Assembly (NCBI GenBank): GCA_046484285.1
Contig: JAWOBP010000088.1
Coordinates: 726-64,725, forward strand
Direction: 5' to 3'
DNA length: 64,000 bases
Source of the DNA: Polyangia bacterium
GTDB taxonomy: Bacteria > Myxococcota_A > Polyangia > JAAYKL01
This document shows positions 1-64,000 of the stretch, piece after piece (within the stretch, counting starts at the first letter, position 1; each line of letters opens with the position of its first letter). The notes below the pieces were generated by a model. It was not told the DNA's origin, did not search any database, and saw nothing but the letters and a program-made list of their open reading frames with translations. The position numbers and the translations under genes were made by a program.

Positions 1-1187
1 CGCAGGCGTTCGGATCGGCTGCGATCCGAGCTGTAATCGGAAAAGATCTCCTCTCCGTCGATGTCGGGCGCGAACTCCCGCGCCAACAACACCGCCGCGT
101 TCTGCAGGAAGCTGCCCAGAGTCGCGGTGGCTCGCGAGATCTCCCGGCTCATGTCGGCCGCCTCGACGACGTCGGGCAGGGCCGGCAGCTGCTGCTCGTA
201 GACCTTGCGCGTCTCCAACGCCAGCTGGTTCCCCATCGAGCCGAGCAGCTCGCGCAGAGACTTGAGCATCTCGAAGCTGTTGCGCAAGCGCGGGTAGCGT
301 TCGTTCAAAGAGACGGGCTCCGCCGTCTCGTAGAGCTTGCCGAAGCCGTCCGCGATCCAGCTCGCCGCGTCTCGACGCAGGAAGATCGCGAGCGCCCGAG
401 AGTCGGATCGCAAAAGAGAGAGGAAGGCCAGCAGCGGACCGCGATCCCCTTCCGCCCGCGCCTCGCGAGAGACCAGATCGAGATACTTCATCAGGCGGAA
501 CAGGGCCAGGAAGGACAGCGCCGCGACTCGCCGGGCCGGATCGATCCGAATCCCGGATATCACCTCGAGCACGGCGACGTTCTGGATGCGGTCGAACTCG
601 CTGCTGAACTCGAGCGAAGCGAGCGGATCGAAGTAGACCGAGCGATGGACCTCGCGCTGCACGAGACGAATCACCGACTGGAAGAGCTGATAGGAGACAG
701 AAGCGATGCGCGACAGACCGCTCGCCACCTCGTGAAGGTTCTCTATCGCCGCGACGAGAAGGGCCAGGCTCTGCTCCGGCGTATCCTGGCGCAACGATTC
801 CTTGGCGATCTGGATCCGCGCGTGATCCTGGACCAGCACGCTCTCCAGGTAGCGCTGGAAGAGGTAGCTCTTCTCCTCTTCTCCGCTCAGCTTTCGTCCC
901 TCCTCGACGATCACCTCGAGAACCTGCCGGATCGCCGCCATCTCGGCTCCGAACTCGCGAGCGACGACCGGCTCGGCGCGTCGCGGAGGCCCCGGGTGGT
1001 TGACCGGGTTACCGAAGCAGACCAGTCCCTTGAGCAGCATCTCGAAGCGGAAGACCGTCCGCTCCTTGTGCTCCCAGGGCAACTCCTCGAACCACGCGGA
1101 GCGCGTCTCGGCCTGCTCGCGACGCAACCAGCGGGAACCCTCCACGAACTCGGTGTAGTAGTCCCGGCCCCGCAGCGGCAGCGGCAT
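1..1187 (-). CDS. hypothetical protein (C-terminus runs off the left edge)
   Basis: Missing from the ORF track because it has no stop inside the window. Reverse-strand reading from the ATG at 1185-1187 gives MPLPLRGRDYYTEFVEGSRWLRREQ... and stays open to base 1 with G/C-rich third positions. It lies 9 nt downstream of the ruvB stop on the same strand. Confidence 0.55.
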   Translation of the reverse strand, partial: MPLPLRGRDYYTEFVEGSRWLRREQAETRSAWFEELPWEHKERTVFRFEMLLKGLVCFGNPVNHPGPPRRAEPVVAREFGAEMAAIRQVLEVIVEEGRKLSGEEEKSYLFQRYLESVLVQDHARIQIAKESLRQDTPEQSLALLVAAIENLHEVASGLSRIASVSYQLFQSVIRLVQREVHRSVYFDPLASLEFSSEFDRIQNVAVLEVISGIRIDPARRVAALSFLALFRLMKYLDLVSREARAEGDRGPLLAFLSLLRSDSRALAIFLRRDAASWIADGFGKLYETAEPVSLNERYPRLRNSFEMLKSLRELLGSMGNQLALETRKVYEQQLPALPDVVEAADMSREISRATATLGSFLQNAAVLLAREFAPDIDGEEIFSDYSSDRSRSERL

Positions 1188-1195
1188 CGCCTGGC

Positions 1196-2230
<1,035 letters not shown>

Positions 2231-2344
2231 CGCTGTGAGAATACAGCCCGTTGGATGGCGGAACAAGGACCGCTCTCAGTCCAGGATCCACCATCGAATC
2301 CGAGCAGCGACGGGCGAATCCCGAAGCTCGATGATGGATCCTGG

Positions 2345-2926
2345 TCAGTCGCGCAGCAGCCCCAGCGACTGGCGTAGCAGATCCTCGAACGGCCTTTCTC
2401 CGGAGTCGTCCCCCAGCTCGCCGATCGTGCGATCGACGTGCCCCGGCTTGAAGCCCAGGTTGACCAGCGCCGCGCGAAGCTCGGCCAAGACGCCTCCGGC
2501 CTGCGAAGCGACGCTCTCGCCGCCCAGCTCGAGCTTGCCGCCCAGCTCGAGGACTATCCGTTCCGCGGTCTTCTTGCCGATCCCCGGAATGGCGGTCAGG
2601 CGACGCGTGTCGGCGGATTCGACCACGCGGGCCAGATCTCCGCCGGTAAGAGCACCGAGCACGGCCAGCGCGACGCGGGGGCCGACCCCTCCGACCTTGA
2701 GCATGGTGCGGAAGGCCGCGCGGTCCGACCTGGAGTTGAAGCCGAACAGCCGCAGCTCCTCTTCCCGAACGTGGGTGTGAATCCAAAGGGAGATCTCCCG
2801 CCCCACGGGCGGAAGCGCGGCCAGCGTGCCCAGCGGGAGCGAGACATCGTAACCGACTCCGCCCACGTCGATCACCGCGCCGTTGGAGCTCTTGTCCGAT
2901 ATCTTTCCTCGCAGCGAGCCGATCAT
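2345..2926 (-). CDS. ruvA: Holliday junction DNA-binding protein RuvA
   Basis: MIGSLRGKI...VIDVGGVGYDV...IPGIGKKTAERIVLEL (HhH motifs) is typical of RuvA. It sits immediately upstream of ruvB. The start is taken at the internal ATG, residue 13 of the track ORF. Confidence 0.9.
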   Translation of the reverse strand: MIGSLRGKISDKSSNGAVIDVGGVGYDVSLPLGTLAALPPVGREISLWIHTHVREEELRLFGFNSRSDRAAFRTMLKVGGVGPRVALAVLGALTGGDLARVVESADTRRLTAIPGIGKKTAERIVLELGGKLELGGESVASQAGGVLAELRAALVNLGFKPGHVDRTIGELGDDSGERPFEDLLRQSLGLLRD

Positions 2927-3051
2927 GGATTCGACAATACCGCCCCCGGCCGCTGTCGGCAACGCTCCTCTCCCCGTGTCTTGCGAGATCCGGGCCGCTG
3001 TGCTATCGATTGCCGCCTTGCGGGCGCCGCGAGGCGCAAAGAGGTGCGATC

Positions 3052-3387
3052 ATGAAACAGACTCCGCTGGCCGAGATCAAGGAACGCTTCGGCTCCAAGG
3101 ACGAGCTGGTCAAGGAGCTGAAAAAACTCTTCGACAAGGGAAACCTGTTCGAAAACAGGCTCAGCGCGGACAAGGGGCTTGCCCACGTCTCCAACGCCAA
3201 GCTGCTAAAGCTCTACGACGTGGCGATGGAGGTCAAGGAGCGCTTCTCCACCCGCGACAAGCTGATCGACGACCTGCTCAGGACTCTCGGACGCGTCAAG
3301 GACGAAGGCCTGCGCGCCCGCTACGAGAGATGGGGGCTGCCCAGGCTCTGGGATCACTACAAGGGGGAGACCCGCAAGCGAGCCTGA
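3052..3387 (+). CDS. small conserved hypothetical protein (111 aa, Lys/Glu-rich)
   Basis: Starts at the internal ATG (MKQTPLAEIKERFGSKDELVKELKK...) of track ORF 3010..3387. The composition looks coding, unlike the Arg/Pro-rich shadow ORFs. I recognise no family. Confidence 0.55.
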   Translation: MKQTPLAEIKERFGSKDELVKELKKLFDKGNLFENRLSADKGLAHVSNAKLLKLYDVAMEVKERFSTRDKLIDDLLRTLGRVKDEGLRARYERWGLPRLWDHYKGETRKRA

Positions 3388-3459
3388 TTCCCCTTTCGGT
3401 TCTCTGCTCGCTTTTCCTGGATCTGCCGTAGACTGGAGGGCCTGGCCCGAGGTTGGAGC

Positions 3460-4830
3460 TCAGTTGAACGGGGCGGGGCTGATCTTGGTCTTGAGCATCA
3501 TGAAGTCGATCGACATCGTGCCCTTGGCCGTCTCGCAGCTGGAACCCTGGCAGGGATCGGCGATCTCCTCGATGTAGAGCGTGCCGCTGCTCGCCACGGC
3601 CATGATGTAGGCCTCCTCGATGTTGTTGGGCTGCAACATCTTGCCGTGCAGCTCGTAGAGAACCGCGTCGAACGCTTCCGGATCTTCTTCCAGATCCAGC
3701 TCGGTGTCGGCGGTGAAGTTCTCGAACGGGATGCTGACGACCAGCAGCCTGCTGATCGGATTGAGAAATCCTCCGGGGACCAGGAACTGGATCAGCACCT
3801 CCTCGGTGTTGTCCCACAGCCCGGCGTCCGGGCCCGCGTCCGGATCGACCGGCGTGCCGTCCGTGATCTGGTGACCGCTGCCGGTGGTGAATCCGGCCTC
3901 CAGGCAATTCCAGCTCTCGGCCAGCGGGAATGCATGCTGGTCCGCGCTCTGGGCGTCGCTGCCGTAAGGAACTATGTTCACCTCCCAGCGCGCCTTGAAC
4001 TGACCCTGCGCCACGCAGGCCAGCTCCGTGCCGCTTTCGTCGAACGGCACGCAGGCGCTGGCGCTACCCTGGCAGTAGCACTCCTCCGGGTAGTTGCAGG
4101 GCGGGACCGCGCTCGTATCCGTATCAGCGTCGGTATCGGTGTCCGTGTCGGTATCGGTGTCCGTGTCGGTATCCGTATCCGTGTCGGTATCCATGTCGGT
4201 GTCCGTGTCCGTGTCTGTATCCGTGTCGGTGTCGGTGTCCGTGTCCGTGTCTGTATCCGTGTCGGTGTCCGAGTCGGTATCGGTGTCCGTGTCGGTATCA
4301 GTGTCGGTGTCGGTGTCTGTATCCGTGTCGGCATCCGTGGCCGAATCGGTGTCGCGCCACTTGTCCGGACCGCTGTCGACGCTGGCGTCGGGGCCGGCGT
4401 CCGGCTCGACGAACGGCTCGTCGGAGCACTCGTCGAAGCAGTAGTTGTTGACCACGCCCTGGGGAATACCGGTGGTCTGCCACCACTGCTGACCGCAAAC
4501 CTGACCGTCGGGACAGTCGTTGACGCCGATGATGCACTCGCCGTTGGAGCTGGGCATCGGGTCGCTGCAATCCAGATCTATCTGGAGGAAAGGATCTTCT
4601 CCCGTACCGGTATCGGTGTCTGTGTCTGTGTCTGTGTCGGTATCGGTGTCCGCGTCGGTGTCCGCGTCGGTGTCCGCGTCGGTATCCGCGTCCGCATCAG
4701 TGTCGGCGTCCGCGTCGGTCGAAGCGTCCGGACCGCCGTCCCCGCTGTCGTCGTCGTCGCTGCAGCCGAACGCGACGGCGGCTGTCAACGCAGCGGCGAG
4801 CATGAAAATCGAAAAACGCCAACCATTCAT
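3460..4830 (-). CDS. lipoprotein with two long Asp-Thr/Asp-Ala repeat linkers and Cys-rich modules
   Basis: Signal peptide with lipobox MNGWRFSIFMLAAALTAAVAFGC. This is followed by (DADT/DT)n, a Cys-rich block, a second (DT)n run of about 75 residues, and a globular C-terminal domain. Confidence 0.7.
   Translation of the reverse strand: MNGWRFSIFMLAAALTAAVAFGCSDDDDSGDGGPDASTDADADTDADADTDADTDADTDADTDTDTDTDTDTDTGTGEDPFLQIDLDCSDPMPSSNGECIIGVNDCPDGQVCGQQWWQTTGIPQGVVNNYCFDECSDEPFVEPDAGPDASVDSGPDKWRDTDSATDADTDTDTDTDTDTDTDTDTDSDTDTDTDTDTDTDTDTDTDTDTDTDMDTDTDTDTDTDTDTDTDTDTDADTDTSAVPPCNYPEECYCQGSASACVPFDESGTELACVAQGQFKARWEVNIVPYGSDAQSADQHAFPLAESWNCLEAGFTTGSGHQITDGTPVDPDAGPDAGLWDNTEEVLIQFLVPGGFLNPISRLLVVSIPFENFTADTELDLEEDPEAFDAVLYELHGKMLQPNNIEEAYIMAVASSGTLYIEEIADPCQGSSCETAKGTMSIDFMMLKTKISPAPFN
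4114..4354. repeat. imperfect 6-nt tandem repeat (gtatcc/gtgtcg units) encoding (Asp-Thr)n
   Basis: Periodic gtcggt/gtccgt/atccgt hexamers are visible across about 240 nt inside CDS 3460..4830. Confidence 0.9.
4611..4719. repeat. imperfect 6/12-nt tandem repeat encoding (Asp-Ala/Asp-Thr)n
   Basis: Runs of gtgtcc/gcgtcg/gtatcg units inside CDS 3460..4830. Confidence 0.85.
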
Positions 4831-4942
4831 GACAACACCTCTTTCTCCAAGAAGGCTTTCGAGCCCTGTCTTCATTTTTCTACTTTGCCGAATCTTTCTA
4901 ACCCAGGATCGACCCCAGGCGCAATCTCGTTTCTGACGAGTG

Positions 4943-5935
4943 CTACTTGGCGAGCTCGGCGGGATCGATCTCGGCGCGGAAACCGAGCATGTCGAGTTCG
5001 AGCGATCCCGTCGACTCCTCGCCGTCCATCCCGGAGGCGTGCGGCTCGAGAGCCGAGGTGAGCTCGAGCGTGCCCTCCATGCCGAAGGCCTCGTACCAGC
5101 CCGCCGTAATCGTCTGACCGGATAGCTGCATGCGCATCAAGGAGGCCGAGAAGTCCTGGGTCGTCTCGTTGAGCTCGAGCGTGCCCTCCTCCCAGTTCTC
5201 GCGGGGAATCAGGATCTGCAAGGCGAGCAGCTCGCTGCCGACCGTCCCCTGGAACATCAGGATGATGAAATCCCCTTCGACGGGATCGTTGTACTCCATG
5301 CCGACCGCCATGCCGACAGTGGCCTGGTAGTCCCCGACCGATAACTGGCAGTCGTTGCCCTGCGAGATATCGAACATGCCCGGCTCGTCTCCGGCCTGGA
5401 TAATCTCCGCGGACCACGAACTCGCAGTGGCCGTTCCCGTGGGCAGACAGGCCAGGATCGGATCCTCGCTGCCGGCGTCCGGTCCGGCATCCTGATCGCC
5501 GCCGCCCCCGGCCAGATCGATGCAGATCTGGCTTTCTTCGGGGCAGGAGTACTCGTCCTCGCCCTCCTCCACGCACTCGGCGTAGCAGTAATGCGTGATC
5601 AACGACTCGTCGTCGGGGAACATGTGGTGCCCGCAGACGTTGTCGCAGATACACTCCTGGTCGGGCAGGTAGCACTCGTCGCCCACTCCGGCCTCCGGAT
5701 CCGAGCAGTCCACGTCGCTGTCGCCGTCGGTATCCGCGTCGCTGTCCGCGTCGCTGTCCGCGTCGCTGTCCGCGTCGCTGTCCGCGTCGCTGTCCGCGTC
5801 GCTGTCCGCGTCGCTGTCCGCGTCGCTGTCCGCGTCGCTTCCGCCGTCGTCTTCCCCGACGCAGCCCGCCGGAGCCCAGGCGAGCGAGACGAGAAACAAG
5901 GCAATCAAACAGGTCATCGCGTTTTGGGTGAACAT
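4943..5935 (-). CDS. lipoprotein with (Asp-Ala-Asp-Ser)n repeat linker and Cys-rich module
   Basis: Signal peptide with lipobox LVSLAWAPAGC, then DADSDADS... x8, then a Cys-rich block (CSDPEAGVGDECYLPDQECICDNVCG). The start could also be the internal Met at 5917. Confidence 0.7.
   Translation of the reverse strand: MFTQNAMTCLIALFLVSLAWAPAGCVGEDDGGSDADSDADSDADSDADSDADSDADSDADSDADSDADTDGDSDVDCSDPEAGVGDECYLPDQECICDNVCGHHMFPDDESLITHYCYAECVEEGEDEYSCPEESQICIDLAGGGGDQDAGPDAGSEDPILACLPTGTATASSWSAEIIQAGDEPGMFDISQGNDCQLSVGDYQATVGMAVGMEYNDPVEGDFIILMFQGTVGSELLALQILIPRENWEEGTLELNETTQDFSASLMRMQLSGQTITAGWYEAFGMEGTLELTSALEPHASGMDGEESTGSLELDMLGFRAEIDPAELAK
5736..5831. repeat. perfect 12-bp tandem repeat (gcgtcgctgtcc) x8
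   Basis: Eight identical head-to-tail 12-mers, counted directly from 5736 to 5831, followed by a degenerate ninth copy. They encode (DADS)8 on the minus strand. Confidence 0.95.
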
Positions 5936-6111
5936 TTGATTCGTCCTCCGTCTTTGCTGTCAGGCGCCAGGATCGGCTCGACCGATACCTTCACCCATGA
6001 GGTCTACGTACTCTCTTGCCGAATAATACACGAAAAAGTCGTTGTCCACGGAGAATTGTTTTTTCGGGCGTACTCCGCTCAGCGGTCGGCCTCGACCTCG
6101 GACGACCCGAC

Positions 6112-6139
6112 TTGAACAATCCCCAAACGAGTCTACATT
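6112..6139 (+). promoter_or_regulatory. candidate sigma-70-type promoter for the YjbQ-like gene
   Basis: TTGAAC (6112-6117), a 16-nt spacer, then TACATT (6134-6139). This lies about 30 nt upstream of ATG 6169, which has the RBS AAGGAGG at 6155-6161. Confidence 0.35.
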
Positions 6140-6168
6140 CGTTTTCGTTTGGACAAGGAGGCAACGAG

Positions 6169-6588
6169 ATGAAATCGCACCGAGAGGAGCTCTGGTTCGA
6201 AACCCCCGGACGCCGGGACTACATCAACATCACCCCCCGCGTGGAGGAAGCGCTCGAAAAAAGCGGCGTGCGGGAGGGCCTGGTGTTGGTCAACGCGATG
6301 CACATCACGGCCAGCGTCTACATCAACGACGACGAAGGGGGTCTGCTCCAGGACTACGACGAATGGCTCGAGGGGCTGGCGCCGCACGAGCCGACGAGCC
6401 GCTACCGCCACAACCGCACCGGCGAGGACAACGGCGACGCCCACCTCAAGCGCCAGCTGATGGGCCGCGAGGTGATGGTGGCGATCACCGAGGGAAAGCT
6501 CGATCTCGGTCCTTGGGAGCAGATCTTCTACGGCGAATTCGACGGGCGGCGTCGCAAGCGGGTGCTGATCAAGATCATCGGCGAGTAG
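6169..6588 (+). CDS. YjbQ/UPF0047 family protein (secondary thiamine-phosphate synthase-like)
   Basis: [29 protein letters not shown]...[15 protein letters not shown]...NGDAHLKR...[17 protein letters not shown] is a full-length YjbQ-like pattern. A strong RBS precedes the start. Confidence 0.85.
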
Positions 6589-8782
6589 ATCTGTCGAGCA
6601 GCTCTCGTACCGCTTCGGCCAGCCTTCCCTTGGCCAGCGGCTTGCCCAGAAAAGCCGCCACTCCGGCACGGCGAGCGCTGTCCAGATCCTCCGGAGAGGC
6701 GTTACCAGAAACCAGAACCACCGGCAGCTCGGGTTCCACCTCGCGCAGACCCGCCGCCAGCTCGATGCCGGTCATCCCCGGCATCCGAAGATCGACGATC
6801 GCCAGGTCGAACGCCTCGGCTCTCTGGCGAAAAACCGACAGCGCCTCGGAAGGCGAGGTGAAACCGGCAAAGCTGTACCCCAGCGATTCCAAAAGCCGTC
6901 TTCCCATGCGCACCATCTGTTGCTTGTCGTCCACGAACAGGATCTTCTCGTCGCCCCGCACCGCCGGCAGGTCGGCCTCCGACTCCTCGGCGCTCTCGCT
7001 GCCAGCCTCGGGAATGTAGACGCTGAAAACCGAGCCGCGACCCGGCTCGCTCTCGACAGCGAGTCGGCCTCCATGCCCCTCTACGATACGAACGGCCGTG
7101 GCCAGGCCCAGCCCGGTTCCGCCCGAGCCGCCGCGGGTTGTGAAGAACGGCTCGAAGATGCGGTCCATCGTCTCGGCCGAAATCCCCTCGCCTTCGTCGC
7201 ACACCTCCAGCAGCCCGTAGCCGCCCGGCTCCAGATCCGGAGGGCATTCGCCGTCCTCGCGCGAAACGCGCCGCAGCGAGACCTTCAGCTCGCCTCCGCT
7301 CCGGGCCATCGCCTGGCAGGCGTTGGTGCAGAGGTTCATCACGACCTGGTGCAACTGCGCCGCGTCTCCGTAAACGAAAATCTCCCGACCCGCTCCGTCG
7401 AAATCCAGCGAGACTCCCGGTGGCAGCGACACCTCGACCAATCGCAGTGTCTCGCGCGCCAAGGAGGAGAGATCCAGCCTGCGCGGCTCGATATCGGCGC
7501 CGTGACCGAAATCGAGCAGGTGGCGGACGATATCGCGCCCGCGTCCCGCGGCGATCAAGATCTCCTCGACGTCCTCCCGGTTGGGGTGCTCCTCGTCGAG
7601 ATCGTCGCGAGCCGCCGACGCGAATCCGACGATCGCGGCCAACAGGTTGTTGAAATCGTGGGCGATGCCTCCCGCCATCGCTCCGATCACCTCCATCTTC
7701 TGCGCCTCGCGCAGCTCGCGGGCGCGCTCGGCGACCCTTTCTTCCAGCTCGTCCCTCGAGCGGCGCAGCACCTCCTCGAAGCGCCGTCGCTCGGTCAGGT
7801 CGTGAATCGTGACCACGGATCCGAACTCGATCCCCCGGCGCCGCGTGGCGGTCTTCGAGATCGACAGCACGCGCCCTTGTTCCGATCCGTCTCGGCCGAC
7901 CTTTACCTCGTGCAGATCGACTCCCTCCGGGCGACCGGCGAGCAACTCCTCCAGCGCGGACGCCGCGTCGTCGCCTTCGTCCAGATCGAGCAGCTCGCGC
8001 GCGGCCCGGTTCGCCCGCCGGGCCGTGCCCTGCCGATCGAGCAGCACCACTCCGTCTCTCAGCCCCTCGAACAGCTCCTCGACGGCCTGGCCCACCGAGA
8101 CCGAGAGGAAGCCGTGGCGCAGCACGGCCAGGTCGAGGAAAGGCAGCAGCAAGACGGCCGAGCAGGACGCCAGCCGCGGCACCGGGCCGATTCCGGGAAT
8201 CGAGGGCAGCACCACGTTGATCATCACCGCCGCGCCGAAAGTCGCAACGCCGCCCGCCGCGATCAGCTTCAACGAGCGCTCGAAGGTGCGTCCCCTGGAA
8301 GCTCCAGAGACGCGCGCGTGCCGCACCATCATCCAGATGGCGCCCACCGCGTGGAAGAACGGAACGCCGACGAAGATCGGGTAGGCCGGACCCGGCTCGC
8401 CGACGACGCCCCAGGCGTGCCTCGTGTATCCGGTCAGCCCCAGATCCGTTCCTATATACGCGACCACGCCCAGCGCGGCCAGTGCCAGCGAAAGCCAGTA
8501 CAACCAGTCCCGAGCCTTGCCGGTGAGGCGGTAGACGAAGTTGAGGAACCAGAAAACGGACGGAATCCAGAAGATCGAGGCGAGCCTCCAGATCAGCAGC
8601 TCCCTGCCCCGGGAAGCCTCCAAAAAGAAGGTGAACTCCAGGGCGACCCAGCCGATCAGGTTGAGCAGGAAGAGCCTGAGATCGCGGTTGAGCTTCTCGG
8701 TGCGGTTGCGGGCGTACAGCAGCCCGTAGGTGACCAGGTACGAGACGAAGGCGACCACGTGGACGAAAAAGAAAAGCTCCAC
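6575..8782 (-). CDS. hybrid sensor histidine kinase (7TM sensor, PAS, HisKA, HATPase_c, receiver)
   Basis: Multi-pass hydrophobic N-terminus, H-box [12 protein letters not shown]-boxes (DEGEGI, GTGLGL) and a C-terminal receiver (LFVDDKQ...DLRMPGMTG). The start is set at GTG 8782 because the track ORF otherwise overlaps the upstream paralogue, which stops at 8788. The start is uncertain. Confidence 0.85.
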
Positions 8783-8787
8783 CGCGC

Positions 8788-10965
8788 TCAGCCTCCCTTC
8801 CCCGCCGCATCCAAAAGGCGGCGCACCGCCGCGGCGAGCGCGGCGCGGTCCAGGGGTTTGGGCACGAAGTCGCGGATCTCGGACAGCTCGTCGCCCTCGG
8901 CGACCGTTTTTTCGGCCAGCAGGATCACCGGCAGATCGGCGCGAAGCGAACGCAGCCTCTCGCACAGCTCGAGACCGGTCATCTCAGGCATCACCTGGTC
9001 GGTGATCACGAGATCGAACGCGGCGGGATCTCTCCGCACCGCGTCGTGAGCGTCGTGCGGCCGCGAGAGCGGGGTCACCGAGTAGCCGAGCGGCTCCAGC
9101 ATCCGCCGGCAGAGCCGTCCCACCTGCGCGTGATCGTCGACCACCAGGATCCGCTCGCGGCCCTCGAAACCGCCGAGATCTGCATCATCCACGTCGAACC
9201 GCGGCAGGAGCAGCTCGAAGCTCGATCCCTTTCCCGGCTCGCTTTGCGCGCGGATGTCGCCGCCGTGATCGCGAACGATCCGCTTGACCAGCGCCAACCC
9301 CAGCCCGCTGTTCTCCCGGCGCGTGGTGAACAACGGTTCGAAGGCGCGCCGCAGCACCTCCGGCTGCATTCCGACGCCGTCGTCGCGCACCTCGATCCGG
9401 ACGTACCTGCCCGGGTCGAACGACTCGCGCCGCTCGGAGCTCTCGCGATCTAACTCGACTATCCCCGTCTCGACGCGAATCTCTCCGCGCCCGCGGATCG
9501 CCTCGCGGGCGTTGGTGCAGAGGTTGATCACCGCTTGCTGGATCTGGGAGGCGTCGCCCAGCACGCGCGCTCCGCCGTCGCGAAGATCCGTGCTCACCGA
9601 GACATCGGGCGGCAGCGATACCTCCAGCAGCTTGACCGCGTCCTCGACCACGCGTCCCACCTCCAGCGTCTGGTGCGAGGGACGCTCGCGCCTGCCGAAG
9701 GCCAGCATCTGCTCGACAGTGTCGCGCGCTCTGCTCGCGGCCGCGAGCACCTCCTCGATATCGGCTCGTACCTGGCTCTCCTCGGGCAAATCATCCCGCG
9801 CCGAGACCGCGAAGCCGAGGATCGCGGCCAGCAGGTTGTTGAAGTCGTGAGCGATTCCGCCCGCCAGAACGCCGATCGCCTCCAGCTCCTGGGCCTGCTC
9901 CAGCTCCTCGGTCCGACAGCGGACCTCGCCTTCCAGCTCGTCCCGCGTGCGCCGCAGCACCCGCTCGGCCCGCTGCTGCTCGGTAACGTCTCTGAGCACC
10001 ACGATCAGCCCGGTGTCGATTCCGCCGCGCTGCTGCCTCGAGCCCGAGACGAGCAGCTCCCTGCGCTCGCCGCGCCGTTCGACCGGGACGATCCTGTTCT
10101 CGCCGTCGATCCCGTCTCCCAGCTCGAGCAGCAGATCCTCGGCGTCCAGTTCGGCGTCCTTGGCACCCGCGGTCGCCAGCATCCTGCGGGCGGCGCGGTT
10201 CATTCGCCGCACCCGGCCGTCCACGTCGGCCAGCACGATCCCGTCTCCCAGGTCCTCGAACAGCTCCTCCGCCGCCTGCTCCACGGTGATGGTCAAAAAA
10301 CGATAGCGCGAAACAGCGATGAAGATGACCAGCACGAAGACCGACATCGTGGCCGAGCCGAGCCTGGGGAAATCGACGATCCCGAACAGGTCGGGCAAGG
10401 CGATGTTGAGCACGAACACGCCGCCCAGCGTCAACACGCCGCCGCCAATCACCAGTCTCAGCGGCCTGCGGACCTCGATGCCGCGCGACGCGCGCAGTCC
10501 CCTTGCCACCAACCACAGACCCCAGAGGCTCGAGCAGATCGGAACCAGGCAGACCAATAGGTGCCAGAGGGAATCGTGCACGTCCGCCACGCCCCAGTCG
10601 TACCTCTGGTGACCGAACAGGACCGTCCCGCTGCACAGGTCGAACGCCGCCGCCGCCGCGGTCGACGCCAGCGCGATCCAGTAGACCGAGTCGCGCCTGC
10701 GGCCCACCAGCTGGTAAGCGAAGTGCATGAACAAAAAGCCGATCGGCACCCACAGTGGAATGGTCGCGCGCAGGACCACCTCTTCGTGGCTCCGCATCGC
10801 CGGCACGTACAACAGCAGCTCCAGACCGACCCAGCCGGCGCTGGCGCCGGCGAACAGCAAAAAAGCGCGACTGACCGGTTCGCGGTCGCGCTGGCCGAAG
10901 ACGAACGCCCAGACGAAGACGTTCGTCAGCCAGGCCAGCAGGAGCAGCAGTGGTGTGAAGACCAT
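8788..10965 (-). CDS. hybrid sensor histidine kinase (7TM sensor, PAS, HisKA, HATPase_c, receiver), paralogue of 6575..8782
   Basis: Same architecture as its neighbour: H-box [11 protein letters not shown], HATPase motifs (DDGVGM, NSGLGLAL) and a receiver (LVVDDHA...DQVMPEMTG). Confidence 0.9.
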   Translation of the reverse strand: MVFTPLLLLLAWLTNVFVWAFVFGQRDREPVSRAFLLFAGASAGWVGLELLLYVPAMRSHEEVVLRATIPLWVPIGFLFMHFAYQLVGRRRDSVYWIALASTAAAAAFDLCSGTVLFGHQRYDWGVADVHDSLWHLLVCLVPICSSLWGLWLVARGLRASRGIEVRRPLRLVIGGGVLTLGGVFVLNIALPDLFGIVDFPRLGSATMSVFVLVIFIAVSRYRFLTITVEQAAEELFEDLGDGIVLADVDGRVRRMNRAARRMLATAGAKDAELDAEDLLLELGDGIDGENRIVPVERRGERRELLVSGSRQQRGGIDTGLIVVLRDVTEQQRAERVLRRTRDELEGEVRCRTEELEQAQELEAIGVLAGGIAHDFNNLLAAILGFAVSARDDLPEESQVRADIEEVLAAASRARDTVEQMLAFGRRERPSHQTLEVGRVVEDAVKLLEVSLPPDVSVSTDLRDGGARVLGDASQIQQAVINLCTNAREAIRGRGEIRVETGIVELDRESSERRESFDPGRYVRIEVRDDGVGMQPEVLRRAFEPLFTTRRENSGLGLALVKRIVRDHGGDIRAQSEPGKGSSFELLLPRFDVDDADLGGFEGRERILVVDDHAQVGRLCRRMLEPLGYSVTPLSRPHDAHDAVRRDPAAFDLVITDQVMPEMTGLELCERLRSLRADLPVILLAEKTVAEGDELSEIRDFVPKPLDRAALAAAVRRLLDAAGKGG

Positions 10966-11048
10966 CTGAGAGGAACTCTACGCCAAGACGATTTTCCGGG
11001 CCACCTCGCGTTTGCGGATCAGGACATCGCCGGGTAGGTTTCCAATCC

Positions 11049-11849
11049 GTGGCGCGGACACGAGAGATCGAGCTCAACTGCGAGGTGCGCGGCCGGGGTC
11101 CAGCGCTGGTTTTGGTTCCCGGCCTGGGGCTCGATTCGAGGGTTTTCGCGCCGCTGGTCGAAATCCTCGAAGATTTTCGAACCTGTATCGCGGTGGACAA
11201 CCGCGGCGCCGGTCTCAGCGATGCGCCGCGCGGGCCCTACACGATCCCGCAGATGGCGCGCGACCTGGAGTCGCTGATCTCCTCTTTGCAGCTGGAGCGC
11301 GCCTCGGTGGCGGGACACTCGCTGGGCGGCCATGTCGCGCTGCAGCTGGCCCTGCAGAGCCCCGATACAGTGGCCGGTCTGGCCCTGCTGGCCACCTCTC
11401 CCAGCGGCGACCCGCGCGAGCTGGGCTCGACGCCCGAGGCCGCAGCCGCGCTGGCACGAACGAGCGGGAGCCACGAGCGGATCGCCGCCAGCATCGCGCG
11501 AGCCTCCTTCGGCCGACGCTTCGCCGCCGAGCGACCCGAGGATCTGGAGCGCTTCGTCGAGAGCCGGCTGGAGCGCCCGCCGCGGGGCAGGGGCCTGACC
11601 GGGCAGCGAGCCGCGGCCCGAGGCTTCGACGCGCGCGCCCGCCTGGGGGAGCTGCGCTGCCCGACCGTGGTGGTCCACGGAACCGACGATCGCGTCGTCT
11701 CCCACGCCAGGGGTGTAGAGCTGGCGCGAGGAATCCCGACGGCGCGCCTGGTCAGCCTGGCCGAGGTGGGACACCTGCCGCAGCTCGAGGATCCGCAAGC
11801 CGTGGCCGAGGCGATCCTGGCACTCGGTCTCAATCCGGGAATGCGCTGA
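11049..11849 (+). CDS. alpha/beta-fold hydrolase
   Basis: Nucleophile elbow GHSLGG, an HG-like oxyanion region (LVLVPGLG), and a C-terminal EVGHLPQLE His motif. The start codon is GTG. Confidence 0.85.
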   Translation: MARTREIELNCEVRGRGPALVLVPGLGLDSRVFAPLVEILEDFRTCIAVDNRGAGLSDAPRGPYTIPQMARDLESLISSLQLERASVAGHSLGGHVALQLALQSPDTVAGLALLATSPSGDPRELGSTPEAAAALARTSGSHERIAASIARASFGRRFAAERPEDLERFVESRLERPPRGRGLTGQRAAARGFDARARLGELRCPTVVVHGTDDRVVSHARGVELARGIPTARLVSLAEVGHLPQLEDPQAVAEAILALGLNPGMR

Positions 11850-13056
11850 CGCAGTCGGTCAGGGGGCCGGCCAGCCCGCTCCAGCCCGCGTGCCCCTGGG
11901 AGACCGCCGGACCGGTTCCCAGCGACTCGGAGACCTCGTAGGTAAAAGGATCGATTTCGTAGAGGCCAGCGTCGGAGGAGAGGATGTACAGCCGCGCCAC
12001 GTCGTCGTCGAACAGCGGGCCTCCCAGCGCGTGGATGCCCCAGGTGCCTCCCGAGCCGATCAGCGTGCCGAAGCCGGTTTCGTAGTCGAAGTCGTAGATG
12101 TCGCTCGAATCGATCGCGAACCCGGGATTGTCGGTGATATCTCCTTGCGAGTCTATCCCCGGACCCATGTCGTCGATGTCGGCCACGTCGGCGATCGACA
12201 GGTCGCTGATCACTTCGTAGCCGAACTCGCTGGCCAGCACGTCGCCGGTGAAGCGCAGCAGGCGGTTGCCGGTGTTGCTGCTCACGTCGAGGCCGGTGTC
12301 CATCCCGTAGATCCGCCCGTCGCAGTCGGTGTAGAGCGCCTCGAGCATGATCTGCTCGATCATCACGCCCAGCATCAGCGGGGTCACCGCGCTGCCGTCG
12401 CGGGGCGGATCGGGCACGTGGTAGAAGTAGGTCAGGTCATCTGCCTGGGAGAGCCGGGCGCCGAGCAGCGATCCGTCCGCGAGCATGGTCAGGCAGTTCT
12501 GGCCCAGCGGCAGGCCTTCGATCGATGAATCGGTGAACCCGACCACGCTCCCGTCGCTCTCGTCGATCTGGACGTAGACCAGCAGATCGTCGGCCGAGTA
12601 CCACAGCTCGGCCAACATCGCGGGGGACGGCACGTCCTGCTCGTCGGTCTCCCCGTCGCAGTCGTTGTCGATCCCGTCGTCGGTGTCCTCCTGCTGTCCC
12701 GGGTGCACCGTGCTGTCGGTGTCCGCGCAGTCGAACTCCTCGCACCACCAGTCGCCGTCCTGGTCGACGCAGCCGGCGCCCGTGTCCGTGTCGGAATCGG
12801 AATCGGCGTCGGCGTCCGTATCGGAGTCTCCATCGCTGTCGGCATCTGTGTCCGTGTCGGCATCGGCGTCCGTATCGGAATCGCCATCGCTGTCGGCATC
12901 GGCGTCCGAGTCGGAATCGACGTCCGAATCGGCTCCCCCGTCGCCTCCGTCCGGGAGGCCGGCCGCCGGCGAGCTCCCGCAAGCGGCGGCGCAGAAGAGC
13001 AAGAGCCCAAAGGCCGCTGTGATTACTGATTCGGCGATTCTCATTTCCATCCCCAT
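11830..13056 (-). CDS. lipoprotein with Asp-rich repeat linker and DNDCDG-type Cys (putative metal-binding) motif
   Basis: Lipobox LLLFCAAAC and a (DSDxDADA)n linker. The motif CVDQDGDWWCEEFDCADTDSTVHPGQQEDTDDGIDNDCDGETDE matches the myxobacterial putative metal-binding repeat. Three closely spaced ATGs (13044/13050/13056) are possible starts. The 3' end overlaps the convergent hydrolase gene by 20 nt. Confidence 0.7.
   Translation of the reverse strand: MGMEMRIAESVITAAFGLLLFCAAACGSSPAAGLPDGGDGGADSDVDSDSDADADSDGDSDTDADADTDTDADSDGDSDTDADADSDSDTDTGAGCVDQDGDWWCEEFDCADTDSTVHPGQQEDTDDGIDNDCDGETDEQDVPSPAMLAELWYSADDLLVYVQIDESDGSVVGFTDSSIEGLPLGQNCLTMLADGSLLGARLSQADDLTYFYHVPDPPRDGSAVTPLMLGVMIEQIMLEALYTDCDGRIYGMDTGLDVSSNTGNRLLRFTGDVLASEFGYEVISDLSIADVADIDDMGPGIDSQGDITDNPGFAIDSSDIYDFDYETGFGTLIGSGGTWGIHALGGPLFDDDVARLYILSSDAGLYEIDPFTYEVSESLGTGPAVSQGHAGWSGLAGPLTDCVSAFPD
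12781..12930. repeat. imperfect tandem repeats (6-nt units nested in a duplicated unit of about 54 nt) encoding an Asp-rich linker
   Basis: The peptide unit DADSDGDSDTDADADTDT occurs twice, and the gtcgg/atcgg periodicity is visible in the DNA. Confidence 0.85.
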
Positions 13057-13143
13057 TTCGTTTTCTTTGCCTTCGATTGTAACAAATATGGCCTGGCGAT
13101 ACCCGCCTTCCGCTCCCGTCGCTTTTTCGCTATTGTCGATTTC

Positions 13144-13584
13144 ATGGCGCGCGTGAAGATCGACAGGCTCGAGCGCTACCCGTTCACCACCGAGCTCGAG
13201 GTGCGCGTCACCGACCTCAACTACGGCGGTCACCTGGCCTACGACCGGCTGCTGGGCCTGGCTCACCAGGCCAGGCTGCGCCTGCTGGCCGAGCTCGACG
13301 CCGACGAGACCGACCTGGGCGACGCTCGCACCGGGCTGGTGGCCGCCGACGCGGGCGCCGTCTATCGCAGCGAGGCCTTCGTCGGCGACGTGCTGGTGTT
13401 CGACATCGCGCCTGTCGAGATCGGACGAGTCACCTTTCGCCTCAACCACCGGGTGCGGCGCCCGGCCGACGATCGGGAGGTGGCGCTGGTGGAGATCGGC
13501 TTTTCCGCGTTCGATTACGAGCGGCGTTGCCCGGCCCCGCTGCCCGGCCAGTTCGCGGAGAAGCTGAAAGCGCTCGGAGACTGA
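13144..13584 (+). CDS. hotdog-fold (4HBT/YbgC-like) acyl-CoA thioesterase
   Basis: 146 aa. The N-terminal segment EVRVTDLNYGGHLAYDRLL has the Asp/His context typical of 4HBT-type thioesterases. The assignment rests on the overall pattern only. Confidence 0.65.
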   Translation: MARVKIDRLERYPFTTELEVRVTDLNYGGHLAYDRLLGLAHQARLRLLAELDADETDLGDARTGLVAADAGAVYRSEAFVGDVLVFDIAPVEIGRVTFRLNHRVRRPADDREVALVEIGFSAFDYERRCPAPLPGQFAEKLKALGD

Positions 13585-13790
13585 GCAATCCGCGCTGTAG
13601 GGTTTTGGGGTGTCACCCCGAAGCGCAGCGCAGGTAGATAATCAACTGTAAGGGGCGCCTCCTCGCGCGTGTGCCTGTACGCCTCTCGCATCCAGTCCAG
13701 GTCGATGTGATGGGACAGCGCGGATGGCTGAAGCTTTCGGCGATTGTGCTCCGCCTCGAATCCGTGGATAATGCGCCCCGGAGGTGACCC

Positions 13791-14201
13791 ATGGTGAAAA
13801 GAGCACGCTCTCTCGCGCCGCTGGGCGCGCTGGCCGCGGCCCTGCTGCTGGTGGTCGCGGCCTGCGGCGGCGGCAGCACCGAGCCGATCTCGGTGGTCGA
13901 GACCGACCAGGGCGAGGTCTCGTTCAAAGGCACGGTTCATCCCATCTTGATGGACCACTGCGTCCGCTGTCACGGCGAGGACGCCGACGGCGAGCTCTCG
14001 ATCCTGAGCTACGAGTCGCTGATGGAGGGCGGCAAGAGCGGGGACACGATCGTGCCCGGCGATCCGGACGCCAGCCGCCTGGTAACCTCGGTGGAGAAGG
14101 CCAGGCCGCCGCACATGCCGCCGCGGATCTTCCCGGCGCTGACCGAGGACCGTATCGCGGCGATCCGCGACTGGATAGAGGCGGGCGCCGAGGACGACTG
14201 A
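13791..14201 (+). CDS. lipoprotein with c-type haem-binding (CxxCH) domain, planctomycete-cytochrome-c-like
   Basis: Lipobox LLVVAAC and the motif HPILMDHCVRCHG, followed by the GD...PG.P..S.L pattern seen in PSCyt-type domains. Confidence 0.7.
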   Translation: MVKRARSLAPLGALAAALLLVVAACGGGSTEPISVVETDQGEVSFKGTVHPILMDHCVRCHGEDADGELSILSYESLMEGGKSGDTIVPGDPDASRLVTSVEKARPPHMPPRIFPALTEDRIAAIRDWIEAGAEDD

Positions 14202-14206
14202 GCTTC

Positions 14207-14227
14207 CGGCGGCTCCCCTCCGCCGGC
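14207..14227 (+). terminator. GC-rich hairpin just after the cytochrome-domain gene (no U-tract)
   Basis: CCGGCGG (14207-14213), loop CTCCCCT, CCGCCGG (14221-14227). This is a perfect 7-bp stem 6 nt after the stop codon, with no T run after it. Confidence 0.25.
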
Positions 14228-14274
14228 CGACGCGAACGATGCAGGTTCGACGAGCAGCGCGTCGGTGTAGCTGG

Positions 14275-14303
14275 TTGACAGTGTCTGCGGCCGGGGTCAG
14301 GCT
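14275..14303 (+). promoter_or_regulatory. candidate promoter for tRNA-Sec
   Basis: Perfect -35 TTGACA at 14275-14280. The -10 region 17 nt later is weak (CAGGCT). The tRNA 5' end follows about 10 nt downstream. Confidence 0.3.
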
Positions 14304-14313
14304 TTCGGTTCGG

Positions 14314-14408
14314 GGGAACGGACGGGTACCTGGTGGGCCCAGCGGACTTCAAATCCGTTTTGGCGCGTTGATAGCGTGCCGGGTGGGTTCGATTCCCACA
14401 CGTTCCCG
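14314..14408 (+). tRNA. selC: tRNA-Sec (selenocysteine, anticodon UCA)
   Basis: 95 nt. The anticodon loop CTTCAAA (TCA at 14349-14351) sits on a 6-bp stem (14341-46 / 14354-59). The long variable arm is a 6-bp stem GGCGCG/CGTGCC with a 7-nt loop (14362-14380). The T arm is GTGGG-TTCGATT-CCCAC. The acceptor is GGGAACG/CGTTCCC with discriminator G, and CCA is not encoded. The anticodon arm closely resembles E. coli selC (GGACTTCAAATCC). Confidence 0.85.
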
Positions 14409-14411
14409 AAA

Positions 14412-15806
14412 TCAATCCACCAGCAGATCCCAGAGCCGGTCCAGGGGTCCACCGGCGGACGATCCGACGGCAGAGCAGCCGCAGGAGCCGCCCCGGCCGC
14501 CGTCGCCGTCCCCGTCGCCGTCCGATCCGCCCTCCCCGCCGTCGTCCGGCGCGCTCTCGTCGCCGGGCGCGCCGCCGGCCTCGCAGTCCATCCCGGGATC
14601 GTCGTTGTCCCAGCGCATGATGATCTTGCCCTGGCCGACCAGCCATCCGGTGTGGCAGTCGGGAAAGGACATGTCGTGGATCGGTGCGACCACCAGCGCC
14701 ATCTCGGCCATTCCCGTGGCCGGAATCGCCTCGCGGTAGCCGGGCTGGTGCGTCCAGCTCTGGCCGCCGTCGTCGGTGAGGTAGAGGCCGTTGCTGCCGT
14801 CGCTCTCCCAGGTTGAGGCGTTGCAGTAGGCGACTCCCACCTGGCGTCCGAAGAAGTCTATCTCGAAGCAGGCGCCCAGCGCGGTCGCGGCGCCCATCCC
14901 CACGAAGCACTCCTCCTCGGGCAGGTCGGGAGGCGTCGCTGTCGACCAGCTGGCGCCGCCGTCCGAGCTGCTGCCGATCACGGCGCCGCCCTCGGTGGCC
15001 GTGCCGCCGGCCAGCCAGCCTTCGTCGAGGTTCACGAAATCGATGTCGTTGACGCAGTAGGAGAGGCCCGAGGCCACGCTCTGAAACGACTGGCCGCCGT
15101 CGTCGGAGCGCAGCACGAAGCCGGAGCCGGCCGGGTGTCCCGGGATCGTCTCCTCGGTGATCGGGTCGACCTCCTCGGCCGCGGCCGAGACCCCGCCGGC
15201 GATCCAGACCGAGTCCCCGACCACGGCCGCGGCCAGCAGGCTGCTGTCCTCGCCGCCGGGCACCGAGACCTCGGTCCGGGTCCAGCTGGCGCCGCCGTCG
15301 CTCGTGTAGGAGCAGTGGCCGGCCATGCCCACGATCCAGATCTTCTGGCGATCGGGCGAGATCGCGATTTCGGCCGGGAAGTCGCCGTCCATCATCGTGC
15401 CGGCCCCCAGCGTCGCGGAGGGCAGCTCGGTCCAGGTGCCGCCGCCGTCGTCGGTGCGCAGGATCTTGCCGAACATGTTGCCCAGCAGGCCGAACGAGTC
15501 GTCCATCATCTTCACCGCGGCGCCGTAGCCCTGAAAGGAGCCGGCCGACCAGCTCTGGCCGTCGGTGGTGCGGAAGAACAGCGGGCTCGGCTGGCTGCCC
15601 TGCTGGGCGAAGCCCGCGGCGCAGCCGAGCTGGCCGGCGACGCCGACTCCCAGCAGGTTCTCGTCCTGGTTGCCGTTGCCCTTCTGGTAGGTCCAGCCGG
15701 CCGCGGCCGGCCCGGCGGCCAGCGCCAGCGCGGCGGCCAGCGCCAGCGCGGCGGTAGAGTTCGACGATACGAGCATGAGCGACTCCGTTCTTTTTCTTCT
15801 CATCAT
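14412..15806 (-). CDS. secreted BNR/Asp-box repeat beta-propeller protein with Gly/Asp-rich, GCGC-containing tail
   Basis: Six SxDxGxxW-type boxes: TDGQSW, DDGGGTW, SDGGASW, DDGGQSF, SDGGASW, DDGGQSW. Signal peptide MMRRKR...ALALAAGPAAA. The ATG at 15806 has GGAGG about 10 nt upstream. The stop lies 4 nt from the tRNA-Sec 3' end. Confidence 0.8.
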   Translation of the reverse strand: MMRRKRTESLMLVSSNSTAALALAAALALAAGPAAAGWTYQKGNGNQDENLLGVGVAGQLGCAAGFAQQGSQPSPLFFRTTDGQSWSAGSFQGYGAAVKMMDDSFGLLGNMFGKILRTDDGGGTWTELPSATLGAGTMMDGDFPAEIAISPDRQKIWIVGMAGHCSYTSDGGASWTRTEVSVPGGEDSSLLAAAVVGDSVWIAGGVSAAAEEVDPITEETIPGHPAGSGFVLRSDDGGQSFQSVASGLSYCVNDIDFVNLDEGWLAGGTATEGGAVIGSSSDGGASWSTATPPDLPEEECFVGMGAATALGACFEIDFFGRQVGVAYCNASTWESDGSNGLYLTDDGGQSWTHQPGYREAIPATGMAEMALVVAPIHDMSFPDCHTGWLVGQGKIIMRWDNDDPGMDCEAGGAPGDESAPDDGGEGGSDGDGDGDGGRGGSCGCSAVGSSAGGPLDRLWDLLVD

Positions 15807-15876
15807 CAATTGAGTACCTCCGGCGGCGGGAAATGTCGACACGCAGAGCCTGATACGGGATTTCGTTTTCCGCTAC

Positions 15877-16347
15877 TCATCCGCGCAGGGTGGCTACCAG
15901 GCGGCGCGGATCGAGCAGCAGATCGAGCGCGTCGCGCGCGTCGCGGCAGATCGCGTCGGCGGCGAGCAGCGCCTCGCGGGCCGCGCCCTCGTCCTGCAGC
16001 AGCGCCACGCCGAGCGCGGCGGTCTCGAGCATCAGCCGGTCGTTGCGGCCGTTGCCGATCGCGGCCGTCGATCCGGCGCCGAGCCGCTCGACGATCTCGC
16101 GCTTGGCCTCGGACTGAGCGTCGGGCCCCAGCTCGATCAGCTCCAGCGGCAGCCCGGCCAGCTGGCGGCGGGCGTTGCCGAAGGTGTCGGCGGTGGCGAC
16201 CTCGATCTCCACCCGTTCGGCGAGCCGCTCCAGACGCTCGCCGACGCCGGGCAGCAGCAGGCCCCGCCCGGCCAGCGTGCCGTTGTGGTCGAGCACGAGA
16301 TGCGCGATCTCGAGCCGCTTCCACCCGGGTATCTCCAAGCGTATCAA
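15877..16347 (-). CDS. HAD-superfamily hydrolase (small soluble P-type-ATPase-like type)
   Basis: HAD motif I is LVLDHNGTLA and motif IV is GNGRNDRLML. The start is placed at TTG 16347 because higA ends at 16377. The start is uncertain. Confidence 0.6.
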   Translation of the reverse strand: MIRLEIPGWKRLEIAHLVLDHNGTLAGRGLLLPGVGERLERLAERVEIEVATADTFGNARRQLAGLPLELIELGPDAQSEAKREIVERLGAGSTAAIGNGRNDRLMLETAALGVALLQDEGAAREALLAADAICRDARDALDLLLDPRRLVATLRG

Positions 16348-16376
16348 GCTCTCCGCTCCTTCGGCCGTGTCCCGCT

Positions 16377-16700
16377 TCAGGTTCTCGCGGCCGATTCCCC
16401 GGCCGAGTAGGTCTCGATCGATTTCAGTGCCTGTTCTTCCGCCAATCTGGCGCGGTAAAGGTCCCACCGAAGCTGCATGTTGATCCAAAAGTCCTCCGAC
16501 ATTCCGAAGAACTTGGCCAGCCGCAAGGCGGTGCTGGGGGTTATTCCCCTTTTCCCATTCACGATTTCGTTGATTCTCTGGTAAGGAACACTTATCGCGT
16601 CGGCAAGATCGCGCTGGGTGATGTTCATTGGAGACAAGAACTCCTCCAGCAACATCTCACCGGGATGAGTCGGTTCTCGGTTCTTTGGAATTCTGACCAT
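16377..16700 (-). CDS. higA: HigA-family antitoxin (XRE-type HTH)
   Basis: HPGEMLLEEFLSPMNITQRDLADAISVPYQRINEIVNGKRGITPSTALRLAKFFGMSEDFWINMQ is the canonical HigA pattern. The ATG is at 16700. Confidence 0.85.
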   Translation of the reverse strand: MVRIPKNREPTHPGEMLLEEFLSPMNITQRDLADAISVPYQRINEIVNGKRGITPSTALRLAKFFGMSEDFWINMQLRWDLYRARLAEEQALKSIETYSAGESAART

Positions 16701-16717
16701 CGATTGCTCCCTCTTCC

Positions 16718-17014
16718 TCAACGATGATAGTCGACAATTTCTACCTCGTACGCATCGCCCCGGTGCCAGCGAAAGCAAATACGGTATTGATCGTTTACTC
16801 GCACGCTGTGCTGCCCTTTTCGTTCGCCGGACAGCGCCTCGAGGCGATTGCCGGGAGGCACTCTCAAGTCTGCCGGAATCGACGCCGAGTCTATCTGGTC
16901 CAGCTTCCTGACAGCTGTTCTCCTGAGAGCCTCGGGGCATGCCTTTCGCGCCGCTTTGCTTCTTATTCCATTGTACAAGTCCTCCGTACCCTTGGTCTTG
17001 AAGGATTGTATCAT
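16718..17014 (-). CDS. higB: HigB toxin (RelE/ParE superfamily, plasmid-maintenance killer type)
   Basis: MIQSFKTKGTEDLYNG...PPGNRLEALSGERKGQHSVRVNDQYRICFRW...VEIVDYH is the canonical HigB pattern. It lies upstream of higA with a 17-nt gap. Confidence 0.8.
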   Translation of the reverse strand: MIQSFKTKGTEDLYNGIRSKAARKACPEALRRTAVRKLDQIDSASIPADLRVPPGNRLEALSGERKGQHSVRVNDQYRICFRWHRGDAYEVEIVDYHR

Positions 17015-17168
17015 GAATTCACGGTAACACGGAATCCATGTCAAAGCAATCGACGATTTTCGTTTGTCTTCTCGGCTCGATCCCGGAATCGGGAATTGCC
17101 GCGGTGGCGGGGGGCGTGGTAACCAGGCTTTCGCGCCCTGATAAGCATCGTTGCGCGGAGGTGGACCG

Positions 17169-18002
17169 ATGAGCGCCGTGCTCGGGTGGATCGACAGGGT
17201 CGGAGCGTCCGGCGTCGGACTGGTCCGCTACCTGGCGTACCTGCTGGGGCTGCTCTACCTCTCGGTCAAGGTCGTCTGGACCAACCGCAAGCTCGGCCAG
17301 CGCGATTTTCTACGCCAGGTGATGCTGCAGATCTACTACACCGGGGTCCAGGCCTCCTGGCCGGTGGTCACGCTGGCGCTGGCGGTGGGCGCCTTCGCGA
17401 TCGTGGAGGGCGTGGGCGGGATCGGCTCGCTGTCCGGCGCCGAGAGCCTGGGCAAGATGGTGACCGTGGTGGTCCTGCGCGAGGTCTCCCCGCTGCTGAC
17501 CGGCGGGGTGGTGATCGTGCGCTCGGTGACCGCGATCGCCGCGGAGCTGGGCACGATGCGCATCCAGCGCGAGATCGAGGCGCTCGAGGTGATGGGCATC
17601 TCGCCGATTCGCCAGCTGGTGACCCCGCGCGTCTTCGGCGGCCTTCTGTCCCTGTTCGGGCTGAACGTGCTGTTCAACGCGGTCGCGCTCGTGGGCGGGT
17701 TCCTGATCGCCCGGCTGCTGGTCTCGATTCCGGCCGAGGTGTTCTTCCGCTCGGTGCTGTCCGCGGTGGCGCCGGCGGACATCGTCGCCTTCGCGGTCAA
17801 GACGGTCGTGGGCGGGATCGGCGTGTTCACAATCGCCTGCTATCATGGAATGTCGGTCGACCGCTCCTCGACCGAGGTGCCGGTCGCGGTCTCCAAAGCC
17901 GCGCTCAACGCGCTGGTCTTCCTGGTCGTGCTCCACGCCATCGTCTCGTTGTCCGCGCTGCTGTCGTCCGAGACGATCGGCGTGTTCGGAGCGATGCTGT
18001 GA
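17169..18002 (+). CDS. mlaE: MlaE-family ABC transporter permease
   Basis: FLRQVMLQIYYTGVQASWPVV...REVSPLLTGGVVIVRSVTAIAAELGTMRIQREIEALEVMGISPIRQLVTPR is typical of MlaE/Ttg2B. The ATG at 17169 has GGAGG 7 nt upstream. Confidence 0.85.
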   Translation: MSAVLGWIDRVGASGVGLVRYLAYLLGLLYLSVKVVWTNRKLGQRDFLRQVMLQIYYTGVQASWPVVTLALAVGAFAIVEGVGGIGSLSGAESLGKMVTVVVLREVSPLLTGGVVIVRSVTAIAAELGTMRIQREIEALEVMGISPIRQLVTPRVFGGLLSLFGLNVLFNAVALVGGFLIARLLVSIPAEVFFRSVLSAVAPADIVAFAVKTVVGGIGVFTIACYHGMSVDRSSTEVPVAVSKAALNALVFLVVLHAIVSLSALLSSETIGVFGAML

Positions 18003-18721
18003 GCCGCCAGACGCCGGTGCTGCGACTCACCGACGGGCTCCGCTTCCGGGCCGGCCCCTCGACCTGGTCGCTGGAGCCGCGGCGCCTCCAGCGCGGCGAG
18101 TGGGTCGCCTTCGTGCCGGCCGGAGAGGAGCCGACAGTGGACCCGGCCGGTCCGCTGGCGCGCGCCCTGATCACGCTGGCCGAGCCGCTGCGGGGCACGG
18201 TCGAGATTCTGGGCCGGGAGGTCTACCGCATGGATTACGTCGAGCGGCAGCTGCTGCGCGCTCAGGTAGGCTTCGTCCAGGGATACGGCGGCCTCTTGTC
18301 GAACCGCACCCTGCGGAACAACCTGGCGCTGCCGCTCTCGGTCCACGGCGGCCTCTCCCGCGAGGAGGAGCGGCGCCGGATCGAGGACACGCTCTACGGC
18401 TTCGCGCTGGAGTCGGTCGCCGGGCTGCATCCGCACGAGGTGGACGGCGCCACCCGCTGGCGGACCTGCGTGGCCCGCAGCCTGGTGCTGGAGCCGGTCT
18501 GGGTGGTGCTGGAGGGCATCGGCGACTGGGAGATGGACCGCGGGCGCGGAGTGACCTGGAGCCGGCTGCGGGAGTACCGCGAGCGGGGGCGCTCGGCGGC
18601 GGCGATCTGCCTCTCTCGCCAAAATCCCGCGTTCGAGGCATGGTTCGAGGAGCAGGGAGGCGCGGTGGTGCCGTACTTCCCGCTAGTCGACGAGCCGGAG
18701 CCGAGGAGCTTTTCGCCGTGA
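17999..18721 (+). CDS. MlaF-like ABC ATPase homologue with degenerate catalytic motifs (probable pseudo-ATPase)
   Basis: It occupies the position of the ATPase, and its GTG start overlaps the mlaE stop. The NBD-like length and spacing are retained. Walker A is replaced by VAFVPAGEEPTVDP, the signature by VDGATRWR, Walker B by VWVVLEGIG, and the H-loop by CLSRQ. Confidence 0.6.
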   Translation: MSRQTPVLRLTDGLRFRAGPSTWSLEPRRLQRGEWVAFVPAGEEPTVDPAGPLARALITLAEPLRGTVEILGREVYRMDYVERQLLRAQVGFVQGYGGLLSNRTLRNNLALPLSVHGGLSREEERRRIEDTLYGFALESVAGLHPHEVDGATRWRTCVARSLVLEPVWVVLEGIGDWEMDRGRGVTWSRLREYRERGRSAAAICLSRQNPAFEAWFEEQGGAVVPYFPLVDEPEPRSFSP

Positions 18722-19878
18722 AGATCACGTTTTCCTACCGCGAGCGCGTCGCCGGGTTGTTCTTGCTGACGGCCGCGCTGCTGGTGGTTGTTTTCGTGGT
18801 CGGCACCGCGGTGCAGAACCGCTGGTTCGAGCCGCGCGTCCCGTATCACACTCACGTGATGCGCGGCGAGGGGCTGCGCAGCGGCTCTCCGGTGCTGCTG
18901 TCCGGAATCGAGGTCGGCGAGATCGGCAAGCTGAGCATCATGCAGGACAACCGGATCGACGTGGAGATCCTGGTGCTGGAGAAGCACGCCCACCGCGTGC
19001 GCCGCGGCGGCAAGGCCGTGGTGCGCCGCCTGCTGGGCATCGGCGAGAAGCGGATCCACCTGGTCTCGCCGGCGGAAGAGTCCACGCCGCTGCCCGCCGG
19101 AGCGCTGCTGCCCGCCGACGAGCCGATCGATCTGCTCGATGCGGTCTCGGAGATCGACCTGGGCAAGTACATCCGCACCATGGACCGCGCGGTCTCGGCG
19201 ACAGAGGTGCTGCTGACCAAGATGGAGGAGGAGGATCGTCTCGAGCGCATGATCGAGGCGTTCGACGAGATGGGTCCGACCATGGTGCGGCTCAACGAGT
19301 TGCTCGACGAGATCAACGAGCCGCTGGCCGAGCTGATCAAGGATCCCAGCTTCAAGCGCACCTTCGACGGAGCGGACAAGCTGTTCAACGATCCCAACAC
19401 GCGCCGCGCGATGCGACACGTGGCCAAGACCTTCGACCCGCAGCGGATCGAGCGGCTGCTGGCGCGCACCGACCGGGTCCTGGCGCGCTTCGACGCGCTG
19501 CTCGCAGAGGACGGCCACTTCCACGGAGCGCTGGCCGGCGCGGACAGGCTGATGAACGACGGGCGCATGGATCGCATGTTGACCAGCATGGAACGGCTGA
19601 CCGACGCCGAGAAGCTGGAGAAGCTCGTGGACAACATGGCGCTGATCGCCGAGCAGATGGCCCGCATCGGTCCCGAGATCCCGCAGATGACCCGCGAGAT
19701 GCTGGTCACGATGCGCGAGGCGGTGGTGGTGCTCAAGGCGTTGCAGAAGACCTGGCTGCTCGACGACGAGTCTCGGGACGCCCGCCGCGAGGTCGAGAAG
19801 CGCAGCAAAGAGGAGGAGCAGCAGCGGGCCCGGGAAAAGCCTCCGCTCCCGGAAGAACAGAAGGACTCCCGGCCGTAG
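18718..19878 (+). CDS. MCE/MlaD-family substrate-binding protein with long helical C-terminal extension
   Basis: N-terminal TM segment (LFLLTAALLVVVFVV), an MCE-like core (GLRSGSPVLLSGIEVGEIGKLS) and then about 250 aa of helical sequence. It has a GTGA overlap with the preceding gene. Confidence 0.75.
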   Translation: MKITFSYRERVAGLFLLTAALLVVVFVVGTAVQNRWFEPRVPYHTHVMRGEGLRSGSPVLLSGIEVGEIGKLSIMQDNRIDVEILVLEKHAHRVRRGGKAVVRRLLGIGEKRIHLVSPAEESTPLPAGALLPADEPIDLLDAVSEIDLGKYIRTMDRAVSATEVLLTKMEEEDRLERMIEAFDEMGPTMVRLNELLDEINEPLAELIKDPSFKRTFDGADKLFNDPNTRRAMRHVAKTFDPQRIERLLARTDRVLARFDALLAEDGHFHGALAGADRLMNDGRMDRMLTSMERLTDAEKLEKLVDNMALIAEQMARIGPEIPQMTREMLVTMREAVVVLKALQKTWLLDDESRDARREVEKRSKEEEQQRAREKPPLPEEQKDSRP

Positions 19879-19880
19879 CC

Positions 19881-19898
19881 CGGCGGGTTGACCCGCCG
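19881..19898 (+). terminator. GC-rich hairpin after the Mla-like operon (no U-tract)
   Basis: CGGCGGG, loop TTGA, CCCGCCG. This is a perfect 7-bp stem starting 3 nt after the stop at 19878. Confidence 0.3.
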
Positions 19899-19957
19899 CC
19901 GCTCGTGATTAACTTGCAGTTGAAGAGAAATGATGGAAGGCGAAGGAGGCGCCTGAG

Positions 19958-20800
19958 ATGACCAGCACCGCGATCACCAGGGTAGGCGAGCTCGATCGCT
20001 ACATGGCCGAGGTCAACCGCTACCCGCTGCTCGACGCCGAGGAGGAGAAGCGCCTGGCTCGACGCTGGCGCGAGAGCGGCGACGTGCAGGCCGCGCACCG
20101 CCTGGTGACGGCGAACCTGCGGTTCGTGGTCAAGATCGCCCACGAGTACCGCGGCTACGGCGCCCAGATGCTGGACATGATCCAGGAGGGCAGCGTGGGG
20201 CTGATGCAGGCGGTCAAGCGCTTCGATCCGGATCGCGGCTACCGGCTGATCTCGTACGCCGTGTACTGGATTCGCTCCTACATCCACGCCTTTTTGATGC
20301 GCACCGTGCGCATGATCAAGGTCGGGACCTCGCGGGCCCACCGCAAGCTGTTCTTCAAGCTGCGGGCGCTCAAGGGCAGGCTGGCCAGCGGCGGAGAGGT
20401 CGAGGATGACGAGCTGCTCGACTCGGTGGCGCGCGAGATGGGGGTCAGCCGCTCCGACGTGGAGGAGATGGACCGTCACCTCGGCGGAAGGGACGCCTCG
20501 CTCGACGCTCCCGTCGCCGAGGGCGGAAGCTCGCTGGGCGAGTTGGTGCCGTCCGAGCAGATCTCGCAGGAGGAACAGCTGGCCGAGCTGGAACACCGGG
20601 CCGATCTCACCGCGCGCCTGGAGACCGCGCTCGACTCGCTCGACGAGCGCGAGCGGGCGATCGTCGAGCAGCGCCACCTGGCCGACGAGCCGCGGCAGCT
20701 CGAGGCGATCGGCCGGGAGCTGGGAGTCACCAAGCAGCGCGTCTCGCAGCTGGAGCGCCGCGCGATGGCCAAGCTCAAGGAGCAGCTGGCCGCGGCATGA
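19958..20800 (+). CDS. rpoH: RNA polymerase sigma-32 (heat-shock) factor
   Basis: Sigma-70 regions 2 to 4 are present, with an RpoH-box-like HRKLFFKLR. The RBS GAAGGAGG lies upstream. Confidence 0.85.
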   Translation: MTSTAITRVGELDRYMAEVNRYPLLDAEEEKRLARRWRESGDVQAAHRLVTANLRFVVKIAHEYRGYGAQMLDMIQEGSVGLMQAVKRFDPDRGYRLISYAVYWIRSYIHAFLMRTVRMIKVGTSRAHRKLFFKLRALKGRLASGGEVEDDELLDSVAREMGVSRSDVEEMDRHLGGRDASLDAPVAEGGSSLGELVPSEQISQEEQLAELEHRADLTARLETALDSLDERERAIVEQRHLADEPRQLEAIGRELGVTKQRVSQLERRAMAKLKEQLAAA

Positions 20801-20847
20801 GCACGAGTCCCTTTCGTCCCCTTTCACCCTGAGCTATTATCCCGACT

Positions 20848-21804
20848 ATGAGAATCAAGGCATCATTGTTGGCGGTTTTTTCAGCGACCTGCGTCGCGCT
20901 GCCGGGTCTGCCGGCCGCGGCTCTCCAGGACGAGAGCGCCGAGGACGAGAGCGCCGAGCCCGAGGAGGAGCCCGCGCCGGAGCAGGAGGCCGAGCCGGAG
21001 CAGGCCGAGCCCGAAGAGGAGCCGGCCCCGGTTCCGGGCGGGGAGGAGCCCGCGCCGACAGAAGAGCCGGCGCCCGATCCGTTCGATCTCGAGGAGCACG
21101 ACGTGGAGTCGGTGGAATACGAGGACGAGGTCGTCCCGGACGAGGCTCCGGAGCCGGAGAAGATCGACGACGGCAGGCCGTTCGCCAAGGGGGACATCGA
21201 GCTGGGCCTGGGCCTGGGAGGCTACGGCGCCGGGGACTACTTCCAGCTCCTGATCGGAGGCGCGTTCTCCTACTACGTTGTCGATCGTTTCGCTCCCGGG
21301 ATCGACATCCAGTACAACATGGTCTTCTCCGACGACTACCGGTACCCGGACAGCTTCACCCTGCTGCCCACGCTCAAGTTCGTGATTCTGCGCAACGCCA
21401 GGTTCGCACCCTACATCGTGGCGGCCGGAGGCTACGAGTTCCAGTGGGGCGGCTCCAAGAACCCGTTCGAGGGCATCCGGGAGGCCGACGCCTGGATCGC
21501 GGGCGGGGGCGCCGGCGCCCACATCGGGATCGGCGATCACTTCGCGCTGACCGTCCAGATCCTGGCGCTCTACTACTGGTACGTGCCCACCAGGATCCGC
21601 GGCTACGACGACGGCGTGTTCTCGAGCGACCAGGCCGCCAGCGACCAGGACGGAAAGTTCGTCGTGATCGACGACGAAGGCCAGCTGGGTTGCGACGCTG
21701 CCAGCGAGGACTGCTACGCGTTCTACGAAGACGAGGATCTCGAGGATCGCGACGGAGAGCTGTTCTTTCCGCTGGTCCGGATCGGTTTCAACGTCTATTT
21801 CTAG
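20848..21804 (+). CDS. secreted protein with acidic Pro/Glu-rich linker and probable outer-membrane beta-barrel C-domain
   Basis: Signal peptide (MRIKASLLAVFSATCVALPGLPAAA), a PE-rich region, alternating hydrophobic beta-strand patterns, and a terminal ...GFNVYF ending in Phe. Confidence 0.6.
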   Translation: MRIKASLLAVFSATCVALPGLPAAALQDESAEDESAEPEEEPAPEQEAEPEQAEPEEEPAPVPGGEEPAPTEEPAPDPFDLEEHDVESVEYEDEVVPDEAPEPEKIDDGRPFAKGDIELGLGLGGYGAGDYFQLLIGGAFSYYVVDRFAPGIDIQYNMVFSDDYRYPDSFTLLPTLKFVILRNARFAPYIVAAGGYEFQWGGSKNPFEGIREADAWIAGGGAGAHIGIGDHFALTVQILALYYWYVPTRIRGYDDGVFSSDQAASDQDGKFVVIDDEGQLGCDAASEDCYAFYEDEDLEDRDGELFFPLVRIGFNVYF

Positions 21805-21965
21805 TGCCTCGTCAACCCGACGATTTCGGGTACGGGGTGAGAGATCATCGGCGAGGCCAAGGAACGACGACGAAGGACTGGCGGTGCCAATTCGAGGAGG
21901 AGTGACGCAGGGATCGTCGATGAGGGCCGGCCCGACCCGGCATTGTGGGGTTGACGAGGCACTAG
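21801..21965. repeat. 18-bp perfect inverted repeat flanking a 129-nt spacer between two convergent stop codons
   Basis: CTAGTGCCTCGTCAACCC (21801-21818) is the exact reverse complement of GGGTTGACGAGGCACTAG (21948-21965). Each arm contains the TAG stop of one of the convergent genes. Confidence 0.9.
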
Positions 21966-23125
21966 GGAAGAAGCACTTCGGCGAGCTCTTCCGCCCGGTC
22001 GGTGCTCTCCCACGTGAAGGTTTTTCCGCTGCGGCCGAAGTGACCGTAGGCAGCGGTCTTGAGGTAGATTGGGCGCAGCAGATCGAGCTGCTCGATGATC
22101 GCCGCCGGGCGCATGTCGAAGTGGGCCGCTACGTATTTCGCGATTTTATCGTCGGGGATCGCGCCCGTACCGAATGTCTGCACAGTCACGGAGACCGGCT
22201 CGGCGACGCCGATCGCGTAGGCGACCTGGAGCTGGCAGCGCTCCGCCAAGCCCGCGGCCACGATGTTCTTGGCCACGTACCTGGCGTAGTAGGCGGCAGA
22301 GCGGTCGACCTTGGTCGGATCCTTGCCCGAGAAGCAGCCCCCGCCATGGGCTCCCATGCCGCCGTAGGTGTCGACGACTATCTTGCGGCCGGTGACCCCG
22401 GCGTCGGCGTACGGGCCGCCCTGCACGAAGCGGCCGGTGGGATTGACGAGCACGCGGGTCTTGGTGTTGGTAAGTCTGCGGGGAATCGTGGGCTCCACTA
22501 GGTTTTCCCTGATCCAGCTCGTCAGCTCCTTGTGCGAGATGCCGTCGGTGTGCTGCGTGGAGACGACCACCGTGTCCACCGCGGCCGGCGCGCCGTTTTT
22601 GTAACGTACCGTGACCTGGCTCTTGCTGTCCGGGCGCAAGAACGGGATTCGGTCGCGTTTGCGCAGCCGGGCCAGGTTGCGCATCAACTTGTGGGCCAGC
22701 GAGATGGGCAGCGGCATCAGTTCGCGGGTTTCGTCGCAGGCGTAGCCGAACATCATTCCCTGGTCGCCGGCGCCCTGGGACTTGTGTTTGCCCTTGCCTC
22801 GCGTCACTCCCTGGGAAATGTCGGGCGACTGCTTCTCGATCGCGGTCAGCACGGCACAGGTGTTGGCGTCGAACCCCATCGACGAGTCGGAGTAACCGAT
22901 GTCGCGGATTGTCTTGCGCACCACCTTGGGCATGTCCACCCATGTCTTGGTCGTGATCTCGCCGGCGATGATCGCCATGCCGGTCTTGACCATCGTCTCC
23001 ACGGCGACGCGCGAGGAATGGTCGTCCTTGATGCAGGCGTCGAGAATCGCATCCGAGATCTGGTCGCAGACCTTGTCGGGATGCCCCTCGGACACCGACT
23101 CGGAGGTGAACAAGTAGTCGTTCAT
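21962..23125 (-). CDS. metK: S-adenosylmethionine synthetase
   Basis: [25 protein letters not shown]...[12 protein letters not shown]...[19 protein letters not shown] are canonical MetK motifs along the full length. Confidence 0.97.
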
Positions 23126-23286
23126 CGGCTGGCTCCTTGACTTGACTCACTCGCTGCCACGCAAGCGAAAAAACAAAACGACGCTATCTATTTCTCTTCG
23201 GCCGAAAGTTGTCAACCGGGATTCACGGTTGGCGTATGGAGAAGCGGGGCTGCTTGATTCGAACGCCGGGACCGTGCATTTTCTGG

Positions 23287-24549
23287 ATGTCGATGCCAGC
23301 TGTGAACCCCAGGACTTTTTTTCGCTTCGCCGCGGAGCACCACGCACTGCTCACCGAGCTGTACTACAGGCGTGAGGGGCTGCCGGATGCGGAGCTGCTC
23401 GAGCTGATAAGGCGTCACAGCGACCTGCAGTCGCCGAGCGCGTCCTATCTCCGCGATCGTCTCTTGGAATTGGGAATCCTGGAGCCCGCTCCCGAGGCTA
23501 CGGCGCAGCTGGAGATGACGCGGCCCGTCGCGGCGCTGGTCGGGTATCTGTTGCGTGAGTATCGACTGACCAGCGTGGAGGTGATTCAGTCGTACTTCCA
23601 GGCCATCGAGTCGCTCGGGTCGGAGCTGTCCAGTGCGGTGGCCCGGGGAAACAGCGAGATCCTGGTTCGTGTGAACGCGGAGCTCGAGGATCACGTGGAG
23701 CGCATGCGCCATGACTCCCGCAACAATCGCGAACGGGTGATCGCGGACGTGATGCGGGTCAAGACCAACCGGGAGCGCCTCAACCCGCGCCAGCGTTACG
23801 AGCTGGTGAACAGGCTGTGGACTCGGTACATCGTCCCGCTCCGCGACGTGATCGACACGCAGAAGGTCATGGACGCGGCGCTGGACAGGCTGGAAGGAAT
23901 CTACCGCGACGCTCACGAGAGCTTCGCGGGCGACGGCGTCGTGCAGCGCGTGATCCGCGGCGGAGAAGCGCGGCTGCGGCGCCTGCGGCGCGACGTGCTG
24001 GGCGATTTTCAAGAGACGGTTCGCGAGGTCACCCCTCTCTACGAGGAGCTTCGACACGAGACGGCGGTTGCGCGGGGAGCGGCTCGGGCGCTGGAGCGGG
24101 TATCGAAAGAGGGGTTGGCCGAGCTGGGGCTTTCGCGGATCATGGGAGTCTGCAACTGGCAGCAGCGCGGTCTGTTCGGCGACGGCGCGCTGGAGTCGTA
24201 TCTGGCCGAGTTGCGCGGTTACGACCCGCTGCCTCCCGATCCTCTCTCTCCCGCCCGGAAGGATGGCGGATCGCCTCGCGTCGATCCGGTGGAATTCTCC
24301 GAGAGAGCACGCGCGGCCGTGCCGATCGAGGACGCTCTCGAGTGGCTGCTCGGGAGCTATCCCGAAGCGGGATCGGTCGAGGTGCTGCGCCTCTACGGGC
24401 GATTGCACTCGGGCCGTTTCGGAGCGACCTCCTTCGCAGCAAAGAGCAGAGAATACCCTGTGGCCGACCTGCTGCTGGTCGCTTGCCCAATGGCGATCGT
24501 TCCCGATCGCGATCCGGATCGCGAGCAGACGGGTGGAGGTCCGCGATGA
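23287..24549 (+). CDS. kleisin-like subunit candidate (JetA/MksF position) of an SMC-Toprim operon
   Basis: About 420 aa, helical and Arg/Glu-rich, with no motif I can name. The call rests on its position as the first gene of a four-gene overlapping operon, and its size is close to JetA/MksF. The start could be ATG 23287 or 23293. Confidence 0.45.
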   Translation: MSMPAVNPRTFFRFAAEHHALLTELYYRREGLPDAELLELIRRHSDLQSPSASYLRDRLLELGILEPAPEATAQLEMTRPVAALVGYLLREYRLTSVEVIQSYFQAIESLGSELSSAVARGNSEILVRVNAELEDHVERMRHDSRNNRERVIADVMRVKTNRERLNPRQRYELVNRLWTRYIVPLRDVIDTQKVMDAALDRLEGIYRDAHESFAGDGVVQRVIRGGEARLRRLRRDVLGDFQETVREVTPLYEELRHETAVARGAARALERVSKEGLAELGLSRIMGVCNWQQRGLFGDGALESYLAELRGYDPLPPDPLSPARKDGGSPRVDPVEFSERARAAVPIEDALEWLLGSYPEAGSVEVLRLYGRLHSGRFGATSFAAKSREYPVADLLLVACPMAIVPDRDPDREQTGGGPR

Positions 24550-25130
24550 CCGATGAGCTCGATGGACCGATCGATCTGCCCCGGTTGGCCGAGGTTTTCG
24601 ATGCCCTGCGCAAGGGACGGCACATCTGCATGACCGGCGATGCAGGTTTGTACTCCGTGCTCAGGGACCATTCGGAGGAGTTTCGAGCACTGTTCGTGCA
24701 ACTCGGCTTCGAGCTGGTACATCATCCACGCGATTTTTTCTATTTTTCGAACCGCAAGAACTTCACCGAGCTGTCGGCGCGGATGGCTGTCTTCGTGTTC
24801 ATCCTGGTCGAGCACCTCGCCGACCGCGGCGAGGCCATCGAAGAGACGTTGATGACCCGTCGTTTCAGATTCGCGGAGCTGCCGCACATGACAAAAGAGA
24901 GGTACAGACGGCTGATGCGCGAGGCCGGCGTGACCGAGGACGGTGATATCGAGCAGACAGTGGTCAACATGGAACGGTTCGGGTTCGCCGAACGCCGTGC
25001 GGACGACAGCTTCGTCTTTCGGCCGCCCGCCTACCGTTTTCTCGATCTCTGTTACGAGATGGCCGGCGGAATTCCGGACCGGGGGGACGTTCGGCGAGGA
25101 GATGCCGGCGGGGAGAACCAGCAAATATGA
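24546..25130 (+). CDS. small winged-helix-like subunit candidate (JetB/MksE position)
   Basis: 194 aa, with ATGA overlaps at both ends. Segments such as LAEVFDALRKGRHI...LYSVLRDHSEEFRALFVQLGFELVHHPRDFFYF and ...MERFGFAER resemble DUF4194/MksE-type tandem WH proteins as I recall them. This is not verified. Confidence 0.5.
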   Translation: MTDELDGPIDLPRLAEVFDALRKGRHICMTGDAGLYSVLRDHSEEFRALFVQLGFELVHHPRDFFYFSNRKNFTELSARMAVFVFILVEHLADRGEAIEETLMTRRFRFAELPHMTKERYRRLMREAGVTEDGDIEQTVVNMERFGFAERRADDSFVFRPPAYRFLDLCYEMAGGIPDRGDVRRGDAGGENQQI

Positions 25131-27898
25131 GCGCGGCGGACGAGAGGCGCGTCGGGCCGACCAAGATCCTGCTGCTCAACTGCGGGAAGTTCGATTTCGC
25201 GCAGGTGGACATCGACGCACCCTTGCATCTGGTGGGCGCCAACAACGTCGGCAAGACGTCTCTGATCGCCCTTTTGCAGCTGCTCTACATCGATGATCAG
25301 CGAAAGATGCACTTCGCTCGCGATTTCGCCGAGACAAGACGCTACTACTTTCCCGACGTTTACAGTTACGTGCTGTTCGAGTGCCTGACGCCCACGGGAT
25401 TCAAGGTCGTGGGGGCACGAGGTCTGGGGCCGGTCAGGCAATACGAGTTCGAGAGGTTCTGCTACCTGGGGCGTCTCGATGTGGAAGACTACGTGGACGA
25501 CGAGCATCGTATTCGTTCTCATGAGGAGATTCTTCCCGCCCTGGCCGATCGCGACTTCGCGCGCCTCCAGCCCCGCCACCTTCGCGCGGCGCTGACCGGC
25601 GTGGGGGACAACCGGGGAGTGGATCTGCGGCTGGTGCCGGCGCGCCACGGGGGGACCTATTCGCGTTTCCGCAAGGTGTTCAACAACATTCTACGACTGT
25701 CGCACCTCAAGCAGGATGAGCTGAAAAGGCTGGTCCTGGACGTTTTTGATGCCGAGTTCCAGCAACGCAGCATAGACCTGGCGAAGACATACGCCCACGG
25801 GTTCGAGCGAGTGCGGAAGGACTCCCAAGAGCTGCGGGATCTGAAGCTGCTGGAAGAAGACATAAAGTCGTTGCTGGAGCACATCGAAAAACGGGAAGAT
25901 TGCCGGCGCGTTCTCCCGGCCCTTTGGGAGGCGCTGGGCCGGGCGCTGACCGGGGCGAGATCGGAGTTGGATCGGGAAAAACGCGATCTCGAAGGAGAGC
26001 TGGACCAAAGCGAGCAGCGAAAGCGGTCGCTCGACGAGCGCATCGAGGCGTTGAGACAAAGGAGGGACGACTCGGCGAACCGTATGGCGGGGCTCGAGTA
26101 CGAGCTGCGTCGTCTGGATTCGGAGCGAGAGCGCTTTGCGGATTTCGTCGTCGAATGGGAGGAGCAGAGGAAGCGCAACCTGAGCGAATCGATAGATTCT
26201 CTGGCTTTCAAGCTCGGACAGTCGAAACGGGAGCCGCAGTCGCGGGTCGAGGCGCGGCTGTACAAGCTGGAAAACGAAATCGAGTTGCGCGAGCGACGGT
26301 TGGAAGGGCTGGCTAGCAGTGCCGTGCATTGGCTGCGAGAGCGATTCGAGGACGAGGAGCTCGAAGACGTCTTTCGCCTGCTGAATCCGGGCCTGCTGGA
26401 CTCGAAGCTGGAGGGAGAGGACGCCGGGGGGCGAGTGTACGACCCAGAGCGAGCCACAGGCTCTTTGCGCGAGCTGCTGTCGTGGCGCGACGGTCGGATC
26501 GTGCGCGGGATGGGTGTGGAGCTCGACCTGGATGAAATTGATGCACCCGGCCTGTCCCGCCATGCGAATCCCGGGGTGATCCGGGACGAGCTGGAAGATC
26601 TCCTGGGGCAGTTGGAATCGCAGCGCGAGGCGTTGGCGGCGGCGCGAGACGCAGAACGGCTGACGAAAGAGAAGCGTGAGCTGGAGGTGGAGCAGGAGGC
26701 GTTGATCAGGGAGCTGGGCGACTGGGGGAAGCTGCGAGAGCTGGAGTCGCGGGAGGACGAGTGGCGCAGCGAGCTGGAGTCTTTGCAGGCTCGTCGAGAG
26801 GCGGCCGAGCGGGAAGAGAAGGAGTGCGAGAAGGAGCGCGAGCGAATCGTGCGCGGCATCGAGAAAACGAAGCGCGGATGCGACGATGTCGAGAGGCAAC
26901 GCCTCGCCCTCGAGGACGAGACCCGAGATTTGCGCCGTCCGCCCGCGGAATGGCCTCTCGTGGAGGTGGAAGGTCTCCCGGAGGATTTCGAGGAGCTGGT
27001 CTCGCGCTATCGGCGCGTGTATCGAGACGAGCAAATACGACAGCAGAGAGTCTCGGAGATTCTCGATCGCATCGAGAGACAGACCTACGGCGTCTACACG
27101 GCACAGGACGAGTCAGCGACAGTGCGAGCGCTGAAGGAGCAGTTGGAGAGCATTCCGGAAAAGGAGCGGGCGGTTCAGGAGCTGTGGACGAGCATCGCGG
27201 TGGGGATCAAGAAATCGCTGAGCAGTATCGCGCGTGACATCGATATTCTAAAAGGGCAGATCCAGGCGCTCAATCGGCGCATCGGCGGGGTCACCGTATC
27301 GAACTTGACCTCTCTGCGACTGCTGGTCCACGAGCGTCCCGACTGGGTCGAGCACATTCGCAAGATCAGTCTGGACGAGGACATGCCGCTGTTCGCCGAC
27401 CCGCGGGCGGTTCGCAGCTCTTTGGAGGACCTGGGGCGCCTGCTGTCGGACCATCCTCGCATCGATCTGGAAGATCTTTTCGATCTGAGATTCGAGGTAG
27501 AAACGCCGGATGGGAAGCTCCGCACGCACGCCCATCTCGACGCGATCGAGTCCAACGGCACCACCGTCACGATCAAGGTGCTGGTCAACCTGGTGCTCTT
27601 GAGCGGATTGTTGGAAGGGGCGAACGTGCACATACCGTTCTACCTGGACGAGTGCTCCAGCCTGGACAACGACAACCTGGCCGCGATTGTCGAGGCGGCT
27701 CGGGAAATGGGGTTCGTCGCGGTTCTCGCCAGTCCGGACGCGATGGACGCCGCGGAGCGCTTGTATTTCATCGAGGAGGGGTCCAATGGTCGCGTCGTGC
27801 TAGACCCCAGAGGGGCGCTCGTCCGCGTCGTAAGAAAAGAGGAGGATCCGTCGGATGAGCAGCGGCATTCATCGAGCCCTGAGCAGGCTGATCGCTGA
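25127..27898 (+). CDS. SMC-like ATPase (JetC/MksB position): Walker A head, about 500 aa coiled coil, Walker B head
   Basis: Walker A GANNVGKTS lies near the N-terminus. A long Glu/Arg/Leu heptad-rich middle follows (roughly residues 230-720). The C-terminal Walker B with D-loop is HIPFYLDECSSLD. Confidence 0.8.
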   Translation: MSAADERRVGPTKILLLNCGKFDFAQVDIDAPLHLVGANNVGKTSLIALLQLLYIDDQRKMHFARDFAETRRYYFPDVYSYVLFECLTPTGFKVVGARGLGPVRQYEFERFCYLGRLDVEDYVDDEHRIRSHEEILPALADRDFARLQPRHLRAALTGVGDNRGVDLRLVPARHGGTYSRFRKVFNNILRLSHLKQDELKRLVLDVFDAEFQQRSIDLAKTYAHGFERVRKDSQELRDLKLLEEDIKSLLEHIEKREDCRRVLPALWEALGRALTGARSELDREKRDLEGELDQSEQRKRSLDERIEALRQRRDDSANRMAGLEYELRRLDSERERFADFVVEWEEQRKRNLSESIDSLAFKLGQSKREPQSRVEARLYKLENEIELRERRLEGLASSAVHWLRERFEDEELEDVFRLLNPGLLDSKLEGEDAGGRVYDPERATGSLRELLSWRDGRIVRGMGVELDLDEIDAPGLSRHANPGVIRDELEDLLGQLESQREALAAARDAERLTKEKRELEVEQEALIRELGDWGKLRELESREDEWRSELESLQARREAAEREEKECEKERERIVRGIEKTKRGCDDVERQRLALEDETRDLRRPPAEWPLVEVEGLPEDFEELVSRYRRVYRDEQIRQQRVSEILDRIERQTYGVYTAQDESATVRALKEQLESIPEKERAVQELWTSIAVGIKKSLSSIARDIDILKGQIQALNRRIGGVTVSNLTSLRLLVHERPDWVEHIRKISLDEDMPLFADPRAVRSSLEDLGRLLSDHPRIDLEDLFDLRFEVETPDGKLRTHAHLDAIESNGTTVTIKVLVNLVLLSGLLEGANVHIPFYLDECSSLDNDNLAAIVEAAREMGFVAVLASPDAMDAAERLYFIEEGSNGRVVLDPRGALVRVVRKEEDPSDEQRHSSSPEQADR

Positions 27899-28715
27899 TC
27901 GCTCTCTGCCGTGCTCGACGCTCAGCGGCCGAACGGAACGAGGCATTCGTCCGCTCATCGACACCGGCGCGGTGGCTCCCCGCAGGCGAGGCAGGGGCAT
28001 GGTGCTGGAAGTCCGGGATATCGCCGCCGTCTCCGCTTTTTACGAAAAGCTGTTTCCGCATGGGAATGTCGCGCCGAGCTCCGAGGACGGCACCTCCCCG
28101 GCTCCGCGGGGCGAGGCGGTCGCGTTGTTTCGAGACGCCAAACGGGCCCGCTCGGCCGCCGCAGAGCCGGTTCTGCTTCGCGCCGCGGGAGAAGCGAGGG
28201 CCGTTCGCGGAGAGGCGAGCATCGACTTGTGCGAGCTGACGCGGGCCGCGGGCGCCGCCTGTCTGCTGGTGGACGACCGGCCGGGCTGGTGCCTGCAAGG
28301 GACGGTCGCGGTGATCGAGAACCTCGAGGTCTTTTTGAGCTTCGAAAAGCTGCGGACCCGGGCGTCGACGGCGCTCTACTCCGCCGGGAGGCTTTCGCGC
28401 CGCGTGCGGAGCTGGCTGGCGTCGGACGAGATGAGGAGCTGCGACTACCTTCACTGCGGAGACTACGATCCGGTTGGTCTCGACGAGTACCTGCGATTGA
28501 GAGACGAGCTCGGCTCGCGGGTGGAGCTTCATCTTCCCCCTTGCATCGAGGCGCTTTTCCGCCGCTACGGAAAGCGAGAGCTGTTGCGCGATTCGCCCGC
28601 GATCCTGGCCCGTCTGCGGCGGGTCGATCTTCCTTCGATCCGCCGGGTGGTGAGTCTCATGGACGAGACGGGCTGCGGCCTGGAGCAGGAAGCGCTGCTG
28701 CTGGACCGGCCGTGA
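27855..28715 (+). CDS. Toprim-domain protein (JetD/MksG position), compact 286 aa
   Basis: The Toprim acidic residues are VAVIENLEVF (Glu codon at 28317) and HCGDYDPVGL (DxD at 28461-28469), with the spacing expected of a Toprim fold. The gene overlaps the 3' end of the SMC-like gene by 44 nt. Confidence 0.7.
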   Translation: MSSGIHRALSRLIADRSLPCSTLSGRTERGIRPLIDTGAVAPRRRGRGMVLEVRDIAAVSAFYEKLFPHGNVAPSSEDGTSPAPRGEAVALFRDAKRARSAAAEPVLLRAAGEARAVRGEASIDLCELTRAAGAACLLVDDRPGWCLQGTVAVIENLEVFLSFEKLRTRASTALYSAGRLSRRVRSWLASDEMRSCDYLHCGDYDPVGLDEYLRLRDELGSRVELHLPPCIEALFRRYGKRELLRDSPAILARLRRVDLPSIRRVVSLMDETGCGLEQEALLLDRP

Positions 28716-28750
28716 GATCGGACTTCAGTGGCGCCTCCCGGGCTCTCCGG

Positions 28751-28831
28751 CCAATCGGATCATTGCATCAGTGGGTGGGACTGCTCCAGCGCTGATATGG
28801 GGTTTGCTCTGCCGGAGCTGATTCCGATTGG
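28751..28831. terminator. long imperfect hairpin between the convergent Toprim gene and helicase gene
   Basis: CCAATCGGA (28751-28759) pairs with TCCGATTGG (28823-28831) and extends to 12 bp with one bulge. The loop is 63 nt. Function is unknown. Confidence 0.2.
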
Positions 28832-28838
28832 CAGCGTA

Positions 28839-31244
28839 TCACCGGCGAGATCGACGTCCGCTGTCACGGCTGAGACGACCCTCGGCGCCGCAAGCGTCGG
28901 TGAGGTCGTCGTGTTCCCAAAAGCCTTGCAGCAGCTCTTTCAGCTGCTCGGGGCCTTTCACCGGCTCTCGGTGGGACCAGTGCTCGGGCAGCAGGCCGGC
29001 GAAGTCGGGGCGCCCGAAGCGCTCGTCGATCAGCAACAGCGCCCCGCGGTCGGTGGCCGATCGGATCACCCGGCCCGCGGCCTGCATGACGCGTCCGATT
29101 CCGGGGTAGGCGTAGGCGAAGGCGAAACCGTCTCCCTCGCTTCTGGCAAAGTGGGCTCGGATCCGCTCGCGCTCCGGGCCGACCGCGGGCAGGCCCACGC
29201 TGACCACCGCGGCTCCGGAGAGCCGATCGCCGACCAGGTCGATCCCCTCTCCGAAGACGCCGCCCATCACGGCGAAGCCCAGCAGCGGCCGCTCGTCCCC
29301 GAGCTCGGTGAGGAAGTCGTGGCGCGCCCGCTCGTCCATCTCGCGGTCTTGAGCGACGCAGCGCACCTCCGGATGGCTGCTGCGAAAGCCGTCGAACAGC
29401 ATCCGCAGGTAGTCGTGGGACGGCAAAAAGGTCAGGTAGTTTCCCGGCCTCGCCGCGATCAGCGCGCGGATCAGATCCGCGACTTCGATCAACGAGCGCC
29501 GGCGTGCGCGGTAGCTGACCGGCGTGCGATCCGCGACTGCGATGCAGAGGTTTCGCGCGGGAAAAGGAGAGGGGATCGAAAGCAGCTCGGCCCCTTCGCC
29601 GGCTCCGAGCGTGCGCGCGTGATAGGCGAGCGGAGTCAACGTCCCGGAGAAGAAGATCGCCGGGCGGCGCCCCAGCGCGGCGTCGATCTCGGCGGATGGG
29701 TCCAGGCACAGCAGGCGCAAAGCGCCGTTCCTTCCCCGGCTGGTCGCAAGCGCCGCGTAGCGTCCCTCCGTCGCGGCCCGGGCGCGATTGGAAAACGCCA
29801 TCGCGCGAAACCTGAGCTCGCCGATCGCGGCACAGCCACCCGCCGTGGGATGCTCCCACAGCGCCGATCTGGCCGCGACGCAGAATCGATCCGCGGCGTC
29901 CAGCAGCTCTGCCGGGACCGCGTCCAGCTCGCGGGTCTTCTTCTCGCTCGCCTCTTTGCAACAACGCGCCAGCGCGCCGCCGAGCGCGTCCAGGCAGCGT
30001 AGCAGCTCGCGGCCGAGACCGTCGGATTCGGATCGAGCGGCCCGAATCCGGGCGGTGTCGAGCTCGACCGAGAGCATCTCCCGAGCGCGGTCGACCAGGT
30101 TGTGCGCCTCGTCGACCAGCAGCGCCCTTGCGGCGGCGCCGGGCGAGCGCATCACCTTGGGGCTGACCGAGGGATCGAAGGCGTAGTTGACGTCGCCGAC
30201 CACAAGGTCCATCCACGGCACCGCCTCCAGTGAGAGCAGAAACGGGCAGACTCGGTGCCGAGCCGCCACGCGCTCGACAGGTGCGGGACCAGAATCCGCC
30301 GCGGAGAACAGCTCGCCCAGCGCGCCGCGCAGGCGGTCGAAGTGGCCGGCCGCCAACGGGCAATCGCCCGCGTCGCAGGCGCTGCCCGGGTGCGGGCAGA
30401 TTCGGAAGCGCGCGACCAGCTGGAGCCACTTGAGGCGCGCGCCGGATTCGCGCAGGGCCGATATCGTTTCGGCCACCGGGGCGCGACCCGTGTTGCGCGC
30501 CGTGAGGTACAGGATCTGCTCTGAGCTCGATTTGGGAAGCGCGCTCAGAGCCCCGTGGAGCGCCGCAGCGGTTTTACCGATCCCGGTCGGGGCCTCGCTC
30601 AGCAGGCGGCCGGATCTCAGCACGGCGCGACGCGCGGCCGCGGAAAGATCGAGCTGACCGGGGCGCGGGCGGGGGTGCACAAAGCCCAGGTTGCGAAGCG
30701 AGCGGTCGCGCTCGCGGCGCCAGTCGGTGACTGTGTGCAGCCAGTCGAGGTAGGTCGACACGGCGCGCGTCAACAGATCGTCGAGCTGCTCGCGGGAGAT
30801 CGTCCGCTCGAAGGTGCGGACCTCGAGCGTCTCCAAGTGCAGGTAGGTCAGGCGCGTCTCGACGCGAGGCAGGTCTTCCTCTGCGGCCAGCAGAGCGGCG
30901 TACAGCAGGAGCTGCGCCCAGTGCTGCGGGTGATCGTCCCTCCCGATCAGCACCAGCGGCCTGAGCACGGTCTTGATCTCGTGCACGACCGCCGTGGAGC
31001 CGCGCCGGTCCACGCCGTCCGCGCGTCCGCCGACCAGCAGCCGGATACCGCCTCGCTCCCAGGCGTCCTCGAGGCGCACCTCGCTCTCCACGCCGTCGGG
31101 CAAAGAGCGTTGCAGCAGGCGATGGCCGTGGCCGCCCTCCGCGTACGTCGGCGCGAGCCCGCCGCCGCTGCTCAGGTCGCCGCGCGCCAGCGAGAAGCGC
31201 GCCAGCTCGCGAACGGAGACGGAGATCAGGCCGTTGGAAGGCAT
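28839..31244 (-). CDS. fusion of an N-terminal PD-(D/E)XK (Cas4/AddB-like) nuclease domain with an XPD/DinG-family Fe-S helicase
   Basis: The N-terminal part reads SVRELARFSL.RGDL...GHGHRL...VHEIKT (nuclease-like D/ExK). The helicase has Walker A APTGIGKT, a four-Cys cluster (CPHPGSACDAGDC...HRVCP) and the DEAH box LLVDEAHNL. The C-terminal part is RecA2-like (VMGGVFGEGIDL...AAGRVIRS). Confidence 0.75.
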   Translation of the reverse strand: MPSNGLISVSVRELARFSLARGDLSSGGGLAPTYAEGGHGHRLLQRSLPDGVESEVRLEDAWERGGIRLLVGGRADGVDRRGSTAVVHEIKTVLRPLVLIGRDDHPQHWAQLLLYAALLAAEEDLPRVETRLTYLHLETLEVRTFERTISREQLDDLLTRAVSTYLDWLHTVTDWRRERDRSLRNLGFVHPRPRPGQLDLSAAARRAVLRSGRLLSEAPTGIGKTAAALHGALSALPKSSSEQILYLTARNTGRAPVAETISALRESGARLKWLQLVARFRICPHPGSACDAGDCPLAAGHFDRLRGALGELFSAADSGPAPVERVAARHRVCPFLLSLEAVPWMDLVVGDVNYAFDPSVSPKVMRSPGAAARALLVDEAHNLVDRAREMLSVELDTARIRAARSESDGLGRELLRCLDALGGALARCCKEASEKKTRELDAVPAELLDAADRFCVAARSALWEHPTAGGCAAIGELRFRAMAFSNRARAATEGRYAALATSRGRNGALRLLCLDPSAEIDAALGRRPAIFFSGTLTPLAYHARTLGAGEGAELLSIPSPFPARNLCIAVADRTPVSYRARRRSLIEVADLIRALIAARPGNYLTFLPSHDYLRMLFDGFRSSHPEVRCVAQDREMDERARHDFLTELGDERPLLGFAVMGGVFGEGIDLVGDRLSGAAVVSVGLPAVGPERERIRAHFARSEGDGFAFAYAYPGIGRVMQAAGRVIRSATDRGALLLIDERFGRPDFAGLLPEHWSHREPVKGPEQLKELLQGFWEHDDLTDACGAEGRLSRDSGRRSRR

Positions 31245-31258
31245 CTTCTATTTTCGCG

Positions 31259-32542
31259 TCAGACCAGCACGCGCTCGATCCGCGCCCCGAGCCTGCGCAG
31301 CCGCTCGTCGATCTCCTCGTAACCGCGGTCGATCTGTCGGATGTTGTGGATCACGGAGCGGCCCCTGGCGCGCAGCGCGGCGATCAGCAGCGCCATTCCG
31401 GCGCGGATGTCAGGGCTGGACAGCTCGCGGCCGTAGAGGTTGGAGGGGCCGATCACAACCGCCCGGTGGGGGTCGCAAAGCACGATCTTGGCCCCCATCG
31501 AGATCAGGCTGTCGACGAAAAACAGGCGGCTTTCGAACATCTTCTCGTGGACGAGCACGGTGCCCCGGCACTGGGTGGCGGTGACCACGGCGATCGAGGT
31601 CAGGTCCGCTGGAAAGCCGGGCCAGGGAGCGTCGTCGATCTGCGGGATAGCGCCCCCGATGTCGCACTGCACCTCGAGTTGCTGGCCGGCGGGCACGGTC
31701 AGCCTGTCGTTCTCCAGCCTGGTCTCGAGGCCCATCTTGCGAAATGCCATGCGGATCATGCGCAGGTTTTCTGACTCCACGTTGCGGATCGAGATCTCAC
31801 CGCCGGTCACCGCGGCCAGACCGATGAAGCTGCCGATCTCGATGTGGTCGCTCATGATGCGATGCTCGGCCGTGCCGAGCGAGCCGACGCCGCGCACGGT
31901 CAGCACGTTGCTGCCGATACCCTCGATGTGCGCGCCCATCGCGTTGAGGAAGCGACACAGCCCCTGCACGTGGGGCTCGCAGGCCGCGTTGTAGATCACC
32001 GACTCGCCGTCGGCGGTGGCCGCGGCCATCACTGCGTTTTCGGTGGCCATCACCGACGCCTCGTCGAGGAAGATCTCGGTGCCCTTCAGCCCGTTCGGCG
32101 CGGTCAGGATGTACGAGCCGGAGATGTCGACCACGGCGCCGAGCTCTTGCAGCGCCAGCATGTGCGTGTCCAGCCTGCGTCTGCCGATCCGGTCGCCGCC
32201 GGGCTTGGGCAGTGTGATATGTCCGCGACGCGCAAGCATCGGACCGGCCAGCAGAAAAGAGGCCCGGACTCTCGCGCAGAGGCGCTGGTCGGGTTCGGCG
32301 CTGGCCACCCGCGTGGTGTCGACCCGCAGGTCGCGCTCGCCGATCGACTCCACCTCCGCGCCGAGGTTCTTGAGGATCTTGATCGTGGTACCGATATCGC
32401 CGATGCGCGGGACGTTGCGCAGGACGACCGGGCCGCCGGCCAGCAGAGTGGCGGCCAGCACCGGGAGAGCCTCGTTCTTGTTGCCCGCCGGGTTGAGCTC
32501 GCCCGAGAGCGGAAACCCTCCCTCGACTATGAAGCTTCCCAT
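31259..32542 (-). CDS. murA: UDP-N-acetylglucosamine 1-carboxyvinyltransferase
   Basis: [31 protein letters not shown]...CDIGG...PGFPADL...RGYE.IDERL is the full-length MurA pattern. Its stop lies 14 nt upstream of the helicase start on the same strand. Confidence 0.93.
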
Positions 32543-32704
32543 CTCACCTCCAAGACGCACCTGAACAGTCGCACAGTCCGGCCGGCGAGTTCAAGGCCGA
32601 ATCCGCTGCGCGCAGGGCCGACCGGCGGTTTTGCAACGCGCGTCGAGGCCCGGTTATGCCGCCCGTCTTGCACGGCGGGGCGCTTGCCGTTACAGAATCG
32701 GGTG

Positions 32705-33031
32705 ATGAGTGCTCGACGACCGGTATTGGCCGTCGCGGCGATCGTGGCGATCCTGGGCGGCGCCGCGCCACCGCAGGCGGTTTTCGCGGATCGGGGGCAG
32801 GACCCGGCGCTTGAGTCCGGCATGCCCGGCAGCGAGAAGAACGATCCGCTCTCCGTGGAGCAGCGCCTGCATCTGCGCCGGTTGGCCGAGCTGGCCAAAA
32901 TTCGAGTTGTCGCCAGGCAGACGAGCGACAGCGAGCTGCTCGAGGAGGCCACGGCGCTCGGAGGTCGCGAGCGCTGGAGGCACAGGCAGGTGCTGTTCCG
33001 CCTGGCCGCGGGCGAGGAGGAATCCCGATGA
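32705..33031 (+). CDS. small secreted protein
   Basis: MSARRPVLAVAAIVAILGGAAPPQAVFA is a signal peptide. This is the 3' part of track ORF 31844..33031, in frame. Confidence 0.5.
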   Translation: MSARRPVLAVAAIVAILGGAAPPQAVFADRGQDPALESGMPGSEKNDPLSVEQRLHLRRLAELAKIRVVARQTSDSELLEEATALGGRERWRHRQVLFRLAAGEEESR

Positions 33032-33372
33032 CCCGCCTGGTCTGTATCTGCGCGCTGCTGGTCGCCGCGGGAGGGTGCGGAGGGGAGGCCGACGATGGCT
33101 CGACACCGGAGGTCCGGCAAGCGCGGGCCGACGGCGGCGGAGCAGATCCCGCTGCCGCCGTGGACGACGCCTCGGAGCAGGACCTGGTGAGCCGCGCTGC
33201 GGAGGAAGTGCAAGGCGGGCTGGAGCCGCAGGAGCTCGAGGCACTGCGTCAACTCTACGATCGTCACGCCGAGAAGACCATTTCGCGCCGCAACGCGGCC
33301 GAGAGGCTCGAACAGCTGACCGAAGAGGTGGACCTGGACATCGAGAATCTGTTTTCGAACGGCACGCCCTAG
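33028..33372 (+). CDS. small lipoprotein
   Basis: Lipobox LLVAAGGC. It has an ATGA overlap with the preceding small gene. Confidence 0.55.
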   Translation: MTRLVCICALLVAAGGCGGEADDGSTPEVRQARADGGGADPAAAVDDASEQDLVSRAAEEVQGGLEPQELEALRQLYDRHAEKTISRRNAAERLEQLTEEVDLDIENLFSNGTP

Positions 33373-33381
33373 ATCTGTGCG

Positions 33382-34068
33382 TCAGAGACGACGCGGGCCG
33401 GGATTACTGCGGCGCTTGCGACGGCGGCCGCGTTTTGCTTCGCGCTGCTCGAAGGACTGGCCGAAAAGGAAGATGCGCGAGCGCTCCGGCAGCCGCAGGC
33501 GGCGCAAGGGGCTCGACGGACGCAGCTCCGGGCGCTGCGAGGTGTCCAGGGTGATCACCAGCTCTTCGCCGGGCTCGCCTTCCAGCGCGAGCTGGGCGAC
33601 TCCCGCCTCGTTCGTGGCGGCGACCTTTCGGCCGTTGAGCAGCACGGGCAGCTCGGCGCGACCGTCCGTGCGGACCGCGAGCAGATGGGCGCGAGAGGTC
33701 GGAGCGCAGACGAAGTCCGTCTCGATCGGAACCGGTTCCACTTTGCCGTCGACACCGATCCGTCGCAGGCGTCGCAGGCGGAGCTGTTGCATCTCGTCGT
33801 CCTCGGGCGCGCTTCCCGGCGGGCAGCCGACGCCGACCCGCACAAGGCGACCCTCGGCGCCCCGCAGCCGAGCGGCGAACGTTCCCTCGGCGTCGGTCTC
33901 GCCGCGTTTTTCCCCGTCGATCGCAACGACCGCGCCGGCGACCGGCTGGTCGAGGTGATCGGTCACGGAAACCGAGAGCAGGACCGGCAGCGGCTCTTTG
34001 CGATCCACCGAGCCGCACGCGACGACCGCCAGTGCAAAGAGCAACGTCTTCAACGCGGTGCCCCTCAT
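33382..34068 (-). CDS. lipoprotein with carboxypeptidase-regulatory-like beta-sandwich repeats and a basic tail (gene 5 of the FHA/ATPase module)
   Basis: Lipobox LFALAVVACG. Patterns such as SVTDHLDQPVAGAVVAIDGEKRGETDAEGTF and LLNGRKV.ATNEAGVAQL are present. The C-terminus is RGRRRKRRSNPGPRRL. It has an ATGA overlap with the upstream gene. Confidence 0.6.
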   Translation of the reverse strand: MRGTALKTLLFALAVVACGSVDRKEPLPVLLSVSVTDHLDQPVAGAVVAIDGEKRGETDAEGTFAARLRGAEGRLVRVGVGCPPGSAPEDDEMQQLRLRRLRRIGVDGKVEPVPIETDFVCAPTSRAHLLAVRTDGRAELPVLLNGRKVAATNEAGVAQLALEGEPGEELVITLDTSQRPELRPSSPLRRLRLPERSRIFLFGQSFEQREAKRGRRRKRRSNPGPRRL

Positions 34069-34742
34069 CGCTCCAGCTCCCGCAGGCGGCGCTCCAGCAG
34101 GCGTACCGCCAGCGCCAAATCGCGGTCTTGCGGGTCGCGCCGGGCAAGCGAGCGGTAGGCGGCGAGCGCCTCGGCCAGTCGACCGCCCGCCAGCGCGTCC
34201 ACGGCGTCGGCCAATCCGGCGTCGGCGGCGCCAGGCCTTTGCGGTCGAGGAGCCCGGAGCTCTGGATTCGTGGTTTTTGACTTTGCAGTCGTCGAAGCGG
34301 TGCCGGCATCGGGTCGCGTCTCCAGAGACGGGATCGCGCCCGCGCCGGTGTCGGCCGAGGCGGGATCGCGGCCGAGCGTCAGCAGCGCCAATCCGGCGGC
34401 GACCACCGCGCAGACGGCCAGCGCCAGCGTGCGCCGCGGAATTCCGGCGATCCGACCGGCCAGGGTTTTCAGACCGCGAAGCGCGGAGGGTCGCGGGGCG
34501 TTCCAGGGAGCGGTCACTTCTCCGCTGCGGCGCGCTCCGCGCGGCGGGACGACCTCCACCGTCGTTCGCCGCCGCGCGTCTTTGAAATTGGGCTGTGCTA
34601 CCACGGTCGCGTCCGGCGCGACCGGACCGCCGCTTTGGGAGGCCGGCCTGTACAGGCGGGTCGCCTCCTCCTCCTCCTCCTCCTGCTCCTCCTCCCCGAA
34701 CGGCGGCACGGGATCGGCCGGTTCAGCTCTTTTTCTTGTCAT
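34065..34742 (-). CDS. single-pass membrane protein with acidic N-terminus and TPR-like C-terminus (gene 4 of the module)
   Basis: An EEEQEEEEEE tract, a TM segment LALAVCAVVAAGLALLTL, and a C-terminal helical region ([32 protein letters not shown]). Confidence 0.55.
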   Translation of the reverse strand: MTRKRAEPADPVPPFGEEEQEEEEEEATRLYRPASQSGGPVAPDATVVAQPNFKDARRRTTVEVVPPRGARRSGEVTAPWNAPRPSALRGLKTLAGRIAGIPRRTLALAVCAVVAAGLALLTLGRDPASADTGAGAIPSLETRPDAGTASTTAKSKTTNPELRAPRPQRPGAADAGLADAVDALAGGRLAEALAAYRSLARRDPQDRDLALAVRLLERRLRELER

Positions 34743-35766
34743 CGCTTCTTCCTTTCTTCTTTTTCGACACGAAAACGAGGTCGCCTTTCCGGTTGCGGGC
34801 GAACAGCGTGCGCACCGCCCGATCGCCGCCGCCGCCGCCGTTGCCGGCTACCGCGCAGATCTCACCCACCCGCCGGCGGCCTTCCGGCGTTCGTTCGGCC
34901 TGGACCACGAGATCGACAGCGGACGAGATTTGCGTTCGAAGCGCCTCGAGCGGCAGGCCGCTGTCGGCCATCACGGCCATCGTCTCGATGCGCCGCAGGG
35001 CGTCGCGCGGAGAGTTGGCGTGAACCGTGGTCATCGAGCCCCGGTGACCGGTGTTCATCGCCTGGACCAGATCGATCGCCTCGGCGCCGCGGATCTCGCC
35101 GACGACGATTCGATCGGGGCGCAGGCGCAGCGTGGCCCGCAGCAAATCGCGCAGCGAGACGCGCCCGCGACCGCGGTCATCCGCCGAGCGAGTCTCGAGG
35201 TAGACGACGTGATCCTTTTGCAAGGCCAGCTCCCGTGTATCCTCGAGCACCAGGATCCGCTCGTTGTCAGGAGCGAAGGAGGACAGCGCTCCCAACAGCG
35301 AGGTCTTGCCCGTACCGGTACCTCCCGAGACCACCGTGTTGCGCCCGGCGCGGATCGCGCGACCGAGGAACAGCGTGGCCTCGCGGGTCAGGGATCCCAG
35401 CTCGACCAGGCGTCCCACGGTCAGCGTCGAGCGGGAGAAGCGGCGGATCGCGACCACCGGTCCCCGCTCGGCGATCGGATCGAGCACGGCTTCGAGGCGC
35501 GATCCGTCCGGCAGGTGTGCCTCGAGGATGGGGCGCTCCTCGTCGAACGGCCGTCCGGTGAACTGGGCGATGTTGGTCAGCGCCGCGACCAGCGCCTCGC
35601 GGCTGGGAAATCGCTCGGCCGAGCGCTCGACGCTGCCGCCGCGCTCGATCCAGATGTCATTCCAGCTGTTGATCATCACCTCGCTGACCGAGTCGTCGTC
35701 GAGGTGGGCGCGGATTGGCGCCAAGAAGCCGGCGATCGACTCGCGGAACGCTCCGGCCGGGATCAT
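34723..35766 (-). CDS. type II/IV secretion-family hexameric ATPase (VirB11/CpaF-like), 347 aa
   Basis: Walker A SGGTGTGKTS, Asp box and Walker B ILVLEDTRE, IVVGEIRGAEA, and His box NTGHRGSMTTVHAN. The C-terminal tail is Lys-rich. Confidence 0.85.
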   Translation of the reverse strand: MIPAGAFRESIAGFLAPIRAHLDDDSVSEVMINSWNDIWIERGGSVERSAERFPSREALVAALTNIAQFTGRPFDEERPILEAHLPDGSRLEAVLDPIAERGPVVAIRRFSRSTLTVGRLVELGSLTREATLFLGRAIRAGRNTVVSGGTGTGKTSLLGALSSFAPDNERILVLEDTRELALQKDHVVYLETRSADDRGRGRVSLRDLLRATLRLRPDRIVVGEIRGAEAIDLVQAMNTGHRGSMTTVHANSPRDALRRIETMAVMADSGLPLEALRTQISSAVDLVVQAERTPEGRRRVGEICAVAGNGGGGGDRAVRTLFARNRKGDLVFVSKKKKGRSDDKKKS

Positions 35767-36149
35767 CGCCGCACCTCCCGGGCTCCGGCGCGTTGCGGCG
35801 CGAGGGACTCCTCAAGCGCCGCTGCCAGCGGTTGCAAACTGGGGTGTCCCGGAGAGATCTCGGCGAGCCTTCGCACACTGTCGCGGGCGGCGCGCAGCCG
35901 CCCGGCCCGGACCTGGGCGGCGATCAGGTCGGGCAGCACTTCCCGCTCGGGGGCGCCGCGAGCCAGCGCGGCCTCGAGGTAGAGGCTCGCGCCGAGGTGG
36001 TCTCCCCGCGCGGTCAGGCGCTCGGCGGCTTCGGTCAGGTTCGGCGGATCGGCCGCCGCGTCCGGCCGGCGCGCGACTCCGGCGGCGCATCCGCACAGCA
36101 CGACCAGCGCCAGGCCCGCGGCGATCTTGCAGCTTTCGAATCGATACAT
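35763..36149 (-). CDS. TPR-like lipoprotein (gene 2 of the module)
   Basis: Lipobox LALVVLCGC at an internal ATG (36149), followed by helical repeats. The track ORF upstream of this ATG overlaps the FHA gene, which stops at 36154. Confidence 0.55.
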   Translation of the reverse strand: MYRFESCKIAAGLALVVLCGCAAGVARRPDAAADPPNLTEAAERLTARGDHLGASLYLEAALARGAPEREVLPDLIAAQVRAGRLRAARDSVRRLAEISPGHPSLQPLAAALEESLAPQRAGAREVRR

Positions 36150-36153
36150 CTCT

Positions 36154-37014
36154 TCACTCCTCGTTTTGCTCGCCCGAGGCGATTCGTTCCAGGCGCCGCG
36201 CCAGCTCGGCGTCGCCCCGCGCCTGCAGGTAGCCGGCGAGAACGGCCGCGGCCGCCGCCGCATTCTTCTTTTCGTTCGCGGCGAGGGCACGCTCCAGTTG
36301 GAGAGCGGCGCGCCGATAGGCAGCCTCCACTCCGCGAGCCAGATCATCGGCCCTGGCCTCGATTCCGGTCGCGCGATCGCGTTCGACCTGCGAGAGGAGG
36401 GCAGAGGCGCGTCGCAACAGTACCGCGGCCTCGATGCGTCCGGCCGGCCCGCCGCGTCCGAGCAGCTCCTCGGCGCGGCTCAGCAGCAAATCGGAGCGGG
36501 TTTTGCATTCCTCTGCCTCGTCGCAGGCGGGGCGACTGACGGTCGGGATCGGGGAGGCGGGCAGTTCCTCGAGCAGGGCGGGGCCGTTGCGGTCGTTCCC
36601 CGCGCGGTTGCCGGCCAGCGTTGCGCCCGCCAGCGCCGCGGCGAGCAGAGCGCACCCGCCGAGCAGCTTGAGCCGGACTCTCCCCGAGCCGCTTTTCGTC
36701 CCGGCGAGCGCGCCGGCGGGCTCGATTTCTATCTCGACCGGGCCGACGGACAGCTCCAGGCGCTCGCCGCCGACACCGCCGCGCACCGGGCGGCCGCGGT
36801 GCAAGAGCGGGTTGGTCAGCTCGGGGCGCTCCTCGACGCGCACCTTTCCGCTGTCGCTCTCGAGCCAGGCGCGGCACAGCTCGCGCGGGACGGCGAAGTG
36901 GCAGATCGAAAGCTGGCAGCGCGGCGAACGGCCGATCCTGATCGGACCTTCGCCGAATCGATAGCTGCGCGCCGGCGCTTCGGGAGCACGGACGGTGATC
37001 GAAAGCTCGTGCAT
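36154..37014 (-). CDS. FHA-domain protein with TM segment and periplasmic helical domain (gene 1 of the module)
   Basis: N-terminal FHA-like YRFGEGPIRIGRSPRCQLSI...VPRELCRAWLESDSGKVRVE, a TM segment LLGGCALLAAALAGATLAG, and a helical C-terminus. Confidence 0.7.
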   Translation of the reverse strand: MHELSITVRAPEAPARSYRFGEGPIRIGRSPRCQLSICHFAVPRELCRAWLESDSGKVRVEERPELTNPLLHRGRPVRGGVGGERLELSVGPVEIEIEPAGALAGTKSGSGRVRLKLLGGCALLAAALAGATLAGNRAGNDRNGPALLEELPASPIPTVSRPACDEAEECKTRSDLLLSRAEELLGRGGPAGRIEAAVLLRRASALLSQVERDRATGIEARADDLARGVEAAYRRAALQLERALAANEKKNAAAAAAVLAGYLQARGDAELARRLERIASGEQNEE

Positions 37015-37189
37015 CTCGCTGCCTCCTGGCCGGGAGCGAGAGTCGATCCGCCGCCCGGCACTGATCTACATCGGACGTTCGGCCCCGGCGGTTGCATTTT
37101 TTTTCGAAAAAAGGGCAAGTTGTTGCCTGCGGGCGAGGCGGGTAGTGCACGATCGCACCGCAGGGAAGCCGCTTGCCGGAGGCCGAAAG

Positions 37190-38503
37190 ATGAATGCAGC
37201 AGCTCGCTCGATGATCCTCGCACTGGTCGTCGTCAGCTGGTCGGGATGCGGCCCCCGCCAGCCGGGAGGCGAGGCGACGCCTCCGCAGCCGGTCGTGGAG
37301 CCGTCCGCGGCCTGCCCGAGCCCGCGGCCTTCCGAGAACGTGCGCGTCACCAGCGCGATCGGCGAGTCCAACTCGCCGGTTGTGGTTTGGACCGGCGAGC
37401 TCTTCGACGTCTCATGGTGGGACATGCGCGGGCGCTTTCCCACGGTGCACGTGGCGCGCCTCGACCGCGAGGGCGTCCCCCGCTCCCGCGAGGAGAAGAT
37501 GCCCAGCCAGGGCAAGGCCCGCGACCAGAGCCTGGCCGCCGACGCCGACGAGACGCACCTGGTCTATTTCGACGAGAAGCGCGTGATGTCGACCCGTCTC
37601 GGCGCGGCCCGCAGCGAGGCGCAGGCGCTGTCCGACGGGGCGAAAGGAGCGGCGGCCGGGCCGTGGGGCGCGGTGGCCTGGGCCTTGAGGGGCAACCTGC
37701 TGTTCCGCTGCGACGGGATGGGGCCGCCGCCCAGCCCCGGCCAGGAGAGCGAGCGGAACGTGAGCGTGGTCCACCGCGGAGGGATCGGGGATCCCGCCCT
37801 GGCCTGGAACGGCTCGCACTACGCGGTGGCCTGGTCGAGCTCGGTCGAGGGCGGACGCGAGATCCTGATGCAGCGAGTCCGACACGACGGCAGCCTGCTG
37901 GGCCCCCGGGTCGAGGTCTCCGCCGCGGGCGGGTCCAACCGGGAGCCGGTCGTGATCTGGGGCGACGGCGAGTGGGCGCTGGCCTGGACCAACGCGGCGC
38001 CGGTGGCCGGCAGCGAGCAGGCCGGCTATCGCATCTTCTTCGCCGCCGTGCCGGAGCGGGCCAGGGCGCCCCGCACGACCCGCAAGCTGGACTTTCGCGG
38101 CGCCGCCGACAGGGTCGCGTTGGCCTCCACCGGCCGCGAGTACGCCGTGGTCTGGGTGGGGAACAGGGAGCCGATGGGATCGGCGATCTACTTTCGTCGC
38201 TTCGGCCGGGACGGAAAACCGATCGGCGAGGAGGTCGAGGTCAGCGACGGCGAGCCGCTGACCTGCGGGCGTCCGGACCTGGCCTGGGCCGGGGACGGTT
38301 TCGGCGTGGTCTGGCACGACGACCGCGAGCCGGCCGGCTCCGAGGTGTTCTTCTCCTTCGTCTCCTGCGGCGCGGGTGGAGAGGAGACCGCCGGCGACGG
38401 CGGGCCGGCGGCGGACGCCGGGGGCGGGGAGGCCGACACCGGGGCCGGGGACGCGGGGGCAGAGCAGCCCGAAAAGGCGCCCGGGATCAAGAAGGTCTTT
38501 TGA
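37190..38503 (+). CDS. lipoprotein with repeated W-rich beta-strand units (propeller-like)
   Basis: Lipobox LVVVSWSGC. Recurrent units of the type ...VVW.G..F.VSWWD / ..ALAWNGSHYAVAWSS / PVVIWGDGEWALAWTN / EYAVVWVGN / LAWAGDGFGVVWHDD. The ATG at 37190 is internal to the track ORF. Confidence 0.65.
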   Translation: MNAAARSMILALVVVSWSGCGPRQPGGEATPPQPVVEPSAACPSPRPSENVRVTSAIGESNSPVVVWTGELFDVSWWDMRGRFPTVHVARLDREGVPRSREEKMPSQGKARDQSLAADADETHLVYFDEKRVMSTRLGAARSEAQALSDGAKGAAAGPWGAVAWALRGNLLFRCDGMGPPPSPGQESERNVSVVHRGGIGDPALAWNGSHYAVAWSSSVEGGREILMQRVRHDGSLLGPRVEVSAAGGSNREPVVIWGDGEWALAWTNAAPVAGSEQAGYRIFFAAVPERARAPRTTRKLDFRGAADRVALASTGREYAVVWVGNREPMGSAIYFRRFGRDGKPIGEEVEVSDGEPLTCGRPDLAWAGDGFGVVWHDDREPAGSEVFFSFVSCGAGGEETAGDGGPAADAGGGEADTGAGDAGAEQPEKAPGIKKVF

Positions 38504-38616
38504 GTCGGAGCAGCCGGGCTGTCGGGAAACGCGAGGAGGCGCGATGACGCTCGGGGAACGTCGTCCTCGGGGGCGGTACGCAGCAGGCGACGAGCCGCCA
38601 GGAAGGAAGCTGGCAG

Positions 38617-40404
38617 ATGCCACTGCGCAAAAAGTTGCTGCTCGCGATGTTGATTCCGGCTCTTCTGCTCGGAATGGTGGGCGGTATCGGCATCTACTCG
38701 CTGCGTCACCTGGAGCAAGCGGCCGGGCGCATTTTGGCCGACAACTACCATAGCATCCAGGAAACACGTCGCATGGAGCGCGCCTTGCGCTATCTCGACG
38801 CGCGCGATGAGGGGGACGAGGCCACTGCCCTGCGGGCAACGAGCCCAAACGAGCTCGCGACCAGCTTCGAGCAGGCCCTCCAACGCTGTGAATCCAACAT
38901 CACCGAGAGTGGTGAGATCGTCGTGCTCGGTCGCATCCGTTCCAAGTGGAACAGCCTTCGCCCAGACCTCGTCCGCCAAAATGGCCTGCCTGTCGGGGGA
39001 CAACGAGCCCATCGACGCGCCGTGGAGGATCTCTACGAAGAACTCGAAGAGCTGATCTCCTTGAACGAGCAGGCGATGATCGAGTACGAGCGAGAGACCC
39101 GCCGCGTGGCGCGCGTGATGCTCGGAGCGGTCGCCGGAACCGCACTGGCGGCGATGATCGCGCTCACGTTCTTTGCGTTGTTCTCGGCCGGCCGCATTGC
39201 GCGTCCGGTGACCGAGGTCGCCGATCGCCTGCACGTGGCCCTCAATCCAAAGGACGGCTGGAAGAAGGCGAACGGAAGGACCAACCTCGATGAGATCGGA
39301 CGGCTGCGCCAGGAACTCGATGCGTTGCTCGAACGGCTGGCGCGGTACGAGGATGAGCAGAACCGCAAGCTTTCTCACCTGCAGGGACGTCTCGCTTTCG
39401 TGATGAACGAGGTGCTCGAGGGCCTGGTGTTGCTCGATGACCAGCACCGGGTCATGGCCATGAACCGGGTCTCGCGGATGCTCCTCGGCCCGGGGAGCAA
39501 GAAGGGAGTGCAGCTCGATACCCTGGATCTGCGCGATGATGTCCGGCGGGTGCTCACGCCGCTGTTGGCGGGCGAGTATCAGGCCGAACGCGACTTGGGT
39601 GAGCTGGGATACGAAGTCGATGGCGAAGAGCGCATCTATCGTCCTCGGGTGCTCACGGTGACCGCCGGCGACGGTTCGGTCGAAGGCTACCTGTTGCTCT
39701 TCTGGGACGTGACCGAGCAACGACGATTCGAGGAGTCGCGGCGCCGGTTCATCTCGATGCTTTCACACCAGCTCAAGACTCCAATGACTTCGTTGTCGAT
39801 GTCGGTCAACCTCCTGCGGGAGAAGCTGAAAGATGTGGCCCCAGGACAAGCCGAGCTCCTCTCCATCGCCACGGAGGACTGCAACAGTCTCTCCGCGCTG
39901 GTGTCCGACCTCATCGAGGCCGCGAGAGAAGTCACGCCGGACCTGGCGCTCGAGACGCGGCGTGTGGACATTGTCCGCCTTCTCCGCTCGGCGCTCAGGC
40001 CGCTGGTTCCGCAGGCCGAAGAAAAGGGAATCGAGTTGGTCCTCCCGGTCGAAGAGCGAACGCTCCTCGCCAACGTCGATCCGGTCAAGTTTCCCTGGGT
40101 CGTGACCAATATTGCTGGGAATGCGCTGCGCTACACCGATCGAGGTGGTCGCATCGAGGTGGCGGTGATGGGGGTCGATGATCGCATCGAGGTGACGGTT
40201 CGGGACACTGGCGCCGGTATTCCGCCCGAGGACATCGACCAGATTTTTCGACCCTACGTCTCCCTGGATGAGGAGCCCCGGCCCGGAACCCACGGGCTCG
40301 GCCTGGCGATTGCAAGGGAGATCATGGAGGCCCACGGCGGCAGCATTGATGCCGACAGTGAGCCGGGAGTCGGGAGCCGATTCCAAATCAGGCTGCCGGC
40401 GTGA
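38617..40404 (+). CDS. sensor histidine kinase (four-helix-bundle periplasmic sensor, HAMP, PAS, HisKA, HATPase_c)
   Basis: Two TM segments flank a periplasmic domain of about 170 aa. H-box MLSHQLKTPMTSL, N-box NIAGNALRYT, G-boxes DTGAGI and THGLGLAI. Confidence 0.9.
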   Translation: MPLRKKLLLAMLIPALLLGMVGGIGIYSLRHLEQAAGRILADNYHSIQETRRMERALRYLDARDEGDEATALRATSPNELATSFEQALQRCESNITESGEIVVLGRIRSKWNSLRPDLVRQNGLPVGGQRAHRRAVEDLYEELEELISLNEQAMIEYERETRRVARVMLGAVAGTALAAMIALTFFALFSAGRIARPVTEVADRLHVALNPKDGWKKANGRTNLDEIGRLRQELDALLERLARYEDEQNRKLSHLQGRLAFVMNEVLEGLVLLDDQHRVMAMNRVSRMLLGPGSKKGVQLDTLDLRDDVRRVLTPLLAGEYQAERDLGELGYEVDGEERIYRPRVLTVTAGDGSVEGYLLLFWDVTEQRRFEESRRRFISMLSHQLKTPMTSLSMSVNLLREKLKDVAPGQAELLSIATEDCNSLSALVSDLIEAAREVTPDLALETRRVDIVRLLRSALRPLVPQAEEKGIELVLPVEERTLLANVDPVKFPWVVTNIAGNALRYTDRGGRIEVAVMGVDDRIEVTVRDTGAGIPPEDIDQIFRPYVSLDEEPRPGTHGLGLAIAREIMEAHGGSIDADSEPGVGSRFQIRLPA

Positions 40405-40418
40405 AGGGAGGATGAACG

Positions 40419-41753
40419 ATGCGCAAGATCCTCGTAGTCGATGACGATCCACACATCGTGCGGACGCTCGAGATCATGCTCAGCGACGATGAGTACGAGG
40501 TGGTAACCTCATCGAGCGGCGAAGAGGCGCTCGAGAAGCTCGCGCAGCATGCTGTCGACGTCGCGCTGGTCGACCTGCAGCTGCCGGGCATCAGCGGAAC
40601 CGATGTTCTGCGTCACCTGCGGGATAGTCGTCGTGATGTCGAGACGGTGATCATCACGGCGCACGGTTCGATCGAGACAGCGGTCGAGGCGATGAAGGAG
40701 GGAGCCTTCGACTACGTCACCAAGCCCTTCTCACCGGATCAGGTCCGGCATCGACTGCGGCAGATCGAGCGCGTTCGCCAGTTGCAGACCGAGGTAATGG
40801 GCCTCAAGCGCCGGGTGGGAGATCTGCCCTTCAAGTCCGACTTTGCAACTCAGAATCCAGCGACTCTGCACCTGCTCGAAGTAGCGCGCGACGTGGCGAC
40901 CTCGGACGCAACGGTTCTCATCACCGGCGAGAGCGGCACGGGCAAGACGCTGCTCGCCAGGCTCATCCACGCCGCCAGCGCCTGCCGCCAGGGGCCGTTC
41001 GTCACCGTGGACTGCACTTCCTTCCAGGAATTTCTGCTCGAGTCCGAGCTCTTCGGGCACAAGCGGGGCGCCTTTACCGGCGCCGTAGCGGACAAGACGG
41101 GCAAGATCGAAACAGCACAGGGCGGCACCCTGTTTCTGGACGAGGTTGGCGAGGTGCCGCCCCACCTTCAAGGGAAGCTGCTGCGCCTGGTGGAGGACCG
41201 GACCTACGAGCGTGTCGGCGACCCGACTCCACGCTCCGTGGACGCGCGCATCGTGGCGGCCACCAACCGGGACCTCGAGGCGATGGTGCGTGAAAAGGCC
41301 TTTCGCGAGGACCTCTTCTACCGGCTGAGTGTGGTGGATCTGGCGATTCCGCCGCTGCGCAACCGCCCCGAGGACATCTTGTTGCTCGCCCGCGACTTCA
41401 CCGCCGCGCTGAGCCGATCGCACGGCCGTCGGGTCACGGACTGGGACGAAGAGGTCGAGCGAAATCTGATTCGCTACAGCTGGCCGGGGAACGTGCGCGA
41501 GCTGGTGCACACAATCGAGCGCGCGGTCCTGCTCTGTCCGGGGCGGATCCTCCGCATGGAGCATCTTCCAGCGAGGCTGGTAGAGGCGCAGGCGACCAAA
41601 GGACAGGACGACGAGCTGTTGTCACTGGCGGAGATCGAGGAGCGACAGATCCGTAGAGCGCTGGCGCTGGATTTGCCCCTGGAAGAGAAGGCCAGACGGC
41701 TGGGAATCGACCCCTCCACGCTCTGGCGTAAACGGAAAAAGTACAGCATATGA
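40419..41753 (+). CDS. sigma-54-dependent response regulator (NtrC family: REC, AAA+, Fis-type HTH)
   Basis: REC domain (ILVVDDD...DLQLPGISG), Walker A GESGTGKT, the GAFTGA loop (KRGAFTGA), Walker B LFLDEV, and a C-terminal HTH. Confidence 0.93.
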
Positions 41754-41772
41754 ATGACTTGGGTTTTTTGTG

Positions 41773-41796
41773 TTGCAATCTGCAAGACGGTTTGCA
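41773..41796 (+). promoter_or_regulatory. candidate enhancer (UAS) with three TGCA-core half sites
   Basis: TTGCA-atc-TGCAA-gacggt-TTGCA forms two overlapping palindromes. It starts 20 nt after the NtrC-like stop and lies about 160 nt upstream of the -24/-12 element. Confidence 0.4.
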
Positions 41797-41953
41797 GCTC
41801 GCACGATTCGGGACCGATGTTCCGCTGGTCCGCTCGTCGTGTGTCCTCCACAAAAAAGGATTCACATAACCCTCGTTCAAGGTGCAAGGTGACGGGCTTC
41901 GCGAGCTTCACGCTCGGCGGCGCAATACGCTTTGAATACAACACAAAACCGTT

Positions 41954-41969
41954 TGGCTCGATTCGTGCT
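41954..41969 (+). promoter_or_regulatory. sigma-54 (-24/-12) promoter
   Basis: TGGCTCgattcgTGCTT has GG at 41955-56 and GC at 41967-68, exactly the consensus spacing of TGGCAC-N5-TTGC. It lies about 40 nt upstream of ATG 42007. Confidence 0.6.
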
Positions 41970-42006
41970 TTTGGTCCTTCCCGGACGATTTCGTCAGGGA
42001 GCGAGC

Positions 42007-42501
42007 ATGGAGATCTGGACCCGACAGCGAGATCAGCCGGACTGGACTCCCCAGCCCGACGTGCCCCGCGGGTTGGCCGTTCTGCTGGATGCGCCCGACG
42101 TGCAGGTGCTGTTGCTCTGCGAGGCACCCGACGTCGAGCGCGAACTTCTCGTCGCGGCCTTGAGGTTGGTGCAAGCGCTGGGCGGGGATGGCGGCGCCGT
42201 GGTCGTGGCGAGCCCGCATCCGTCCGCCGAGCTGATCGAAACCCTCGCGCCGTACGACGTGGACCAGGTCTGGGTGGTCGAGCGGCGCGGCGCGAGACGA
42301 ACCGCTATCCCCAAGAACGCCTCGGAGCTCGGCCGTAATGTCTGCCCCCATCTCCGCACCGAGACCAGGGACGGGACCACGCTGTCGGTCTGCGGGCGCC
42401 GCCGCGATCGCCTGGTGCTCGGGAGACGTAACCGCGAACGGTGGTGCCTGACGAACAATGCTGGTTGCCCGCATCGGGGACCGGGGCGCGGCGATGCGTG
42501 A
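42007..42501 (+). CDS. hypothetical 164-aa protein with C-terminal four-Cys (CPH...C...C...GCPH) region
   Basis: The ATG at 42007 has GGGAG 5 nt upstream, and third-position G/C is high throughout. Its stop overlaps the trkH-like ATG (ATGCGTGA). I recognise no family. Confidence 0.55.
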   Translation: MEIWTRQRDQPDWTPQPDVPRGLAVLLDAPDVQVLLLCEAPDVERELLVAALRLVQALGGDGGAVVVASPHPSAELIETLAPYDVDQVWVVERRGARRTAIPKNASELGRNVCPHLRTETRDGTTLSVCGRRRDRLVLGRRNRERWCLTNNAGCPHRGPGRGDA

Positions 42502-43864
42502 CCGGCTCGCCAGAGTTCGGGACGCCATGGCGTCGCGGTCTCCCGAGGGGCTTCTGGTAGCGAGCTTCGGCGGGCTGATCGGGCTGGGAACGCTGCTGCT
42601 CAATCTCCCCTGTTCGCACCGGGGTAGCGTGGGTTTTCTGGACGCGCTGTTCACCGCGACCTCGGCGGTCTGTGTCACCGGTCTCATCGTGGTCGACACC
42701 GGCACCGACTACACCGTTTTCGGTCAGATCGTCATCCTGCTGCTCATCCAGGCCGGCGGCATCGGCGTCATGTCATTCGCCGGGCTGGCCTTCTATCTGC
42801 TCGGCCGCCGCCTCTCTTTGCGTGCACAGGCCGCACTGTCGGGCTCGATGCTGCAGCGGGAAGTGGCCAGCGAGTTCCGCGGGATTTTCGAGCGCATCCT
42901 CCGGTTCGTCTTGATCGCAGAATTTGCCGGGGCGCTGCTGCTCTTTGCGGGGATGGCGTCCTCCAAGGGGGTGGGACACGCGGCGTACTCGGCCGTCTTC
43001 CACGCGATCTCGGCCTTCTGCAACGCCGGGTTTTCACTTTATTCGGACAGCTTCACGGCGCTACGCGGAAACCCGCTAGTCGTCATCACGGTGATGTTGC
43101 TCATCGTTCTGGGGGGCATCGGGCACCCGGTGATGGTCGACATCTGGCAGCGGCTTCTGCCGAGCAAGAAGGACGAAAAGCATCCGAACAGAAAGATCAC
43201 CTTGAGCTCCAAGGTCGCGTTGTGGACGAGCGGGCTGCTGATCCTGGCCGGGTTTGCAGCGCTGGTCGTCTCTGGGCTCACGCCCGCGGAAAGTTCCTGG
43301 TCGGAGCGGGTGTTCGGCGCGCTGTTCCAATCGGTGACAGCGAGGACGGCAGGGTTCAACACCGTGGACATCGGCCGCCTGCCGTTGGCCGCGGTGTTCT
43401 TGCTCGTGATGTTGATGTTCATCGGCGGATCGCCGGGGTCCTGTGCCGGCGGCATCAAGACGACGACCTTTGCCGTGTGGCTCGCCAAGCTCCGCGGTCG
43501 GCTTGCCGGAGACAAGTCCCCCCGCCTGTTCGATCGCCATATCCCCGGGGAGATCACGAGGCGTGTGTCGATGATCATGGGCCTGGCGGTGATCTGGAAC
43601 ATGGTCGGCGTCCTGTTGCTGCTCGCGACCGAGGGCGGCAGCGCAGGGGTAGGCATGCACGATGTCGTGTTCGAGCAGGTCTCGGCCTTCGGCACCGTGG
43701 GGCTCTCCACGGGGCTGACCCCGAAGCTGAGCGTCATCGGCCAGCTCTGGATCATCGCGACCATGTTCGTGGGGCGTCTCGGACCGCTGACCCTCGCCTT
43801 GTGGATGTTCACCCGCAAGGCGCCAGGCGTTAGATACCCCGAAGGAAGGATAATGATCGGATGA
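42494..43864 (+). CDS. Trk/Ktr-family K+ transporter membrane subunit (TrkH/KtrB)
   Basis: Polytopic, with repeated pore-loop signatures (TSAVCVTGL, ISAFCNAGFS, VTARTAGFN, VSAFGTVGLSTG) typical of TrkH/KtrB. Confidence 0.9.
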   Translation: MRDRLARVRDAMASRSPEGLLVASFGGLIGLGTLLLNLPCSHRGSVGFLDALFTATSAVCVTGLIVVDTGTDYTVFGQIVILLLIQAGGIGVMSFAGLAFYLLGRRLSLRAQAALSGSMLQREVASEFRGIFERILRFVLIAEFAGALLLFAGMASSKGVGHAAYSAVFHAISAFCNAGFSLYSDSFTALRGNPLVVITVMLLIVLGGIGHPVMVDIWQRLLPSKKDEKHPNRKITLSSKVALWTSGLLILAGFAALVVSGLTPAESSWSERVFGALFQSVTARTAGFNTVDIGRLPLAAVFLLVMLMFIGGSPGSCAGGIKTTTFAVWLAKLRGRLAGDKSPRLFDRHIPGEITRRVSMIMGLAVIWNMVGVLLLLATEGGSAGVGMHDVVFEQVSAFGTVGLSTGLTPKLSVIGQLWIIATMFVGRLGPLTLALWMFTRKAPGVRYPEGRIMIG

Positions 43865-44574
43865 AACGCAACGGAAGACAGGTATGCGTGGTGGGGCTCG
43901 GGCACTTCGGCGCTGGCATCGCCCGGTCGCTCGCGAAGCACTGCGAGGTATTGGCGATCGACAGCGACATCGATCGGGTCAACACCATCACCGGGGATGT
44001 CCAGCGGGCACTTTCTCTCGACGCGCGTGACTACGTCGCGCTCGCTTCGGTCGTCTCATCCGACTTCGACGAGGCCGTGGTGAGCATCGGCGAGAGCCTG
44101 GAGGCGAGCATCCTGTGTACCCTCCATCTCAAGCGCATCGGCGTGCCCGCGATTCGGGCCAAGGCAAACAGCGAGGACCATGCCGATATCCTCAAATCGG
44201 TCGGGGCGACCCACATCGTGTTTCCGGAGCGCGAGACCGCCGAACGGCTTGCCTTGCAGATGCTCAATCCCAACCTGCTCGACTTCATCCCGCTGGCCGA
44301 GGACTACCGGGTGATGGATTTCGCCGCGCCTTGTGCCTTTTACGGCCGATCTTTGATCGACCTGCAGATTCGCAGCCGATTCGGCCTTTTCGTGATCGCC
44401 ATCAAGAAGAACGAGGGCGAGACATTCGTGTTCCTGCCCGGGCCGGAGCAGATTATCGAGCCGGACGACGTGCTGGTACTGATCGGCAAGGAGTCCGACA
44501 TCTTGAAGATGCGCGAGGCTCCCGGGGAAATCGAGAAGGTGGTAGCCGGGCATTCTCGGCTCGAGAAGGAATGA
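43861..44574 (+). CDS. RCK-domain K+ uptake regulatory subunit (KtrA/TrkA-N plus TrkA-C)
   Basis: Rossmann motif VVGLGHFGAGIARSL and a C-terminal TrkA-C-like region (DLQIRSRFGLFVIAIKK...PEQIIEPDDVLVLIG). It has an ATGA overlap with the upstream gene. Confidence 0.9.
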   Translation: MKRNGRQVCVVGLGHFGAGIARSLAKHCEVLAIDSDIDRVNTITGDVQRALSLDARDYVALASVVSSDFDEAVVSIGESLEASILCTLHLKRIGVPAIRAKANSEDHADILKSVGATHIVFPERETAERLALQMLNPNLLDFIPLAEDYRVMDFAAPCAFYGRSLIDLQIRSRFGLFVIAIKKNEGETFVFLPGPEQIIEPDDVLVLIGKESDILKMREAPGEIEKVVAGHSRLEKE

Positions 44575-44603
44575 AACCGCCCCAGCGCCCGTGCATCGAA
44601 TTC

Positions 44604-46238
44604 TCAGCTCCCCGCCATCATGGCCGCGATGTCGCCTTGTACGTCTCCAGTGGGCTTGATGTCGAAGTTGTCGACCAGGACCTTGGCGACGTTCGGCGAG
44701 AGGAATGCAGGGAGGGTCGGGCCGAGGCGGATGCCCTTCACACCCAGGTGCAACAGGGCCAGCAGCACGGTCACGGCCTTCTGCTCGTACCAGGCGATGT
44801 CGAATGAGATGGGCAGCTCGTTGATATCGGCCAGCCCGAAGACCTCCTTGAGCGCGAGCGCCACCACGGCGAGGGAATACGAGTCGTTGCACTGCCCGGC
44901 GTCGAGCACGCGGGGGATCCCTCCGATCTCGCCGAGGTCGAGCTTGTTGTAGCGGTACTTGGCGCAGCCGGCGGTCAGGATGACCGTGTCCTCGGGCAGG
45001 TTCTCGGCCACCTCGGTGAAGTAGGAGCGCCCCTTCTGGCGGCCGTCGCAGCCGGCCATGACGACGAAGCGCTTGAGCGCGCCGCTCTCGACCGCGTCGA
45101 CGATCCTGTCGGCCAGGGCGAGGATCTGGCTATGGGCGAAGCCGCCGGTGATTTCTCCCGACTCGAGCGCCGTGGGCGGCTTGCAGCCGCGCGCCTTTTC
45201 GATGATCGCCGAGAAGTCTTTCTGGCCGCCGTTTTTGCGATCCGGAATATGCGTCACCCCGGGATGGGCGACCCGGCCCGTGGTGAAGATTCGATCCTGG
45301 TAAGCGTCTCTCACCGGCACGATGCAGTTCGTGGTGAGCAGGATGGGGCCGTTGAAGGAATCGAACTCTCTTTGCTGCTGCCACCAGGCGTTGCCGTAGT
45401 TGCCCACCAGGTGGTCGTGCTTCTTGAACGCCGGGTAGTAGTGCGCCGGCAGCATCTCGCCGTGGGTGTAGATGTCGACGCCGGCATCCTTGCTCTGCTC
45501 GAGCAGCTCTTCCAGATCCTTGAGATCGTGTCCCGAGATCAGGATACCGGGACGATCGCGAACGCCGATGTTCACCTTGGTCAGCTCGGGTTGCCCGTAG
45601 GCCGAGGTGTTCGCCTTGTCGAGCAAGGCCATCACGGTCACCGCGGTCTCACCCGCCTTCATGACCATTTTCACCATCTCGTCCTGCGAGAGATCCTCGG
45701 TGGTGGAGGACAGTGCGTCGAAGATGAAGCTGTAGATGGCGGGATCCTCGTGTCCCAGCACGGCCGCGTGATCGGCATAGGCTGCGATGCCCTTCGAGCC
45801 GTAGATCAGCAGCTCACGGAGGGAGCGGACATCCTCATTCTCCGTGGCCAGCACGCCCACTGCGGTCGCCTTGTCCGCAAACGCGTCCGGAGCTCCGGTC
45901 CAGGTGGCCGCGTCGTGTCGGATCTCTGCACCGTTGTGTAGCGCCTTGGCCTGGTCCCGCACCGCCAGCGCCTGCTCGACGACCTTGGAAACATGCTCGG
46001 CGTCGAAATCGACGTTGGTCACCGTCGTGAAGAGCGCCTCGACCACGAAGCGTCCGATGGAGGTCGGGATCTCCACACCGCCCCTTTGCGCCTCGCGCGC
46101 ATGGAGGGCAGTTCCCTCGAGCGTATGAATCAGGAGGTCCTGCATGGCGGCGGTCGGCTCTTTCTTGCCGCACACGCCGCGCTTGGTGCAGCCGCTGTTC
46201 TTGAGCGTCTCTTGACATTGAAAACAGAACATGGACAT
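44604..46238 (-). CDS. hcp: hybrid-cluster protein / hydroxylamine reductase
   Basis: The N-terminal Cys motif is [23 protein letters not shown], and the rest is Hcp-like along the full length. The ATG is at 46238 or 46232, preceded by AAGGAGAG. Confidence 0.93.
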
Positions 46239-46311
46239 GGCCTTTCTCTCCTTTCCGAGGCGCGGGGCGCCTCGCGTTTTCGTGTCGCGTTTCGCCGCAG
46301 GTCTCTTGCGC

Positions 46312-46494
46312 CTATTCGGCGGCCGCGGCGACATCGTTGTTCTGGGCGCCTGTCGCCGTCAGCGCCGCGAGCTGTCCCTGTCTCGCGAGGTTTGCCGCCT
46401 CTCCGAGGATGCGGGCCGCCGCCTGCGGCGCGTGGAAGCCCCTGGAGTCCTCGGCGGCGACGAAGTCGAACCGCCATTGCGCGGTATGTAGCAC
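46312..46494 (-). CDS. possible small ORF (60 aa) upstream of hcp
   Basis: From GTG 46494: [60 protein letters not shown]. Third-position G/C is very high across the otherwise unexplained 320-nt GC-rich spacer. There is no clear RBS and I recognise no family. Confidence 0.3.
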
Positions 46495-46500
46495 GATTTC

Positions 46501-46530
46501 ACTTGTAAGTAAATATTTATTAGCATACAG
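46501..46530. promoter_or_regulatory. AT-rich operator/promoter island with perfect 10-bp palindrome TAAATATTTA
   Basis: The sequence acttgtaagTAAATATTTAttagcatacag has its palindrome at 46510-46519. It lies between the divergent TetR gene and the hcp-side transcription unit. It shares the motif CTTG(T/C)AAGTAA with the second TetR upstream region. Confidence 0.45.
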
Positions 46531-46564
46531 TGAAGCAGAAGCATGACTCCCGACGGAGGTGCGA

Positions 46565-47170
46565 ATGAAGCGCAAGCCCACCGAGGTCAGGCAGGCAGAG
46601 ATCGTCGAGGCAGCGATGAGGATCATCGTCGCCAAGGGGGCCAGGCGCTTCACCGCCCAGCTCATTGCCGACGAGGTGGGTATGACGGCGGGCGGGATCT
46701 TCCGTCACTTTTCGAGCATGGACGAGATCGTGGATGCGGTCCTCGATCGCATGGAGGAGGTGCTGTTCCAAGGGTTTCCACCATCGGCAGAAGACCCGTG
46801 GGACCGTCTCAAAGAGTTCTTCGAGCATCGCGTCCAGGTCATGGTCGAGCACCCCGACATCTCCAGAATCCTGCTGTCCGACCACCTCGCTCATCTCGGG
46901 GACGGAAAGCCGGCCTCGAGGGTCGAGAGGCTGAAACGGCGATCTCGGCGGTTTGTCACTCGGTGCCTGCAAGAGGCAGCGGCAAGCGGTGCGATGGCGA
47001 GCGACGTGAGCGTGAACGCGGCGACCGTCATGGTGCTCGGCGCCATTCTCGCCGTCGGGCATTCAACGACCCGGGTTGCCGACGAGACGGAGACCAAGCA
47101 GCTGACGGCCGAGGTGTGGCGCGCCCTCGAGAAGATGCGTCACGTCTCCGGCACGAACAGCCAACGGTAG
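46565..47170 (+). CDS. TetR/AcrR-family transcriptional regulator
   Basis: The N-terminal HTH is [50 protein letters not shown] 46565 has GGAGG 5 nt upstream; the track start at GTG 46559 is less likely. Confidence 0.88.
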
Positions 47171-47187
47171 AAAGGAGGTCATCGGCG

Positions 47188-47544
47188 ATGACCATCGAAC
47201 AGCAAGAATCCTCCGCAGGCTTGCCGCCTTCCGAGCCGGTCGCGTTTCCCGAGCTGATTGCGTACCAGAATGGATCGATCGTGAGCCGCACCCTGGTCAA
47301 GAAGAATGGCGGCACGCTGACTCTCTTCGCCTTCGATGCCGGCCAGGAGTTATCAGAGCATTCCGCTCCCTTCGACGCCGTCGTGCAGATCATCGACGGC
47401 GAGGCCGAGCTGGTCATCGGCGGCGAGGAGGTGCCAGCCCGCGCGGGGCAGACGGTCCTGATGCCCGCGGACGTGCCCCACGCGGTCCGCGCACCGGGGC
47501 GCTTCAAGATGCTCCTGGTGATGATCCGCGAGGTCGCCGGCTGA
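47188..47544 (+). CDS. cupin-domain protein (118 aa)
   Basis: Cupin motifs FDAGQELSEHSAPFDAVVQIIDGEAEL and GQTVLMPADVPHAV. The RBS AAAGGAGG is at 47171-47178. Only the 3' third of track ORF 46543..47544 is real. Confidence 0.8.
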   Translation: MTIEQQESSAGLPPSEPVAFPELIAYQNGSIVSRTLVKKNGGTLTLFAFDAGQELSEHSAPFDAVVQIIDGEAELVIGGEEVPARAGQTVLMPADVPHAVRAPGRFKMLLVMIREVAG

Positions 47545-47717
47545 TTCGAGTCGATGATGAGTGACCATCGACCGGCGGGAACCACCGGCCGGATTCGGGC
47601 CGTGATGCGCTACGCCGGCCCCAAGATTGCCCATGCGGCACCCCGTCTCGGGCATCTTCCATGTCATCGCTGGCAGGCGCCCGGACGGGTTGACAACGAT
47701 GCCGTTGGGGCCCACCC

Positions 47718-47741
47718 TTGCAAGTAAGTACTTGCTTGCAA
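47718..47741. promoter_or_regulatory. candidate TetR operator (nested inverted repeats)
   Basis: In TTGCAAGtaagtacttgCTTGCAA the outer arms are 7 bp. The inner repeat is GCAAGTA-ag-TACTTGC at 47720-47735. The element ends 14 nt before the ATG at 47755. Confidence 0.5.
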
Positions 47742-47754
47742 AAGGGGAGGCCTC

Positions 47755-48348
47755 ATGGCATCGCGCAAATCCACCGATGAGAGACGGCGAGAGATCGTCG
47801 ACGCGGCCATCGAGATCATCGGCGAGCGCGGTCTGCGGGCCTTCACCGCGGCCAACATCGCCCGGGAGGTCGGTATCGGGGACGGTACGGTTTTTCGTCA
47901 TTTCAAGGACATGAACGAGGTTGCCGTGGGCGTGCTCGACAGGCTCCAGGAGCTGATGGACGAGGCGCCGCGATCCACGCAAGAGCCGTTCGAACGACTG
48001 GAGGAGTTCGTGCTCGACCGGCTTCGTTCCATCGCGCTCCAACCGGGGATCCAGTCGCTCGTCTTTTCGGACCAGATCTCGCAGGCCCTGGGCGCCGATG
48101 GCCCGCGCCGGGTCGCCGCGCTGAGGAATCGAGGTCGCGAGTTCATCGGGTCGTGTCTGCGCGAGGCGGACGAGAAGCGACTCCTGCGGGAGGGCCTCGA
48201 CATCGACAGCGCGGTCGTCCTCGTCACGGGGGCGGTGATGGGATTCCTGTTCGCGCTCAAGGACGGCGCCATCGAAGGACCCGCGGACCAGGCTGCGCGC
48301 CGAGCCTGGCGAACCCTCGAGCAACTGCTGGTGAGGGGGGACACATGA
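47755..48348 (+). CDS. TetR/AcrR-family transcriptional regulator (second copy)
   Basis: The HTH is RRREIVDAAIEIIGERGLRAFTAANIAREVGIGDGTVFRHFKDMNEV. It is paralogous to 46565..47170. Confidence 0.88.
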   Translation: MASRKSTDERRREIVDAAIEIIGERGLRAFTAANIAREVGIGDGTVFRHFKDMNEVAVGVLDRLQELMDEAPRSTQEPFERLEEFVLDRLRSIALQPGIQSLVFSDQISQALGADGPRRVAALRNRGREFIGSCLREADEKRLLREGLDIDSAVVLVTGAVMGFLFALKDGAIEGPADQAARRAWRTLEQLLVRGDT

Positions 48349-49475
48349 AGGTCGCGCGCGAGCTTTTTTGCGACAGCGGACGAGCTTTCGCGGCGGGTCT
48401 GATCCCGTTGCTGGCGGGGATCGCGTTGCTCGGAGCGGGTTGCTCGAAGGACGCGCCGGGATCGGCTCGAAAGCTGGATTCCGTGGCTGTCCGGATCGCC
48501 GCGGTGACGCAGGAGGACCTCGCCCGGCGGATCGGCTACGTGGGCACGGTTCACTCGCGCCGCGAGGTCAAGGTGCGCGCCCGGACCGCCGGCGCCGTGC
48601 TGTCGCTGGCAGGCGAGGGAGAGGTCGTGAGCGAGGGCCAGACGCTGGCGCGAATCACCGCGCCCGAGATCGCCGCCCGGGCGTCCCGGATGAAAGCCGA
48701 GGTGCGGCGGGCCAGAACGGAGCGCGGTTTTACGTGTGAGAGCTACGAGACCGATCGAAAGCTCGGCGAGGCGGGAGTCCTCTCGAGCAGGCAGGTCGCC
48801 ATGAGCGAGCGAGCCTGCGACGCGGCGACCGCCGCCCTGGCCGCCGCCCGGGCCGGCTCTCGCGAGGTCGGCGCGACCAGGGGCAAGACCTCGGAGCAGG
48901 CGCCCTTCGGCGGCCTCGTTCTCCAGTGGCTGGTCGAGCCGGGACAGAACGTGATGCCCGGCACGCCGCTTCTGATCCTGGGCGGTCACGAACTCGAGCT
49001 GAGGGTCCAGGTGGCCGAGCGCGACCTCGAAAGAGGCGTACGCGAGGGCGTCCCCACCTCGGTTCGGCTCGGCGGAGAGTCGCACCGGCTTCCGGTCTCG
49101 ACCGTCGCGCCGATGGCGGTCGGACCGGCCAGGGCATCCGAGGTCGGGATCCCTCTGCCCGGCGAGCCGACCCCGGCGCCGACGCACGGCACGTCCGCGC
49201 GGGTGGATTTTCTGGTCGCCGAGGTCCGGGGCGCGGTCGCTGTTCCGGACAAGGCTCTAGTCGAAGCTGACGGCGCCAGCGTCGTGTTTCTCGTCGAGGA
49301 CGGACGCGCACGCCAGGTCGCCGTGACCCCCGGCATCCACGACCGCGGCCTCATCGAGGTGAAAGGCGAGCTTTCGGTCGGCGCCTCGGTCGCCGTGAGC
49401 AACCAGGACCTGCTCCGGGACGGGGCGAGCGTCTTTGCTGTTCGACAGGCGAGCGGCGACGAAATGCAACCATGA
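48345..49475 (+). CDS. RND efflux periplasmic adaptor (membrane fusion protein), lipoprotein
   Basis: Lipobox LLGAGC and a biotinyl-lipoyl-like hairpin (VSEGQTLARITAPE ... GQNVMPGTPLLIL). It has an ATGA overlap with the TetR gene, and its stop overlaps the RND pump start. Confidence 0.8.
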   Translation: MKVARELFCDSGRAFAAGLIPLLAGIALLGAGCSKDAPGSARKLDSVAVRIAAVTQEDLARRIGYVGTVHSRREVKVRARTAGAVLSLAGEGEVVSEGQTLARITAPEIAARASRMKAEVRRARTERGFTCESYETDRKLGEAGVLSSRQVAMSERACDAATAALAAARAGSREVGATRGKTSEQAPFGGLVLQWLVEPGQNVMPGTPLLILGGHELELRVQVAERDLERGVREGVPTSVRLGGESHRLPVSTVAPMAVGPARASEVGIPLPGEPTPAPTHGTSARVDFLVAEVRGAVAVPDKALVEADGASVVFLVEDGRARQVAVTPGIHDRGLIEVKGELSVGASVAVSNQDLLRDGASVFAVRQASGDEMQP

Positions 49476-52400
49476 CCCGCTGGATCCTGAGAAACCGGCA
49501 CGCGGTCTGGGCCCTCGTCCTCGCCGTCGGTGTCTTCGGCTATCTCGCCTACCAGCGGTTGCCGGTCCAGCTCTTTCCCGACACGGCGCCGCCGCTGGTG
49601 AACATCATCACGACCTACCCCGGAGCGGCGGCCGAGGATGTGGCGCAGGAGCTCTCGCGGAGGATGGAGGAGGAGTTCGCCTCGCTGGAAGGGGTGTTCA
49701 AGGTCAAATCTTCATCTCAGGACAATCTGTCGGTTGTCTCGGTCGAATTCCAGTACGATCGCGACGTCGACCTTGCGGCGGTGGACGTTCAGAACGCCAT
49801 CGCTCGCATTCGCGGGGAGCTGCCGCCGAACATCGGCGAGCCGCAGGTGCTCCAGTTCTCGACCGCGGATCGGCCGATCGTCACCTACGCCGTGACCGCC
49901 GGCGATCTCGGGCGGGCTCGCAAGCTCGCCGAGGACGACTTTGCTCCGCGCTTGCAACAGGTGTGGGGCGTCGCCGCGGTGGATGTCTTCGGCGGCAGCC
50001 GCCGGGCGGTGCTCGTGGAGCTCGACCGCTACGAGCTAGAGGCCGCACGGATTCCGCTGCAGCGCGTGGTCGAAGCTCTGCGCTCCCACAACGCGATGAC
50101 CCCGGCCGGCCGGATCCGCACCGACTCGACCCAGTCCATGCTCAGGGTCGACACCCGCGCCGATACCGTCCAGGCGCTCGAAAGGATTCCCATCGCCACG
50201 GCCGGCGGCTCGCGGGTCCTGCTCGGCGATCTCGCCGCGATCCGCAAGGCTCCCCTCGCGGACGACTCGCGGTTTCGGCTGAACGGCAGTCGCGCGATCG
50301 CGATGCAGGTCTTCAAGACGACCGAGGCGAACACGGTCGAGGTGGTCGAGGCGACCAGAGGCGTGATCGACGAGCTCCGGTCGAGCTACCCCGGTGTGGA
50401 GATCAGCGAGGGCGAGGAGAGCGCCAGCTTCGCCCGGACATCGGTGGACAACCTGATCGGCAACGTCGGGCAGGCCATCCTGTTTACCGCGGTCCTGATG
50501 CTCTTCTTCCTGCGGCAGTGGCGAACGTCGCTGGTCGTCGCGCTGACCATGCCGCTGTCGTTCGGCATCACCTTCGCGGTGATGAAGCTGCTGGACATCG
50601 ATCTCAACCTGGTGACCCTGTCGGCCATCATCCTCTCGGTGGGCATGGTGATCGACAACTCCGTGGTCGTGCTCGAGAACATCGTGCGGCGCCGGGAGCG
50701 GGAGCGGCTCGGCCCGGTGGACGGGGCCGTGGCCGGTTCGGACGAGGTGCGCGGAGCCGCACTCGGAGGAACGCTGACCAACATCGCGGTCCTCGTGCCG
50801 CTGCTGTTCCTGTCCGGCTTCACCGGCAAGACCTTCACTCCCCTCTCGCGCACCTTGCTCATCGCGTTCCTTGCATCCATCGTCGTGGCTCTCGTGCTGG
50901 TCCCCCTGTTTTCCACCCACCTCACGACCCTGGCGGAAGGAGGCGGCATCGGTAACCGCATCGTGCACCTCGTCTCCGTTCCCTTTCACTGGGCGATGGA
51001 GCGGCTCAGGCGTTTCTACCTGCTGGTGCTCCGCGTCAGCCTGCGGCGGCGCTGGATCGTCGTGCTCGCGGCCCTGGCGCTGTTCGCGGGAGGGGTGGCC
51101 GGCATCCGGGCGCTGGGCATGGACGTGCTGCCCAAGATGGATTCCGGCAGCTTCTACGTCTCCCTCGAGACGCCCTCCGGGTCGTCGCTCGAGGAGACGG
51201 AGCGAGTGGTCCGCGATGTCGAAGAGCTGATTCGAAAAGAAAAGGAGGTTCGGCTCGTCCAGTCGCAGGTCGGCTTCGAGCAGGGGATGCGCTCGCTCTC
51301 TTCTTTCGGCGTCCAGGGGCCGACCCAGGGGTTCATCACCGTCACGCTGACCGATCGCAACCAGCGCGAGGAGACCGTCTGGGAGATCGAAGCGCGGCTC
51401 CGGGAAGAAATCGTCCGCGTGCCGGGGATCCGTGTCTCCACGGTTCGCGAGACGGGCAACACGGCGCGGTCCACGACCTCGGCGCCGGTAGTCGTGCGGA
51501 TCTCGGGAGACGATCCGCTGGTGCTCGACGAGCTCGGCGCGGCCGTCGAAAGCCGGCTCGCCGGAGTGCCCTCGGTGGTGGCGCCGATGCGGAGCTGGCG
51601 GGTCGACCAGCGGCAGGGACGCTTCGACATCGATGTGCTCGAGGCGGCCCGGCTCGGTGTGTCGCCCGCCATGGTGGGGCGGACCGTGCTCGCCGGGACC
51701 GAAGGGGTCGGAGCGGGCGACTACTACGGCGACAAAGGGACGCCGCTTCCGATCGAGGTCTCGTATCGCGAACAGCAGCGGCGCACTCCCGGCGACCTGC
51801 TGCGGTTTCCCCTGTTCACCTCCGGGGCGCCGGATCCGGTTTCGCTCGGCGAGCTGGCCCGGCACCGCGAGGTAGTAGGCCAGGGACTGGTCACCCGGGA
51901 GCACCTGTCACCGACCCTCGAGGTGTCCGCCTTCATCGAGGGCAGGCCGCTCTCCTTCGTGGTGTCGGATGTGGAGGAGGCCCTCGTCGGGCTCGACCCG
52001 CCGGGCGGCTACCAGGTGGATCTCACCGGCGAGAAGGGGGACATGGCCGAGTCGATGAGCGAGCTCGGCTTCGCGCTCATGATCGGCATCATCGGCGTGT
52101 ACCTCCTTTTGGTGGCGCAGTTCAGGTCGTTCGTACACCCGATCACCGTCCTGATCTCGATACCGCTGAGCCTTTCCGGGATCGCCGCGGCGCTGTTCAT
52201 CGCCGGCAAGCCGATGTCGATGCCCGTCATGCTCGGTCTGATCCTGATCGTGGGGATGGTGATCAACAACGCCATTTTGCTGATCGCGTTCATCGAGCAG
52301 CGGCGCGAGCGCGGCGTCGCGATCAAGGAGGCCCTCACGGCCGCGGTCGACCTGCGATTCCGTCCGATCATGATGACCAGCTTGTCCACCGTCGCGGGGA

Positions 52401-52597
52401 TGATCCCGCTGGCCGCGGAGTGGTCGCTCGGCGCCGAGCGTTTCTCACCGCTGGCGGTCGCGGTCATCGGCGGAATCGTCACATCCACCTTCCTGACCAT
52501 CGTCTTCGTCCCCGTGTTCTACAGCGCCTTCGACAGCGGGATCGGCGGGGTGAAAATGCTCTTCGGAGGCCGCCGGCGCGGCCGGCCGCCCGCATGA
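49472..52597 (+). CDS. RND-family efflux transporter permease (AcrB/HAE-type), 1041 aa
   Basis: 12-TM topology with two large periplasmic loops. The N-terminus RNRHAVWALVLAVGVFGYLAY..LPV.LFPD and the overall AcrB-like pattern fit. No outer-membrane factor gene lies adjacent. Confidence 0.92.
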   Translation: MTRWILRNRHAVWALVLAVGVFGYLAYQRLPVQLFPDTAPPLVNIITTYPGAAAEDVAQELSRRMEEEFASLEGVFKVKSSSQDNLSVVSVEFQYDRDVDLAAVDVQNAIARIRGELPPNIGEPQVLQFSTADRPIVTYAVTAGDLGRARKLAEDDFAPRLQQVWGVAAVDVFGGSRRAVLVELDRYELEAARIPLQRVVEALRSHNAMTPAGRIRTDSTQSMLRVDTRADTVQALERIPIATAGGSRVLLGDLAAIRKAPLADDSRFRLNGSRAIAMQVFKTTEANTVEVVEATRGVIDELRSSYPGVEISEGEESASFARTSVDNLIGNVGQAILFTAVLMLFFLRQWRTSLVVALTMPLSFGITFAVMKLLDIDLNLVTLSAIILSVGMVIDNSVVVLENIVRRRERERLGPVDGAVAGSDEVRGAALGGTLTNIAVLVPLLFLSGFTGKTFTPLSRTLLIAFLASIVVALVLVPLFSTHLTTLAEGGGIGNRIVHLVSVPFHWAMERLRRFYLLVLRVSLRRRWIVVLAALALFAGGVAGIRALGMDVLPKMDSGSFYVSLETPSGSSLEETERVVRDVEELIRKEKEVRLVQSQVGFEQGMRSLSSFGVQGPTQGFITVTLTDRNQREETVWEIEARLREEIVRVPGIRVSTVRETGNTARSTTSAPVVVRISGDDPLVLDELGAAVESRLAGVPSVVAPMRSWRVDQRQGRFDIDVLEAARLGVSPAMVGRTVLAGTEGVGAGDYYGDKGTPLPIEVSYREQQRRTPGDLLRFPLFTSGAPDPVSLGELARHREVVGQGLVTREHLSPTLEVSAFIEGRPLSFVVSDVEEALVGLDPPGGYQVDLTGEKGDMAESMSELGFALMIGIIGVYLLLVAQFRSFVHPITVLISIPLSLSGIAAALFIAGKPMSMPVMLGLILIVGMVINNAILLIAFIEQRRERGVAIKEALTAAVDLRFRPIMMTSLSTVAGMIPLAAEWSLGAERFSPLAVAVIGGIVTSTFLTIVFVPVFYSAFDSGIGGVKMLFGGRRRGRPPA

Positions 52598-52647
52598 CCG
52601 GCACCTCGCCGTCGCCGAGATCCCAATTCGCTCGGGGTCGAAGGGGC

Positions 52648-53655
52648 TTACTTCGAGCCCATCTCCGCAGTCTTCTCGGAGTAGTCGTAGACGACGGTGT
52701 TGGCCAGCTTGCCGGCCTCCCAGATGATGGTGGCCGGTTTCTCGGTGCCCAGGCTGGAGTGAATGGCGGCCAGGCGCCTTGCCGCTTCGTTGCCGAAGCC
52801 CTGCTCGGACTGCCATTCGATCAGCGCGCTGCCTTCCAGCCCCGGCCGCCGGAGCAGGTTCAGATCCTCGAAGCCGGCCATGCGCTCGATCACCACCTGC
52901 GCCCCTTCCACCGCTTTTTCGTCGACACCCAGCGCGGCCACGGCGCCGGCCGGCTCGGTGGCCACGGAGATGGAGATGCCCCGGCGGGGGTCGATGATCA
53001 ACCCCATGCCCACCACATTGCCGCCGTCGGCGGCCGGCGCCAGCAAGCGATCGATCTCGGCCTTGGGAACCCCTTCTTCCTCCAGCGCCACCTCGACCTT
53101 GCCGCGCGGGATGCTTTCGACTCCCACCCGGGCGATCGGAGCCTTGCCGAACTGCACGGAGAAGTAGATCGCTTTCCACTCGTTGAAGTGGCCGAACAGC
53201 GCCGCCTTCTTGCCCGCGTCCTTGTTGAACAGCTCCCCGACCAGGTCGGCCACCGTCTCGCCGAACTTCTGGCCGTCGCCGCGGGCGGTCAGCCCGAACC
53301 GCTCGCCGTCGGGCGACATCAGGTAGCCCACCCGGCCGGCACCGGCCTTGATCAACACCTCGGCGATCTTGCCGAGCTCGGGCCGCTTCTTCATCTCGAT
53401 GGTCTGCTGCCCGTGCATGGCCTCGAGCATCGACCTGGCTCGGCTGACCCGCGCGAGCAGCTCGGCTTCGCCCACCTCGGTCTCGGCGGCAGTCGCGCCG
53501 TCGCCGGCCGGCGGCTTCTCGGCCTGGGTCGGCTGCTCGGACCCGGCCGCCGGCTTCTCCGGCGCCGCTGTCTCCAGCCCGGCCTCCTTTCCGCAGCCGG
53601 CCACCAGGGCCAACCCCAGACCCAACACCAGAATCCACCTGCTTTGCACGGACAT
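52648..53655 (-). CDS. lipoprotein, function unknown
   Basis: Lipobox LALVAGC, a Pro/Ala/Glu-rich linker, then a globular domain. GGAGG lies upstream of the ATG. Confidence 0.65.
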   Translation of the reverse strand: MSVQSRWILVLGLGLALVAGCGKEAGLETAAPEKPAAGSEQPTQAEKPPAGDGATAAETEVGEAELLARVSRARSMLEAMHGQQTIEMKKRPELGKIAEVLIKAGAGRVGYLMSPDGERFGLTARGDGQKFGETVADLVGELFNKDAGKKAALFGHFNEWKAIYFSVQFGKAPIARVGVESIPRGKVEVALEEEGVPKAEIDRLLAPAADGGNVVGMGLIIDPRRGISISVATEPAGAVAALGVDEKAVEGAQVVIERMAGFEDLNLLRRPGLEGSALIEWQSEQGFGNEAARRLAAIHSSLGTEKPATIIWEAGKLANTVVYDYSEKTAEMGSK

Positions 53656-53908
53656 GAGGCCTCCTTCGACTCGATCGATTCGAAAGTGGACGATAGCCGT
53701 CCTCCAAATAAGCGGTCAATTAGATTTTCCGCCGACGGGAAGATCGCCTCGATTTCACCTCGATCAGTAGGTTCGATACGACCAGCCTGGAGCCGTCGAT
53801 GCGAATCGCTCCGCAGTTTTTCGTCTTTCATCCTACAATCCCCTTGTGCTAGCCTAATTGTTTGTCGAATTTGTGCCGGCGGCGTGCTCGCCTGCCAGGG
53901 AGGAGTCG

Positions 53909-54601
53909 ATGCTCGACAGGATCAGATTCTGGATGGGGACGGACGAGCCTCTCGGCCGGGAGTGGAAGGACTTTTTCCAGATGCTGGCCATGGGCCGCGA
54001 TCTGTACGGCGACGCCTGGGCGGTGCTTTACGGCGAGACGGACCGGGAGGCGGTCAAGGACGACATCTACCGCAGCGATGTTGCAATCAACAAAAGCGAG
54101 CGCAAGCTGCGCAAGCAGCTGGTCACGCACCTGGCGGTCAACCCCGAGCAGGATGCGGTCGGCTGCCTGCTGCTGATGAGCTTGGTCAAGGACGCCGAGC
54201 GGATCGGGGACTGCTGCAAGAACATCTACGAGGCGGCCTGTATGCTGGGCAGGAGCGGCGAGGAGCTTCGCTACTGGGAGCGCCTCGAAGATTTCGGCCG
54301 CAGGGTCGACGAGACCTTCGAGCAGACGATTCGCGCGATGAAAAACGAGTCTCCCGACGTTGCCGAGGAGGTGGTGCGCGAAGAGGTGGAGATGAACCGC
54401 GAGTTCGACTCGTTCATCGAGGACCTGGCGAGCTCGGATCTGGACGCGCGGCAGACCGCGGGCACGGTGCTGCTGGTGCGGGCCGTCAAGCGGGTTCGCG
54501 CGCACCTGTCCAACGTCGCATCGTCCGTGGTGATGCCGCTCCCGCAGCTCGATCACCGCCCCCGCGACCTGAGGCCCAGGCGGGAGAAAAAGGCGACGTA
54601 G
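53909..54601 (+). CDS. PhoU-domain-like helical protein
   Basis: Two helical repeats with PhoU-like segments (DVAINKSERKLRKQL... and AKDAERIGDCCKNIYE-type; ...LVRAVKRVRAHLSNVAS). ATG 53909 is preceded by GGGAGGAG. Confidence 0.55.
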   Translation: MLDRIRFWMGTDEPLGREWKDFFQMLAMGRDLYGDAWAVLYGETDREAVKDDIYRSDVAINKSERKLRKQLVTHLAVNPEQDAVGCLLLMSLVKDAERIGDCCKNIYEAACMLGRSGEELRYWERLEDFGRRVDETFEQTIRAMKNESPDVAEEVVREEVEMNREFDSFIEDLASSDLDARQTAGTVLLVRAVKRVRAHLSNVASSVVMPLPQLDHRPRDLRPRREKKAT

Positions 54602-54700
54602 ATCGCTGCGTCGATTTCATTCGTTTGGAATATTTGCCGCACAGAGCTGTCTCTATCATTGTGTAATTGTGTTTTTTGGAGAAACGAAAGGAGCCTTGCG

Positions 54701-55255
54701 ATGAAAAGAGTTGAATGGTCGATTGTATTGGCAGCGGTGCTCACCTTGGCGCTCGGTCTGGGATGGGGCTGCTCGGACGACGGCGACGACGACGATGGGA
54801 GCGGTGACGCGGACACGGACGCGGACACGGACGCGGACACGGACGCCGACACGGACGCGGACGCGGACACGGACGCGGACACGGACGCCGACACCGATGC
54901 CGACACCGACACGGGCGGGGATTTCGAGCTCAACGGCACTTGGATCTACACTGGATCCGAAGATCTCTCGGCCAGCATGGAAGTCACCAACGAAACGATG
55001 ATCGACGAGGAGCTCGATTCCACCGCCTGGTCGGCCGAGTGGTCGATCACCTCCTGGAACAATGAAGCCGATCATTTCGACCTGGTGTTGGAGTCGGTCG
55101 AAGGCGAGTACGAACTGCAGGTCGGCGACGAGATGAAGTGCGCCTACGTTTTGGACGGCGATACGGTGGATCTCTACTACTCGACCGAAGGTGGGTACCC
55201 CACGGCCGAGGGCGGCACCGAGGGCGTCGACTACTGGGAGTACACTCGCCAGTAG
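54701..55255 (+). CDS. small lipoprotein with (Asp-Ala-Asp-Thr)n linker
   Basis: Lipobox LGLGWGC, then DDGDDDDGSG(DADT)n, then a globular domain of about 115 aa. The RBS GAAAGGAG lies upstream. Confidence 0.75.
   Translation: MKRVEWSIVLAAVLTLALGLGWGCSDDGDDDDGSGDADTDADTDADTDADTDADADTDADTDADTDADTDTGGDFELNGTWIYTGSEDLSASMEVTNETMIDEELDSTAWSAEWSITSWNNEADHFDLVLESVEGEYELQVGDEMKCAYVLDGDTVDLYYSTEGGYPTAEGGTEGVDYWEYTRQ
54806..54913. repeat. near-perfect 12-nt tandem repeat (gacgcggacacg) encoding (DADT)n
   Basis: About 9 units are visible between 54806 and 54913. Confidence 0.9.
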
Positions 55256-55338
55256 CCCAAGGGCCGTTTCTCCGGTGGAGCTCAGATTGTTTCCAACGGG
55301 GGTGAGCGCGATGGTATAATGGCACTCGGAGGTGCTTC

Positions 55339-56238
55339 ATGAGCCGCTGGGTGCCTTGCGTCGTCGTCGCGCTTTCGGTCGCATGCGCCTCTTCGACCTT
55401 GGATACGGGGAGCGAAGACGACGACGACACCGGAGCCTCGACGGACGCCGACGTCGATTCCGACGCGGATGCGGACGGGGACAGCGACGCCGACTCGGAT
55501 TCGGACACGGATTCCGACAGCGACGCCGACTCCGATTCCGATACGGACGCGGACACCGATTCCGACGCGGAGATCGACTGCATCTACGAGTGCCTGCCGC
55601 CCGCTCAATGCCAGGGTCCGCAAGACGCGATCCACGAGAGCATGAGCTGCGATCAGCAAGGAGACGTCTGCTGCGAGACGGGCGGGGACGCCGATGTCGA
55701 CACCGACACCGATGCGGACACCGACACCGATGCGGACACCGACACCGACACCGACACCAGCCCGTGCAGCCTCTCGGTCGAGGAGTCGTTCGATTCGTCG
55801 TCGCTGCCCGGCGGCTGGGTGGTCGACAACTACGACGGAGACGGATATCAGTATACCTGGACTTGGAGCAACACGAGCAACACGACCGGCGGGAGCGGCG
55901 GGTACTGGTGGGTGGACTCCACTCCCTACCACGAGGATTTCGACGATCGGCTGCTGACGGCCGAGTACGATCTCGGAGATTGCTCGTCGGTGACGCTCTC
56001 TTACAACCACGATTACAGCGACTACGACGTTGACGATTTCGGCTACGTCGATATCCAGGTGGACCAGGGCGGCTGGCAGACCGTGCAGGTCTACGACAGC
56101 TCCCAGGACGGCTTCGCCAGCCACCAGGTCGATTCCTACCTGGGCTCGGGAACCAGCTTCCGCTTTCGCTTCAGGTACGTGGGAAACTACGACTACTACT
56201 GGAAGCTCGACGACGTGCAGGTGACCGGGGAGCTCTGA
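55339..56238 (+). CDS. lipoprotein with two Asp-rich linkers, a Cys-rich knot and a C-terminal beta-sandwich (MAM / choice-of-anchor-J-like) domain
   Basis: Lipobox ALSVACAS. Asp-rich repeats lie at 55441-55569 and 55687-55758. The C-terminal segment FRFRFRYVGNYDYYWKLDDVQVTG is typical of such sandwich domains. The family call is tentative. Confidence 0.7.
   Translation: MSRWVPCVVVALSVACASSTLDTGSEDDDDTGASTDADVDSDADADGDSDADSDSDTDSDSDADSDSDTDADTDSDAEIDCIYECLPPAQCQGPQDAIHESMSCDQQGDVCCETGGDADVDTDTDADTDTDADTDTDTDTSPCSLSVEESFDSSSLPGGWVVDNYDGDGYQYTWTWSNTSNTTGGSGGYWWVDSTPYHEDFDDRLLTAEYDLGDCSSVTLSYNHDYSDYDVDDFGYVDIQVDQGGWQTVQVYDSSQDGFASHQVDSYLGSGTSFRFRFRYVGNYDYYWKLDDVQVTGEL
55441..55569. repeat. imperfect 6/12-nt tandem repeats encoding an (Asp-Ser/Asp-Ala)n linker
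   Basis: Periodic gac/gat-containing hexamers. A second block lies at 55687-55758. Confidence 0.85.
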
Positions 56239-56905
56239 TCGCCTGTTTCTTTCGATTCTTGCGGGCTTCTTCGGCGATTCGTCCGCGGCTGGCGGCCCAG
56301 GAGCAGATCGGGCAGCGCGTCAGGTCGTGGCCGCGGGCCGGGCAGTGCTCGCGTCCGAAGTAGATGATCTGGAGGTGGCGATCGCGCCAGCTCTCCGGCG
56401 GCCAGAGTTTTTTCAGATCGCGTTCGGTGCGCAGCGGCGACTCGCCTCGCGACAGCCCCCAGCGGGCGGCCAGGCGGTGGATGTGCGTGTCGACCGGGAA
56501 GGCCGGCAGACCGAACGCCTGGGAGAGCACCACTCCGGCGGTCTTGTGCCCCACGCCGGGCAGCGCCTCCAACTCGTCGAAGGTACGCGGCACCTCGCCG
56601 CCGTGGTCGCGGGTCAGGATTTCGGAAAGAGCGCTGATCGCCCTGCTCTTGGACGATGCCAGCCCGCAGGGCCGGATCGTGATTTCGATCTTCTCGCGGG
56701 GCAGCCGCGCCATCTCCTCGGGGGTCGAGGCGAGTGCGAACAGCCGCGGCGCGGTCTCGTTGACCCGCTTGTCGGTGCACTGCGCCGAGAGCACGGTCGC
56801 GACCAGCAGCGTGTACGGATCGCGGTGCCCGAGCGGAACGCCGGGGCGCGGGTAGAGCTCGTCCAGAATCGCGGCGATGCGCCGCGCCTTTTCCTTGCGA
56901 GTCAC
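56171..56905 (-). CDS. nth: endonuclease III-family HhH-GPD DNA glycosylase/lyase
   Basis: The HhH-GPD motif is LPGVGHKTAGVVLSQAFG.PAFPVDTHIHRL, with the catalytic Lys and Asp present. A C-terminal Cys region is present. The 3' 68 nt overlap the convergent lipoprotein gene. Confidence 0.85.
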   Translation of the reverse strand: MTRKEKARRIAAILDELYPRPGVPLGHRDPYTLLVATVLSAQCTDKRVNETAPRLFALASTPEEMARLPREKIEITIRPCGLASSKSRAISALSEILTRDHGGEVPRTFDELEALPGVGHKTAGVVLSQAFGLPAFPVDTHIHRLAARWGLSRGESPLRTERDLKKLWPPESWRDRHLQIIYFGREHCPARGHDLTRCPICSWAASRGRIAEEARKNRKKQAIRAPRSPARRRASSSSRSFPRT

Positions 56906-57074
56906 GCCGCCAGCATAGCATCAACGTTCATCTATTTGGCTCACTGATTCGGAGGCTGGGGAACAGGCTGGACAAAGGGCGGGGCACTTGCCTTTCGGCG
57001 TTGGGCGGACTAGCTTGTGTGCGGCCCGCCGGAGGCGGGCGAGGAGAGGGAAGCAAAGCGACGGACGAGACGCG

Positions 57075-60052
<2,978 letters not shown>

Positions 60053-60074
<22 letters not shown>

Positions 60075-61264
60075 TCGGGGCTCTGTTGCTGGCGGTCGGG
60101 TGTGGAGGCGCTCCCGGTCCCGATCTCTCGACACGGCTCGAAGCCGATCGGGCCTCCCCGCGCGAGGAAGGGCCTCTTCGCGCCGAGCATTACGGGGGAG
60201 CGGCGCCCGCGGTCGATTTGCGATCCCGAGAGCAGGATCTGTGGAGCGAGCTGGCCGGCGAGAGCGACGGCTGCAGCTGCATGATCGATCCGCGCCTGGT
60301 GCTGGCGGCGCGGCTACATGCCGATGATCTCTCCGCACGCGACGGCGGCCCCCGCCGCGGCGATATCGATCACCTCCGCTTTCAGCTCGAGACGGTGGGC
60401 GGCACCGATTATGGTGTGCAGTCGTTCGTCGCTTCGCCGGATGCCGAGGGCCGGGCCGCGCTGGAGCGATTCGTCGCCAAGCGCGGTGGAGAATGGACGC
60501 ACTGCGGAGTCGGCGCTGCGGCCGGTACGAGCGACGCGGTGGTCGTCTGGATCGGAGTCAGGCGCCTGCTCGAGCTCGATCCGATCCCGGTCCGGAGCCG
60601 GGTCGGCGCCAGGCTGCGGGTCGGCGGTGGCGTGCTGGTCGACGAGCCGCGGCGGTTGCTGGCCTACCAGGGGCTGCCCGACGGAAGCGTGCGCCGCCTG
60701 GCGGTCGAGGGCTCCCGGCGACTGGAGGTGACGGTCGAGCTCGACCGCGGAGGGCGGCACGACCTGGAGATCCTGCTCGATGTCGGGCGGGGACCCGAGG
60801 TCGCGGCGCTGTTGCACCTCTACGCCGGCGTGGAGCCGGCGGTGCGTCCGGTCGTTACGCCGGATCTGGGCGCGGGGGACGGCGATCTCGCTTTGGACGA
60901 GCGGTTGGCCTCGATGCTGACCGCCGCGCGCCGCAGGTCGGGGCTGCGTCCCCTGCGTCGCGATCCGCGCCTGGACGAGATCGCCTGCGAGCACTGCGAG
61001 GCGATGACACAGCTGGGTTTCTTCGGCCACGTGGGACCTCGAGGTGACGATCTGGCCGCCCGCCTGCGGTCGCACGACCTGCTGCCGCAAAGAAGCGCGG
61101 AGAACATCGCGCGTAGCTCCAGCGTGGCGCGGGCCCACCGCAACCTGATGGCGAGCCCCTCGCATCGTATGCACGTGCTCGACCGGAGCTTCACGCACGT
61201 GGGCATCGGCGTGGCTCGCGACGGTGACGAGGTGGTGGTCACCCAGGTTTTCGCCCGCTGGTGA
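60053..61264 (+). CDS. lipoprotein with C-terminal CAP/SCP (YkwD-like) domain
   Basis: Lipobox LLLAVGCGG follows a GTG at 60053, so the start is uncertain and overlaps the secA end by 22 nt. The C-terminal CAP pattern is HCEAM...FFGH......RL.....AENIA......AH..LM.SP.HR..VL...FTHVGIGV. Confidence 0.7.
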
Positions 61265-62459
61265 CGGCGCTCCTGCAATCGGCGCAGAGGGTCGGCTCGG
61301 CCCAGCTTCCGAGCTTGACGAGCAACTGGTGCTCGCGGGTCCATGTGATTGGCCTGCCGCAGCGCCGGCAGGCCAGCTCGCGCGTCTCGGCCTGCTGCAG
61401 AAATGCCTGGCAGTCGTCGCACATCCGCTTGGGCGGGCTGTCCCCGCGGCCCTTGCGCACGGCGGCGAGCTGGCTTTCGGGTCTCCAGGTCCAGCTGCCT
61501 TCGCAGCCCTCGTACTTGCAGGGGACCTGGCGGGGTTCCAGTGATCGGATCTGGTCGGCGCACTCGGTGCACATCCGCCGCGGCGGATCGCTGCGGCCCT
61601 GCGCCGCGGCCTCGAGCTGCATGCCGCGCTTCCAGACCCAGGTGTTCCTGCATCCGGCGATGCGGCATTCGACCTCGATGTCGCGATACTCCAGGTAGCG
61701 TCCGTGACACTGCTCGCACATCCTCGCTGGCGGCTCTTCCTCGCCGGCGGCGTGCGCTTCGAGCTGGGCGAAGCGCGTCCATGTCCAGCTGTTCTCGCAG
61801 CCGCGCACCCGGCAGGGCACCTCCCGTTCCTCGAGCCGGGCGAAACGTTCGGAGCAGTCGGGGCACATCCGCTTTGGGGGATCGCCGCGGCCCTGTGCCG
61901 CCGCCTCGAGCTGGGCGAAACGCGTCCAGGTCCAGCTGCCCTCGCAACCGTGAATCCGGCAGGGCATCTCGCGCTGTTCGATCTGTACGAAGCGCTGGTA
62001 GCACTGCTCGCACATCCTGGCCGGAGGCCTGGCCTCGCCGGAACCGCCGTCGGCCTCGAGACGCTTGGCGCCCGACCACGTCCAGGTGTTCTTGCAGCCG
62101 CGTACGCGACACCGCACCTCGCGGCTCTCTATCTCACGGGCCTTTTCGCGGCAGTCGCGGCAGAGACGGTTACGCGGGGGATCGGTCGAGCCCCGCTCCA
62201 GCGCGGCCATGCGGGCGGCGCGCGTCCAGGTCCAGGTGTTGTCGCAACCTTCGGCGGCGCAAGGGACCTCCACGTCGTCCAGCCCCTTGTGGTCGGCGTA
62301 GCAGTCGGCGCACATCCGGCGCGGGTCGCCCTTCTTGCCGTCGCTGATCCAGCGCAGCTGGTCGATTCCCTCCCAGGTCCAGGTGTTCCGGCAGCCGGCC
62401 ACCCGGCAGGGCATCTGCTTGCTCTTCAGGTTGCTGAGCAACGATGCTTTCAGTGTCAC
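61239..62459 (-). CDS. tandem zinc-ribbon repeat protein (about 8 x about 48 aa units, Cx4C...Cx2C with GCxN[TS]WTW core)
   Basis: Seven clear repeats of the type (V/M)PCR..GC.N(T/S)WTW....QL.......PP.RMC..C, followed by one degenerate unit. The GTG start makes a GTGA overlap with the stop of the mtaB-like gene. Confidence 0.8.
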   Translation of the reverse strand: MTLKASLLSNLKSKQMPCRVAGCRNTWTWEGIDQLRWISDGKKGDPRRMCADCYADHKGLDDVEVPCAAEGCDNTWTWTRAARMAALERGSTDPPRNRLCRDCREKAREIESREVRCRVRGCKNTWTWSGAKRLEADGGSGEARPPARMCEQCYQRFVQIEQREMPCRIHGCEGSWTWTRFAQLEAAAQGRGDPPKRMCPDCSERFARLEEREVPCRVRGCENSWTWTRFAQLEAHAAGEEEPPARMCEQCHGRYLEYRDIEVECRIAGCRNTWVWKRGMQLEAAAQGRSDPPRRMCTECADQIRSLEPRQVPCKYEGCEGSWTWRPESQLAAVRKGRGDSPPKRMCDDCQAFLQQAETRELACRRCGRPITWTREHQLLVKLGSWAEPTLCADCRSAVTSGRKPG

Positions 62460-63745
62460 GGTGCGTTCTCCCTCTCGATCACGACAGCGCTGATCCTATC
62501 CCTTTCCCATCCCTGCTCCAACCTCGCCGCCAGCAACTCGCCGGGGGTTGCCGAGGCGCAGTGCACCGCGACCCGCACGTAGTCCTCGGACAGGCCGCTC
62601 GCGCCCCGCTCGTCACTCTGCTCTACCAGGATCTCCCGGCGGGTGCCGATCAGCCCCGCGCGAAACTCTCGCCCCAGCCGATCCGACAGCTCGCGCACGA
62701 CGCGCACCCGCCGGCGGGCCTCGCCGCGGGACGGAGTCGGGGCGTCGAGCCCGGCGGCGGGCGTGTCCGGTCGGGGCGAGTAGGGGAAGGCGTGCACGTA
62801 TGCGGGGCGCACGGTCTCGAGCACTTCGAGCGTGTGTTGCAAGGCACCGGCGCTCTCCCCCGGAAAGCCGAGCAGTACGTCGGTGCCGAGAGCCAGTCCG
62901 TCGACGTTGCGGCGAGCCGCTTCGACCAGGCGTACGAAGTCGCCGCCTCGGTATCCGCGTCTCATCAGCGCCAGGACCTCGTCGTCGCCGGACTGCAAGG
63001 GTAGGTGCAGGTGGGGGCAGATCCGGGGATGGCCGCCGACGACCTCCAGCAACCTCTCGTCGACGGCCCACGGCTCCAGCGAGCTGAAACGCACCCGGCC
63101 CGGTGCGAAGCGATCGGCCGCCAGCTCGACCAGCTCCGCCAGTGATCGTTTCGGTGTCAGGTCGCGTCCCCAGGCACCGATCTGCACTCCGGTCAGCACC
63201 AGCTCCCGGTATCCCGCCTCGGCGAAGAGGGCCGCCTCCTCTTCGACCAGCTCGGGCGGCAGCGATCGGGGAGCACCGCGCGCGCGGGGCACGATGCAGT
63301 AGGCGCAGCCGTGATCGCAGCCGCTCTGCACCTTGAGCAACGGACGCGCGCGACCGAAAAAGGCCGGTCGCGGTGGTGCCGCGGGCGTGCTTCCTCCGGC
63401 CAGCTCGTTGATCCAGCCGGCCAGCTCGAGCGGATCCACGTCTCCGCCTCCCCGCCGTTCGACGCGGTTTCCCAGCTTCCATGCCGAGTCGCGTCCGGCC
63501 GAGACAGCGCACCCGGTCAACACCACGCGCGCTCCGGGATAGCGACGCAGAGCCCGGCGCGCCAGCTTGCGGCAATCGCGCTCCGCCTCGGCGGTGACGC
63601 AGCAGGTGTTGATCACAACCAGGTCGCAGTCGTCTTCGTTTTTCGATAGGAGAACCGCCGCGCCGTCGAGATACCGAGCCAGGCGCGCGCTGTCCGCCTG
63701 GTTGGCGCGACAGCCGACGGTCCATATCGTCACTTTCAGCGGCAT
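62456..63745 (-). CDS. mtaB: radical-SAM methylthiotransferase, MtaB-like
   Basis: The N-terminal UPF0004 Cys triad comprises [17 protein letters not shown] and TGC. The radical-SAM motif is [10 protein letters not shown]-terminal TRAM-like region is present. The ATG at 63745 is internal to the track ORF. Confidence 0.75.
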
Positions 63746-63882
63746 CGCCAGAGTCTCCCGGCGGCGACTGTTCCGTCCGCCGCCGCCGAGCCGCGAATAC
63801 GTTGACAGACGTGCGGGCCGATGACAATCATGGTTCGAGTTTTGGCCAATACGAAAGAGCGCAAACACGGAAGGGACCACAG

Positions 63883-64000
63883 ATGGCGGACAAGCTGATC
63901 AACGTGACCGACGCCAATTTCGCCAGCGAGGTGGAGCAGTCCGGCACGCCGGTGCTGGTCGATTTCGGAGCGACCTGGTGCGGGCCGTGCAAGGGGCTGG
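63883..64000 (+). CDS. trxA: thioredoxin (N-terminal part; continues past the window)
   Basis: [39 protein letters not shown] contains the WCGPC active site. Confidence 0.9.

Follow-up and report, generated by a model that had tools for sequence, protein, structure and literature searches.

Wadjet systems (JetABCD), which correspond to MksBEFG of Corynebacterium glutamicum and to EptABCD of Mycobacterium smegmatis, are divided into types I–III. A Wadjet system of any type is an operon of a kleisin, a KITE protein, an SMC-like ATPase and a Toprim nuclease. MukBEF of gammaproteobacteria is an essential chromosomal system without a nuclease subunit, and its ATPase, MukB, is about 1490 aa long with arms of about 58 nm. 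In reviews, MksBEF of Pseudomonas aeruginosa is described as a three-gene chromosome organiser without JetD; MksBEF and MukBEF are proposed to derive from Wadjet by loss of JetD, and no intermediate has been described. In type I Wadjet, the N-terminal domain of JetD connects JetD to JetABC (bioRxiv 10.1101/2025.03.10.642339).

We compared these systems with an operon in the window (the whole 64,000-nt stretch of DNA that was analysed), in which four co-directional and overlapping + strand ORFs span positions 23287–28715 (~5.4 kb). The operon is a new variant of a four-gene logic already known from Wadjet. It probably encodes a Wadjet-like SMC-nuclease anti-plasmid system of a type outside Wadjet types I–III, a function that we infer from homology. 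The sequence-only reading had offered two possibilities, a distant subtype of Wadjet and an SMC-Toprim system not yet described; this proposal was supported, with SMC and Toprim folds found and no full match to types I–III. The features are as follows (coordinates in the window, with the evidence used in parentheses).

23287..24549, + strand: gene 1, kleisin-like subunit, 420 aa (418 aa from 23293) (NCBIfam NF040857, Pfam PF28010, operon position)
24546..25130, + strand: gene 2, MksE, KITE-type, tandem winged helices, 194 aa (Pfam PF21980, NCBIfam NF040858)
25127..27898, + strand: gene 3, SMC-type ABC ATPase, 923 aa (NCBIfam NF040859, motifs, AlphaFold2 and Foldseek)
27855..28715, + strand: gene 4, short JetD/MksG-like Toprim nuclease candidate, 286 aa (Pfam JetD_C, PADLOC JetD1, AlphaFold2 and Foldseek)
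28839..31244, − strand: PD-(D/E)XK nuclease domain fused to a DinG/XPD-type helicase, 801 aa (Pfam, PADLOC)
23219..31253, no strand assigned: genomic island, an 8-kb insertion between metK and murA containing the operon and the convergent helicase gene (comparison with the closest relative, L086)

The three junctions between the four genes were present as first read from the letters: ATGA overlaps at 24546–24549 (genes 1 and 2) and 25127–25130 (genes 2 and 3), and a 44-nt overlap between the ATG of gene 4 at 27855 and the stop codon of gene 3 (27896–27898). An AGGAGGA Shine-Dalgarno sequence was located 8 nt before the ATG of gene 4. The public gene call uses a shorter start for this gene (238 aa); the homologues (278–302 aa) span 99–100% of the 286-aa form, and thus the long start is correct. 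Both 23287 and 23293 are possible starts of gene 1 (418 aa in the public call). A scan of the operon + strand for promoters and terminators showed nothing above background. The order and domain logic, which had been likened to JetA-JetB-JetC-JetD and MksF-E-B-G, were confirmed as kleisin-like protein, KITE protein, SMC ATPase and Toprim protein, the same components in the same order as in Wadjet. Gene 1 is named MksF in the primary literature and "MksB" in NCBIfam and Pfam, and gene 3 is named MksB in the primary literature and "MksF" in NCBIfam and Pfam.

Genes 1–3 aligned end to end, and in the same order, with the models of P. aeruginosa-type MksBEF and were of nearly equal length to them (420, 194 and 923 aa vs. 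412, 232 and 926 model positions). Gene 1 matched NCBIfam NF040857 over residues 6–400 (profile 2–404 of 412; E = 1.4e-26), gene 2 matched NF040858 (E = 7e-28) and gene 3 matched NF040859 over residues 7–887 (profile 4–910 of 926; E = 1e-71). Despite these full-length alignments, all scores were far below the equivalog cut-offs (93 vs. 750 bits, 98 vs. 400 bits and 242 vs. 1900 bits, respectively), and thus the operon represents a distant MksBEF branch. In Pfam, gene 2 matched PF21980 MksE over nearly the whole profile (1–162 of 163; E = 3.3e-33; 115.8 bits, cut-off 27). The matches of gene 1 to PF28010 and of gene 3 to PF28007 are annotations on record for the window's own genes (precomputed for gene 1) and are quoted as recorded (E of 1e-5 or better). 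Judged from these profiles, genes 1–3 belong to the MksBEF family proper (NF040857–9, PF28010/PF21980/PF28007) and not to Wadjet types I–III.

The full-length NF040857/PF28010 match and the position of gene 1, always first in the conserved operon, suggest that its product is kleisin-like (MukF/JetA/MksF type). PDB sequence searches with gene 1 gave no relative, and the profile search gave only weak matches to winged-helix DtxR proteins (E = 0.08–0.5); no similarity to MukF was detected in the operon proteins. When the family profile of gene 2 was searched against the PDB, MukE chains were matched (E = 2.8e-7) and JetB was not. Among proteins of solved structure, only MukE matched the KITE protein in sequence.

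Wadjet models gave a different picture, with no confident full-length match of all four proteins to one Wadjet type. Near full-length PADLOC matches of all four, by which types I–III are recognised, were not obtained: gene 1 matched no JetA model, gene 2 matched JetB1 at E = 0.017 only, gene 3 matched JetC1 (E = 1.4e-9) only in the coiled-coil stretch 488–720, and gene 4 matched JetD1 (E = 2.1e-6) only in the C-terminal third of the model (profile 269–406 of 409). The ATPase scored 35 bits on JetC1 vs. 242 bits on the MksBEF model. All four proteins had been noted as short, and each was indeed below the type I model length. It is therefore very unlikely that the operon is a divergent member of type I, II or III that can be called with current tools, even though its gene order is that of jetABCD/mksFEBG, weak matches to JetB1, JetC1 and JetD1 exist, and one homologue carries the NCBI name [quoted passage not shown]. 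In RefSeq, all four genes were "hypothetical" on the three annotated plasmid records inspected, and a literature search found no paper on the four-gene arrangement, a fourth Wadjet type or DUF7281.

Gene 3 is an ATPase of the SMC superfamily, with a split ABC head (residues 1–217 and 721–905), antiparallel coiled-coil arms (about 218–419 and 482–720) and a small hinge (about 420–480). The Walker A motif (GANNVGKTS, residues 37–45), the coil of ~500 aa and the Walker B motif (IPFYLDECSSLD, residues 836–847), which had been picked out from the sequence, were all present; the AlphaFold2 model (mean pLDDT 79) showed helices from about 218 to 720. The ATPase signature had been considered not obvious. 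Most probably it is the invariant S809-x-G811-T812 (IESNGTT), which precedes Walker B by 32 residues. In the family alignment, the invariant residues include G42/K43 of Walker A, S809/G811/T812 of the putative signature and D841/E842 of Walker B.

The best Foldseek match of the gene 3 model was MukB (E = 1.5e-20), followed by Rad50, JetC of type II (E = 1e-13) and JetC of type I (E = 1e-12); Smc5/6 and condensin were also among the top structural matches. The SMC-like fold that the first interpretation presupposed was therefore recovered. PDB sequence and profile searches with gene 3 gave only coiled-coil or chance matches, and its P-loop region gave weak matches to GajA and AriA in PADLOC. 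In contrast to MukB (about 1490 aa), the ATPase has 923 aa. With about 200 residues per arm, its arms would be roughly 30 nm long, similar to the 295 Å arm of Escherichia coli JetC.

In gene 4, similarity to JetD was confined to the C-terminal half. Residues 150–282 matched Pfam JetD_C (E = 4.5e-5; 23.3 bits, cut-off 22) and, below the cut-off, DUF7281 (23.2 bits, cut-off 27). The AlphaFold2 model (pLDDT 89) consisted of a winged helix (1–66), a conserved low-confidence linker (72–100), a beta subdomain (103–140) and a Toprim domain (149–286). Its top Foldseek matches were MksG (8b7f; E = 1.2e-4) and JetD (7til; E = 5e-3); thus, with JetD_C above its cut-off, the Toprim fold expected of gene 4 was found. 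The N-terminal part showed ArsR/MarR/AspA winged-helix likeness in Foldseek. Sequence support for homology to JetD is weak (23 bits), and it is mainly the predicted fold and the gene context that suggest it. PDB sequence and profile searches with gene 4 gave no informative relative, only chance or coiled-coil matches.

The Toprim acidic residues proposed at the outset, IENLE (E155) and, 48 residues later, GDYDP (D203, D205), were present. Both family alignments showed E155, N156, D203, D205, E277 and E279 without any variation; H200, Y204 and Q278 did not vary in one alignment and reached at least 90% conservation in the other, and Y175 was nearly invariant. In MksG, mutation showed that E236, Y258 and D279 are important for cleavage; for E349/E351, a role as alternative nucleophiles was suggested (PMC10123090). 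Residues E155, Y175, D203/D205 and E277/E279 of gene 4 mirror these positions in spacing and may be their equivalents.

Gene 4 therefore has the C-terminal Toprim domain (JetD_C) and acidic metal-binding residues of JetD/MksG proteins. By the Pfam and PADLOC models, it does not have their N-terminal CAP-with-arm domain: residues 1–149 matched no Pfam or PADLOC model, including the models of the JetD N-terminal part (DUF3322-type, CAP-with-arm). The nuclease has 286 aa vs. about 400 aa in Wadjet, and a plain winged helix and a small beta subdomain replace the JetD N-terminal part. Because the JetD N-terminal models were not matched, gene 4 would have to attach to the motor in another way, possibly through its winged helix or through the conserved R93/K96 linker.

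The four genes strictly co-occurred. Gene order was kept in 58 of the 60 loci found via the nuclease that had enough upstream DNA, and the recurrence of the same order indicates that the arrangement is not due to chance; among loci found via the ATPase, 69 of 73 kept the four-gene set. The four-gene loci span at least ten phyla, and their spread is patchy. Although the host is a myxobacterium, the nearest relatives of the window operon (about 60% identical) come from Kiritimatiellia and Victivallales. Three-gene operons without the nuclease were found in Alkalilimnicola and others, at the edge of the same clade (ATPase-side loci). The nuclease family comprises 525 clusters at 50% identity (E of 1e-10 or better). 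Given this size, its presence in many phyla and its "hypothetical" status in the inspected RefSeq records, the family points to a likely gap in the annotation of defence systems.

Operon copies are carried by plasmids in Salinibacter, Polaromonas, Halioglobus, Neptuniibacter and P. amygdali. A tBLASTn search against plasmids gave plasmid-borne relatives, and a protein search with the fourth gene of the P. amygdali megaplasmid gave three close relatives only. Plasmid carriage of the operon sits oddly with an anti-plasmid role. Plasmid carriage is known for Wadjet systems.

The location of the operon between metK and murA, already noted from the sequence, could be refined to an 8-kb insertion that also contains the helicase gene and is absent from L086. 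In this closest relative (MurA 96% identical, flanking DNA 88–91% identical), about 105 nt separate murA from metK, and homology to the window stops at 23218 and restarts at 31254. The two genes are also adjacent in four other relatives (L087, L088, L089 and L091). The operon had been described as having 58–62% G+C against 70–72% in nearby genes; the dip is genuine, but smaller than claimed (63.5% vs. a window mean of 66.5%, sd 2.0, in 5.4-kb windows; lowest 6% of such windows). GC3 was 74–79% in the operon and 85–93% in the adjoining genes. The insertion absent in the closest relative, the low GC3 and the nearest relatives outside the myxobacteria show that the operon was horizontally acquired. 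The island ends had no flanking or terminal repeats (a single 15-nt repeat near both ends was weak and probably due to chance), no tRNA gene was located at the island (the only one in the window is about 9 kb away), and its two cargo units encode no integrase domain. Like Wadjet, the operon is accessory, horizontally moved and sometimes plasmid-borne.

These observations bear on the possibility that the operon encodes a chromosome-organising MksBEF condensin, with the Toprim partner acting on chromosomal DNA in a topoisomerase- or resolvase-like manner and not as a defence nuclease. MukB cooperates with topoisomerase IV, which offers an analogy. The full-length matches of genes 1–3 to P. aeruginosa-type MksBEF models, the choice of MukE and not JetB by the gene 2 profile, and MukB as the best fold match of gene 3 agree with this possibility, as do the role of MksBEF in chromosome organisation in P. 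aeruginosa (reviews) and the description of MksG as a topoisomerase VI-A homologue (PMC10123090). We consider it unlikely, however, because the operon is an insertion absent in the closest relative and in four other relatives, is patchy across phyla, occurs on plasmids and differs in genome position between relatives. Mobile or defence-type genes often adjoin it: neighbours in related loci included Fic/SoFic, ResIII helicases, ZorD-like SNF2 proteins, AbiEi and McrBC (raw counts that include closely related loci, without background control). MksBEF as described in the literature for P. aeruginosa has three genes and no nuclease, whereas the window operon has a conserved Toprim fourth gene.

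A Wadjet-like anti-plasmid system, the preferred reading, would work in a manner modelled on type I and type II Wadjet. The sensor would be a compact MksBEF-type complex of the kleisin (gene 1), a KITE dimer (gene 2) and the ATPase (gene 3), and the effector would be the minimal JetD/MksG-type Toprim nuclease (gene 4). The ATPase complex would load on DNA and extrude loops; on small circular DNA, extrusion would go to completion and stall, and a Toprim dimer would dock on the stalled complex and cut the DNA via the conserved E / DxD / ExE metal site. Because cutting would follow the stall on small circles, plasmids would be destroyed and the chromosome spared. Loop extrusion, circular-DNA selectivity, nuclease activity and the anti-plasmid phenotype are all predicted by analogy with Wadjet.

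The same SMC-nuclease could respond to another target or trigger, such as phage DNA or conjugative entry, or might act by abortive infection, the Toprim protein then degrading DNA or RNA of the host as PARIS and Gabija do. Pairing of a Toprim effector with an ABC ATPase recurs in Gabija (GajAB), PARIS (AriAB) and the OLD family, the gene 3 P-loop weakly matches GajA and AriA, anti-phage genes are common among the neighbours and the N-terminal half of the nuclease is unlike JetD. Those systems, however, contain neither a kleisin nor a KITE protein, and they lack long, hinged SMC arms. The kleisin and KITE proteins point to a ring-forming loop extruder and not to a Gabija- or PARIS-type assembly, and in structure the nuclease is matched best by MksG and JetD, not by OLD or AriB, which makes a different target or trigger quite unlikely. 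A Lamassu or Gabija assignment was rejected because the kleisin and KITE proteins are present and the PADLOC matches are weak and confined to the P-loop or the coiled coil.

The chances seem evenly balanced that the family is a fourth Wadjet type, which would combine a motor of the MksBEF/MukBEF kind with a minimal JetD that lacks the CAP arm. On this view, the family would have kept the nuclease in a lineage from which three-gene chromosomal MksBEF, and perhaps MukBEF, arose by losing it, and the Alkalilimnicola-type operons would represent loss in progress. If so, the different docking of the nuclease could reveal a second way to couple loop extrusion with DNA cleavage. Because an MksBEF-type motor that still bears a conserved minimal JetD-like nuclease has nuclease-less relatives nearby, the nuclease-loss hypothesis is open to phylogenetic and biochemical tests. 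At about 5.4 kb, and with a nuclease of 286 aa, the system is small and would also be a handy model for the licensing of a nuclease by an SMC motor.

The helicase gene that shares the island was rejected as a fifth component: by tBLASTn, no homologue was found within 8 kb of the operon in 83 loci (L001–L083), and thus it is not a conserved partner. Its product matched Helicase_C_2 (E = 4.5e-31), HBB, DEAD_2 and PDDEXK_1 in Pfam and typeIV_DinG in PADLOC (E = 7.4e-94). Unlike the operon, the helicase gene was host-like in composition (70.5% G+C, 85% GC3).

The operon at 23287-28715 probably encodes a Wadjet-like system, in which an SMC motor (genes 1-3) would act together with a Toprim dimer (gene 4) that cuts small circular DNA. 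This reading rests on homology and fold prediction, on catalytic residues that remain intact and on the strict linkage and mobility of the genes; the activity, substrate and phenotype are what we infer. The features concerned are as follows.

Features in the window
23287-28715, + strand: island unit 1, the four-gene operon (open reading frames, family matches), encoding kleisin-like (gene 1, 420 aa), MksE/KITE (gene 2, 194 aa), SMC-type ATPase (gene 3, 923 aa) and Toprim (gene 4, 286 aa) proteins
28839-31244, - strand: island unit 2, a PD-(D/E)XK nuclease domain fused to a DinG/XPD-type helicase, 801 aa (PADLOC typeIV_DinG, E = 7e-94)
14314-14408, + strand: selenocysteine tRNA gene (ARAGORN and Rfam RF01852, 70.5 bits)

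The four co-directional reading frames described in a sequence-only reading were present, with ATGA junctions at 24546-24549 (end of gene 1, start of gene 2) and 25127-25130 (genes 2 and 3) and a 44-nt overlap between gene 4 (ATG at 27855) and gene 3 (stop at 27896-27898), all as claimed; every motif quoted there was also found. AGGAGGA sits 8 nt upstream of the gene 4 ATG. In the public annotation gene 4 begins further downstream and encodes 238 aa; because homologues (278-302 aa) align from residue 1, the 286-aa form is the correct one. The low G+C reported for the operon was real but smaller than claimed (63.5% vs. a window mean of 66.5%), and GC3 was 74-79% in the operon vs. 85-93% in neighbouring genes. 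A separate stretch (16200-17100) had a G+C content of 53-58%, below that of the operon itself.

Gene 2 is clearly an MksE-family protein by profile comparison (Pfam PF21980, E = 3.3e-33, well over the cut-off). Genes 1 and 3 aligned end to end with the NCBIfam Mks condensin models NF040857 (E = 1.4e-26) and NF040859 (E = 1e-71), respectively, and in a public collection genes 1-3 of the window itself carry the Pfam hits PF28010, PF21980 and PF28007. Every NCBIfam score was far under the equivalog cut-off, and the three genes thus represent a distant branch of the Mks family. In the primary literature the operon is mksFEBG and MksB is the ATPase (PMC10123090), whereas NF040857/NF040859 and PF28010/PF28007 name the first gene (approximately 412 aa) MksB and the ATPase (approximately 926 aa) MksF; because of this reversal, automatic annotation of such operons is likely to mislead. 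Gene 3 has invariant Walker A and Walker B motifs and, 32 residues ahead of Walker B, an equally invariant S-x-G-T, which is most likely the ATPase signature motif missed in the sequence-only reading. The AlphaFold2 model of gene 3 (pLDDT 79) showed a split head, two arms of approximately 200 residues each and a small hinge; among solved structures it came closest to MukB (E = 1.5e-20), followed by Rad50 and then by JetC of type II and of type I. Among solved structures, the profile built for the gene 2 family matched MukE and no JetB.

By sequence, gene 4 matched only models of the C-terminal Toprim domain: JetD_C of Pfam at 23.3 bits (cut-off 22), DUF7281 at 23.2 bits (cut-off 27) and PADLOC JetD1 over its final third. 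In its model (pLDDT 89) a winged helix (1-66) is followed by a low-confidence conserved linker, then by a small beta subdomain and finally by the Toprim domain, and the best two PDB matches were MksG, the nuclease of C. glutamicum, and JetD of P. aeruginosa. The structural matches of genes 3 and 4 bear out the SMC-like ATPase and Toprim assignments made from sequence. Residues E155, D203, D205, E277 and E279 were invariant in two independent family alignments, and Y175 was nearly so. Mutation has shown E236, Y258 and D279 of MksG to be important for cleavage, and E349/E351 are proposed alternative nucleophiles (PMC10123090); judged by spacing, E155, Y175, D203/D205 and E277/E279 would be the residue-by-residue equivalents. 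Residues 85-100 of gene 4 (28107-28154) had pLDDT <50, yet hold the invariant R93 and K96, and are a candidate docking or DNA-contact motif.

The operon resembles Wadjet in architecture, but the profile comparison proposed in the earlier reading gave no fit to an established type: the PADLOC Wadjet models assigned the gene set to none of types I-III, JetA had no match among the operon proteins, JetB reached E = 0.017, and JetC1 matched a coiled-coil stretch only. A plain divergent member of types I-III is accordingly very improbable. Genes 1-3 belong to the MksBEF family, but the operon departs from MksBEF as the literature defines it, namely three genes that organise the chromosome and include no nuclease; the alternative of a condensin acting on the chromosome with a topoisomerase-like partner is unlikely. 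Reviews have put forward a Wadjet origin for MksBEF and MukBEF, with JetD lost on the way, and the operon family looks like the nuclease-bearing MksBEF relative expected from that scenario. Databases already list the gene 4 family as a domain of unknown function; in the literature that our search covered, with many subscription papers outside it, nothing turned up that describes DUF7281, a fourth type of Wadjet or an MksBEF paired with a Toprim protein.

In the Wadjet-like reading, the motor would scan DNA by loop extrusion and the Toprim dimer would cleave small circular DNA when extrusion stalls, the mechanism demonstrated for Wadjet types I and II. In type I the JetD N-terminal domain docks JetD on JetABC (bioRxiv 10.1101/2025.03.10.642339); because gene 4 had no match to this domain, its coupling to the motor must differ, and its winged helix and conserved R93/K96 linker are candidate contacts. 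A system with the same parts but another target or an abortive mode is slightly less probable than the condensin reading.

The host MurA shared 96% identity with its counterpart in an uncultured Myxococcales genome (L086), so the host is a myxobacterium. DNA homology with L086 stops at 23218 and restarts at 31254, and murA adjoins metK in L086 and four further relatives; the window therefore carries an insertion of approximately 8,035 bp, and the operon is a recent insertion. Its nearest relatives, only approximately 60% identical and in another phylum, are a sign of horizontal transfer. Nearest neighbours of related operons (Fic/SoFic, 9 of 117; ResIII helicases, 7; ZorD-like SNF2, 4; AbiEi, 3; McrBC, 1) are only suggestive of transfer, as counts that lack a background control and include related loci. 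By tBLASTn, no homologue of the helicase gene lay within 8 kb of the operon in the 83 loci checked, and the gene has host-like composition, so we treated it as separate cargo; it may act independently in defence or repair. It starts 14 nt after the murA stop. Synteny with L086 ends at the metK 3′ end, and a second variable spot (19958-21955) lies beside the island; nothing in the 8.7 kb of L086 past metK corresponds to its sigma-70-family gene (19958-20800) or its acidic 318-aa reading frame (20848-21804).

The gene 4 family profile retrieved 751 clusters at 50% identity (E ≤ 0.001; 525 at ≤ 1e-10), nearly all of 280-300 aa, and 112 places in species genomes encode a relative. The order 1-2-3-4 was found in 58 of 60 loci with enough upstream DNA, mostly with overlapping junctions. 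A search that began with the ATPase took the 73 most similar loci extending far enough downstream; 69 of them encoded a gene 4-family protein, and the other four were three-gene operons (Desulfopila, two Alkalilimnicola, one gammaproteobacterium). The three-gene Mks operons at L225, L231 (Alkalilimnicola), L226 and L203, approximately 32-37% identical to gene 3, had no gene 4-family reading frame downstream and are candidates for nuclease loss within or beside the clade; at L231 a response-regulator-like gene occupies that place. Hosts included Kiritimatiellia, Victivallales, Verrucomicrobiota, Elusimicrobiota, Desulfobulbia and other Thermodesulfobacteriota, Myxococcota, Planctomycetota, Rhodothermia (Salinivenus, Salinibacter), Bacteroidota and several proteobacterial orders. 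Plasmid-borne copies occurred in Salinibacter ruber, Polaromonas naphthalenivorans, Halioglobus (a record without annotation), Neptuniibacter and a P. amygdali megaplasmid; on the plasmids of Salinibacter, Polaromonas and Neptuniibacter, RefSeq labels each of the four genes hypothetical, as it does the corresponding megaplasmid genes. The divergent fourth genes of Neptuniibacter and P. amygdali were full-length gene 4 homologues (hhalign E = 9e-25 and 7e-18).

Atypical cases were also observed. At L051 (7008-8814) a gene 1 fragment directly adjoins gene 4 and genes 2 and 3 are absent, which looks like a deletion derivative. Upstream of the gene 4 homologue at L071 (7349-8293), 7 kb of DNA contains no Mks genes. 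A 447-aa homologue from a Deferrisomatales MAG (P0035; 97% query coverage) also matched a NUDIX Pfam model and may be a fused protein or two genes called as one.
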